The translations under genes were made by a program, and so were the position numbers. A DNA stretch of 58,012 bases, taken from the NCBI GenBank assembly GCA_013115145.1, contig JAAPAO010000171.1:1-58012 (forward strand). Direction: 5' to 3'. Origin of the DNA: Perkinsus chesapeaki ATCC PRA-425 (lineage: Eukaryota; Protista; Perkinsozoa). This document shows, piece after piece, positions 1 to 58,012 of the stretch (the stretch's first letter is position 1; each line of letters starts with the position of its first letter). The notes beneath the pieces are model-generated. The model did no database searches. It saw only the letters and a list, made by a program, of their open reading frames with translations, and had not been told where the DNA came from.

Positions 1-31
1 GGACATTCATAGTCCCCCGATTGTTTCTCAG

Positions 32-1140
32 GATTTCACAAACACTACATTCGCACACTCATTCCGCTAACCAAGAGTGGAGTAGTTCTGTATCCCCTCA
101 GTTTAGCACTTACTACAATAATCGTCAAGTGCAGGATTACCTCGGTGTCAACAAGGAGTGGACACTTCTGAACAGCCAGGTGAGATTCCCAAAAGTATGA
201 CATTGGCAGTCCTTGCTTTGTGCTTAAGAGTCTCAAGTTGAGCAGCCTAGAATTTTGCCACAGCTATTCAGAGCAAGCGACGTGATCGCTGGCGAAATGT
301 GAACCTCTCAGGTACTTGCGGCATTCGCAGCGAGCCTTGTACCCGACCATAAGTCTGTTATTGGGAAGCTTCTTAACGGAGGCCTCCGAGTGAGACCCGT
401 GAGCGCCTCGAGGATCATTGAGGACTCTGAGAGGAACCCCGACCTGACATCTCTCTCGTACAAGCTGTCACCCTCCTAACTATATTAATCTATTCACACG
501 ATCGCGATACGATGTTGCACAGATATATAATGAGAATGCCTTCCAGACTGGAAGTTCCAGTTTTAAGGACAGCGCAGCTACCACGGCACTCCTTGGTTTA
601 CCAGGTTCTTGTCTACTCTGGAGATCAAGATTATGTCTACAACTGGATAGGGAGTCGCGCCATGACATTAGCGACTGAGTGGTCTGGGCAAGGAGGATTC
701 AACAAAGCGCATGATGTTATATACAAGGTAAGAAGAAAAATAACCGAAGCTTGCATACCTCTTGGAACCGTGTGGAGTAAGGCTCACGATTAGTTCGGAT
801 GATATCGCTTCAAGAATATGTTGCATACAATAAGGTTAATGTGCGCGAATCTTCAGGATCAAAGTGGGAAGCAAATCGGGAAACTGAGAAGTTATACTGA
901 TGGTGAAAGCGGTCAACTCAACTTCATGCAGGTGAGTTCCTCAGGGACTAGTGCCAAAAGCATTAACCAACTCCAGTGTCTTTATTTATAGTCCTTATAA
1001 GCCTATGAATTATGCAATGTTAGGTCTTTGGTGGTTCTCATAACGCTGCTGCTGACGAACCCAAAGGTGTGTTAATGTTTCTACAAGACTTTATAAGCGG
1101 TCAGCTACATGACTCGCCCGGGGACACTCCAGGACTGTGA
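32..1140 (+). CDS. Serine carboxypeptidase, family S10 (CPY-like), 3' part; 5' end lies outside the window
   Basis: GT-AG exons ~32-179, 312-389, 605-727, 857-931 and 1024-1140 join in frame: [28 protein letters not shown]...[36 protein letters not shown]...F/...[20 protein letters not shown]...TGA. This matches the S10 motifs VLIYxGDxDxxCNWxG (catalytic Asp) and V..AGHMVPxDQP (catalytic His). Confidence 0.85.
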
Positions 1141-1149
1141 TTGTAATTT

Positions 1150-3020
1150 CTGATTACACCTCCTTGAAAGCTTAAGATATCTCTGAGAGTAGCGACGTAA
1201 CGTCGCCGACGTTGACTTATCCAACCTCTGTATTCCAAGCCGTGGTACGCTTTTTTTGTTGATGTTGTTGTATTTTCCGGTGATGACAAACATAGGTTTT
1301 CTTGGTGCCAACTTTGGTTATCAACTCCGTATCATGTTGCGTTCTTTCCTGAAAGTCTCAGAATCGAAAGGTATATTTGGGAGCAATAGGCGGGCTTGGC
1401 ATAGTATGCTATAAAGCGCAGTACTCCCGCCTGTAAGCCGTGCACTGCAATGGTAATACCCACACAAGCTATCTACTTTAATGAGGAATCCTCATAGAGA
1501 ATCTCTATGCATGCTCCCAAGTTCACATCTTTGCCAAGGTTCGCGTGGCTGTTAGAGGCACGGACGCGGCATCTCTCGATGGGTTTGTAGACGTGGCCTG
1601 TCAAGTGAGGCTTAAGAGTCCTCGACGGATTCTTCCCACATGAGCAGTGTGGCATGACGATCCAGCGAAGATCTCAGTTTGCGAATTGCGAGCTTCCTGT
1701 CGCATTCATCACCGTTCGTTTGTCGAGCTACACTTTCCGGCCTCCCCTAAACTGAGTGTTGTTCTCTTTAATAGGACTCATTGTGAGTTAGGGAAGGTTT
1801 TTCTTGTGGATATCTCGAGGTCGATTCAATCAAGGCTACTGATCACTTCTTACGTGTCACTCAATGTAATCGATCCGCTAGTGCCAACTCGATACTCTAT
1901 AACAAATACCCTTGATCCAACAAGCGCGTTATCGTCTGCGAGCAGCGACTGAGGCGCGACAGCCGAACTTCCTGGCAAAGCTATTAGAACATTACTAGAA
2001 TAATAATCAGAGTCTATTATTAGACTAATAATCAGAGTCAATTATTAGACTAATAATCAGAGTCTATTATTAGACTAATAATCAGAGTCTATTATTAGAC
2101 TAATACTGCCAGTACACAACTGCTATTACAACACAAGAAGGCAGAATAAATGAGAATAACTGAAATCGATAGACATAAGGCTGCGCTATAACAGCAAGGT
2201 TCTGACATGAAGGTAGTATAAGCCCGCCGAGCCTTCTCGGCTTCAGGGTTGGCCTAATAAATAAGTTTGACAGACCGATTGAGAAAGAAGATGGTACTAA
2301 CAGCTTCAACGGAATGATGGTTAATGACCATCCCCCCGGAGATTACCCGGGCCGTGAACTATAGAGGCTGTAATGGGTGATATTCTCAACCAATGCAGTA
2401 GCAGGAGCAACCACCTCTCCTGTGTTCACAGCGGCAGAAATCGCCACAGTCATCACAGAAGTTTAGGCAACTTGCATTCAGGCGACCTGTGAAAGCATTA
2501 TGGTCGAGGCTGGTGGCCATCACGATCGTCACATAAGTGAAGAAGGTTCGCATGAGGAGAAGGGAGTCGGAAACAATTATAAACTAACATAGCCATTATT
2601 CCTGTCATCTTTCTTCGCAACAATACGTTCTCCTCTACAGTCCTCAGATTGAGGGTGAGACCGCCATCGAAACCGTGCAATGGCATTTCCCGCCCGGAGC
2701 ATGCAGCATTACGGCGCTGCGCCTTGTGGCCTGCCGCCGGCTGTTTACTGAACATAACCCGGGTCTCTCTCCAGCTTCATCGAATTCGTACTGTATCATT
2801 CAGCACCAACTAGGCATCAGCGCCCAGAAAGATGCGTATACGATAAATTGTGCGATGTGACATACCATGTGATAACCGATAGTCACATCAGCCCAAATCG
2901 CGGGGACAGCCATATCGTTAATCTCCGCCGCCAGGCTGCAGCCCGGGATGGCCCCTGACCAATGTGAGCATTACGCTTAGCATTGCCACTGAAAAAGCCC
3001 GACGTTCTGTACTGGTCATG
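1150..3020 (-). other. Probable multi-exon gene or pseudogene of unknown function
   Basis: Protein-like stretches with minus-strand GT/AG signals (AEINDMAVPAIWADVTIGYHM|gtatg; LLMRTFFTYVTIVMATSLD; ALPGSSAV...ITLSDT|gtaag). I could not build a consistent model or recognise a family. Confidence 0.3.
2001..2105. repeat. 25-bp tandem repeat, ~4.2 copies, each containing a palindrome
   Basis: Unit TAATAATCAGAGTCTATTATTAGAC at 2001, 2026 (one T>A change), 2051 and 2076. ATTATTAG-A-CTAATAAT is an 8-bp inverted repeat spanning unit junctions. Confidence 0.95.
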
Positions 3021-3364
3021 AGTACGAGCTCTAGAAGAATGATCATCACCACTCATTGATGATCGGACTTCTGATCATGTACAGAACAAGCTTCGTGCAT
3101 GTCTAGCGATTTAATCACCGACATCGTGCGTCCATGTCAGATAGCATCATCACACTCAATCTAATGGGTGTTGACAGATCGTACAGAACAAGTCAAATCT
3201 CTCATCGGAGACATCGGGCTAGGCTCTGCGATTCAACGAAGTGTGGCTGCACTTAAACATGAACTAAAGATTGCCGTGAAAATGAAAATAATTAATCAAT
3301 CATCATACTTGAGACGTTCACATGAGTAATAGCTTCGACTACATTGTAAAGATTCATGCAAATT

Positions 3365-3586
3365 CTACAAAGTCACAATGAGTTTCTCATAGCCTCGAGC
3401 ACTGCTGCCAGCAGCGCCTTCATCCAGAGCGATCACTTCCCCATCAGCGGTCACACCTTGGAAGGATAACCCTTCCGATTGATCGAGTAGGTGACGGATC
3501 TTGGCATCTTTACGTAGCTTTTGGAGAAGCTGGCTCGAAAGGAGGCCTTTTGGCCAGAAAGAAAACTGAGTAACAATTAACAGCAT
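3365..3586 (-). CDS. Probable terminal exon of a small hypothetical protein
   Basis: Open, globular-looking frame GLLSSQLLQKLRKDAKIRHLLDQSEGLSFQGVTADGEVIALDEG...YEKLIVTL*; upstream exons not resolved. Confidence 0.3.
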   Translation of the reverse strand: MLLIVTQFSFWPKGLLSSQLLQKLRKDAKIRHLLDQSEGLSFQGVTADGEVIALDEGAAGSSARGYEKLIVTL

Positions 3587-3862
3587 TATGGAATCGACGA
3601 AGGAAGCTGGGAAAGTTTATCAGGCTAGGAACTGCCGAGCCACATCCACTAGACGAGAATCGAGAGGGAGACAGTGTGTCCAAATATGGAGTAGTATGCG
3701 TGACTCATATAGTCTATAGTCTCCCTTCTAGACTCATAACAAGTCTATTCCGAGTCGCACGTTCCGTTCACTCCTGTGAGACGTGTCGAGTGTGCCATTA
3801 TCGACGTCACGCGATGCTTACGCCTTTTAGATCACATAAGTCTCGTCCTTTATGTCTGACGG

Positions 3863-4554
3863 TCAAGTCCATCTCCACCAGGTAGATGGGTTCAACCTGT
3901 CAAAAGTAACAATCAGCGACATAAACATCGCTCACCTCCATACGTCTTTTCTTCTTCGCCGTTGTCGAAGTCATTGGCGTGCGGATATTCGACACAGCGG
4001 CTCGTGTTAGGGGAGTTTCTAAACGACAGTTACACTTCCTTTTCACAGTCTAACCAGCACGACTCACTCGGACCATCTCTAGAATGCGAGAAGGTGCTCA
4101 TGAATGAGTCCCGCTTTCCTTCGTTCATCGGTGATGGGTTCGCCTTACCCCGAACGCCCCCGATCGCCTTCTTCGCCCTCCCTCTCGTGCCGGTTACCTT
4201 TCCTGTGCAAAGTTCGGTATGACTTGCTGTTGAGCGACAGCTAACAGCTGGCGACGCCTCATGGTCCTCTGCATCCACGTCTGCGTTACTGTTGTCGTCT
4301 TCGGCAGTCGAGGAGTTGTGGACCACTGTAGCTTCCAGAAAGGATGCGCTCAACGGATAGAAGATAGTTTCATCCTCATCGGCAACATGTGCGGCTGCTG
4401 GACGACGCTTCTGTAAAGTCCGCAGTTGATCCCTCAGCGAATCAACATTGCTAGTCAACTTGTCCATCTTCTCCTCCAGGATGTCGAATCTACTCACCAT
4501 GTAATCTTGCAACGCAGCTATCTCATCGCCGATGTTCTTCAGCGACATGCACAA
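3863..4554 (-). CDS. Hypothetical protein with N-terminal coiled coil and low-complexity region
   Basis: 174-aa ORF with heptads (IAALQDYMVSRFDILEEKMDKLTSNVDSLRDQLRTLQK). Plausible GT-AG splicing gives ...KKKDVWRLNPSTWWRWT* ending at 3863. Confidence 0.55.
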
Positions 4555-4749
4555 CTGATAACCCTATTTGTAAAGACAGTTACCACTTGTGCCTAGAAGG
4601 CCGGCGTCCCGAACCAGAGACCAGCCCAGCGTAACAACTAAATTCGAGGCGATAAAAGAAAAAAACAATGTCGCAACGCAGAATTATGAAACAAATGTCC
4701 TGACGCTTCCGAGAGAGATCGGCTAGACCTTGAGTTAATGGCAAAGATA

Positions 4750-6276
4750 TCATACTCGGGGTCGCTTGGATGCAGCAGACGGGTCCTCGGCAGCACGTTT
4801 GCTAGTGGTCTTGAGTGGCTTGAAGAATGCTTTTATCCCACCAGAAGAGGCTCTTCCTTCTTCTCCTATGCCACCCCACTTCTTCACGTAAGCTTGAACA
4901 TCAAACTTTCTCTTACATCCATCGTATGTCATATAACGTATCTTGCCGAAGATGGGCCGTTCCGCCCACCCTTGGTCGTGAACGCCACCGATGCTCCAAG
5001 CGCATCCGACATAGCCGTTTGGATCTCGTCCGTCAAGCTCGTACTTGTCGTTCAAGTAAATAGCGAACTGCAGTGCTTGTCGAGGGCTGGCCGTCCACTC
5101 GAGGATCTTCTTGCCCCAGTACATCCTCAAGTAGCCTTGCATTTTGCCATGCTTCATCATTTCGTTCTGACAGGCGTTCCACAGCTCATCGTGGGTCAGC
5201 GCCTTCTCTAGCGTTTCTAAATCGTATAGGTATTTCCGCTTGTCCTTCGCGTGGTCGTTGAGAGTTTTTTGGGCCCAACTGTGGAACCCCTCAAACGAAT
5301 CATAATTTTGGTTATAGTAGCAGAAGTTGTCAGCTAGTTCGCGGCGTATAAAGGCTTCTTCGACAAAAGCATCTCGGTCGGGCTTCGGCACCGATGTCGC
5401 TCTGGAGACTTCCATAACGGCCCTCTGAGGGCTTATCATGCCATAGTGGAAGTAGGGGCTCAAGTCAGATGTGGCGTCCTTAGTGGGATCATTACGTTTC
5501 TTGTTGTAACCCTTCATGCACTTGACAAAATTGTGCAAATGCTCTAGACCAGCATCCTCGCCCGCTACGAGCCACGAGACAGGTTTTACAGTGTGGTCCA
5601 GATGACCCAGCAACGCCTCGTCATTAAGTAATCTATCGAACTCGGAGTCCTCTGTAACCTCGAATCCCTCGCCGCCATAAGGGTATGGGTGGCGCTCTAC
5701 TTGAGGATAATCAGTGGCGTAGGTATCCCAGTGGCGCCACAATCGCGGTCTGATGGTCCGGGCCGCGTACTCCTGCTTGTCAGAGGCTACCCAACAGGGG
5801 ACCACGTTATGAGCATCCACTTGGTCAAACTTGATCTTGAGGCGCTGAGCTTCCTTTTTAAAAGACTCCTCCCATTCCTTGCTCACCCTCAAAGGCGTGA
5901 AGTCGGTCACAACGTGACTGGCTTGGAGATTCTTGGCGATATCTGCCAGGCGAGCGGGAAAGTCGTCGGCGTAGTCAACACGGAAGGCTATGCCTTTATC
6001 CTTCAGGTTCTTCGCAACCACCCGCAGACCGGCAACCTTGAAAGCGTGCTGCCGAAGCGCACCGCCAAGGTAGCCAATGGTGAGGTTGTAGACGACCACT
6101 AGGGGTTGCTTCCCCTTGAGCGCCAAACTCTGGGCGTAGAGGAGAGCCCAGTTGTCCTTGGAGCGAATCTCACGACTCATCCAGTAGATAACGGCGCCGG
6201 TAGGTTGATCAGGGCAATCGGGAGGGGAATGGAGGCAGCGGACGCGGCCTTGGTGGACTACTGGAATGGCGGGCAT
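4750..6276 (-). CDS. PHR: Class II CPD photolyase, intronless, 508 aa
   Basis: Class II motifs YWMSRE.R..DNWALLYA, RRELADNFCYYN, DELWNA, RMYWGKKILEW and YELDGRDPNGY.G.AWSIGGVHD..W.ER.IFGKIRYM. First ATG at 6276; the track start at 6288 is not ATG. Confidence 0.97.
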   Translation of the reverse strand: MPAIPVVHQGRVRCLHSPPDCPDQPTGAVIYWMSREIRSKDNWALLYAQSLALKGKQPLVVVYNLTIGYLGGALRQHAFKVAGLRVVAKNLKDKGIAFRVDYADDFPARLADIAKNLQASHVVTDFTPLRVSKEWEESFKKEAQRLKIKFDQVDAHNVVPCWVASDKQEYAARTIRPRLWRHWDTYATDYPQVERHPYPYGGEGFEVTEDSEFDRLLNDEALLGHLDHTVKPVSWLVAGEDAGLEHLHNFVKCMKGYNKKRNDPTKDATSDLSPYFHYGMISPQRAVMEVSRATSVPKPDRDAFVEEAFIRRELADNFCYYNQNYDSFEGFHSWAQKTLNDHAKDKRKYLYDLETLEKALTHDELWNACQNEMMKHGKMQGYLRMYWGKKILEWTASPRQALQFAIYLNDKYELDGRDPNGYVGCAWSIGGVHDQGWAERPIFGKIRYMTYDGCKRKFDVQAYVKKWGGIGEEGRASSGGIKAFFKPLKTTSKRAAEDPSAASKRPRV

Positions 6277-7163
6277 CAGACAACACAACCAAGCTGCGCT
6301 GGTTTGTTATTATAAATGGACGAGGCAAATCGTGCCACTATGAGTAGGAGTATGAGGATATTTCCACTCGAATGCCAATGGTACCGTGAATTGGATTCTC
6401 GAGGATATATTTTACTGGAAAATATATATAACTGTATATATCTTAATGTGAAATCCTTACATTAGCACCTCCACATACACCAAAACTCACGTAAGGGGGA
6501 CTAGAAGGAGCCACAAACAGACTGCCCTGCAAGGAAGCTCTGTCCCGGCGGACAAGAAAGAGACGGCAACACGTGAAGATATTAATGATTATCACAAAGC
6601 AAGTGTAAATGGTAACGGCTGGTCATTGAGGAGACGAAACTAATCCCCGCGGTGGACTGTGAAGTGTCACTCTAACTCGAGCTGGAGAGTGCGGAGTTTC
6701 TAGCCCAGCCTCGGCCACCTCGGTCACATTTTCTGAATCTCCCATTGTGTCGCGTGTTTTGCAACATACAATAAATAAAATAAAACACTTCCAGTGTCAA
6801 CGACATCGACAACCAGAAATAGCTATATGAATTTCCTACTCATTCGTTTATCGTAAACACCAGAGATGAGACCTGAGGAGGTCAGTGAAGCAGCATCAGA
6901 AAGCGGTGAGATAACACTTGCTGTCTTTCCGGCACCCCAGACTGATAAGAAGCGATATCTAAAACAACTGAATGAGGAGCCTAGTACGATTATCGGCTGC
7001 TCATTTAACCATGTAATGCTTTGATGGGCACAAGCACAGGAAAGCTCTCTTTCTAGGAACTTCCCAAAGGGGTAGCCCTCAAAAACCGAAGCCGACCCCC
7101 ACAATGTGACTGCAACACAAAGCACTGATTTCAATAGTACAGTGACACAAAGTAGTAAATCGC

Positions 7164-9020
7164 TCAATCTTCATCAGCACTCACGAAGCCGCTCTCCAAC
7201 TTATCCTCAGCCTCACACAACTCGTTCGTGGCTCGACACTGCAATCGCTTCTTTAAGGCATGTCGTTTGAACTTGATGGTCATATCGAAATACCCACCAC
7301 TGGGCTTGGCCCCTGCATAGCTCTGGATGGTGTTGCTCATCATCGACAGGAAACTAGTCCGAGCCTTCGGCGTTGGATCTATCTGCTGTAACCGCCATGC
7401 TAGGTTGTTCATCTGTTCCATTACGTCCTCAGCCGCTTCCCATTCTCCTTTATCTGCCAGCGCTTGCCCCTTCACAAGCAGCGCCACAAGGCAGGTCCCC
7501 GACCAGTAGGGTCGCATCACTGCCGGGCCGGCGGACTCCGGGACAGGTTGAGGTGGTAGAAGTTGGTCCTCTCGCTCAGCTACCCAGTCTGATAGAGCAA
7601 TGGCCTCATCTGCATCTCCAGCAAGCCGACTAAGCTCAGCCAACAGCACGTTCTTGCGAGCTTCATCCTGTACGCTAGACACTTTAGCGCTTGCCAACAT
7701 GTCCCTAAGAGGGCCTTTAATAACCGACAATGATGCCTTGCTCAGACAGTAAAAGCCGAGCATCATTATCTCTACTATTTCAATGGCCGGGCTGATCGAA
7801 TCCGGATCTTTCGCGTTTTCCTCCAGTTTCTTGAAAGCCCACATATCTGACGCACGCCAATTCGACTTCTTCATCGCCCGATACTTCTCCACACGTTCGA
7901 CACAGGATTGATAATCCTGTCCCGTCAGTTTTCTCAACATCGCCTCGATCACCCCGAAGAACGGCACATATGTCCGTCTGCCCACTTGCTCATGGCAAAG
8001 ACTCGCTTTCCTAACGCATCCGATCGCCTCCGTCCACTCCGCACAAAGCATATGGAACACGGCCTTTTTAATATTCACCACCAATGCCAGCGCCGGTCTC
8101 TCACACGCCTCTCCCGCTTCATCCATGGTCCTAAGCGCTCGCTCCGGGCTTCGCCGGACCGCATGGTACTCCGCCATTTCGATCAAGTAGACGCAGCTGC
8201 CCTTGTATTTCTTCAAGCCCTTTTCTAGGATATTTCGGACCTCTTCAAGGTCCTCATTCGACGGTGACTCCCCCATAAACGGTCCCATCTGCAGGTGATA
8301 CGCAGCCAGAACCAAAGCCGCATAGGGCGCCAACAGACCGTCCTCCTCATAACACTTCTCCAGCAACCCCACCGATGCCCCTCTGTTGCTCCCATCGAAC
8401 CCTACCAGCTCCGCAACAGTAACGATCGAGCCCGGAAGCATGGATACGACAAGATTCAAAGTCCCGATGACAAAATTTCCCAGCGACTTGACGACATCCG
8501 CCTCGTAGCCTTCATACTCCAACACTTCCTTCTCCATAGATTTTATCCACGTCCAGCTTCTTGTTAAATTCACACCGGCTTTTACAAATGACTGCTGTAA
8601 TATCTGTACAATACCACCAAACATGTAACACATCCCTCTGAGGAACCTTTGCCCCACCCATTGGTCCGGACTCTCCGCAGCAAGCTTCTCCGTCAACCAG
8701 ACTCGACTGAGGCAATCGTCCAGCTGATCGTTTGCAAAGGAGGCCATTCCATCCAGCAAGCTCGCCAACGCCCATTGGAACGCATAAGCTGGGCGTAAAT
8801 CATGGCCGTGTTTCGGCACAGGCAGCATCTCGTACTCGGAGTTAACAAAAATTCCGCCTCGGAAGATTCTCTCGGCATCATCGAACTTGTTGAGAAACAC
8901 ACAAGCTGTCCCCTCCTTGAGCCTGGTCAACTCCTCCACCCACAACTTAGCATCGTCCACAGCTTCATCCGTACGAGATGCCCTCCTCTCTATCGTGGCA
9001 CTACGGCCATCAGCGCTCAT
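7164..9020 (-). CDS. TTC39/IML2 (DUF3808)-like TPR-type protein, intronless, 618 aa
   Basis: Long ORF from ATG 9020. Pattern F.NKFDDAE..F ... GFVKAG.NL.RSW ... G.F..GT.NLVVSMLP.....V.ELVGF.G..R..GL ... APYA.LVL resembles the TTC39 family; helical-repeat composition. Confidence 0.75.
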   Translation of the reverse strand: MSADGRSATIERRASRTDEAVDDAKLWVEELTRLKEGTACVFLNKFDDAERIFRGGIFVNSEYEMLPVPKHGHDLRPAYAFQWALASLLDGMASFANDQLDDCLSRVWLTEKLAAESPDQWVGQRFLRGMCYMFGGIVQILQQSFVKAGVNLTRSWTWIKSMEKEVLEYEGYEADVVKSLGNFVIGTLNLVVSMLPGSIVTVAELVGFDGSNRGASVGLLEKCYEEDGLLAPYAALVLAAYHLQMGPFMGESPSNEDLEEVRNILEKGLKKYKGSCVYLIEMAEYHAVRRSPERALRTMDEAGEACERPALALVVNIKKAVFHMLCAEWTEAIGCVRKASLCHEQVGRRTYVPFFGVIEAMLRKLTGQDYQSCVERVEKYRAMKKSNWRASDMWAFKKLEENAKDPDSISPAIEIVEIMMLGFYCLSKASLSVIKGPLRDMLASAKVSSVQDEARKNVLLAELSRLAGDADEAIALSDWVAEREDQLLPPQPVPESAGPAVMRPYWSGTCLVALLVKGQALADKGEWEAAEDVMEQMNNLAWRLQQIDPTPKARTSFLSMMSNTIQSYAGAKPSGGYFDMTIKFKRHALKKRLQCRATNELCEAEDKLESGFVSADED

Positions 9021-9312
9021 TTGCTAAAATATGAAATACAAACTGCCACCAAATATGTCCCCCTTTCTATTAACTCAACGCAATAAACAACTGTTATCGC
9101 GCAAACTGAGGAACTACGCGGGGCCAAGTTCGTCTTCTCAACATTGCGAGAGACAAATTGTAACATCAACGCCTCCTCCTCTTACAAGGGACGGGAAAAT
9201 GAATGCCCTCATTCAAAGAGACTAGTGCCTCATAATAGGGTTAGATACCCAGCGGACTTTATCATACCGCTATTCGCAAAATCTTAATGATGATATTAAT
9301 ATACAGTTGTCT

Positions 9313-10344
9313 TTAACAGTACTTCAGAACTTCGTCAAGATTCTCCGAGCAGATCTTATCACGACTGACAATGTTCAGCGCGTCACCGAGGGCATTGACA
9401 TCACACTGCTGAGCCAGATCAGTGGAGCTAGATACCAGATACTTAAGGGCGCTTGTCAGAACTCTAGCTCGAGTGTTGTCCTTGCCAGGAACCGCCGTAC
9501 ACTGCTCAAGAGCCTCAAGAAGGGCCGGGACGACCTCTTGCTCGGAGAGCATGGTTACGGTGAAGTCATCGGTGAGGTCCGCATTCATCAAGATTTGACA
9601 TACGCCAATAACAACGGCAACACAGGGATCCTTCACCAACGAGCTTATCATACCGTCCCTATGCAGAAGCACTGCTCGAGACGCGACACACCCGCAACCG
9701 CTCGCAAGCGCACCGGCGCCCTCGGCTCTGATCCTGGGGGACGCCTCATCTAGCATGTCAACAACAGGCGAAAGCTCTTCCTCAGAAACCTCTTCCGACT
9801 CTGGGGCTGCAGGGATCTCATCGGGAACACCGAGCTCTCCCTCGGCAGCAAGATGCTGTGTGGCTTTACGATAGACTTCATTGAAGAGCTTCCTACTGCC
9901 GCCTTGGCAACGGAAACAGACGCGGACGTGATCAGGACCGACTCGGAAGAAGTACACCATCACGGTGGTCTTATCACCATTCTTATCGTACACGTCGGAC
10001 GACAAATGGAAGTGGTCTTTATCAAACTCAAAGTCGCAAAGATCAAGCTTCTGCTCAAAGAATTCGATAAGATCATTGGCAACCTCACAAGAGTCACTCG
10101 ACGTAACATTAATTGTAGTTGGTGGATACACATACATAGGGTCCTCAGGAGCCTCCGGGGCAGGACCGGTACATCTAGCTTGCTGAACTAAACCCACCGA
10201 CTTGCCACCACTCGAGGCAGGTAACAGCCCAGGGGCCGTTAAAATATCCATGTCCAGAGCGACTCCTCTGGTCACATCAGCGACGTCACCATAGGGGTCT
10301 GAGTTACCACCAGCAACATCATCGTTATTAAATTTATCAGACAT
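9313..10344 (-). CDS. Protein with KA1-like (kinase-associated C-terminal) domain followed by ARM/HEAT-like helices, no kinase domain, intronless, 343 aa
   Basis: ORF from ATG 10344. Segment FHLSSDVY...VMVYFFR....VRVCFRCQGGSRKLFNEVY resembles the KA1 pattern (F.V.IF.....V.F.R..G....F...Y). C-terminal half is helical and repeat-like (IRAEGAGALA, VVPALLEAL). Confidence 0.6.
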   Translation of the reverse strand: MSDKFNNDDVAGGNSDPYGDVADVTRGVALDMDILTAPGLLPASSGGKSVGLVQQARCTGPAPEAPEDPMYVYPPTTINVTSSDSCEVANDLIEFFEQKLDLCDFEFDKDHFHLSSDVYDKNGDKTTVMVYFFRVGPDHVRVCFRCQGGSRKLFNEVYRKATQHLAAEGELGVPDEIPAAPESEEVSEEELSPVVDMLDEASPRIRAEGAGALASGCGCVASRAVLLHRDGMISSLVKDPCVAVVIGVCQILMNADLTDDFTVTMLSEQEVVPALLEALEQCTAVPGKDNTRARVLTSALKYLVSSSTDLAQQCDVNALGDALNIVSRDKICSENLDEVLKYC

Positions 10345-10448
10345 TTAACAATAATAATAGATTCTTTCACTTCAACACATTTCCTAACACGCGTCGACAT
10401 TGCAAAAAGCGCGCGCCATTCTAATCGATTTGATGACTCGTTCCCAAT

Positions 10449-10554
10449 GTTCATTAAACCAATTCTGAGATTCAGAATCGATTCCAGCATCGCATATTAC
10501 GTGTTAAAAGCAGTTCTGGAATCGATTCTGAATTTCAAAATCGGTTTATTGAAC
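10449..10554. repeat. Imperfect inverted repeat (~39-bp arms, ~28-bp spacer)
   Basis: GTTCATTAAACCAATTCTGAGATTCAGAATCGATTCCAG (10449-10487) versus the reverse complement of 10516-10554, GTTCAATAAACCGATTTTGAAATTCAGAATCGATTCCAG; 35/39 identical. Confidence 0.9.
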
Positions 10555-10601
10555 GATCCCGTTAACACGACACATTTCAAGTCCGTAATGTACAAGGCCG
10601 A

Positions 10602-12667
10602 TCACGCGGTTTTGGTGTCCTTCATCGGCGGCGGCGTTCTTATTATAGCATTGGTGGGTGGATGTGGTAAAGATGCTATAGGGGAAGTAGATGGCAGCTT
10701 AGATTTAATGTAAAGCGCGCAACCAGCAAAACTAATAGAGATACCAGCCACGTTGCAATTGTCGTAGATGTAGTCATCGAATAGAAGACCACCTGAATAG
10801 GAAAATGTAGAGTATGTTGAGCGATATGAACTTCTATATGGAAGCTAATCGTAATGAAGTGAGCCAGAAGCACTCGAAGGCATTGAATCCTTTTTAACGT
10901 GTAGGTGATAGACTAGTAACTTTCAACTGCTTATCAAAGTCAATAACGCCTAGGAGTATATCCAGTAAAGGGTGTTTCCAGACGTGACTTCAATCGCTCA
11001 TTGCTTATTGCAATCTTAATGACCAATGGTTCCATAATAAGAGGGAAAATAGATTTGTAGGCGAAAAGAGGAGATCGAACATAAAACCCATTGAAGGATG
11101 AATCGGTTGAAGGATCTTAGGTTGAAGCATGACTTTCGAGTTCAATGGTGTATATTTTTGTCAATAGTTTATCATCAAAAGCATTATGCTACACATTTAT
11201 CGTACCTGTTATCGTCTGGACAATATCTTTGCAGTTGCCAGCTACACTAGTGCTCACTGGGCCCCCCTGCACTATCGACATGGTATTAGATATCTGATGT
11301 AGACCAACCAGTAATATATGAACAAACAGCCCAATCCAAAGCGGCATTGACATGTCTGAACCTCTGGGGAGGAGGAGTTCTCCCGTCCACAGTGCCATAC
11401 CGATGAGCAAGGGAATCGACAACAGGGTTTGAATGAAGAGGGCAACCTCCACCGAACAAACGCGAGGCTGCGCTCCTTTGCTGAGCTGATACATACAAAC
11501 GTTGCAAGCAGTAGTAAAAAAATTTTGAGACAAAGCCGCAAGATAACCAAAAAAATCGTACGTGAGATCACCGTAGCCGGCCAGGACAGTGCCGATGGAA
11601 ATGACCAGGACACCTTCGAGTGAAGCCTGTGGGATCGGCTTGTGCAGTATTAGGGCCTCTCCAACGAGAGCAAACAGGGTGTTGGCACGCCGCAATACCA
11701 AGTACATTGGTACATTGGTCCACTGCACTGCTAGGAACGAAACGATTGTCTCGAGGGAGCGGAAAATGGTGGGGGCAAGTAGAGCCCAGGAGGGATGGCG
11801 GAGAGCTGACGATACCTGATATAGCGATGTTGAGTTGTTCATATGGAAGACGACAACCAAGAGTCTCGGTGAAGATCATGAGTGACAGGATGACTATTAT
11901 GAGATTTCATTAGGGGATAGAGTGGCAAGGCTCTCAACGGCCAAAGCGATGGCCAAGAAACGATACCTTATTAGGAAGCAATAACAGTTCAAGTGACTTT
12001 CCAAGTTTTCATACCGATCTCTGAGAACACACAATTTTGCACTACCTCGCTTTGGGATAAGTTGTAACAGGGGCCAATTAAAGTGAACGATCTCACGAGT
12101 CCAAATGCTCGAATTGAAAGTACGAGATAAAGTGCGCTCTCAGTCCCGAGGACTCCGAAGCCCATCCCATTTTAACCGCCTCCAGGTGTATTCTGAATCC
12201 TTATTTGGTCAAACTCTTCACCGGTCGCCAACCCATCCTTGGCGAGCAAATCAGTGAGGGCTCAAAAACCAGCGAAATTAGGTACTGGGATTCTATGCGC
12301 GCCTCCTGGAGAACGAGTTTAGTTCGGACGGTCCGAACTACACTCGTCCCGGTCCGAATCGGACCTTGCACGGAAAATTCGGCGACGACACATACAAGAC
12401 TTGAGAACCCCGCGGCGGCCTCACCTCCTGAAGCATGCTGGCCTTCCCTTTATTCTGTTTGGTATATATATACCAAAGCAATGGTAAGGTAAGCAGACGC
12501 GTTATCACACTCAGAAGATTGAACGATTTAAAGCCGTACCATTCAACCAGGGCCTTGTTGATCAATCCAAGGGTGCATGCGACAACAGCATAGGTGACGG
12601 TCCACCACGCTATCACAGGACTCCATTTAGGAGGGGCCTCGAGCCGGCTACTCACCGTTATGGACAT
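10602..12667 (-). CDS. Nucleotide-sugar transporter (SLC35D/TPT-like DMT family), multi-exon
   Basis: First exon W.VTYAVVACTLGLINKAL..YGF. Main exon NVPMYLVLRR...F....E..IL ... GT.LAGYGDLTYD..GY ... GPVSTSVAGN.KDI.QT. Last exon GGLLFDDYIYD..NVAGISISFAG..LY, ending TGA at 10602. Confidence 0.88.
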
Positions 12668-12829
12668 GGATAAGTGAGTCAGGTGAAAGGACGTCAGAAA
12701 AAATACGGAAGAAATGGTCTAACGGGGGATCGAGCCTTCAGCCAATGATAGACGGCAGGAAAGGCTTGACGCAAATCCATTCGGATAATCCGACTTAAAT
12801 TATATTTTGCATCATGCCGGATGCTTCCC

Positions 12830-14930
12830 TACCTAATATGTAATACCGGGCAGATCATTGCTCAAAATAATGCCAGTAAAATCCCCTTCATTGCCGAATT
12901 GTTTATACGTATCATTCGAAACAAAGCGTCTCGATGACCTTCCCTCTTCGATTTACGTCTTTCCAATATTCGTGTCCTCCTCATCAGCGTTTAGCTTATC
13001 TCGTAACACTCCGTTAAATACAAGTTCACCGTGTTGGGCGGAGTGTAGAATTCTAGTTGCACTCTGTTCCTTACAATAGTCGATGGGCGGTTTATCTGCG
13101 TCGTAATCTAACCCTTTATCTTGTTCGGGAGTCGGTATTATCTTTCTTTGACGGGTATCACACTATTTAACGTATCCTAGGTCAATCCTTGCACGATCCT
13201 TACTAGGTTGATGAGCCATTATTTCAGGTTTCGTGACCTCTGGCTGCGACTAGACCAAACCAGCAAGCGCCTTCGACGCACTAGTGAACAAGTTAACCGC
13301 AGATCTCTCCACAAAGCGCACATCCCGACTTCCTACGAGAATTGCGTCACTCGCCATATAAAATTCAGAGTGCTTCGGTTTAAGGGGAGAAACAAAGATG
13401 CTGGGTGGCGACGGGCAGTTGGCCAGGAATCTTTTGAAGGTGTGATACCCTCGGATGAGCCACGTATCAGTCGCTTAAATAAAGCCACCTTGAGGGACAG
13501 GGAGAGACAGCCGGCTGTGTGTAAGGTAAGATTGCCCCTTTTGTAAAAGGGGAACGGTCTATTGTTGGAGTCTCCCATAGTAATCAAGTCATATCGTGCA
13601 GCTTGGAAATAAATGCCAGTGTATTTGTAAGGAGTATGAAGGATGCTTTCGGTGCATAAAATACTGCTTCTCACAAAAGGGAAGATATTAACACCATAAT
13701 TTTATTGCGGTATATAGTGGGGCATTATAAAGCCCCGATGATATTCATAGCGTGGAACTACTGGTGACTTTATAACGTCACGTCGGAACAGCTTTATAAT
13801 AGCTTGGTAGGTATTCAGAACAGCTACATGTTCAGCTTTAAAACCTAGAATGTTTTCATATAATAATACCTTTATGGTGAAGCTTCCCTGTGTCAACTGG
13901 TAACTTCCCAAGGACGGGTCCGAACCTAAGCTTTGTAATATATATAATAATATGGTTACGGTAAATGTCACCTGTAGTGGCTGCAGCCATCCATTCCGTG
14001 TTATAAAAATGAACTTGTTCGATGGTTGGGGTGCACTAATGGAGCGGGACGATCATAAATCCTTCCTTCCGATCATCTGATAGATGGGGATTACCTCGGC
14101 TATCTGTTACTGAAATGCTGCCATGGTTTGTGTCCGTTGTCCCCGATATATTGCCATACTCTTCCCAGGTGACCCCCCGAAGATCTATACAATCGTCGGC
14201 AAAGCGGTTGCCGTTGAAGCCTGACGCACCTACTGTGACCGTAATAGGGCTGTCATATCGTCTAGGGAGGAGAGGGATATTCAGATGGGAGAGTTATGAA
14301 CTTGAAAAATATCAGCAATCTTTGGAATCTAAAGTTCCCTCCGCTTTGTTAAGGTGAAACAAGTCGATGAGTGGGATGCATGTATTGCCTTATCAAGATA
14401 TTAACCGTTCTTCATTTCCGTGAAATTTTCCTTTTTAACATAATGGAGATATTCCAGTTTTGATGCGGTTAACGAATGGAATTCAGTAGGATTGCGGCAG
14501 TTGCGCGTCGGTGCGAATACCTTACTTCGGAAAGTACTACAGTAAAATTAATGCCCACTTGTACTGATGGCAGTTTCGAGTTCGATTATCGCTGATTCAG
14601 CGACCGTGAGGTTATAACTAAGTCTGGATAGTTTTGAGCGGCGCAACAATCAGCACGCGTGCACATGGCAGAAGGATTTTTTAGAATTTGATGGGACTGT
14701 TGAAGTGTCTAATTTCGTAGTTGCTCTTGTCATCAGATACACCCCGACCATTTTGGTCTTCGCGGACACGGTAAAGTAGTCGAGTGTAGAGCAAGCGATT
14801 TATGGCTGAGTCGAAGAAGCGAGTTTATAGGGAAAGTAATGCCTGGTTCGGTGATTGAAGTATTTGCCTAAGAAGGCTTTTTCGGTGTATGATTTACCTT
14901 CAAGTACATGGATATTTAATGGTGTTAGTC
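12830..14930 (-). pseudogene. Degenerate intron-poor reading frame(s) of an unknown, possibly secreted, protein family
   Basis: Protein-like frames broken by in-frame stops (e.g. ILLYILQSLGSDPSLGSYQLTQGSFTIKVLLYEN...PQ*; DRARIDLGYVK*CDTRQRKIIPTPEQDKG...KT*IEEG). No domain recognised. Confidence 0.35.
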
Positions 14931-15430
14931 ATTTAATATGTTGTGTTGTATTTAAGCAATATGTGGTCGGTCGGAGGGGGAAATAATGGGCAATCGGAGT
15001 GTGGGGGAAACCGCCCGCGTCCTAGAGGTGCTGACTACTAGTAATAAATTGTTATTAATAATCAGCACCTTATCACATCCATATTATTATTTATATAACA
15101 GTGTATAATCGGTTATCATTGAGGGTACCCGAAAAAATATGAAAGAGGAATCTCAATTTGAGATTCTCAGTTGTACCTTTCATCTCCGTAGAAGCTGAAT
15201 TTGGGCAGTTGATTGAGGTGTAAAATCTTCTGATTGGAGCACCGCAGCTCGAATAAGATAGGTCAAGGAACAGGGATATCCAACGAGAGTTGAACTTCTT
15301 GAATACGCGTGTGTAGTAAGTGCTTAGGCGCTGAAAGGGCAGCTTTGCAACGCCCGGATCAGCACGCATGTGAGCAACGTTTCACCGCGGGGCCAAGTTA
15401 CGGAAAATTCGTTCGGGGGAGATGGTTGGC

Positions 15431-18400
15431 ATGTCTTCTCTTGCTGCAGGTTAATTTCTGATAACTAGTTTATGTTAGATGGGTCGGGTCCAGCAGCTGA
15501 AGTCCTAAGGTGGACACTGATAGTTTTCCTAGTCTTATGTTCAGGTGAGTTCGTCATGGTTCACGGGGGTAGTTATCAATGCGGTGATTATTCGGTTGTT
15601 CGGACTGACTCGTTTGTAACTTTCGTGGGATGAGCCATAACTAATAAAACATGTAATTTCGTGGTTATATAATAATTGTACTAATACATTGTTGTAACTC
15701 ACCTATTGCATTTGAGATGGAAGCGCAACACTGGCTGTAGCCGAAAGCTGCCTAGCAGGCACTACCTACAACTGGTACGCCAGAAGTAAACATCATTGCA
15801 CTTTCGGCTGTTCATAGAGCATATGTGCGCGGTATAATTTCTTCATCTTTGCTCAGCTATGTTCTCGGGCCTTACTCTTGGTTTCCTATCCCTCGATAAG
15901 GTGGGATTGGAAATTGTTAAAGGCAGTGCTAATGCTAAACAAGCCAAGTATGCAAAGCGAATAATTCCTATAAGGAAAGATGGCAATCTTCTACTATGTA
16001 AGTAAAGGTATCTCTAGGTTCACCGTGCAAGATTCATTCTAGCTCGGTGTCCTACACGAAATTTCCTTGGTTTTTCGGAGTAGTCCCACATTGCCGTTCG
16101 CGTTCGATATCCACTTTGACTGAACATTCGGACTTTCCTATTTGTTTTTTGTTGGTTCAATCTCTACGAACTACTTGCATAAAGTTTTGAGGCATGTGCA
16201 TAGTGAAGAAATTAATACTAAGGTCTGAATCTGCGGTTGGAAGGATCACATAGTAAGGTTGGAGAAGGAAGGAGTCAGAAATGAATATGTGTTGATATCG
16301 CCCCTACATTCGTACTTCGAGTCCTTGTTTATTACGGTACTTTGCCTGGGAACTTCTCCACGCGCGCCCTAAGCGCAAACAATATATATGTGTACGGCGG
16401 GTTTTAGTCCCTCATACTGGATGATAGGATATAGCGAGGCACGAATAATTTGGCAATAAGGCAATCATTTATCGCCAGCTTATCATATTCTCACAAGGTA
16501 CATTGCTGTTGGGTAATGTAGCTGTTAACTCTCTCCTTTCCATCCTTCTCGCCGATATCACAGGCGGCCTATTTGGCTTCATAATATCCACTGCAGTTAT
16601 TCTATTGTTTGGCGAAATATTTCCTCAAGTAAGGGACTTAGTAGCTTTTCCTTGCAATGATTATTTCATGCTCAGGCGCTATGTTCGAGATACTCTTTGA
16701 AAATAGGAGGCGCTGCGGTACCCGTTGTTAGGGTGTGCATAGTGCTTCTATATCCAATCGCTAAGTAAGTGTGAACTCCGTCCCTTATTGGCATTTAATG
16801 TTGTATAGATATGAAATCCTTTATTATTGAGGCATAGAATACTTACTAGTAGTAGATTACTACCTTTGTATTATCTTTTCATATGAGAGATCAGCTACTA
16901 GCAGCCTCTCTTATATTAGTGTTTCTTTATAAATCACGTCCGAAACATGGAGCGGTTATTAAGTCGACGACTAAGCGCATTCCGTGTAGACAACACATAG
17001 TGGTTCAAATATCACCATATATTAATATTTAGCACTGTTGATGCAGTTTTCGACTTGCTGACTGTGTCTCAATTAGGCCTATCGCTCTAACGTTGGATTG
17101 AGCTACTGACTGTGTTCCAATTAGGCCTATCGCTGTAACGTCGGATTGAACTACTGACTGTGTCTCAATTAGGCATATCGGTCTAACGTTGGATTGAGCT
17201 ACTGACTGTGTTCCAATTAGGCCTATCGCTCTAACGTTGGATTGCATTCTTGGTAGAGATGTCGGCACTATACATTCAAGATCGGTAAGTCTCTATGGAT
17301 CACCTATTATTTGGCGCAAATTCACAATGAGCTCGTTAGATTTTTTGTGTTTCAAACCATTTCCCCAAGTAGCTCAGCTTCCAATACGAGGTTAACTCAT
17401 GGTAGCTAGTTTGCGGGGAATGAACAGTCAGGACTTTATTGTCAATCACTATGATGTAGTTTGATCTGCAAAGGCGATTAGGCCAATTTCACAAACAGGA
17501 GTATGCGAAATTCGAAAGGCGAATGTGACTCGCATTTGTATCACCCAACGCGAAGTTGACATTGCGCCTTTTCGGCGATAGCGTAAGCGGCCACTGTTGG
17601 TACCCTACATGTCGCCTGTAACAACCGTATTAAATACGAATTTTAGTGTGTCTCGTGGTCATAGAACTGAGACTGTCTCCTCATGCAGCCTGATGTAGCA
17701 AGGGGCGCGCTGGTCACACAAATGGTAGTCTGATCCCCTCGACTTCCAGACCCACCGACACCGAAGAGCCGGTGTACATACGGCTGCTGAGGGTTAAACC
17801 AAGGAGGGCTGACATGGTCAAAGTGCTGTTAGATGTCTTCATCAAACAATGTTTTATAACGGAAACTCCTTCGACTTATTGTCCTCCGGCCTTTTTCGTT
17901 CTCAAAGGGGCGGTACATTAGCGTGCCCTAAACAAGCAAACCGGTCGAGACCGCTATACTGGTCCAGCGGTAGACAACATTATCACACGTTTTAGTGAGG
18001 CCACGAGCTTTAACAGTGTTGGTCCGAATCACGGCTTCTGTCAAATCCGTTTGGCTAGTGAAGTGCGAAGGAAATTAGCCTTTGTCATCGGAGGGCGACG
18101 ATACACTTTGAAGAGGATAAGCATGGGATACTGTAATGCTCCCGCTTTCTTCCAACGCACGGTTGACAAGTCCCTTTATCCACTTGTGGGTCAGCGTTGT
18201 TACACGTACTTGTATGATGTATCCCCGTTGATGCTGTGGATTATTATAATAGTCTACAGTATCAACCCACAGGTATAAACATTTAGCAGACTTATCCACT
18301 GGTCTTGGAGTATCTTTATTAAAACCAATGGTATAAAGGTTAATTCAGGTATGGATGATATAAATCATAATACGTATATGATTCGGAATACTAATATAAT

Positions 18401-21400
18401 CGTGTATATTGTTCTGTTCTATTCTAGTATTAGTACAACGAAATTTATGCATTGTTTCAGGGAAAATGTGCCCAGTAGACCTCACGCGGTGGCATTCGGA
18501 ATTCCTCAGTCCATGTACTGCTTATCATTCAGGAGTTGCTGAAGTTATTGGCAATCCACGTCGAGGAGAAGGCGCTCGACGATGAGACGGGGAAAGTGAT
18601 GCAGGGCGCCTTAAAGACCCTTCACGAGATGAAGGTCTCTCAAGTACGTAGACTGGATATAAATCAAGTGTCGAAACTCGTTTTAATTATCATTCTACAC
18701 CTGCGTAGCCTACTTTTTATACTTTGACATTCAGTCGTGATATACTTTATAAGCACATGAAGGTATATTATCTTATAAAGACTTTTTATATAGACTCGCT
18801 CATAGAAGTTTCCACATTGGTTATCTCCGCCTTCCACAGAGGTTACATGATTGTGCACCAAACCCGTATACTGTACCTTTTCTGGCACGTCTCATGAAGT
18901 CTGATATATACAGGGTGATTCGAAAAGAAGAGCCAATACATAATTTTTGTTAAACCATTAGTCAGAGCCCAATCCGAGTGTCGCAATGGCTGACCCAGAA
19001 TTGGAAAGAGCTCACCGAGAGCTTCAAGTTGGTACCTTACTTCACTCGTAACTCTCACGCGCCCGAAAAATATGAGGCATGGGTCCTTCTTTTTCGAATC
19101 ATCCTGTACATCTATGTACTTGTGAAATTGAGCAAGTTATGCCCCATGAGGTTGATTCATACAAGATATGTAGACACACACAGCAATGCTGTGCCTAGTG
19201 GTCGACGGTATTGAATCAAGCGTTGTCCTACAGGCATGAATGACCTTTGGGGATATCTGCGAAATTATTTTACGGTTTTTCTATCAGATAATGACGCCAG
19301 TCGAAGATGTGTTCATGCTGCCCATAGAAGGTGTACTCGATTATAAAACAGTTACACAGATCTTTCAATGTGGCTTTTCCCGCATTCCAGTCTACAGGGG
19401 AACAATGAATAACATTGTTGGTGAGTAGCTAGAGGTGTCAGAATCATTAATTATCGTCCCTGACTCAGCATAGGACGAACTACTCGCTTTAGTGACGAAT
19501 CCAATTTCAAAGCTCTCTTTGTTCGTAGAGATTTGGAATCGAAAATCAGACGAATCCAGCGATGTACAGTGAAGTGCGCAAGCCTCTCGCGGCTACTGTG
19601 TTGCACAATTCATCACAAGCTCTTCGTCTTGTTCAATGATTGTATTACTTCTTCTTTCAGGGGTGCTCTTCACGAAAGACCTCATCCTCGTAGATCCTGA
19701 TGACGCCACGCCCTTAGCGGCGTTCCTGCAAATATTCGCTCGCTCGCTGGAAGTCTTGGACGAGAATCAAAGTGTTAGCAGCGCGTTTAGAAGATTTAGG
19801 GCAGGTGGCAGCCATATGGGGCTGGTTAGGAGGGTAAGAATATAGGCTTTATGACTCACAAAGCCTGTTGGGTCACAGTATTATATAATAGTACATACTA
19901 GTTTCAAGAGGAAAAATGCTTACTATGATAAACTAAGAACCATTTGTATATCCCACCGTGGGACTCCCACGGCTAAGGAGGGAGATATTAGCTTGTTAAA
20001 TAGAGATGTTATTGCTGCACATGTTGATTTTCTGCTGTTCATTGTTATAGCCTCATATTCAGCTGTTAGCGTCGTATTACTTAATAATGTGGTTTATATA
20101 ATTGTATATTATGTTGTCAGGTCCCAGCAGATAGCTCCGGGAGAGCATCATCCGAGCTAACACTGAAGGGTGAGAATATATGAGATAGTCTCTCTACAAA
20201 ATGAAATGATCCCTATTAGAGACCATATCGCTGGTTGGTATAAATCCAAACCCCCCGTCACACTTCGGCTTCGTTACGAGCCACAATAAGTAGCACCGCA
20301 GTGAAGCTTGTACACCACCCTTGAGGCAGCATTAAATTCACTTAATAATTCAACACACTTCGATCGACCTTAGTATGAAGTTAAAAATGATCTTGTTGAA
20401 GAGTATAGCTTTGTCTTATTGCTTTCTTTATACTCTTCTAGTAACCGTATTACCATAATGCTTTTCAAATATGGCGTTTCTTGGGAGAGTTCAGCGCACA
20501 AGGCATGGATTTCAGGTTCCTCGCCGTTGGTTCGTAAATTTGAAAGCATCGGCACTTTGGTAAGACCAGCAGCTCCAAGCTCCGCAGCAGTTGCACCGTT
20601 GCAGTCGACACACGCTGCTTCGATGACGGGCGGCAGAGACGATCCTGGTTTGGAGCTAGTCGGGGTGCTCACTCTGGAGGATATTGTGGAGGAGATTATA
20701 CAGGAAGAAATTATAGATGAAACTGATGTGTAGGTCATGGCTAGAGGTGTCAGAAAAATCATAAGCAGAGCGATTCGGTCCGATGCACGTCTTGTTAGAT
20801 CTTGAATTATTTATTGTAGATTTCCCCTTAATCTCCACATTATATAAATGGTAAATGTTGTCTGTATTATAGAAACAATTCATATAAGGGACGTTTTATA
20901 ATAAAACCGGATTGATACAATATTGTGTATGAGACCATCTCTAGCAATGAATTCTATAGCTCACTATTGGGATGTGTGGAAGGCTTTATGCACATATATG
21001 GGAGGGGCATTCTCTCTCTGTGATACTTAGTAGTAGTTTCTGGGCTTAGATACGTCGACGTCGACAATCGTGTTGAAGTACCGGGTGATAGAAGTGGGCT
21101 AAACGAGCAGAGGTTGAGAATGCTAAACGCTCAACTGTTGGAGGAGCCCTTGACGGCTGATGAGACCAGAGCGATAGCTCTGCATTTAGTAAGGAAGATT
21201 ATTATTATTTGATATAATGCATCATCACAACATTTAGTGGGCTCGTACTTGCTGTCTACTCCAGTCACTTGATAGAGAGAATCTTTGTTATGCATCCTAT
21301 TGATATTTAATAGCCTAGCTTCCTGTATATATAATAATTGTCATCTTATTGTATATATAGAATTATCATCATGCACGCAGTCGCATACGTTGCTTCATCA

Positions 21401-23465
21401 GATCCATAATCAACCGGCCCTGTCCAAAGAATTGGATCAAAAAAGTGTGGAGTGGTTGTTAGAAAATGCTGAGGTGAGGGGAAACGCTTGTTGCAATTTA
21501 TACTCAATACGAGGACTTGACCTAGCATAAGCGAAAAAATCCTACCAGGAATCGCCCAAAATCTACAGGGTGCGAAGGTCTCACTGCTATGCCGCTGGTG
21601 GCTGTAGGATACGTCTTGCTCGAGCTGAGGTGAGGTTGCCAACAATATCCGTGTAAAATCTATGGCACGTTTTCTCGTCGTTGATACCTCTAGCGTGAAT
21701 GAGTGGCCTCATTGTTAGTTTGGAAAAATTTTCCCTCGGAAAAATAATATCTCGGGAATTTTGGTTCTTGTTTCAGGTGCGCACCTACAATAACCAGCAT
21801 CGCACTAAGGTTAGAGTGGCAGATAGTACTGCTGCTATAAGAACTGAAAGTAGTTTATCTGAGAGAGATACTCATCCTCCTACTACCACTGCGGACGCAG
21901 GCAGTAGCTCTCCTAGGACACTCGAGACGTAAGCCTCAGTTGAACGCTTGTAAAACCAGCTAAATAATGACACTTCCGAATGACAAATTGTAATTTCAAG
22001 AAAATCGCTCCCTTGGCGATTTCGTGCCACACTGTGGCAGCTAAAGCGTCGTATAACATTTATCCATTATTATACATACTTCTGGGGAGTTTCATGACGG
22101 GGGCCAATGAGAGGGTAAGGATAAGTGCCAAGTGTGAATGCACAACGCAAAGTTTTTGCTGCTCTGTTATTCAAGTTCCTTCTTATTGTCCAGCGAGCTC
22201 TCGAACGGATGGTCAGGATTCTTTATATTTGATGTTTTCTACAACGGGTTATACGGTAATGTACTGATGTTTGTTAGTGACAATGCCTGGATATACCGTA
22301 GAGGTGTCGAGACAGATATGTGCTGTATAGTTCTCACAGGGAGATTGGCGGTACTTGCCGGACAAGATCAGTTCAGGTAGGCGGCTGGAGTGTGCGGGTG
22401 CTCGCCAATAAGGGGCGACTATAGCGAGACGTAGGTTGGTTATTGCACCCCCAGACAACAGGGGAGCATCCTTCGTGGTAGCAGCCAAACTCCTAGGTTT
22501 ATTATTTAAAATATTTTCCGTCGGAATACATCCGAGCTTAAGCTACTTAGGTCAGTTTCTCGGTAGCTCTTCTGTGATGAATGGTCGAAAATCTGTCATT
22601 CCGTTCATCAGGTCCGAATCTGGTGCGTTCTCGGTGTTGGCTATCGAGGCTCTCCTGCATGAACATTATTCTCCCGATTTTTCGGCGAGAGTCGGCAGTG
22701 AGAAGGTAACGATCCTTTTCGGTGAGCATAAGCCCAGGAGAGCCCATAAGCCACTTCATAGAGCCCAGGAGGGTTAGGTGGCATAATGTTAATGGTGCAT
22801 TGTAAACGAGCCTGTTCACAAGATCTTCTTAGCTTTTATATCCTGTGGCAAATCCGTCGCCAGTGCGATAGGAAACTGCTTTCTCCTGTCATATTTTTTC
22901 ATATCATGTTTTCCGTAGTTTCTTGCATGTCGAACGACTTATCACTAATAAAATAACATTTCATTCATCATTATTGGAAATCCCAATTGGGAATTCTTGA
23001 TGAGTCCCATTTCCCCAGACACAGACAGGGCGCTCTCTTTTAGGTCCGCTGCATTAATATTAGAAGATCTCTCTATAATGATGCTCTTCATTTCAAGAAC
23101 ACTGGTTATCTCCCAGCACCATCCTCATCAATAGGGCCAGCAAATCTCCTACTTCCGTGCAAGATTGGTAGATCAGCTTTCCCTGTTGCCCAGGGTGTTT
23201 CGAGGTCTGGAAGAGCGCAGCCACGACAGATTCAGGTGAGGTGTCGAAAGTCGTGGCGTGGTTGCGATGGTATTGCTAGGCTCGAATAGAACAGAGGATT
23301 TTGTTAAGCCAGCAATTCATACAGAAACGCAGCAGCGAAAGAAATATGATGTCTCCGGACGCTCGCCAGCTTAGACGCAGTAATTCGGCATTTAATGTGG
23401 GTGATCGGGAGAAGGGTCGAGATGACGACGTTGAAGGGGACAGTAGGAGCGCTGATGGATTATGA
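15431..23465 (+). CDS. CNNM: CNNM/CorB-type metal transporter (DUF21 + CBS pair + cyclic-nucleotide-binding homology domain), many exons
   Basis: Phase-consistent exons: LIVFLVLCS/AMFSGLTLGFLSLD...IIPIRKDGNLLLC/TLLLGNVAVNS...GEIFPQ/ALCSRY.LKIG...YPIAK/PIALTLDCILGRDVGTIHSRS/ELLKLL...GAL/IMTPVEDVFML...GFSRIPVY/VLFTKDLILVDP/GVLTLEDIVEEIIQEEIIDETDV/...YSPDFSA; stop at 23463-23465. Confidence 0.95.
17059..17244 (+). repeat. 48-bp tandem repeat (~4 copies) that includes the 3' splice site and first 24 nt of a CNNM exon
   Basis: Unit TGACTGTGT(CT/TC)CAATTAG|GCCTATCGCTCTAACGTTGGATTGAGCTAC starting at 17059, 17107, 17155 and 17203. The last copy runs into exon 17221-17284. Confidence 0.95.
17400..18345 (+). 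mobile_element. Degenerate Ty3/Gypsy LTR-retrotransposon pol fragment (reverse transcriptase) in CNNM intron 17285-18532
   Basis: Frame from 17751: EPVYIR...YCPPAFFVLKGAVH*RALNK..RDRY..P.VDNI..RF..A..F...HGFCQIRL...K.AFV..G..Y...RISMGYCNAPAFFQRTVD...YTYLYDV. These are canonical Gypsy RT blocks, with YLDD decayed to YLYD, a stop and deletions. Confidence 0.88.
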
Positions 23466-24369
23466 CAATGAACGGGTTGAAGGATCCCCCTGTATAGTTA
23501 GCCTGAGTAGCTGATTTGTGTTAAAGATTACTGTTCGCGTTGGTATTGGTCCTTTTTCAATCTTTTTGGTCTTAAATTTGGTGAGTTGAGTTTTGCCATT
23601 AATGATAAATATGGAAGCGTGTATTGAAGACTCAATATTGCCAAGGTGGCTGCCGGCCACGGGCTGGTGTGGCTAGGTTGGACCACTGCTGATCAATGAG
23701 CAGTGATCAGCCCTACACCCGCTACATCCGACGACGGGTTTCGAGAAGGGAACGCTGATGCACCATACATATAGGAGTGTGGCGGGATAATAGTGAGTTT
23801 CTATATAGTCAATTTTATTTTTACTAATAATTCAAGGTGAGTTTCGGTTTTTCATCTATTTTGAGAAACAATTTTTCGATGAATCCCTTATTATCTATTT
23901 CTTCAATGTATCTCTTAACGTATTCAGTAACCTTCCATCTACTTCCTTCAAACGTGAGTATGCTTGATAATTAATGTCTCGCAGCATCCCTTGGTTCTCC
24001 CTATAAATGGATACCCCCCTAACAGGCCCACTGCCTTCCCCAAGATACCCTATGGCTGGCCATTTTGTAACAGTTACTACAGGAGCATATATCAGAATGG
24101 TTATTATAGGAGCAGGATATCTATTCCCTATATGTGGTAGTGATGTTTTCAAATCGGCTGTTCTATAGCTGGGGAAAGGCCCTTTCCGGAAGGGCCATAG
24201 AAAACAGCAGACCAATAACCGATCTCATGCTTCCCATGGTATCAGTCTAGACTAGACTGTCCAGTGATCATCAGATAGTCTGATTCAGACTAATGCATCA
24301 GAGTCTCTAGTTTAGAGAATGGTAAATAATCCGCATTTTATATACTAAATTCCGATATGCGTTTTAGCC

Positions 24370-27300
24370 GTGGGTTTGGAACCCACGGTTTCGAGAGGTC
24401 CGGAAAAGACGGAAACATGCAGGGCCACTGGCCATCGGCCAGCGTACGTTGTCATTGGGTTTGTTCCCTCAGCTATCTGCGCTGCTTTTGATTATTGGAA
24501 GGCACTGTTCCCTAATACCAACGTGGAGTTTCCTATTACATGTATATATCAAGCCGGAGCGGTGCTTACTGTGGCAGCACTGTCAATGGGCAGGACTTTT
24601 AAAGTAATATTCATGGCTCTCATCGGGATCCCCACAGTCGACTGTCATTATATCTGTTATCCTAGTTTGGTATAGTCTCGAGACGATTGTACAATTGAGG
24701 ATTAGGAAATACCACAGTTTGAATAATTCACTTATATCATAGTACAGCATGTAAAAGGTTCTATTCTCTATATATTCTGGAAATCTCTGAACTGCGGGTG
24801 AAATTTCAGGGTTCAGTATAGCGGCTAGACTCTATCCGGCGGCTAGTATCCGCTGAACTGCACTATTACTAACCGACGTTTTAGGCCTCTCGAGACCGGC
24901 TATATTTTTGATTGGGACAACTAGTTTTTTGTCCAAATTACAGTTAGATCACAGACTTTGATATCACGCTGGAATTCTGTTAACTATGCCTGAGTTACTG
25001 CGGACGGAATATTGAAATCATCCTTCGTATCTCTGTTCTGCTCAGTTTAAGCAGCGAATATATGGGGCATTCGTTGGGCAGTTTATGGGACTACTGGTGG
25101 TTCTGGTATCAAGATGGATAAGTCTTGGCGAAGCTGCACTTTATACGTCATTGATGATACTAGTGTAATATATGGGAGATGTCTCTCAAGGGTGGTGATG
25201 GAGAGAGAATCTCTACTATGTTGGGAAGAGATTCTGTCTCTTAGTGATAGTAGCACACATGGCTCACGCGAGTCGCGTAACGCAGCATGAATGGCAAATG
25301 AGGATAAGAACGACAGTTTCCTGGTGGTCTTATTCAGAGACTACCTGGAAAATAGCAAAAGATTCTGTCGAACTACTTATCCTGCCAAGTTTCATCAGGA
25401 TTCAGTAGGCTGGATCAGACGCGGTTATCCAACATACGGGCGTAGGGTTGTTCTAGCTTGAGCAATGCCGTTTGCCGAATTCCCCAGAAGTTGGCCGGAC
25501 TTGAAGCATTTTCCAAATTTCCGGAAGTTGAAAGTCCGGGATTCAAACCTCGGGGAAATTCCCCCAAAAGTGGATTCCCCCGGGGAATCCACTTTTGGAC
25601 CAATCCTCTTCTGGACCAAAAACGGCAAGTGGGATGAAAATTTCGAAATACTGATGTTTCCAAACACCTAACGATGAGCACGATTCACGAACGATGTTCA
25701 AACTATCGAACGACTTCAACTATCGGAATATTTCCCTTATTCAAAATGACGATTTTTTGCTCTCATTTGGCGGTCTAATTGAATGTCGATGTTCGACAAT
25801 GTATAGGACGCCTATCTTTCAGCAAAATGCATTGATGGCGGGGCGAGGAAAATACGCGGGAACCGAACTACGAATCCGAGCGCCAGATGTGACTCCGTAT
25901 AGCATCTTCGTCAAATATTGTCAAAGTAGTAGATTCCAGAGTGCGCGGACGAAAGAACAAATAGCCCATGATCACTGCGCGGAGATCGCTCGGCACCCAA
26001 TCACGAAAGACCCCCCGAAGGGAAGCTTTAAAAGGAGGCTAGCGCTATTTTCTTTGGTCCAGAATTGTATTGGTCCACAAGCGGCCCGCTGAAAGCGGGC
26101 AAATCCAAACTTCGAACTTCAACGTGTAGACTTTTCCAGGCCGCGAAAACTGGCCGGAAGGCCAGTTGACCCCGGGGCCATCAACCTCCTTATCATCGCT
26201 TAAAATAATTTTGTCGACACTGGTTCAGTGAACCTCCGTCTGTAAATTACAACGCCCGCGTAAGCTGGGTGGAATTTGGGTTGCCACTGGCCTGCGTACA
26301 TTCAAACATAGAGCTCTCGGCTTCAGTATAGCCTTCCTCTGGAATATCAATCCCAGGCCATAGAGTGAGCGTCTCGATGTGATTGAAGCAAATATCCTAG
26401 AGAGCAGGCGCTCGTTTGGTAGGCAAGAAGTAGGCTAAAACAACGAGCTTCAAAGGTGATGTAATTCGCGGCGTCTCCAAAACGTTGATCATCTTTCTTG
26501 AAACACTCGATAGTCCAATTTCCGGGTTGATTCCAGGCATCGCAGAATGCTGAAGGACTCAACTGAGAAAGCTTATCGTTAGGGCCTCGAAACGGTAGTC
26601 CCGAACGTGACCCATAAGCACTGAACGATGTCAGTCGAACGATATTTTGAACCGCAAGAGAAACATTGTCTAGTATCCTTAGTGAACGTTCACAAAGGGC
26701 CTCCTCAGCGAGCTTGTTCGCCTTGGATAATTACCAAAAAGATGTATAATTACAACGATCCGTTATCGATCACGCTACTAGCGTCGCGTATCTAGCGCAG
26801 CTTATGTAGCAACAATTCCGTGGCGCTATATACTAACGGCTAGTGAAAGACTATTTCAAGATGGACTCTAGTGTAAAAGCTCATGGAATGCTTACCATGG
26901 CATACATTGCTTGGGTGCTAGTAGTACGGAAGTAATCCGGAAATACCTCCGTTCTCTTGTACAACCATATTATTTCCGAAACTGCTCATTACTTGCCGAC
27001 GGCTCGTCGGCGATGGCAAGTTGCCGTCACATGCACTAGCAATAGACAGCTCTGCACCTCAGCCAAGTGTGTAACGATTTGTAATGTAACTAACAGTGTT
27101 CGATTTGCAAGTATTATCTATCCCTCTTGAGAATGATCGATCTGATTTTTGCGAATGCTGGTCAGGCTGAATCACTTGTCATTTCTATTCTGTATGATTT
27201 TTCCTGATACAACAGACATGCAATGTCGAAACAGAAGTTGAGCCACGTGAGCAGAAGAAATGCGTTCATATCCAATACTATTGGATATAATACAGTAGAC

Positions 27301-29711
27301 CTATTGGACCAATAGGTTTGCACACCGGCTATAATATCTATATCCTACATTTATTCTTCCACTCAGCTTCGACAGGCTCTTCCTATCTATCGTAACAGCA
27401 TTCGCCGATTCTAGTCTTCTTGCCCTCAACTCGCAGTATTCCCCTAAAATGCAGGAGGCGATGCAGATCGGTGTGGGTAAGTTGTAAATCGACTCGCGTT
27501 GACTGGTTGCCAAGTCTCGAGTCTGTCTCCTCACTTGTAGCCGTTTTTATACAGCATTAATTATTGCAAGCATTGATACGAAGTAATATAGGCTTCTTCA
27601 GGTCTCTCTACTTTCGTCTCTGTCATGTATCGTGACACTACCAAGTTGATGGCTGCATCAGTGGCGGATGCCACTAGTATTTACTTTGGTGCAGCTTTGG
27701 CTACGGTGAGAAGGCGGAAAATATCGATTAAATATTCCACGCTGAGAGGCCCAGATCAGTTTGGTTTGTCGGTCATATTTCTCTTAATTCTGTCGTTAAA
27801 CTGACAACATTGGACTTGGTATTGCTAGAAGCATCGGCGATCGAGGAGTCACTTTAGCCTTATAAGGAATACCTCCATTCAACTAGTCCATACGCACTTG
27901 TACCAATTGACATCTGACAGGTTGTTCGAGAAAAACAAAAAACAGGTCGCTGTGATAAATTTAGTCGATTAAAGTACATACTGACCTTTGTGGTGGGCAA
28001 ATTGTAGTAATGTGTTGAATGCATGGTTCCTCTGTACTTTGTAATGTGTTCAATACATAGTTCCTCTGTACTTTGTAATGTGTTCAATACATAGTTCCTN
28101 NNNNNNNNNNNNNNNNNNNNNNNNNNNNNNNNNNNNNNNNNNNNNNNNNNNNNNNNNNNNNNNNNNNNNNNNNNNNNNNNNNNNNNNNNNNNNNNNNATA
28201 CATAGTTCCTCTGTACTTTGTAATGTGTTCAATACATAGTTCCTCTGTACTTTGTAATGTGTTCAATACATGGTTCCTCTGTACTTTGTAATGTGTTCAA
28301 TACATAGTTCCTCTGTACTATGTATTTGTTCACCTTTCCTCATCACTGCTGTATACGAAGCTCTCTTCATATTGCATACCCGCATTTGCACAAAGTGTAT
28401 AAGTTGTTCTTATTCAGGTCATCACCGCTATCCCGTGTGTGACCTTTACTAGTCTGGATCACGACCACTGGTTCCAGACTATTCTCTTGACCGTCTACAC
28501 AGCAGCTGATGTTATTGGAAGATTCTCTGTTAGATTCAGAGGTCCTCTTAACTACTCTAATATTTGGATAACTGCTGTCTTCCGTAAGTCTTCAGAATGC
28601 CGCCTCATCTGCGGCGCCTTGAAACTCGTTGCCGATATAAATTACACTTCCGAGCATTATCTCGTCGTACGAAATTTCTCACGATCTTGCGAATTCTCTG
28701 AAACCATTTGTCGACGCCCGTGAGAACGGGGCCTGATGAAGCGTATCGAAACTGCCTTACCACGATCGCTTTTTGCTCTTTGCGTGTTGGCAAGTCGCTC
28801 AACAGTTGAGTCGCACTTCCTTTGTTGGTTCGCAAGTTGCTCTATCACTAATACAAATTGCGGTTCACGAGCGGTGATGCTTTCGCAGTCCAATCCCAGG
28901 GAACTCTATTTTCTCTATTTGAATCTTTTTTCATCCAACCTTTATATAATATTACAACTCCACAATTAATCAAGTCCACAACTCCTTAATGAACCACAAA
29001 CTCCTGCATAATAGCGAGCTGAATGTTCGGCATCCCGAAGCACATTTATACTTAAGCTTGTCAATGGTGGTCAGTTGCCCTATTGGTCCCTATTCTGATA
29101 TTATGTGCATCTGGTATAATATCAAATGATTGGGTGTCGCTATGCTCTGTACTCGTATTTGGTCTGGCTAATGGTTACTCAGTCAGCCTTACCTTGATTA
29201 CCGTTAATGAAATTCCAGGTCTAACGGCCGACGAGCTGGAGGCCACTGGAAGGTTCTCGGCGGTGTCGCTCAATCTCGGTAAGTCCTCGATCACACATCA
29301 ACTCCTTTCGTATCTTTCGCATCATATGAAATCCTTTGCAGTGCAGCCGTACTCAATTTGTATAGTGCAGCAGAAATCAGCCACTATAGAAATGCCTGCG
29401 CACACAATTGGGGAAGACATTACAGTTTCATGCATTTGCACGTAAAACTGTCACACTAAAAGGCCGGGGATACCGAAACCCGGGTATTGGTTTCCCTATA
29501 TAGGCGAAAGGCACTGAGCACGCTTTCAACGGAGTTAGATTGAAAACTATACTCCTGCGACGCAATCATAATACATACAACACGGACATTGGCTCTTCGC
29601 TTTGGATCTATGATATCCCTCTTAACCCTGCCTGTGCTGTTATTGTCAGGTCTCTGCATGGGTGGCTTCCTCGCCATGGGCATCGGTCTGTGTATGGGCA
29701 TCGCAGCGTGA
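24370..29711 (+). CDS. ENT: Equilibrative nucleoside transporter (SLC29), multi-exon; 5' end and one central exon unresolved, possibly disrupted
   Basis: Exons: IGFVPSAICAAFDYWKALFP..NVEF; QRIYGAF.GQF; FADSSLLALNSQYSPKMQEAMQIG.G; VITAIPC...DHWFQTILLTVYTAADVIGRF; VFGLANGYSVSL...E.EATGR.S..SLN.G; GLCMGGFLA...*. These are typical ENT motifs (DY, D.IGR, GL.NGY). Confidence 0.85.
25430..26200. mobile_element. Hairpin-rich intronic insert, possibly a non-autonomous DNA transposon or Helitron relic
   Basis: Perfect 35-bp palindrome at 25564-25598, adjacent GGGGA-AAT-TCCCC, GCCCGCT-GAA-AGCGGGC near 26083 and AACTGGCC-GGAA-GGCCAGTT near 26149. No TIR/TSD pair identified; boundaries uncertain. Confidence 0.35.
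28022..28320. repeat. 34-bp minisatellite spanning a 98-N assembly gap
   Basis: Unit CAT(A/G)GTTCCTCTGTACTTTGTAATGTGTTCAATA at 28022, 28056, 28090 (cut by N at 28100-28197), 28201, 28235, 28269 and 28303 (partial). Confidence 0.95.
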
Positions 29712-29842
29712 TAGGCTACATTAGCGGTTATTTTTTCAATGCAATGGTTTCTAACCTTTGGGGTTCTGCGTTTCATTGACTTTGTTGATCAGTGCGATCA
29801 GTTGATGGTCAGTTTCCTTAGAAAAGTGATCCTTGGGAATTG

Positions 29843-30524
29843 TTAAGGGCGAGCGAGAAGTTTCCTTAGAAAAATGATTTTTCGCATCAGTTGACTGTCG
29901 TTTTTGATGTACTGCGCACCAGCGGACCTGCTTACTGGCGAGGAAGAGGAGGAAGAGGGGGTTGCCGATTCTGAAGTTGATAAGGAAAAAGACGGTATGA
30001 CTTTTGTTGGTCGCAGCTGGTACTTACCACCACTATCAGATACAACGGCGGTCGTTGAAAGAGCCAACAGCGAGAGGTGGGCCGAAAGTGTTGGAATCGA
30101 TCCTGTCGGGCTCGGGTTTTTCCGTCGCCTGTAGAATCGTTGAACCGTAAAGAATTTATCATATATTTCATGCTTGAGCACTTAAAGCTCCTCAGTGAGG
30201 CATATTAGGAATACTTACCAATTATCATCCTCAGTAACAGTGAGGAGATATATCTACTATTGGCCATCCTAGCATACCGATTTCTACATTTTTTATTGAG
30301 GCGTCTCGGGAATATCCCTCAACAGGAATCTCGTAAAGACTTTTTAAAACGTTTACTCGTGTGCAGCTGGATGAATCTTTTGGCGTGTGAATTCTTGTAC
30401 TCTCTCAGTGCTACCAAGTCATCCGGCAGTAGCCCTCGTGGTTCAACAGTCGAACGAGCATCACCTTATCGAAGGCAGAGCTCGGAAGGTGAGCTACGTA
30501 GCGTGGTTGCTGGAACTTATCCAT
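29843..30524 (-). CDS. Small hypothetical multi-exon protein
   Basis: ATG at 30524: MDKFQQPRYVAHLPSSAFDK|gtgatg...ag|GLLPDDLVALREYKNSHAKRFIQLH, plus a Ser-rich downstream ORF. Model incomplete. Confidence 0.35.
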
Positions 30525-30779
30525 CTGGTCTAACGAAGCTCGTCAAGGAAAGGAAAATTCTCTAAGATGAAAAATTTCCCCTGTCAGAATCTTTTCCAAG
30601 AAAAAAATTCTGGGAAATTAAATTAAACATCTCATTTTATAGCACAAAAAATCTTCTGAGGAAGATTTTTTTCGGTTTTTCGATCTCCCAACGCAAATCT
30701 TCGGTGAGAGTTTCACAACAGAGGATGAATATTTAGATGAAAACCGACGAATTGATCGAGAGCTCTTTCACAAACCATT

Positions 30780-33700
30780 AGCTCATCATTTCCAGATATC
30801 TGTCTGCGAGCAAGCAGTGGAAATAGCTCTGGCTCGACGGCATCGAGTTCGGCAACTTGGGGAGAGCAGAGCACCTGGCAACCACCACACTCGAATACCG
30901 TTGTCGATCTGAGACCAACAAGATCGGTTCAGCAACGCACCCATCAGCCGTTTCATGGCAACCAGGGCCCAAGATGGCGACGGAGAGAAGAACCGAGGGC
31001 CGCTAGGAAAGGGGGAGGCAATCGTGGCTGGGCTGGCAATTGGCAGCCTAGCGAGCCGAGCTTTGCGTGGCCTGATGCCAGAGATGGCCAGATTTACGAC
31101 CTACATCATCAGCCGACCTGGCCGGAGGTTTCTGTGAGCTCGGCGCTGCCGGTAGGGGAGAGACAGAGGTAGGAGCGTGAGCGTTGGACGTAGGAAGATC
31201 TTTAATTGCAAACTGTATGAACTGTAGAATAGAGCCAGTCTTAAGCACAAAAGTTATAAATCGTAGCGATACTAATATAAGATAATCTAATTATTATATG
31301 GAATAATCAAGTGCTGGTGAAAATTGTATCCGCTATGTGGGCGTTAATAGTACTTAAGATGAAAAGAACGGTGATGCAGTTCGATGCGTAACGAGCGGGT
31401 ATATTTGCCGGATATATATTGTATAAATTCACTGTGGCTTAAATCTTCGTTATCTGGAAATATTCCATCTCGAAGGCCCCTGTCACCATTTCTCGAAGCA
31501 TCGGACACAAACTCTTGGAGACCAAGATCTCAAACAATCCTGAAATGCCGAGCATTGCGGAGTTACTAGTGACTTCATTACAGTTATTTACCGAATCACT
31601 GTGTATATATATTATGCACATGATTAGCCATATCTTTGCTTTGTATTAGCCTAACCGCTGAAAGCTCCATAATATCTGCGTGGCTCAGGCGATCGCACTC
31701 GCTTGCTGCGCGGGGGTCTCCGCGGGTTAACTATGTATTGGCGACGGTCCCATTTGAGCACATGCTTTATGATGATGGTGCTGAGAGCTTCCTAGCTCCG
31801 GTACAGCCGGCCAGGATTGATTTTTTGGAGACTCCAATGGATGAAAATGAAACAGGTTTAAGTGAGTTGGCCGTTTCACTTGGAGACTTTGCCGACTTTG
31901 CCTGTCCAGTCGAGGTCTCGCCGGCCCGCCTATACTGTGTGTTCTGTGACAAGAATAAAGGGTGCTCCCCAGCGAAGTTGATGGAGACATCCTTGGTGCA
32001 TTTGAGGAGCAAACAGCATAAAGCGCGGCGAGCATATTATAGGGAGCAGTTGGACTTGTGCGGGGAGTTCAACAAGTGTGTGCGCTGAGTAGTTGTTATT
32101 GACGATTCATTTCCAGGCGCTTGGAGCTTATCAAGAGCCACCAGATATTCCTCAAGTTGATTCCGTTTAATGGCGACCTCGTTCCACAGAAGTGAGTGTA
32201 TCGGCAGCGCGAGGCCACTTGGGTGGACTTTCACCACCGCAACTGTGGAGGCCCTAATCTCAACTGCGTCGAGCATGATTGTGTTATAACTTATAACGTA
32301 TAAGTATGCCACAACATCTTGGTTCACTACTTGCATTCCTTTCTCGAACATCAGAGATGCATTTTGTGTGCCACCGGGATACGGTCTCTGTTAGATCAAC
32401 TATTCTGTAGCATAGACAGATGATGGCAAGGAACTGCATAGAAGGGCTCTCCTATTAACCATATCCTCTCCCCATTGTCCACTAGTTTCCCGTCCACGCT
32501 CACAACATGCACTTACGTATTTTTAGTCCAGATCCGTCGTCATTGATATCTCAGGTATTGGTGCCACCTTTGCGACAGAGGCCTTAAAGGCTTCCTCGAT
32601 ATCCGAAACCACTTGAAGGACCAGTTCCACACTCAACGAGTGGCAATGCACGTGTTCTGCGAGAAACAAGGCATGAGGCTGCCACCGCGGCGCCTCGGTG
32701 GGGAAGTGGCAAACTGCTCACAGTAAATCCTTCCTCGGCAAAGTCTGCAGTCGTTGTTCAGCTTTGTGGATGTCCCGAGTGTCGACCACATGACTAAGGC
32801 CGAATTAGATCGGAACGGCATAGTCATAACAGACGGCATCAACTTCCCACACGAGCCCTCTGGTTGGCTTTTCTGTAATATTTATTTTCATTTTTCTTCC
32901 ATTGTTTTTATAGGTACTTTTTGTCGTAAGAAATTCTCCGACCCGCAGCGGATGCAAGAGCACTGCAGCAGCTGGCGGCATCGCAGTTCAGTTCACGCGG
33001 CAGCTCCGTCGAGTGTAGATGTGCTTAAAAGCAGCGAATCTATTTGATGTTTGTTCCTGTGAATACATGTTATGCAGTTTCCATTATGCCTCACCAGTTT
33101 GGGTTAAGTTGGACCAATTCGGATGAACCCCCCACCAGTGTGAGAGGCGTTTATCCAGCTTGGTCAGTAGGGTAAGGCTTGCCCAGAAAGCACTAAGCAC
33201 TCCTACCGACAGCATGGTGAGTGCACTAGGCAAACTGACACCGGTGTTAGCTTCCGTGTCACTATGTATGATACTAATGGGATCCACTTCAAGGTGGTAT
33301 ACTGCTGAGCCGCCACGCTACTTAATAGTCTGGTCACCTCCTCGGCTATCTCAATACTCTATTACTCTCCTCCAGCCCTCCCTTGGCGTTATCATGCCTG
33401 ATTCTTCGAAAGCTCTCGATGACTTCTGGGACGCTGCCATTCGTTTAGCGGCCTCCTCTGACATTGTCGATTATCCCCTTGCATTCCTTATTGATATCTA
33501 CCGAACCTGCGCTGACCGTCTTCCAGACGGACGTTGGTGTCGCCGACAAGACCGAGTCTTTGAATTCGTAAGTCGCCTTCTGTTATACTGAGAGCTATCA
33601 TCTGTTTGAGGGCTTACCAGTTTCAAGGGCGTTCCTGTAGGGCCACTGTGACAGGTGATAATACTGTCCGTTAATATCAATAATTAGTCTTCTGGGCTTT

Positions 33701-34035
33701 CCCTCAGATCTCCGCGTGTTATATGTGCGATATGTCATATTACTCGGGGTGATCTATACGAGTATTAGTATATACAGTCGGTGCAGAATAGTTATGTAAA
33801 TCACCAAACCAGAAATGTGGTGTACTTGCACAGCTTGCACACTTTTCTAAGCTCGTATTTCAGCAGTGCCGAGATCGCCGAAAATATCTACTCGTTTTAC
33901 CATTGTAGCAGGAAATATTTTAGGGCCTGTCATCTTGCTTAACACATGGAAGCGTGTGGTGCGCAGCCTTCATCAACTGTGAGAGGAGGCGAGCAGAGGC
34001 TTGGACCCATTAGACGTTCTGCCTTATGGGCCTAG
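30780..34035 (+). CDS. Protein with several U1/matrin-type C2H2 zinc fingers, multi-exon
   Basis: YCVFCDKNKGCSPAKLMETSLVHLRSKQH (31636-32088 ORF); after removing a GT-AG intron, WLFCTFCRKKFSDPQRMQEHCSSWRH; further CYMC motif near 33717. Start codon not found. Confidence 0.6.
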
Positions 34036-34239
34036 CCTTTGGGGGTTTTTAGTGGGTATGGCTTAGCGAGTCATACAGTAACCTTGTGAGGGCTGCAGCC
34101 ACACCTCCGAGTTTCTTCTTGAATGGATCTCCCCCACAGGCTGGTAGCATGCCAAAAAAACCCTTGCACAGTATAGGTTAAACTGTATTAGTAATTACTA
34201 ATAGATTGTACGGTATTATTTTTTTATTACACTGTGCCC

Positions 34240-35450
34240 CGCCGACGCCTTCGTGCTGATCAGATCTCCAAAGGCTTAGAGATCTCTAGTGACCGATATG
34301 ACCCCGGGGAAGATCCGCGGTCAAAAGAGGGACTAATCGACGCCTGTGTGACGGAGCTATGGATTGCCAATAACAAGATAAGGTAAACCTCAAATTCATA
34401 TGAAATGTTGAGCCTCGAATGCAGGGAGGAAGAAAGGGCGAATAGGAGAGCAGCAAGACGGGCGTCGCCGAGCACGGCGAATTCGACAGAGGCAAGCCGG
34501 GAGGGGCTGGCGGAGCGAAGGTAAACAAAAGTCAGGATTTTTTTGTTTTATTTGTATTGCAGGCATCCTTTGGTACACGGTCCTAGTAGCGGTCGAAAGG
34601 TCAACTTTAGCAGCGATGATGAAGGGGACAGCGCTACACGATCATCCAAGATGCCGAGACGGACTGTGAGGAGTCAGCGACCTGCTGCAGGTGGGCGGAT
34701 TTGAGGAGGCGTGATATACTTCTAAAATATCATCAATAACTTGCCTTGTTAGTATGAGTGCTATAAGAAAGCTTTACACAGTACGGCGGTCATGACGGGG
34801 ACTAATAAATAGGTGTTTGTGATGTATCCAAGCTCGACTGTATGAACCTTGGTTTTCAAACACATATCCTATCAAATTCATTCTGGCTTGGGGCCTCCCC
34901 GTCTCCTTAGTTTCATAGCTCTCCACGCCTGAGAGTAGCCTTCAGAGCTGTTGTTCATCTGCAGTTCGCGGCGCTTTTTACAACGTCAATGTTTTCATCC
35001 TGCTCATTCGTATGCTTGATTGCATCTCAGGAGGGACAGAGAGCAGCCAAGGAAGCGCGGGCGCCAATAGTGTGAGGCTTGAAGGCTTCTTCGACGGAGC
35101 TGTATTATAGCATATAGGCCTCGCCAGAGGGCTCATCGGAGATTCATCGAGCGGAGCCCCCAACACGTGCAATACCAATGCCGGATCGCCCTCGACCACC
35201 GGAGCCATCAAGGCCGAGGGGCCCTGAGCCAGCCGACTCCTCTGGGAGCCAGCGGTTGGGAGAGGGCGCTCTTCCTCCGTTCCGTATGAGGGGCTCAGTG
35301 TATCGGAAATGGGAGGTAGGAAGATTCTTGGTAACATTATTGATGAGCTTTGATTAGCAGGATTGGGAGGTAGATTATTTGGACAGAGGGATTCGGAAGT
35401 ACCACGACAAGAAACTGCGATGGAGGCTAATGCTGGAAGATCCTGAGCTG
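34240..35450 (+). CDS. Low-complexity hypothetical protein, multi-exon
   Basis: Phase-compatible exons ...GLIDACVTELWIANNKIR|, LECREEERANRRAARR...|, RHPLVHGPSSGRKVNFSSDDEGD...|, ASPEGSSEIHRAEPP...RKWE|. Confidence 0.35.
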
Positions 35451-35689
35451 AAGTACGCTGTCATCAGTTCGGTATCTTCAGAATCGGCGACGCTGCAGGT
35501 TTGCGCCGGATAGAAAGGAAGAGCATTTGCGGGAGAAATTCAAACGTTTGCAGAAGCAAGGCTATTACGGTTAACAATGTTGAGTGTTGCACGAAATTGT
35601 ATTTTCATGTTGTATGGTTGTCGATTTCACAGTTGGTACGCGGAAGAATACAAGCCGTAGTCAAGGCTGACACACGAGTGTTGAATGAT

Positions 35690-36890
35690 TAGATCATTGA
35701 CGTACAGATATAATAAGAATACTGATGCTCTACCTCCTACGAGGATGAAGGAATGAAGTCACAGACTGTGACTCACAGTACTCCTCCACGTGGGGGTGTA
35801 TGATGATTTATGCCTACGGTATTCTCGGGCGCTTGTTTGGAATTGTACTGACGGCAAAAAGTGCTGTCATAATTCACCTTATATTAGTCGATACGTGCAT
35901 TTGGTTGCCGTTTGTCTGTATCGGGATGGTCACAGGGAAGGTCTTTTTGGTATCAGCGGGGACCTGCGATAAATAATGCCTTTGGGAGTTTAGCACCCAC
36001 CTTTATTGGGCGGATAATCACTATGTGCCACTGTGGGAGAACTGACGGCGAAAATGTGGTTCCTTTACAAGCAGAAGACTTTCGCAACGTTGGCCCATTA
36101 GGCTTCCTGCTTCATTATATACTGATTGCGCTACATCACTTGTTAAGCCCCATTACCTCTATGGGAGGCAACCCCTATGAAAGCGCCGCCTCCGAGCATC
36201 GACCCGAGCACCTGGCAGCAGCGACGGAAATATCGAATGAGAGTAAGGACACAGCGAGGTCGATGTAAGTCTATTAGCGGTCCAAGGACTCACTTGGTGG
36301 TCCTTTAGCTCGGACGGAAGCTTTATATATGAGGACGCAATAGAACCAGAGAGCTACGGTCCAGAGGAAGGGGAACCTGCGCTACAGGCTATTATACCTC
36401 CACTTCCAACTCCCCCTGCTGCTTCTTCTCCTTCTCTACGTAGGTTCGGTAATTCGTTTTGAGTTAGGTCAGCATCGGGCACCTGGGCGTGAAGAAATGC
36501 ACGCTTCTCCTGTAGCTTATCTTATGCAGGAATCATCCGCGAAACTCTCTTCGTGGCCGCTGGTACATGATCAGTGGCTGTGATAGCCAATATATTGACT
36601 CTTCGTCGGAATGACTTCTTGATTGAGCTCGAGTCGGGCAGTCACCGCGAAACACGCCGGACGGATGCCCGATCATACCTACCGATATAGCGAGGCCGCA
36701 CGTTTATAACAAGTGGGACGAAGGGAACTCCGTAGCTCATGACGAGGGACTTTTGGTTGGAAGGAAAAGCAGACATCTCACTGTGAAAGGTTGAGGAAAT
36801 ATGGCGGCAAAAGGAACAGATGGAAGCTGGTGCTTGGTGACTTGGAGCTACAGTTGGTCGAATTGGAGGCGCACGGGAGAGCATCTGCGT
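35690..36890 (-). CDS. Probable multi-exon hypothetical gene
   Basis: Exon-like segments with minus-strand splice signals (MLSRAPPIRPTVAPSH..., EKKKQQGELEVE, VLGSMLGGGAFIGVASHR, VPADTKKTFPVTIPIQ). No coherent full model. Confidence 0.25.
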
Positions 36891-37278
36891 GATACGTGTC
36901 GGCGGCAGTGCAAATACCAAAGTGTGGTTCGAGCTTTAATAGCACCTATTACTATTCTATTTACTTATTTTATGAGACCAGTATTGTTCAGCAAGTCCTA
37001 TCTACTGTTGTGTTATTGAAGGTCGTATTGAACCAATATACAGCCATTATAGATTCATCTGTAATATCACAGAAAACGCCGCGCTCGCTCTCTAGTACTA
37101 ATTCTCTCTTTTCCATCTATCGCTTCCATAAGGCTGTGCACTGTAATTGGTTGACATACTTTATATCACTATTTATAAATGACCTCTCTAAGCTGCCCGT
37201 GGGTTAGGGTGCTCTATAGGTTAATGAGTCCGGCTACGGTGACGGCTACGTTTTTCAGCTAGCAGGTTGAGTTTTGAT

Positions 37279-39083
37279 ATGGTTGCTAAAGCGTATCCTG
37301 CTGTGTCCTCACTTCCCCCCTCTGCCCGACAAGCAGTCTCTAAAGCCGTTGATGGAGTTTATACTCCTTTAGTTGAATTCATTATAGATGAAGCATCCCA
37401 GTTAACAGGAAGGCCCCTTATCGTTGGTGTATCAGGGGGACAAGGAAGTGGCAAGACCACAACTACTAGAGTAGGCCAACCCGTCCCAATCTTTTTGCCC
37501 TTCGGGCGCTCTTCACTTCGGAAGATACTGTTCAGAATTTCTCAGTCGTGCGGCAAAAATCATTCTCGAATCTCTGCGAAAAGTAAATGAAGTCACGCAG
37601 AATTTTGAGAAGCTCCGTCCGCCTCTAGCTTTTGAACTTAGCGAACTTAGCTCGGAGTCGGCGCAGGTGAAGGAGCCAATCACCGCTGATCATATTTGTG
37701 AAACTCAACTCGTTGGGATGCTTAAGAGAAATGGCAGGGAGCTAGGGTTGTTGGATGCCTGCGAATTTCCTCTTTCTTTCGGACAGATCTTGTCATTGCT
37801 GGGATGCGATATCAGGATAGGATTGCAACACTGTTAGTCTTAGCTGGTCTGTTGCCTTTCCAGGTGCTACAAAGCATGATAGCCTCCAACACTCAGCGCC
37901 GGTGTATTGGTATATCACTGGATGACTTTTACTTGTCCAAGGAGGATCGCGTTAGGAAGGCCTCTACGACCGGCATCGAGGCTTTGAGGACGCGGGGGCC
38001 TCCGGGCACGCACCAGACAGAGCGGTTAATGAAGGTGAGCAGCAACTTTGGTAACTCGTAGGAGAGACAACGATATACATGTTTCAGCGCATTTCGCCTA
38101 CCTTATTGTTATACACAGGCTGACACTTTGCCTTTTGGGCCTCTATTCAGGGGAACTCTCGCATGTCACGGTCAACGCCTAGTGCTTGTGGATTGCGGTT
38201 AATAGTCGATAGAAGAGAGTTGAGTCATTTTGGCAGTCCGCCTACGCCTCTTTATTCGTAAATTGAGCTTTCTTAATCAGCAACTTTTAACTTCTCCATT
38301 CGCCGAATCGGCGGCTCTGTTGTCGAAATTGACTCTAAGACTACTTCGCCAGCTTCGAGCTTCAAGCTCGCACCCTACTGAAGGCTGTCCGTACAGGTGC
38401 TCGCTGATCTCCATGACCCCAACCGAATCGGCCAACCGCTACTTCTGCCACATTTCGATAAGTCGCTGGATACTACAGTTGAGGATGAGGAGGTCCCTGG
38501 CCTCGATGCCGGGGACGTATTCCTGCTGGAGGGATGGTACGTCTCTGCCATCTTTGATAAACTATAGCAATCCCGCTCAGGTGTGTTGGCGCTCCACCAC
38601 CGTTGCCCGATGAACCTGCCGGTTCTATGAACGACATCGATGCTGACTTGGAGTTCCGAGAGTTTGTAGATGACGAGCTGCGCGGCATTTACTCCGAAGT
38701 TTGGGCGCAGCTAGATATCCATGTGCACTTGCAAGTAGGACCGTCACGATGAAAAAGATTCTCTGAAACTTTTGGTTCGGAATCGTTGATAAATGTTGTT
38801 AAGTTTGCAGGTTCCGAACTGGCAGTGCGTCCTGAAATGGCGGCAAGACCAAGAGGATGAGCTGTGCCGAAGAGTCGGCGGGCAAGGTGTCAATGTGGAG
38901 GAGTTCTGCCGAGGCTATGAGAGGATAACGCGACGAATGCTGAAGTGGTGCCCCCTACAGGCCGATGCGGTAGGAAGCCAAACTAGTACCCTATCTCCTA
39001 TACCGTTTTATCAGGTCATTTACCTTGACGAGGACCATCAGATATCTGGCTGCCGGATTGGCCATCCGGGAGACGATCGATGA
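37279..39083 (+). CDS. GLYK: D-glycerate 3-kinase-like P-loop kinase (plant GLYK / yeast Tda10 family), multi-exon
   Basis: PLIVGVSGGQGSGKTT (Walker A), SLDDFYL, RGPPGTH, LPHFDKSL, VFLLEGW/CVGA, V.NWQ.V..WRQDQE..L, F..GYERIT, VIYLDEDH. ATG 37279, TGA ending at 39083. Confidence 0.88.
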
Positions 39084-39256
39084 AATATGTCGCTTTGTGT
39101 TTCTATTGCTAGCTCGTATGAGCGCTTTTCTGTGATGCCCACCACTACGCTTTGCGTTCACCGCACTTCTCTAACAACAACGTCTTTCTGATAAGCATCT
39201 CTCCGGAGGGGATCCATTCACGACTGGCGTAACAATCCTACTACTGTTCGCACCGC

Positions 39257-41392
39257 ATGCAACACCTCCCGCAACGGAAACAGTCCTGGCCGATTCGCCT
39301 AGCCCAGAATACTATCGGCGCGCTTCTGAGAAGTGAGCCGCTTCATCACACTGTGTGGCTTCATAACCTGCCCCCGCCGCCGCGGACAGGTGCTCCTCCG
39401 CGACCCTGTAGGGAGGTCGAGAACGAACTTCGAAACCTGAAGATGGGTCTCCAAGAGGTGCATCAGATCTATTCTGCCTTCTCACAGATAAAGCAGAATA
39501 GTATGCCTCCATAGCTCAGAGCTTCCAAAACTAGTAGTGTTGTAGGCACTAGGAGGCTTGTACTCACTGCAAGGGAGGTACCAACTGATTCCATCATCTA
39601 TCTGGTCAGAGACCGTCAAGAATACGTCTCTGGCATACTGCGGAGCTTGGTAAGATACTGTGTGCGAGTTCAAAGACCCGGCTGGACATTTGATCAACAC
39701 CTGACAAGTGTGACGTGGAATTATACAGTGTGTGGTTCAGGAAGAACACTTCTCCGACTTTATCTTTCTGGATTCCCTTGAAAGGGAATCCCTTGGATTT
39801 TTGCTCACTGTTCGTTTAAGTATGTCGCACGACTTACCGAGAGCTCCTAGGCCCATGCTCCAGCTTTCGAGCTGAGCTACAGCAGTACGGGGATATTTTC
39901 AGGTGGAGCTTGGAGGCTGCTTCGACACCGTTAAGTGGGATGATTTCCTTTATATCTTCCTCCGTTTTTGTTCCCTTTCCAAGATAGAGCTCTGTCAGCT
40001 TATGTTCCTCATAATTGTAAGTCGACGAGCCTCTCTTATTATCAGTAGCAGCTCAGGTGAAAGAAGTGAAGTCTTGGACCGTCCACTATTTGACCGCCTC
40101 TCAGCTAGATGAGTTTTACTCCAGGTAGGCCACAGAAGTGACATGTTGTCTTTTCATTACGTGAAACCATCTCAGATTTCACCACTGCCCAGTGCACTCC
40201 TTCGACACCCATGACATTCACTTCCGCAGATTGCCCTTGTCGAGATACTACACTAACGACTTTGTTGAACTTTGCTTTCGGTTCACCAAGATAATCAATC
40301 CTTTGGTACACTTGCAGAGGTCACGTTGCTTTCTGACTGTCGGCTTGCACAACCCACCAGGTCTATACAACGCAGTGTGCCGTCCGTAAGGTTCTGGGAC
40401 AACTATGATCGGACGGAAGTCTACAATCGAAAGCTCACGCTTGAATTCTTCCTTATCCGGAAAACACACTTGTTTTTGCAAGTAGCGTAACCTCTCGCGC
40501 GGCTCCGCGATAATCACGGCTCAGGGGGAACCATCTTTCCGTGAGAGCTGCGACATCCTGCTCCCAGCTGTGATGGGTGGCGATCCTCTAGTGACCGAAA
40601 TGCAAAATCGTGAAGTACCAAAACCTGAAGATAGCGCTCCCGCAGTCCGAAGCAGTAATAGTCCGAAGAGACGAGTCTCTTTGGGAGAGGTTCGCCCAGT
40701 TGCCGAAGCCAAAGTAGAGCCACTCAGCGCAGTAGAGCCCTTATCTGCTGGAGTACAGTCTCCAAATGCATACGCCCGACTGAACGAGCACCGGCATTCA
40801 AACGCCGAGCCGCCGCCGGTAGCTCATGGCTGAGCTGCAGGGGAGAACAGTGGACTACAGGTGGCCTCGGAGAAGCGAAGCTCTTTAACTGAGTTCGACA
40901 CTACCCTCAAGCTGCTCCCCAAAGTGTCTGCTGCATCAATGAAGGATCGTCCTTCTATGGCACGAGTAATGGAGAAAGTGAGATGCCAGGTCATTTGTCG
41001 GAGGCCAGCACACATCGTTCCCAGGCTAAAGTGACTGCTACATTTAAGAGCACGTTTGCAAAGAAGAAGCAGGCGCCTACCGAGGCCGACTCTGATGATG
41101 ATGTGCCGATTGATGAAAAGAATGTATATTCGGGATCCGCCGGCGGCTCGTATGCTTGTGCCAGATTTCCATTGAAAACGTCCCATCGTGGATGAGGTCT
41201 TTTGTGAGCCCACCAGTTAAGAGATCGGTCACCGAACGAGCCCAGGAAGCCGAGTTCATTCGAAAATGCCGTGAGAGGAAGGGCGACACTAAAAGCGTGG
41301 TCGGATGCTTCAGCTCCGCTTGGGAGGATCGTCTCGGCCTAGGTAACGCTGTTACAAGAAGGGCATCAGGCTCCGATACTAACCAGAGCTAG
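39257..41392 (+). CDS. Hypothetical protein with degenerate EF-hand-like region and low-complexity C-terminus, multi-exon
   Basis: Exon-like segments LRNLKMGLQEVHQIYSAFSQIK, DTVKWDDFLYIFLRFCSLSKIELCQLMFLII|gtaag, HSFDTHDIHFRRLPLSRYYTNDFVEL, RFWDNYD. The EF-hand resemblance is by eye only. Confidence 0.45.
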
Positions 41393-41570
41393 ACCCAAAT
41401 GAAGACCTACCATGGAATAGTAACTCTTGATGATGATGTGTCATTGAGCCTCTTGCTGTTGTGTTTCATACAGGGGCATCTATCTGCGCACGGGCAACTA
41501 TAGGGAGTGGTAGTTTTGGATACAAACATGGAATAGATTGGTGAAACTGCTAGGTTTGCTCTAGTTCGAG

Positions 41571-42803
41571 ATGCCCAACTCGCCAGTACTATTGAATTCA
41601 ACAGGTTGGCTCACTGAGTACCTCCCACCAGAGCTCATTCAATCGGCCGGCCAGGACCGTTCCGTGCTGGTTGTTTTTAAACCCGCCTTTTATCGGTGTC
41701 AGCTTCCCGACGATCATCCCGAAGATTCTCTGGTCTCTTGGCTGGTTCGGCGGTACACTATACCACCCGAACTGATGGATGATGAGCTAAACCCTGCCCT
41801 CAGCGGAGGAGGCGGATTCGGTCCGTTATGCCATCGACTGGACAAAGAAACGAGCGGTGAGCAGCTGTCTGCATCATCGCCCGGGCCAATCGCTCATAGG
41901 TCCGGTTTTGGTGGCGAGAACCATTGAAACGTGGAAGTTCATTCGACATCAATTCCAGCGGGAACAAGTCCAAAAGAGATACGTCTGTCTAGTCAGTGGG
42001 ACAATTTCGCGCGATAGTGGCGTCATCGATAGCCCGATTCGAGTGCGCCGAACAGACAAGCGTGGGTAGATTGTGGCGGTATTGGCTGCATGGTTCAAGC
42101 TTAGATACTTCTGCAGAGATCGGCTCTGGTCCGGCGTGCTCCTCGGCACACTCTGAGTTCCGCGTGCTCGAACGATACGAAGAAGGCTGCACGCTCGTGT
42201 CAGTGAAGATCACGACCGGCGTCACTCATCAAATTAGAGTAAGCTTTCCTGTCAGCTTACGTGATAGCTCAGGCTGGCCGTGCACAGGTACATATGGCCC
42301 AGGGACTTGGACACCCAATAGTTGGTGATAGAAAATACGGCAGCACCAGCAGACAGCCTGATCTGTCATTGGTGACAAGAGTGCCGGATAGAGTATTCCT
42401 TCATTGCTATGAACTTGGGTTCCGGTCGGAAAAAGACTCGGACCATCTCACGACAATCAAATGCTCGCTGCCAACTGAACTACGGAATGTGAGTTACCTG
42501 CTTCCTCGCGATCCACTCCGGGATTCGCTTCCTGCCGGCCGGCGGTCGAGTCCCTTGGTGCCCAGTATAGTGGTGACAGCGTTGAAGTATCTGTTGTAAC
42601 TGTTCGTCACCATGTTGGAGCACTCGGCGGAACACGCCCGAAATGCCGCCCTCCTCGCCGTTTGCATTCAGACAGGTCTCTATCAGTTACTCTGGTCCCT
42701 CACTCCTACGTCAACCTGTCCCATACCACCAGAGCTCCGAGCATTGTTGGCAGGTCTCCTGGGTTTACCATTAGGCGCAGCTTCACGGCAGTGGTTAGGC
42801 TAG
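41571..42803 (+). CDS. RluA-family RNA pseudouridine synthase, multi-exon; start uncertain
   Basis: VLVVFKP, LCHRLDKETSG (catalytic Asp), KRYVCLV.G, G.IDSPI, TGVTHQIR/VHMA..GHPIVGD.KYG, VFLHCYELGF. Confidence 0.92.
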
Positions 42804-42943
42804 TTGCCAATACTGCTACTGTGTAATCTGCTCTCAGGCACATACCGTATTCCTCTTTGACTTCCCGGGTGGTGACAGCACTTGTGTCGGGTGAGGATGA
42901 ACGAGTGAAGGACTGCAACTCAAATACGACTGTCCGAAAGGAA

Positions 42944-43319
42944 ATGCAGGACAATCTCCAGGTGCACGGTCGCCGAGGATTCCTTTGCCCAAGAACGTAC
43001 CTCATAATGGTCAGATATCCCGCTCTGCACAGCTTTCTTCCGACTGGTTCTTTTCGGTCCATCCAGAACTCTTCAAGAGGGACCTGAAAAAGGTTGAGGT
43101 GAGAGCCAATCAGGCAGCGGCGGTCTGGTGCCGTATTGTCTTCAGGGAATCACGGTTCGGGACACCAGCGATAAGCTCGGCATTCTCAAGGCTCAGTACC
43201 CATCTACGGACCGATCAGTGGATGCGCTCAAGACCACTCAAATTGCTTGGGGCCTCAAAAAGACGGAGATCGCAAAGCATCCTGTATCGGTGGCACCGCT
43301 AGGTTGGTTTGATCGTTAA
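42944..43319 (+). CDS. Small hypothetical protein (~85 aa, 3 exons)
   Basis: MQDNLQ|LSSDWFFSVHPELFKRDLKKVE|GITVRDTSDKLG...LGWFDR* with GT-AG introns in phase. Confidence 0.35.
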
Positions 43320-43439
43320 CTAGCTTCTGCTCAATAAGCCTGTGTTTTCGCCTGTAGAGGCAGGAGAGGATCTCTAATCGTAAAATTCATTTTGGGCTTC
43401 ATACTCAGTTCATTGAGTAACCCTTCGAGGCTTATCGTT

Positions 43440-43972
43440 AGGTGTTGCGACAGCTAAGCAACCTGCAAAAATCCGAATTGGAAAACCTGCAATGAAACCG
43501 CGAAGTCCAAGAATTGAACCGAAGAAGCAGCACGCAGACCGGTCACAGCCGGCCTACGCCAGAGTTCGGCAAGATTTGTAGGCTAATCAGGAACGACTGC
43601 CGCCACACAATCTCGTGTCTCTCTTATCAGTTTTCAGACATACGACTATGGCAAGAAGGCTAGTCAACCATCCTCACGAGTCGGTGAGCTCGTGAATGAG
43701 GTTGTTAAGATTGTAGCGAATGCTTTACCGAGTGATGGCACATATGTTACATTGACTCAGCTAATTGAAGATCACACGGAAATACGGGATATCCTCAAGT
43801 TAGACAGATCATGGTGATTTCACTACATCCTCTCTCAATCAGATTGAACAGCGATCTCGGGAAGCCTCTTGTGGATGTCGCTCTGGTCCGTTCTATACTG
43901 GCAACCTACGGACGCAACAAGTTCAGATTTACCAATGTCGGAGTTGATACCAAAATAGCACACAAAAGTTGA
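43440..43972 (+). CDS. Small hypothetical protein, multi-exon
   Basis: TYDYGKK...ELVNEVVKIVANALPSDGTYVTLTQLIEDHTEIRDILK|LNSDLGKPLVDVALVRSILATYGRNKFRF...KS*, joined by a phase-2 GT-AG intron. Confidence 0.4.
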
Positions 43973-44583
43973 GCTGCAAGATACCCTTGTCACGATGGTC
44001 GTTGTTGTTGTGATATTATCATTTCTGCTCTATGTAACTCGAGTTATAAGTGTCACATTGTCAAAAATACCCCATGGGGACACACCGCCAGGAAGTAACT
44101 CTCCCGCTCAGTGCTTCACGTCAATGAGGCAAGTTACATCATGTAGATCTACAGCACCAAGTGCTGAGGACTTAGTGGTGGTTTACACAATATTCGATAT
44201 AGGATGCCCGAATCTTTTCTTGGACTGAATGGAGTGCCGTTCAGCAAAGGAGGCTCTCTGAAGGAAATGCAGTTGATCCGCCGAGGGATGTTGTCATACC
44301 GCACTGCACTGCTACACACGCTTACTCGAGGGAAGACGAAAAGGAGTCCCATACCGTTTGACACGAACTCGACCACCTTACCGGAATTTCTGTTCTCTCG
44401 TCGCTCGGCAAACGATCGTACTCTATGAATGGTAATCCCCCCATATTTGCAAAGTTGAGGGGAACCCGACAGCTAAAGTTGATACATACATGTGATAGGA
44501 AGTATGTGTAGTTATGACGTCTCAGCGAGTATCATAGCTTGTTAGGGATTCTAACCATATCACGTCCACTTCAATACCCGCGA

Positions 44584-44630
44584 ATGTGAGGACCATTTTC
44601 GCGAACTGTTCGCGAAAATAGTCCTCATAT
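44584..44630. repeat. Long hairpin/palindrome in the convergent strand-switch region
   Basis: ATTTTCGCGAAC-T-GTTCGCGAAAAT (44595-44619), extended by TGAGGAC/GTCCTCA after one mismatch. Confidence 0.85.
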
Positions 44631-45168
44631 AAGCGCGCGCTTCGCAGTCTATGTTGCGCAGTGTATCAGTTGTACTGTGTAGCAGTTACACTTTAACTCA
44701 AGTGAGAGTAACTCTAAACTTAACTGGAAACTTGGCACACTTAGTTACCGATGCTGCTGCATAGCGACATTGCTCATAGCAAGCTCCTCTTCTCTTGGGC
44801 ATAATGCCGACACGGTGTGGGCGAGTTCCGACAGTAGCAGGAAGGGATCGAACACCATGGAAGGGAGTAAACTTGCTGCGTATAAGACTAACAATGTTGT
44901 TCGGATTTGACAGTAGGCTTGAGCCCTTATAAGGGGAACAGAGAGAGCTCAACTAAGAATAGACTGATCACGTATGGCCAACCAACGAACAAACAGTGCA
45001 CAGAAGTAATCTGGGCTCTCGTAAGGGAGCTACGGAATCTGTGCATAGGTTAGAAGGACTACAGCGTGATTTCTGCTCTCGTAAAGCGTAGGGTGATGAA
45101 CTGAAGAGACTAACAATATGATGTTATATCGACAATGAAATATCAGAAATTTTATGAACAGCGACGCG

Positions 45169-46122
45169 CTATACAGAAAGACTTGATAGCAGCTGTTGAA
45201 TACCTCTGGTTCTAGTTTCACCGGACAGCACAGCTCTTATCTTCTCCTCGAATGCCTCTACAGAACCACACATCGCAGTTATGAGAGTGTGGAGATGTAT
45301 GTATGTTCCGATTGGACATGAAGGCTTAGCTCGAGAAAGACTGAAGGTGCGCAGCCTTGCCCGCATGTTTTCAAACTCATCGGCACATATAACATCAATG
45401 TACCATAAAAGCAAGCATATCAGCAAGCCTAAAAGGCCTGTGTGCTCAGACCCACAGTGGGGAACACACATATTAAATAATGATAAACAGCCACCGAATG
45501 AACATTTCAGAAGGACCACAAAAGTAGACAACTTCGTGTAGCGTAAGTTTATAACAGTGATATCTGCCTCGGTGTGGGTATGTAAGAAGACAGCAAGCTC
45601 GTAAACACACCACATACGATCAAGATAGTCTGGAGACCACAATACAACCAACTTTTTGGAGGCTCGAACATAGTCCGACAATCTTGATATACCATCTGAT
45701 TTCAGAACAGGATCCAATTGGTTAATACAGCACTTATCAAAAAACACCATAGTGTTTCGGTGCATGACATGCGAGATAATACATAGACCGATAAGGAATA
45801 TTACGTGGACAAGGACCACTCCCATGATGTTGAATGTTGTCGTTGATACGATGGAAAAATATATTAAAGCACCGAGATAGGACCAAGCAATAACTGCGGA
45901 TACCGAAGGAGAGTTGAAGAATGCTAGCAGCGTCACAAGCTTCCAGAATCCACTCGCCGACCATGAGTGGCTCAGGAAAATGTCAATCGAGTCAACTGGA
46001 GATGACGGTTTCGGAGCCTCCTTCGGAGCGGCATCCTCACCAAGAAGGGAATTACTCATCATTATCGATATCATAGAGCAGGCCCTCAAACCTTGTGTAT
46101 CAACCCCATGAGAGATAGCCAT
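45169..46122 (-). CDS. TIR/HET-like domain protein with an inserted transmembrane hairpin and C-terminal TM hairpin, copy A, intronless
   Basis: DIFLSHSW - two hydrophobic helices - VFFDKCCINQLD...K..GI..L..Y...S - LVVLWSPDYLDRMWCVYEL. Met at 46122 is shared with copy B; the open frame extends to 46299 and ends at TAG 45169. Confidence 0.8.
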   Translation of the reverse strand: MAISHGVDTQGLRACSMISIMMSNSLLGEDAAPKEAPKPSSPVDSIDIFLSHSWSASGFWKLVTLLAFFNSPSVSAVIAWSYLGALIYFSIVSTTTFNIMGVVLVHVIFLIGLCIISHVMHRNTMVFFDKCCINQLDPVLKSDGISRLSDYVRASKKLVVLWSPDYLDRMWCVYELAVFLHTHTEADITVINLRYTKLSTFVVLLKCSFGGCLSLFNMCVPHCGSEHTGLLGLLICLLLWYIDVICADEFENMRARLRTFSLSRAKPSCPIGTYIHLHTLITAMCGSVEAFEEKIRAVLSGETRTRGIQQLLSSLSV

Positions 46123-48262
46123 CTGATGATCGTTGATGGATGATTGCTTTTCAAGGTTTCCTCCGTGCATCGACAACAAGCGCAGCCATAGCGGCCGCGG
46201 AATCGTGACAATGTGTATGCGTGCACGTATGTCTCCATTTCTGAGGAGTAGAGCCTCTGACTGCGGGGACCGCAAGAGAAGGCCCGCTCGACGACACAAA
46301 AGTTTTATTCAATAGCCTTGAGGACGGTGACCTGATGCACTGGGAGCTGTGGGGCATGTGTAGCACCCAACAATCGAGCTCAAACTCTACAAACGGGCTA
46401 GATGCTCACCGGTAGTCGCGGTGTGCTTCGGGGAGGAGTCACTCCTCAGGAGTGGTGCAAAAGAGTTTCCTCTCACGTGGGTCGAGTCATACTAGGTTTA
46501 CATCGAAAGAGTAGAGGTACCAGACACGTTACTGAAGGTAGAGGAGAACGTAAGCTACATGAATAGCGCCATAATTGAAGAGGCCTACAGAGAACCAGGG
46601 CCTGTTTACGGGCCTCACATGGAGGTAGTGCCGCGTTATTCTGTGGGCGACGAACTATGAAGCATAGTCTATAAGCAGTTTATGCGACCTGATCAATCGC
46701 GAGCCGAAGCAATGTTATTGCAAAGGGGTGCGATCCGCTGGGTTGTCGTTATCCCCTGACGCGAAGATCTATCCTCCAGCAAAGCCTCCGGTCTTCCCCA
46801 CGTATCATGGCATAATTAAAGTACGTCTACCTTTTATTTATTCACTTGCCAATAGAGCTGTGATCACTTCCTATATGGGCTTTCATGAAGACGTGTTTTG
46901 TTTGGTAAAATTCTCTCAAGTGACCAGTGATTACTGGCCTTTTCATCCAGTTTTCTGATAATAGAATTGTAACCAGCTAGTGTAAACGCAAATGCGCAAG
47001 GCGATAAGACCAGATACTCCTCCTTAGTGGGCTGCGTCCCAGTTACCGAGTAGAATCTATAGCCAGAACGGAGTACACACAGTGAGGGGATCGATGAGAC
47101 TAAACGATCACTGAGGTTAGTTCCTACGAGCGAGAAGTATGTTTCAAGTAACAGCTGAATACAACACGAAGAATACGACTCAGATTCTACAACCTAGTTA
47201 CCACAAAGTATGATTCTCTGGTAACAAAGTAATTTGTTCAAACTCAGAGTAAACAATTTGAATTGGAACCGCATGGCCTTTTGCAGTTTGCACTCGATAA
47301 GACTTTTGAATGTATTCTAGATCGAAGTGTTGTCCGCTTGGTTTGAACACGACACCTGAGTCATTGTGGCTCATGGGTTGCCTCGTGTTGATCACATGTG
47401 CGTGAGCATGTGCATCAATGGTCCAACAGGGGCTTTGGCTGACTTGGAGTATCCCCAATCTCACTCAGTATCGTGAGGTGCAAAATATATTCTAGGGCAG
47501 TGTATATTAGCATTTGCTAGGAGAGAATACGAATATAATAACTGACGATCTTGTGATCACATTTTGAGACGCAACACTCTATTCGAAGGTTCCGATGTAC
47601 GCCTGAAGCGGGATCTCCTTGACGCTCCAGCCTCGCTGCTTCAGTTTCCCAAACAGAGACATCTAAAACTGCCTAACGTTACCTCCGTCTCGTAGTTGAT
47701 GATGTCGCTATTTACGATCCGCTGTCATTCGACTTATATTTATGACCCGTTAACTCAGAGCTCACCACTAAAACTGAAACCTCCTGATAATGAAGAGATT
47801 ATTGCCTATAAGGGTTCCCATTAGGAGGGCTCCTCATCTAACAAAATTACCTTCCCAGGCACCGAACCCGCTTGTGATAAAATAGCTCGTGCGTCAGACT
47901 AGAGTTCTCTTACTAGGCGTAAGAGTGGCCTTACCACTCAGATCTTAGAGACTGATGAAAGCGCACGACCTTGGGCTATAAGATGCAGCCCACTGGCAGA
48001 ATTACGTTGCGAACCGGGACGAAAATATTACGTTCCAAGACTAATAATATAGTAACACACGAATACACTAGGACTATGCAGAAGTCTACAATTTAGACCA
48101 TTACTATACAAGTCTTGAAGGAGTGGCACGCTCGTAGGTTGGACCGACCAACGTGATAGGCGCAAGTACGGCAATTGTGTTACAGCCCGAAGACATTGCC
48201 GGAAAGGATCTTATCGTGTCTACAATACGCAGTAAAACCGTTCGAGGACAACAGGGTAGAGC

Positions 48263-49186
48263 TCAGGTTCCAATACCACCCGATAGGAGCGTTCTCATCT
48301 TCTCCTCAAAGGCCTCAGAAGAACCATACATCTCAATTATGAGGTTTTTGAGATTGTATGTATGGGCTGGACACGAACACTTAGCGCCAGTCAGACTGAA
48401 TGTGCGTAGGCTCACGTCGGTTCTTTCGAGGTCGTTGGCACATTGAGCAATAAGGTACCATACGAGTAAGCATATTAGAAGACCTGATAGGGCTCCAAGT
48501 CCGGCATAAATGGAGCCATAGTGAGAGTTACACGTACTCAACAATGACAAAAAGCCGGCGATCAACAAATGCGAAAGCGCCGACATAGTGCAGAACTTTG
48601 TGTAGGTCAAGTCTATAACAGTGATATCTGCCTCGGTGTGGGTATGTAAGAAGACAGCAAGCTCGTAAACACACCACATACGATCAAGATAGTCTGGGGA
48701 CCACAATACAACCAACTTTTTGGAGGCTCGAACATAGTCCGACAATCTTGATATACCATCTGATTTCAGAACAGGATCCAATTGGTTGATACAGCATTTA
48801 TCAAAAAACACCATAGTGTTCCGGTGCATGACATGCGAGATAATACATAGACCGATAAGGAATATTACGTGGACAAGGACCACTCCCATGATGTTGAATG
48901 TTGTCGTTGATACGATGGAAAAATATATTAAAGCACCGAGGTAGGACCAAGCAATAACTGCGGATACCGAAGAAGAGTTGAAGAATGCTAGCAGCGTCAC
49001 AAGCTTCCAGAATCCACTCGCCGACCATGAGTGGCTCAGGAAAATGTCAATCGAGTCAACTGGAGATGACGGTTTCGGAGCCTCTTTCAGAGCGGCACCC
49101 TCACCAAGAAGGGAATTACTCATCATTATCGATACCATAGAGCAGGCCCTCAAACCTTGTGTATCAACCCCATGAGAGATATCCAT
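48263..49186 (-). CDS. TIR/HET-like domain protein with an inserted transmembrane hairpin, copy B, intronless
   Basis: Paralog of copy A at a constant 3064-bp offset over the core; same motifs; 186/191 aa identical over the first 191 residues. Confidence 0.8.
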   Translation of the reverse strand: MDISHGVDTQGLRACSMVSIMMSNSLLGEGAALKEAPKPSSPVDSIDIFLSHSWSASGFWKLVTLLAFFNSSSVSAVIAWSYLGALIYFSIVSTTTFNIMGVVLVHVIFLIGLCIISHVMHRNTMVFFDKCCINQLDPVLKSDGISRLSDYVRASKKLVVLWSPDYLDRMWCVYELAVFLHTHTEADITVIDLTYTKFCTMSALSHLLIAGFLSLLSTCNSHYGSIYAGLGALSGLLICLLVWYLIAQCANDLERTDVSLRTFSLTGAKCSCPAHTYNLKNLIIEMYGSSEAFEEKMRTLLSGGIGT

Positions 49187-49350
49187 CTGATGATCGTGTT
49201 GGTGGATGATTTCCTTTCAAGGCTTCCTCCGGCCAATGTAAGCAAGCGCGGCCATAGCGGTCACGGAATCGTGACCTGGTACATGCGTGCAGATCTCTGT
49301 TCGTTGCCCGTAGAGTTATTTGCTACGAAATCAATGGTGTATACACTATG

Positions 49351-50083
49351 TTAAGGGCCACATGTTGGCACTGGACTACTATATGCATCAAATGAGGCTC
49401 CGTTTCGAATTCGTGGCAACAGAATCTGTTGTACTAATATCCTCCGAGACCGGCTGCAAGTTGCCATGCGCGGCCACTGAGTCGGTGACGTCGACAGCTT
49501 GGGCGGAGACAGCATTGGGTAGTTCCCCATCATCACTAACCCGATAGCGACTAGTGTATCACAAAGAGCAATACTATCACGTGGAAGCACCGCGGTATGG
49601 ATACAATCATATATAACATGCGGAGAGGGATTGAGAAATGTGAGGTCGGCTATAGGGCCTGTCAGGACCCTGGGACAGACGACGTAGACACGCGAGCCCT
49701 CACTGGGAAAACACTTACCTTTCGTGGGAGGTGAATTATCGGATAGGGAGATCGAGCACCTTGCAGCGGGAGTGTGCGTGGCCAAGCACACGGAGCATTT
49801 TGGGGCAATAGAGTTCCCTCCGTCCAGAAGGCGCATTCACTAAATGTCCCATGGTCATCTCCAACATCTCCACGTCACGGCGCAACGAAAGACCCACCCT
49901 ACGGTGCAGACCACACGACAGTCCACCATACATACAACTGACAGTGAACCGCAAACGAAGCTCACGCCCTTGATAGTAATCCTTCACTAAGGGATAAGAA
50001 ACCGAGCGAGGTCCGTGTGGGTATGTGAACGTTCCCGCTTCGCGACGCCAAATATAATCCCTTTGCTGTCGTTCGCTCAACAA
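49351..50083 (-). mobile_element. Possible LTR-retrotransposon gag/protease relic
   Basis: CSVCLATHTPAARC (Cx2Cx3Hx5C knuckle), a degenerate second knuckle (KCFP...VVC), then IALCDT resembling the retroviral protease ALLDTG, in frameshifted overlapping ORFs. Confidence 0.35.
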
Positions 50084-50242
50084 GGAGTATTCGGGCTTCT
50101 TGGCAAATCGGCAATTATTGGAATTGTATCCTCGAGCGTGTTACATCTCGTATAACTCGAAACTCAACGCAGAAGGTTCAAACCTTCTTAAAAAGTTTTT
50201 GACGCTTAAAGTGGAAGACGGGCGTGCCTTCCGGGAGTGTAT

Positions 50243-51421
50243 TTACAAGCCTTCGAAAGGTGGAGGAGGGCTCTTCTTGGCAGCAAACCAATCGAGAGCG
50301 GCTTGATGATCCTTGGTAGATGTGAGCGGTCCGCGCTCAACACTTGCCGCCTCGAGCCAAGCGGGGAAATCCTGAAGCAAGTAATGCTATGTAGGAACTG
50401 CAGATGGCAGGAAATCTAACCTCGTCGAGCTTCTTTCGAATAACTTTCTTGGCGGCCCGAACACCAAGCGGGCCATTATTCGCAATAGTCGAAGCCAGCT
50501 CCAAAGACATATCGAAAACCTGAGCGATTATCGAAAGGGCAATCGAGAGAGACGTGAACTCTTACTGCCACAGCATCGTCGTTCTCCGTCAACCTATTAA
50601 CCAGACCCAGCCTATATGCCTCGGATCCTTGCACTGGCCGTGAAGTGTAAATCTGATATTGGCTGCTGCGATGTGGCAGTCTATACAACGGTTACCATGT
50701 CCAGTGCTGTAGAAATGGGGAGCATCATAGGTAAGAGTACACATCCACCAACTCCAGGTATCAAACCGAGGGCCGTCTCAGGAAGCCGGAACACTGTCTT
50801 GGGAGATGCAACACGCAACTGGAAGGCAAAAGTGAAGGCAACGCTGAGGTCCGGTACTCACGTCACAGGCAAGGGTGAACTCTAGTCCACCGCCCATAGC
50901 ATGACCATGCACTGCACCAATGACGGGCATGGGGAGGCCTAGCACAGCTTTAACGCCTTCTTTCATGGCCATGAGGTATCTAAAGCGATAAGTCTGGCTG
51001 GGCAGGCGTGGACAAACTCTCACTGTGTGGCGTAATCTGCAGTGAAGCTCCTGGAGGCCTTCAAGTCTCGTCCCGAACAGAAGGACTTTCCTTCGCCAGA
51101 CAGAATCACAGCACGACACTCGCTTTTCGGAAGGGCCGCCAAATACTGCAAGCAGATTCTTGACCAAGTATCCACCGCTCCCTCCTTGCCTTTGTAGCGC
51201 TAATGACGTCCTTCATCATCTCTATAGTAATAGCGTTACGAACATCTGGCCTGTTGAAGGCCAGGTTGTAGACATTAGAGGCACCTGCTGGTACGGCTGC
51301 CTCGGAGAGGATAATACTATGACCCACCCCGTGGAGCCTTCCGAAGGAGAACTTGCCCAGATACCAATCCAGCCTCTGCCGCAAGGGAGTGGCATAGTCT
51401 GGCTCTTGCAGCTGATAGCAT
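50243..51421 (-). CDS. Enoyl-CoA hydratase/crotonase family protein with mitochondrial-type presequence, multi-exon
   Basis: MLSAARARLCHSL...; FNRPDVRNAI; RAVILSGEGKSFCSGRDLK; PVIGAVHGHAMGGGLEFTLACD; FRLPETALGLIPGVGG; EAYRLGLVNR; ...DHQAALDWFAAKKSPPPPFEGL* (TAA ending at 50243). Confidence 0.93.
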
Positions 51422-52067
51422 TACTAACAAACTAAGTTGGCGAGCAAATTGCAAATTCGACGGAGATCAGGCTCGCTATACCGTAACATAAATTCGTCTT
51501 GGTGGAGCACCTCAGGTGTGCGCCATCATTTCTCTCGAGGGATTGTGGAGCGAGCGTACTTGGACGACTCCACAATGATATAAGAGAGCGAGCCGTGGAA
51601 TGCTCCGAGTACCAGCGGTTGAGCGGGTCAAGACCTATTGAAAAAGAGCAGCCATAGGTCGAAACCAACACACTTGAAAAGTTCAAGTCAGATAGCTCCA
51701 TCGTGGAGCGGCGCCTGAATCTGCTGCGTCACGCCGGTTGTACACTACAGTTAAGAAGGAGTTGCTTTTAGTAGTGGGATCCACTCTACCTTCGGTTTAT
51801 ATTGTCTAAAATGGCCCTCCTCGCGGTCTCAAAGTGATACCAGTAACGACAGTGTTCGTGCCATGCACGGCACGACCAAGACCAAACTTCAGCCGCAGTT
51901 TCTTGTGTGCGGCTCCCTCTACCCTCTCTAATGTTCGAATGCCAATTCGCTGGTCTCGGGAGACCCTCCTAGGGAGAGACGGTAACGTCGCAGGTCGATA
52001 CAGGTCGGCTCACTTACAACACAACTACCGTCTCTGGGAACTATAAGAATCATAATAATTATAAAAA

Positions 52068-53277
52068 TCAATTAGCAGCGCGCTCTTCTCTAACAATCAA
52101 TCTATCAGACTTGCCGTTCCACACAACCACAGCCCTACGGCCTTCCACAGCTTTGAGGATCATATCAAGGCTTCTGCCAAGTCGAGCCATAAGTCGATGT
52201 CTGACCTCGGGCTGGCAGCGTCTTTCATAGAAAGCCTCGGAGGTAACCTCAGTGATGTTAACAATGGCTTCATCTTGTCGCTCACCGATGACCAGTCTAT
52301 CACAGCTACCGAGAGCCAGCTGAAAGTAAGTGTGCACATCTGCTCTGCGCGGTTGACTTAGTGCTTTCACTTCGACTAAAGTTGCACCCGGACGGAAATT
52401 CCCCGAGCTTTGCCACCACAACTTGGACTTGCCATGCTGGCATACTGGTTCCCAGCCTTCCCACGACAATGAGACATTCAGCTCGTCAATGTCGGCCTCC
52501 TGGGCATCGGTTTCAGCGCGGACGAGGATGTTGAACTCTCCAAGCTTCAGGTGAGAGACGGCGTGGTGCCTCAAAAGACCAGCTGAACCACCAGGCGGGG
52601 ATGTGACGGCCTCCTCGAAGGACCAGCCATAGGTAGGCTGCCGACCGTGGAACTTCCAGCTTCCTTCGATGACTGCAGGCCCTGCCCCTGTGCTGTCTAT
52701 GGTGAACTCGAATGGGCGAGAGCTCCTGTTGCCGGAGAGAAAGCGCAGAAGGTCTGATAAATGGCCACGATTAGTAATAAGAGAAACCGTGGACCAATCA
52801 AAAGTCGGCGTGCAGTTCTCGACGACGTGATGAAGTGTCTCGAGCGGATGAGCCAGATCGAAGTCACTGAGGGCATTCTCGCATGACCTATTGGAAATAA
52901 TAAGCCCCATCCAAATGGGGGCAGATCTTACCCTCCGCCTTATTCCAAGTGTATCTCTGAGATGCTCAGAGGTAGTATATACACTGGGGGACAACAATCC
53001 TCGTGTCGGATGGAGTCGAGCTTTTGTGCCACGAGTAGGACCCAATAAGCCGCACCGTCCATGGCCATCCGCCGCTGGGCTCATCAGACAGCTCATTTCT
53101 ATTGACCAAAGCCAGATACTTCGTCAAGGGTCGAGGAGGAATTGTTAGAACTCCAGCAATCGGTTGGTTATGAGCTCTATTCCCACCATTCGGTCCACTT
53201 CGACGGTTGGGGTCATTAAGTGCCCCCGCCGGTGGACGAAAGCCGCGAGAGCTAGAAGGGGCTGCTGAGACCGACAT
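52068..53277 (-). CDS. DXO/Rai1-like (PD-(D/E)XK fold) RNA 5'-end nuclease/decapping protein, 2 exons, ~383 aa
   Basis: Exon 1 53277-52985 (...VRLIGSYSWHK...IVVP), a 58-nt GT-AG intron, exon 2 52926-52068. Motifs in family order: TNRGHL (Arg), YGWSFEE (GxxFE), VRAETDA (ExD), VEVKA (ExK), YFQL (Gln). Confidence 0.72.
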
Positions 53278-53584
53278 TGAAATAGAAAAACAGACGATGA
53301 TGGTATCGAGTTTGATAGGCACACACGAGGGCCAATTATCTTGAACAATAGCGTAACATGGGGGGCTTGATAGCAAAGTGCCCATGATGGATGCCAGGTC
53401 ACTAGCCGAATGCCATTTCAGGGGCAGACTTCGTGACGAATTGTGTGGTGGGCTCCGAGACGCTCAAGGCGGGAGATGAGTAAATCTAGCACCAAATTTT
53501 GTTGCGCAGCTCTGCAGTGGCCCACGTAGATGCAAATACGGAGACCGAACGCAAAAGCCTTTGACCTTCCAAAATAGAAACACG

Positions 53585-55634
53585 TCAATTTTTTTGGGTC
53601 GTCGATGGGACCGTTTGAGTAACCAAGGTAGGCCCTGGCCCCAGGTGACAACGCTTGCTCTCATGCCCAGGCTGGCCGCACCTGTTCCAGTGATGATGAG
53701 TCCACAAGTCAGTATTACAGGACCTACCTGTGGCACACTCTTCGATTAGGGCACGATCGAGCCATGTGACCGAAACCAAGGCACTGTAGGCATTGGACGG
53801 TGGAATCACAGACCCACGCCGCAACTCCACTAGTTCCATACTACTTGTCAACATCATCAACGGATATCAACTGGAGCTCACCTGGTTATGTTGTTGCCCC
53901 GCCTGCGGGCACATCCGACTCTCGTGGCCTGTCATTCCACACCTACCACAGGACTGTCTACCCAACACAACAGCAGCAGCCGCGGATGGCACCACCTATG
54001 GCATGCCCTGGGGTTCGGGCAATGTCGAGCAATGTGGCCGTATTGCAGACACTGAAGGCATTGAACTCCAGAGCTATCACGCCGTCCTGCGCCAGTGCCT
54101 TGTATCATTCCAAAGGGAACGTTAGCCTGACGACCATGACAGCTTGTACAGCACACAATGTCTTGGGGACACCTCACCAGCTAGCATTGCAACCACCGAA
54201 GGCATGTTGTCGCCTCCTTGCAAATGACAAGATTCGCAATTCGGGCGCTCGACTACAAAGACTCTCCTATCACAGAGTAGGCTGCAGGGGAATGCAAACT
54301 GTTGACAGTACTCGCGCCAACGTCAGCCCTCTTACGAAATAATAATCATATCTGGATGACTAATGAAATCTATTCGAGTATTTCTCGGTGTAAAACACCC
54401 GCACGGTACAATACTTCCAGTATCAACAAAGACATAAGTTGGTAGCTGTAGAATTGACTACTCACCGCAACGACGGTTCTCCCAGCAGCAGCATCAGCAT
54501 ACTGTCCCACTATAACTCGATTTCTCAACGGGTTGGGGCACGAGCGGCTCTCGTGTCCAGGCTCACCACACCTACCAACGCTCCACGATCATCATCAAAC
54601 AACATCCACAACAACACTACACCTTCACACCTGTGACACACTCTTGGGTTGGGGCAGTCTCGAGCCATATGCCCATACTGCAGGCACTGCAGGCACTGGA
54701 CACCGGCATGCCACAACAACGGTAACGGAGACTCTGCCTGCAAGGATACGATGGGCAGCAAGTCGACATTACCGAGGCAACTACGTCAGTTCTGATCTCG
54801 TATCGGCCGTGACGCATCTGACATTCACCCGACTTGTGGCCTGCCTTTTTACAACTGACACAGACCGTCTCCGGCGGCGGGCACTGCGCTCCGACTGGCA
54901 TGTCTACATTCGACAGAGCGGTGGCTCCGGACACTGCTTTATCATGTGCCCTGTCCCGCCGCAGTTGTGACATTTGACGCCACACCATACAGCCGGATGG
55001 CCATACTCACCACACTTGTCGCACAAGATCGGATTCGGGCAGGTCTCGGCCTGCCAGCGATCTACCAACTACAAACCCCTCGGTGGTGTGACTACGCTAT
55101 GGCCCACTCGCCGACATCTCCCACAGGTCTCCTGGTTCACCGGGCAATCCTTTGAGCTGTGCCCCGACTAACAACATGGGCAACTCACCCTGGAACATGA
55201 CGAATTCGGAGTACTTGGAAACACTTGGTACAAGTCGTGGCATTGGGGCACTCTCGTGCCCGATGACCATATCGGAAGCAGTTAGCACATTTACCTTGGA
55301 ACGGCGGACGCGATGTCTCTGTTCTGAAAGGTTCGCATATGCACCGATAAAAGAGTTAAGAGATCAGCACCTGCTGGTTCGGTCAGGAGGCGCCGAGGTA
55401 ACCTGGAAGTAAGCCAATTCCGTGATGATGCTGTCGACTTGCCAGTCTCACCTGAAGCTGGCCTTCCACTTCACCCTGCATGATCGGTGACGGACTAAAC
55501 ACAGTAAACTGAAGCAGCTTCTACACCAGTCTCTGACCTCACCATTGTGCTGCAGTATGTCCCCTACCACCGCAGTTGATACACCTCTCGGTCACTCCAT
55601 CTCGACTCCGACTCCTCTCGCGGCTGGTAGACAT
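53585..55634 (-). CDS. Poly-CCHC zinc-knuckle nucleic-acid-binding protein (~14 knuckles, N-terminal RS dipeptides), multi-exon, apparently frameshifted at knuckle 7
   Basis: ATG 55634: MSTSRERSRSRD..CINCGGRGHTAAQC; CANCFRYGHRAREC; CTKCFQSGHSSKDC; CGRCRRVGHSAETC; CDKCGEYGHPAVWC; CHNCGGTGHMIKQC; broken CRM*; CVSCKKAGHKSGEC; then three CLQC..GH.AR.C + CHRCG..GHES..C pairs. Confidence 0.85.
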
Positions 55635-55710
55635 GTAAGCGTGCATGTTTTGGTCATTGAAAGGCACTCCCACGCAACAATGAAGCTATCGGGCAACAAC
55701 GGGCACACAA

Positions 55711-57933
55711 CTAGCAGATCGTGGACTTGCCGAATTGATCGAAGAACTCATCATGGACATCACCACACTTTGTGACAAGTGGTGGCTCTTCTCTCTTTCG
55801 TGCGGCAGTGTGGATATTTTCAACCTGACCAGCAGAGACAGTTCCAAAGACATAAGCTCAGGTCAAGGAAAGTCGGGTGAAATCTGGCAAGGAGATGCTC
55901 CTAGGAGACACAGTATGATTGCCTCCTACAAATTTACCGCTCGTCTCCATTGTGGAGTAATAGAAAATATCATAGAGTCATATCGTCTATATCCCTGTGT
56001 ACTTACAGCAACCCCTCTGAGCATCGCCGCCTTCTCTCTGTAACGTTGAGCCATCTCCTTCACCGCCGCACGTCTCTCCTTCTCCCTCGTCATAGCTTCC
56101 AACGCTTCCTCAGATTTTTCAATTGTCAAATTCATACGAGACGCTTCGACCTTCGCAAAAAATAACAAACACTTCTTCGCTTAACTCGGATACCTGCTCA
56201 TCCCGCACTGCATTCACGTCTTTGTCGGCTCCACCAGGTGCTCCCCGATAAGCGTCTTTCCTGTACCGTCGGCCTGGAGAACCGCTGCGACATTTCCGAT
56301 AATTTCGTGGCGCACCTCCGTCTAGCTTCACCGTTGGAGGTTCATTGATAATCCTTTGCTCACATTTCATGTACTCAAGCTCGGCCCTGGCCAGAGACTC
56401 CTCAGCGTCACGCGCCGCGAAATGACGATGGGCAGCTTCCTCTGCCAGTTTACGATTGGCCTCAAATGTTCTGAGATAACACACAAGTTTACCGCGCGCC
56501 ACGAAATAGCTTCCTCACTCCTTCGCCAGTCTCCGCGCTCGTGCAGCTATATCTTCCTTGGGGCCAGCAAGATCTCCGTACGGGCGAGCAGGCATGGCGG
56601 CCTGGAAAAAACAACTCCGTACAAACTAGGTTTGTTTGAGAGGCCCCATGATCCCAAGATGTTGGTGGAACCGCCATCAACTGTAGGTACCGAAAAGCGT
56701 GCAAGTCTGAAGCACACAATTTTCCCGGACATTGCCGTTGATCAATCAAACCTCACCCCAGAATTTTCGAGGCGAAGGGATTGTCGAGACGTTCAAATGT
56801 CGGAAGTCCGATGCTTACATTGTATTCGGATACTTTGTGTTTGCGGCGAATCTTCTCAAACATCTGCTGCTCGAGTGCATCCCTCTGCTGTTTTTTCTGT
56901 TCTCTCTCTCGTGCCTTCTTCAGCTCATCCTCACCTTCCATCACTTGCACCGACGATGGCCCGTACCTAACAATTGTTAAACGAAGCTCTCTGAAATAGG
57001 CGTTATATTCCTTCAATCAATATTCATACGTGGTGCCAGTGAGCGGCGGACGCCCTTCTGTATATTATATTATTTACCAATATTTTTGAATACCACCGGA
57101 ACGACACGGAGTTTGTCCATTACTTCTCAACCGAGGTGACATTGTTCTCTGCAGCATCCCTCGCTTGCCGTTCAGCAACTTGCTTGGCGAGAAATGCCCG
57201 CAGTTCAGCTTGCGTCGCGCGCCGCGAATTGTGAACCTAGCAGAGATAGCTCGGCCGCGGCGCTCCTTCAGAGTATAAGCCAACCACCGAGTGAGCGAGA
57301 AAGCCCAGAAGGTCCCATGCTTTATGGTAAATGACCTACCTCCATCTCCTTCTTAGTGAGCTCCTCATGCGCCCTCATCACTGCCCTTTCGAGAGCCTTC
57401 TCTTTCTCTCTTTCAGACTGCAATCGAGCTACTTTCTCAGCAATCTGACAGATAAGCGTCGAAATGAGAAAATATTCCCCATCATTAGAAAGACTATTGT
57501 GTGACGATACCGCCCGAAATGCCCCGCACTGTGGTGTCATCACAGGGGGGTGGTTTCTAGTATACCCGGCGGCGAGTTGTTGCCTGACGGTGGTGTAATG
57601 AAACAGCAATGATGCTTAATCATGCTCTAAGACGACCATAGGGCTAATTCCCGAATCAGAATAGCCTACTACTATACGAAGATTTGGAGAGATGGATATA
57701 TACAAAGATCATTGATTCACATGAAAACGGGACATAGCAAACACGGTTTAAAATGGATATAACAATATATACTGGGGGCCTTCCCGCCGCCGGTCACTGA
57801 TGGTAACCTGTACACTCGAAATTTTACCACGGCTCAGTAAGTTATGACTTGAACTACTTGAACCCGCTGCCACACCGATACACCTATACTGGCTATAATC
57901 AGCGACCTGGTCGAAGGGGACAGACTGCTGCAC
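55711..57933 (-). CDS. Charged coiled-coil protein (E/K/R-rich), multi-exon; 5' end uncertain
   Basis: EKVARLQSEREKEKALERAVMRAHEEL; ELKKAREREQKKQQRDALEQQMFEK; EANRKLAEEAAHRHFAARDAEESLARAELE; EALEAMTREKERRAAVKEMAQRYREK. Inferred last exon ends ...KSTIC* at 55711. Confidence 0.55.
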
Positions 57934-57938
57934 AAGAC

Positions 57939-57939
<1 letters not shown>

Positions 57940-58012
<73 letters not shown>
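57940..58012. repeat. (AAT)n microsatellite running to the window end
   Basis: About 24 perfect AAT units. Confidence 0.99.

Follow-up and report, generated by a model that had tools for sequence, protein, structure and literature searches.

Two tandem short-form genes of Perkinsus chesapeaki encode TIR domains twice interrupted by hydrophobic hairpins and belong to a large protist family

Two neighbouring genes of Perkinsus chesapeaki, here called A and B, encode a TIR domain that is interrupted twice by hydrophobic helical hairpins, and this twice-interrupted domain is the departure that defines the family to which both genes belong. They lie in a window of 58,012 nt (GenBank contig JAAPAO010000171.1), the whole stretch of DNA that we analysed. 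Fold, family membership, and conservation are shown by the computed results. On balance, we consider it probable, if by no wide measure, that A and B are short four-helix members of this protist family, in which a TIR domain assembled on one face of the membrane would be held there and would act as an NAD+-processing enzyme through Glu175.

Both open reading frames are intact and lie on the minus strand; over 308 aa they share 79% identity (E 5e-173). Each gene is single-exon and needs no intron, and the original observation of two intronless paralogs stands. The open frame of gene A spans 45169-46299, with the annotated start at 46170 and the Met that matches the first Met of gene B at 46122. 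The annotated form of gene B, P0001, starts at 49138, 16 codons downstream of 49186, which cuts off the conserved N-terminal strand; an exact match of P0001 in public contigs is not on record. Translation verified each of the motifs that had been quoted for the pair (DIFLSHSW, the two-helix insert, box 2, the WCxxE block, and the second hairpin), and their order in both A and B is DIFLSHSW, the hydrophobic two-helix insert, box 2 (FFDKCCINQLDP), LVVLWSPDYLDRMWCVYEL, and the second hairpin (Table 1). Rfam and tRNA scans for RNA genes in 43000-51000 were empty. A search for expression data listed no RNA run covering the genes, and two small runs under the same species label yielded zero contigs, an outcome that does not speak for silent genes.

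Table 1. Positions in the window of genes A and B and of their features.
Feature	Position	Strand	Remarks
Gene B	48263..49186	minus	Intact ORF, 307 aa; four-helix membrane protein with a split TIR domain (short form)
Gene A	45169..46170	minus	Intact ORF; annotated P0002, 333 aa; paralog of gene B
B, N-terminal motif GLRACSMVSIM	49124..49156	minus	Predicted beta strand, residues 13-16; block pLDDT 91; coordinates checked
B, TIR box 1 / strand betaA, DIFLSHSW	49025..49048	minus	TIR structural alignments begin here, model residues 43-46
A, DIFLSHSW	45961-45984	minus	From translation
B, hydrophobic hairpin 1, in place of TIR alphaA	48827..49015	minus	Helices 58-91 and 96-120 in the model
B, TIR core: betaB-BB loop (box 2, DKCCINQLDP)-alphaB-betaC-alphaC-betaD	48611..48826	minus	Pfam TIR match region; contains FFDKCCINQLDP...LVVLWSPDYLDRMWCVYEL
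B, Glu175 codon, catalytic-position Glu (W171-x-x-x-E175)	48662..48664	minus	Aligned to the Glu of WCLDELA, RPPT-TIR 7xoz
A, catalytic-position Glu codon	45598..45600	minus	From translation
B, hydrophobic hairpin 2, in place of alphaD	48437..48610	minus	Helices 193-219 and 224-250
B, C-terminal TIR segment (betaE-like bridge, two helices) and stop codon	48263..48436	minus	Model helices 273-287 and 290-305
Putative gene-conversion tract, A side	45565..46104	minus	Partner in B, 48629-49168
Putative gene-conversion tract, B side	48629..49168	minus	530/540 nt identical to the A side

The Pfam TIR profile (PF01582) scores 32.3 bits in A and 29.0 bits in B against a cut-off of 21.3 (E 1e-7 and 1e-6), and the two genes are its two best matches in the whole genome. 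Because of the inserts, the match is partial and spans profile positions 47-111 only (alphaB to betaD); TIR_2 fell below its cut-off in the same scan. When the core of B was compared with the PDB by phmmer, 21 of 21 matches were TIRs, led by IL1RAPL2 (E 8e-4) and followed by TLR15, IL-1RAcP, and TLR1/2/6/10, with box 2 and the WCxxEL glutamate correctly aligned; the family profile also matches the IL1RAPL2 TIR. DIFLSHSW in both genes conforms to the box 1 pattern D-x-F-[IL]-S-[YFH]. In box 2, the IL-1RAcP segment aligned to FFDKCCINQLDPV is FGYKLCIFDRDSLPG. The classical P-G pair lacks its Gly here, and across the family residues F127, D129, C132, I133, Q135, and D137 vary little or not at all. 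This arrangement of motifs, taken with the Pfam scores, is far beyond chance.

An AlphaFold2 model of gene B (pLDDT 82, pTM 0.80) adds a structural view in which the hairpins were kept in place. Dozens of solved TIRs align to it, with Z 7-8.9 over 107-137 residues at 2.7-4.4 A, and the Foldseek top list consists mainly of TIRs. In a second-look alignment, AbTir reached Z 8.9 (113 aa, 3.1 A), SARM1 Z 8.3, and RPP1 Z 8.2 (132 aa), all three covering model residues 43-307 with both inserts included; MyD88 aligns as well. In an unbiased structural search, SARM1 (Z 7.7), IL-18Rbeta (7.4), and RPP1 (7.3) stood level with generic helical-hairpin matches. Since Z scores of 7-9 do not rise above such hairpins, the modelled structure alone does not prove a TIR fold, and the claim leans on the sequence evidence. 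With a Pfam score above cut-off, PDB matches that are all TIRs, and a model that aligns to TIRs across both inserts, the proposal of an interrupted TIR is borne out. In place of a single contiguous domain of ~130-180 residues, each protein carries two hydrophobic-helix inserts of ~63 and ~58-69 residues.

The three TIR stretches fold as one domain in the model of B and are joined by even numbers of helices (two per insert), which together place the TIR halves on the same side of the membrane in this prediction and speak against their facing opposite sides. From the model and hydropathy, the far-side loops are short (~4 and ~8 residues) and carry no charge, with all K/R on the TIR side; the TIR face of the membrane is most likely cytoplasmic. 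Loops this short leave no ectodomain, and any sensing would have to be intramembrane, which weakens the earlier suggestion that the protein carries its own sensor segment. Kyte-Doolittle 19-residue maxima reach 1.6-2.8 in hairpin 1 of B. The turn of hairpin 2 (NSHYGSIY) carries no charge, and the second helix of that hairpin is modelled to run on as a cytoplasmic helix to residue 261. Both helices of the C-terminal segment lie within the TIR structural alignments, which reach residues 305-307. The protein of gene B stops where its full-length relatives go on into four further helices.

A and B are short at the C-terminus for their family, a huge eight-helix group found beyond this locus and beyond perkinsids. 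By two alignments (A1 and A2) and a tree, they share the family order of N-terminal strand, box 1, hairpin 1, core, hairpin 2, and last TIR helices, and the N-terminal motif GLRACSMVSIM of B is conserved in the family alignment as LRGCPLSTIM. Most of the full-length relatives compared are eight-helix proteins of ~490-500 aa, such as the paralog P0015, whose model (pLDDT 86, pTM 0.86) has the same front part followed by four more long C-terminal helices. A genome census found at least 41 family matches in P. chesapeaki, several of which contain stop codons. Among the 20 best paralog loci of the genome, box 1 is kept in 19 and WC[VI][YF]E in all 20, every locus keeps DKCCIxQ or WC[VI][YF]E, and the spacing from box 1 to box 2 is constant in paralogs at 82-87 aa. 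Public data bring the family to 3751 cluster representatives at E<=1e-3, of which 445 remain at E<=1e-30; those with a named source belong to Perkinsus or to dinoflagellates (Crypthecodinium, Durusdinium, Symbiodinium), and transcriptomes supplied many of them. Models in the ESM Atlas that carry a haptophyte label match with TM 0.81-0.84 over 299-304 residues, and by these labels haptophytes probably belong to the family. Across 38 diverse members, F127, D129, L161, W171, E175, and A177 do not vary. Most members fall below the Pfam TIR thresholds, and ten long relatives (691-1235 aa), scanned against Pfam for further domains, gave nothing but weak TIR.

The WCxxE glutamate occupies the catalytic position, as originally predicted. 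WCVYELA of A and B aligns to WCLDELA of the plant RPPT-TIR, named an ADP-ribosyl cyclase/cADPR hydrolase by its depositors. All 125 family representatives that could be scored carry this Glu, and Glu175 is invariant in alignments A1 and A2. SARM1 W638/E642 presumably has the same W-x-x-x-E spacing as W171/E175. TIRs with this Glu, among them human TLR4 and several protist TIRs, produce cADPR in a Glu-dependent manner, and several protist TIRs are active NADases (bioRxiv 10.64898/2026.04.20.719644). A homodimer prediction for gene B scored 0.00, a value that counts neither for nor against binding.

What sets A and B apart is the lack of the C-terminal four-helix module (~170 aa), both frames ending just past the last TIR helices. 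Searches of the window for this module by tblastn with six full-length relatives, and of all six frames of the whole window with a module HMM, found nothing near either gene or elsewhere in the window. These searches revealed no hidden C-terminal exons, and we rejected an annotation or intron artefact as the source of the short length. The front halves of A and B, from the N-terminus to the TIR core, are 98% identical over ~540 bp, and identity in 60-nt windows is 97-100% in this tract, 75-88% upstream, and 58-73% downstream. By sequence comparison, this near-identity indicates gene conversion. Synonymous divergence is 0.047 in the tract vs 0.80 in the 3' part, where dN/dS is 0.46 (Fisher p 7e-4); a 3' part this old with such a ratio points to constraint on the short form. 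Because A and B end at nearly the same place, the truncation is older than the duplication, and the short form is long-lived. In the tree, the pair sits on a long branch with a stem of 1.66 changes per site. Nearly all core-conserved residues are retained, both proteins carry Thr at a position that is Asp in 38 of 38 relatives (D292 of P0015), and gene A also lacks a near-invariant Cys; these replacements may leave the last TIR segment altered in function or less effective.

The mechanism we propose starts from a complete TIR that would be built on one membrane face from three stretches of chain, namely the N-terminal strand with betaA, betaB to betaD, and a betaE-like piece with the last helices. 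Two transmembrane hairpins, in the places of alphaA and alphaD, would part these stretches. The assembled domain may process NAD+ through Glu175, as an NADase or as a maker of cADPR-type signals, and the membrane helices, being continuous with the TIR core, could anchor the enzyme and control its self-association or its active-site loops. NAD+ consumption or signal output would thereby be tied to a membrane-sensed cue or to partner proteins. The C-terminal four-helix module would have been lost before A and B duplicated, with purifying selection since, and a recent conversion of ~540 bp may have homogenised the N-terminus, the first hairpin, and the TIR core. An immune or cell-death role is plausible only by analogy.

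Four other readings bear on this proposal. The block LSHxW...DxxCIxQxD had suggested a HET-type domain, the fungal heterokaryon-incompatibility cell-death module, instead of a TIR. HET is considered a distant relative of TIR, with a comparable W..QE block. This resemblance of motifs is the whole of the case for HET, to which we attach almost no credence: Pfam HET (PF06985) has no match in A or B at E<=1 while TIR passes its cut-off, the HET profile is silent against the whole genome at E<=10 (the control genomes are silent too), the supposedly HET-like FFDKCCINQLD aligns to the TIR box 2/BB loop of IL-1RAcP, and the structural matches of the alpha/beta part are all TIRs. As a family assignment, HET was rejected. 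A non-enzymatic scaffold that recruits TIR proteins through homotypic contacts, as Toll-like and IL-1 receptors are classically described, with the Glu kept for structure, would fit the best sequence matches, which are receptor-type TIRs, the WCxYEL motif common to TLRs (WCQYEL in TLR15), and the dozens of genomic paralogs that could pair together. We think it unlikely, given a Glu that is universal among scorable representatives and accompanied by W at -4, seemingly more than a scaffold needs, and given the Glu-dependent cADPR that a 2026 preprint reports even from TLR TIRs (bioRxiv 10.64898/2026.04.20.719644), after which "receptor-type" no longer implies "inactive".

That A and B are decaying, non-functional truncations of eight-helix copies, open only through youth or gene conversion, would account for the missing module, the long branch, the replacement of the family-invariant Asp in both and of the near-invariant Cys in A, the presence of other truncated or broken copies in the genome, several with stop codons, and the empty search for transcripts. 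Both frames have nevertheless stayed open for more than 300 codons while their 3' parts diverged to dS 0.80, and the 3' dN/dS, the near-identical end points, and the retained core residues speak for selection on an established short form; decay is, in our judgement, distinctly improbable. Bacterial Tcp proteins interfere with Toll signalling by TIR mimicry, and Perkinsus lives within haemocytes, so that a virulence factor mimicking host TIR adaptors and disturbing Toll signalling in bivalve haemocytes might be imagined, all the more as animal receptor-type TIRs are the best sequence matches and the family is enlarged, with members in tandem. The architecture is, however, abundant in free-living and symbiotic dinoflagellates and, by Atlas labels, in haptophytes, and the proteins are multi-pass membrane proteins with the TIR predicted toward the parasite's own cytoplasm, which makes such mimicry very improbable indeed. 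The proposed membrane-held, Glu175-dependent enzyme is the reading that we retain.

TIR domains are a shared enzymatic and adaptor core of bacterial, plant, and animal immunity, and, to our knowledge, every characterised TIR is one soluble, contiguous unit. We found no description of the split architecture in the literature searched. A TIR whose chain crosses into a membrane at two places would link NAD+-derived signalling or NAD+ depletion to that membrane in a novel manner, in a family of thousands of sequence clusters spread over protists of ecological and economic importance (shellfish parasites, coral symbionts, and bloom-forming algae). P. chesapeaki itself is a parasite of clams and oysters. 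With most members below Pfam TIR thresholds, domain-based censuses of protist immunity probably undercount them. As a natural "minimal" four-helix version, A and B might prove the simplest to express, assay, and study structurally. In the haptophyte Gephyrocapsa, TIRs respond when a virus infects the cells (PMC12489294). More speculatively, and unlikely to hold in full, the family may form an unrecognised class of membrane receptor-enzymes in perkinsids, dinoflagellates, and haptophytes, in which the helices replacing alphaA and alphaD would gate an NAD+-cleaving or cADPR-making TIR and so provide a membrane-coupled immune, cell-death, or calcium-signalling switch; the four-helix A and B might then regulate or partner eight-helix forms, their TIR cores being kept alike by gene conversion.

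Set beside known systems, A and B share with the plant TIR NADases (RPP1, RUN1, RPS4, and RPPT-TIR, whether TIR-only or TNL) the alphaC motif W-C-[LV]-x-E-L with its catalytic Glu, and the plant fold aligns to the model of B over 126-137 residues at Z 7-8.2. Plant TIRs are soluble and contiguous, alone or fused to NB-ARC-LRR, whereas A and B have hairpins for alphaA and alphaD and neither NB-ARC nor LRR. The TIRs of Toll-like and IL-1 receptors, their best sequence matches, share box 2 (K-x-C-I...D-x-x-P) and WCxYEL, and these receptors are likewise membrane proteins with a cytoplasmic TIR; they have a single helix before an unbroken TIR and a large ligand-sensing ectodomain, whereas the helices of A and B lie inside the domain and an ectodomain is lacking. 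SARM1 and AbTir give the top structural scores (Z 8.3 and 8.9; ~112 residues, ~3 A) and, unlike A and B, are soluble and regulated by ARM/SAM domains or filament formation without membrane insertion. In Dictyostelium, TirC is a toxic TIR NADase restrained by a membrane helix, and removal of the tether unleashes its toxicity (PMC13142454). This protist TIR, held at the membrane by a hydrophobic helix, is a precedent for a tether that acts as a brake; TirC is a recent acquisition from bacteria, its one N-terminal helix lies outside the TIR, and its domain is unsplit, whereas that of A and B is split. The full-length eight-helix split-TIR proteins run from N-terminal strand to last TIR helices in the same order as A and B and differ from them in having the ~170-aa C-terminal module and the invariant Asp that is Thr in both genes.

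The proteins encoded by two minus-strand paralogs, gene A (P0002) and gene B (P0001), carry a TIR-fold domain with a glutamate at the catalytic position, divided into three segments that are joined by two hydrophobic hairpins. Translation of the sub-ranges gives the same order in both: DIFLSHSW, a hydrophobic insert of ~63 residues, HRNTMVFFDKCCINQLDP...KKLVVLWSPDYLDRMWCVYELAVFL...ITVI, a second hydrophobic insert, and a tail of ~57-70 residues. Every motif named in the original prediction is therefore present in the two paralogs, which are 79% identical as proteins (E 5e-173). That observation holds overall, and its interpretation as a membrane-bound TIR/HET-like enzyme with an immune or cell-death role is, taken as a whole, partly supported.

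Open reading frames of the pair and the corresponding public gene models
Feature	Position in the window	Strand	Description
Gene A ORF	45169-46299	minus	intact open reading frame
Gene B ORF	48263-49186	minus	intact open reading frame
P0002 (gene A, public annotation)	start 46170	minus	single exon, 333 aa
P0001 (gene B, public annotation)	start 49138	minus	single exon, 291 aa

The N-terminal motif GLRACSMVSIM of gene B corresponds to LRGCPLSTIM in relatives and forms a high-confidence extra strand in the predicted model. The annotated start of gene B is its 17th codon (window 49138-49186), and P0001 thereby lacks this motif; because that start would cut off a conserved, confidently modelled strand, translation more likely begins at the ATG at 49186.

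The TIR assignment is carried by sequence and structure together. Both proteins pass the curated cut-off of the Pfam TIR profile PF01582 (32.3 and 29.0 bits against 21.3) and are its two best matches genome-wide. A phmmer search of the gene B core (residues 121-206, E<=10) against all PDB chains returned 21 matches, every one a TIR domain, with IL1RAPL2 the best (E 8e-4), and aligned FFDKCCINQLDPV with the box 2/BB-loop stretch of IL-1RAcP; the TIR of IL1RAPL2 is also matched by the family profile. The AlphaFold2 model of gene B, built from an input alignment of 33 sequences (pLDDT 82, pTM 0.80), places strands at 13-16, 46-52, 125-128, 155-162, and 188-192, long helices at 58-91, 96-120, 193-219, and 224-261, and the two last helices within 273-305. 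TIRs form the majority of its Foldseek top list, but with E values of only 0.045-1. Structural re-alignment gave Z 8.9 to AbTir (113 aa, 3.1 Å), 8.3 to SARM1, 8.2 to MyD88, and 8.2 to RPP1 (132 aa), and all four alignments start at residue 43-46 and end at 305-307, crossing both inserts. In a Foldseek-independent search of 48,161 representatives, TIRs reached Z 7.2-7.7 (111-135 aa), level with trivial matches to long helical hairpins, and the fold assignment therefore needs sequence and structure jointly rather than Z scores alone. The alternative identity in the original prediction, a HET domain, is not supported: neither protein has a Pfam HET match at E<=1, whereas Pfam TIR passes its cut-off. 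The Pfam HET profile found no match across the whole genome either, though it was equally silent in the control genomes.

The two hairpins replace defined elements of this TIR fold. Insert 1 lies between betaA and betaB, in the place of TIR alphaA, and insert 2 between betaD and a betaE-like piece, in the place of alphaD; both are helix pairs in the gene B model. Since each insert contributes two helices, the three TIR segments must share one membrane side, and the model packs them into a single domain; the opposite-side arrangement of the two halves, which the original prediction had named as evidence against itself, was not found. Hydropathy peaks at up to 2.8 in hairpin 1 and up to 2.2-2.35 in hairpin 2. 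The short far-side turns, ~STTT and NSHYGSIY, lack charged residues, and because every Lys and Arg lies on the TIR side, the positive-inside rule suggests that the TIR faces the cytoplasm. By hydropathy and the model, these turns are all that lies on the far side and there is no ectodomain, so the "sensor segment" originally envisaged could sense at most inside the membrane.

Glu175 sits four residues past Trp171 (gene B numbering), in a WCVYELA stretch that phmmer aligned with WCLDELA of the plant RPPT-TIR, named by its depositors ADP-ribosyl cyclase/cADPR hydrolase, which agrees with the catalytic position first proposed for it. It is invariant in family alignments A1 and A2 and is kept in 20/20 paralog loci examined in the P. 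chesapeaki genome and in all 125 representatives that could be scored out of the 139 best database matches. The same motif occurs in the receptor-type TIR of TLR15 (WCQYEL), and on the classical view Glu by itself would therefore be no proof of catalysis. According to a preprint from 2026, cADPR synthesis by TLR TIRs, including human TLR4, and by several protist TIRs depends on the Glu (10.64898/2026.04.20.719644), a result that raises the prior for activity.

The pair belongs to a very large, conserved family. A genome-wide census of paralogs, as the original prediction suggested, found at least 41 matching places in P. chesapeaki, many as tandem clusters, and an exhaustive profile search recovered 3751 cluster representatives at E<=1e-3, of which 2240 pass E<=1e-10 and 445 pass E<=1e-30, with matches typically running as one stretch through both hairpins. 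The three motifs occur in order in 116 of the 139 best representatives (median spacing of box 1 and box 2, 95 aa), and 115 of these 116 have a strongly hydrophobic segment between the two boxes. Named members come from P. chesapeaki, P. olseni, Crypthecodinium cohnii, Durusdinium trenchii, and several Symbiodinium species, and many derive from MMETSP transcriptomes; relatives are therefore transcribed. Haptophyte-labelled ESM Atlas clusters match the whole model (TM 0.81-0.84 over 299-304 residues). Most members lack Pfam annotation, and our literature search found no published description of the split architecture, in which a known domain takes a novel layout; a eukaryotic TIR atlas contains several uncharacterised, eukaryote-only clades (PMC13142454).

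Several observations accompany this survey. One haptophyte-labelled ESM Atlas cluster comprises 774-aa proteins with a heme NO-binding (HNOB) domain (TM 0.60 over 212 residues against the model) and may represent a fusion of a sensor domain to a split TIR. Some Symbiodinium members are labelled ABCF5, cpr6, or peptidyl-prolyl isomerase D, probably as a result of merged gene models, so the family is hidden behind database names. A metagenome relative, P0032 (468 aa, 28% identical; ENA contig ERZ25069412, 1037-9870), is part of a head-to-tail array of a 3964-bp unit in at least three copies, with three small ORFs between copies.

What the window contributes to this family is a naturally shortened, gene-converted pair. 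The majority of full-length relatives compared have 490-500 aa and four more long helices past the last TIR helices (alignment A1), and the model of the full-length paralog P0015 (pLDDT 86, pTM 0.86) shows the same four additional C-terminal helices; both proteins of the pair end directly past the last TIR helices, and the C-terminal module is not encoded anywhere within the window. A long stem of 1.66 changes per site leads to the pair in the family tree, and its sister group is a clade of full-length members from P. chesapeaki and P. olseni. The pair retains nearly all conserved core residues; both copies have Thr (B Thr273, window 48368-48370; A Thr272) against Asp in 38/38 relatives (P0015 D292), at an alignment-dependent position, and in copy A Pro replaces a near-invariant Cys. 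Another paralog, P0011 (FOL47_004441, 363 aa, G000:C1654:13108-14196), is also short, ending past the fifth helix, and shortening has therefore occurred repeatedly within the genome. This protein, annotated as P. chesapeaki, matches a locus outside the window in the window's genome at 100% identity, which identifies that genome as P. chesapeaki or the same assembly.

DNA similarity between the copies is limited to 45204-46225 against 48262-49291 and is mosaic: identity is 75-88% just upstream and at the start, reaches 530/540 nt between A 46104-45565 and B 49168-48629, and past this tract drops abruptly to 58-73% as far as the stop codons. Codons 1-190 have a dS of 0.047, against 0.80 for the remaining codons. 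Together, the mosaic identity and the dS contrast indicate a recent gene conversion over the N-terminus, hairpin 1, and the TIR core, on top of an old duplication. The copies terminate at nearly the same point, and the old 3' part has a dN/dS of 0.46 (Fisher p 7e-4); the truncation is therefore older than the duplication, and selection has retained the short form. The spacer between the genes contains a ~180-bp dispersed repeat (window 46985-47166) with at least nine other genome copies at 74-83% identity, in which no Rfam family or tRNA was found.

An immune or cell-death role for the pair may be suggested by analogy only. In the haptophyte Gephyrocapsa, TIR genes, which may or may not belong to the split-TIR family, respond to virus infection (PMC12489294). 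We infer that the TIR would process NAD+ through Glu175. Since the membrane helices run straight on into the core at the alphaA and alphaD places, they would control its activity or oligomerisation. The alphaA and alphaD helices provide the AE and DE contact surfaces in characterised TIR assemblies. A precedent for the membrane restraint proposed for the pair is Dictyostelium TirC, a toxic TIR NADase that is restrained by a membrane tether (PMC13142454).
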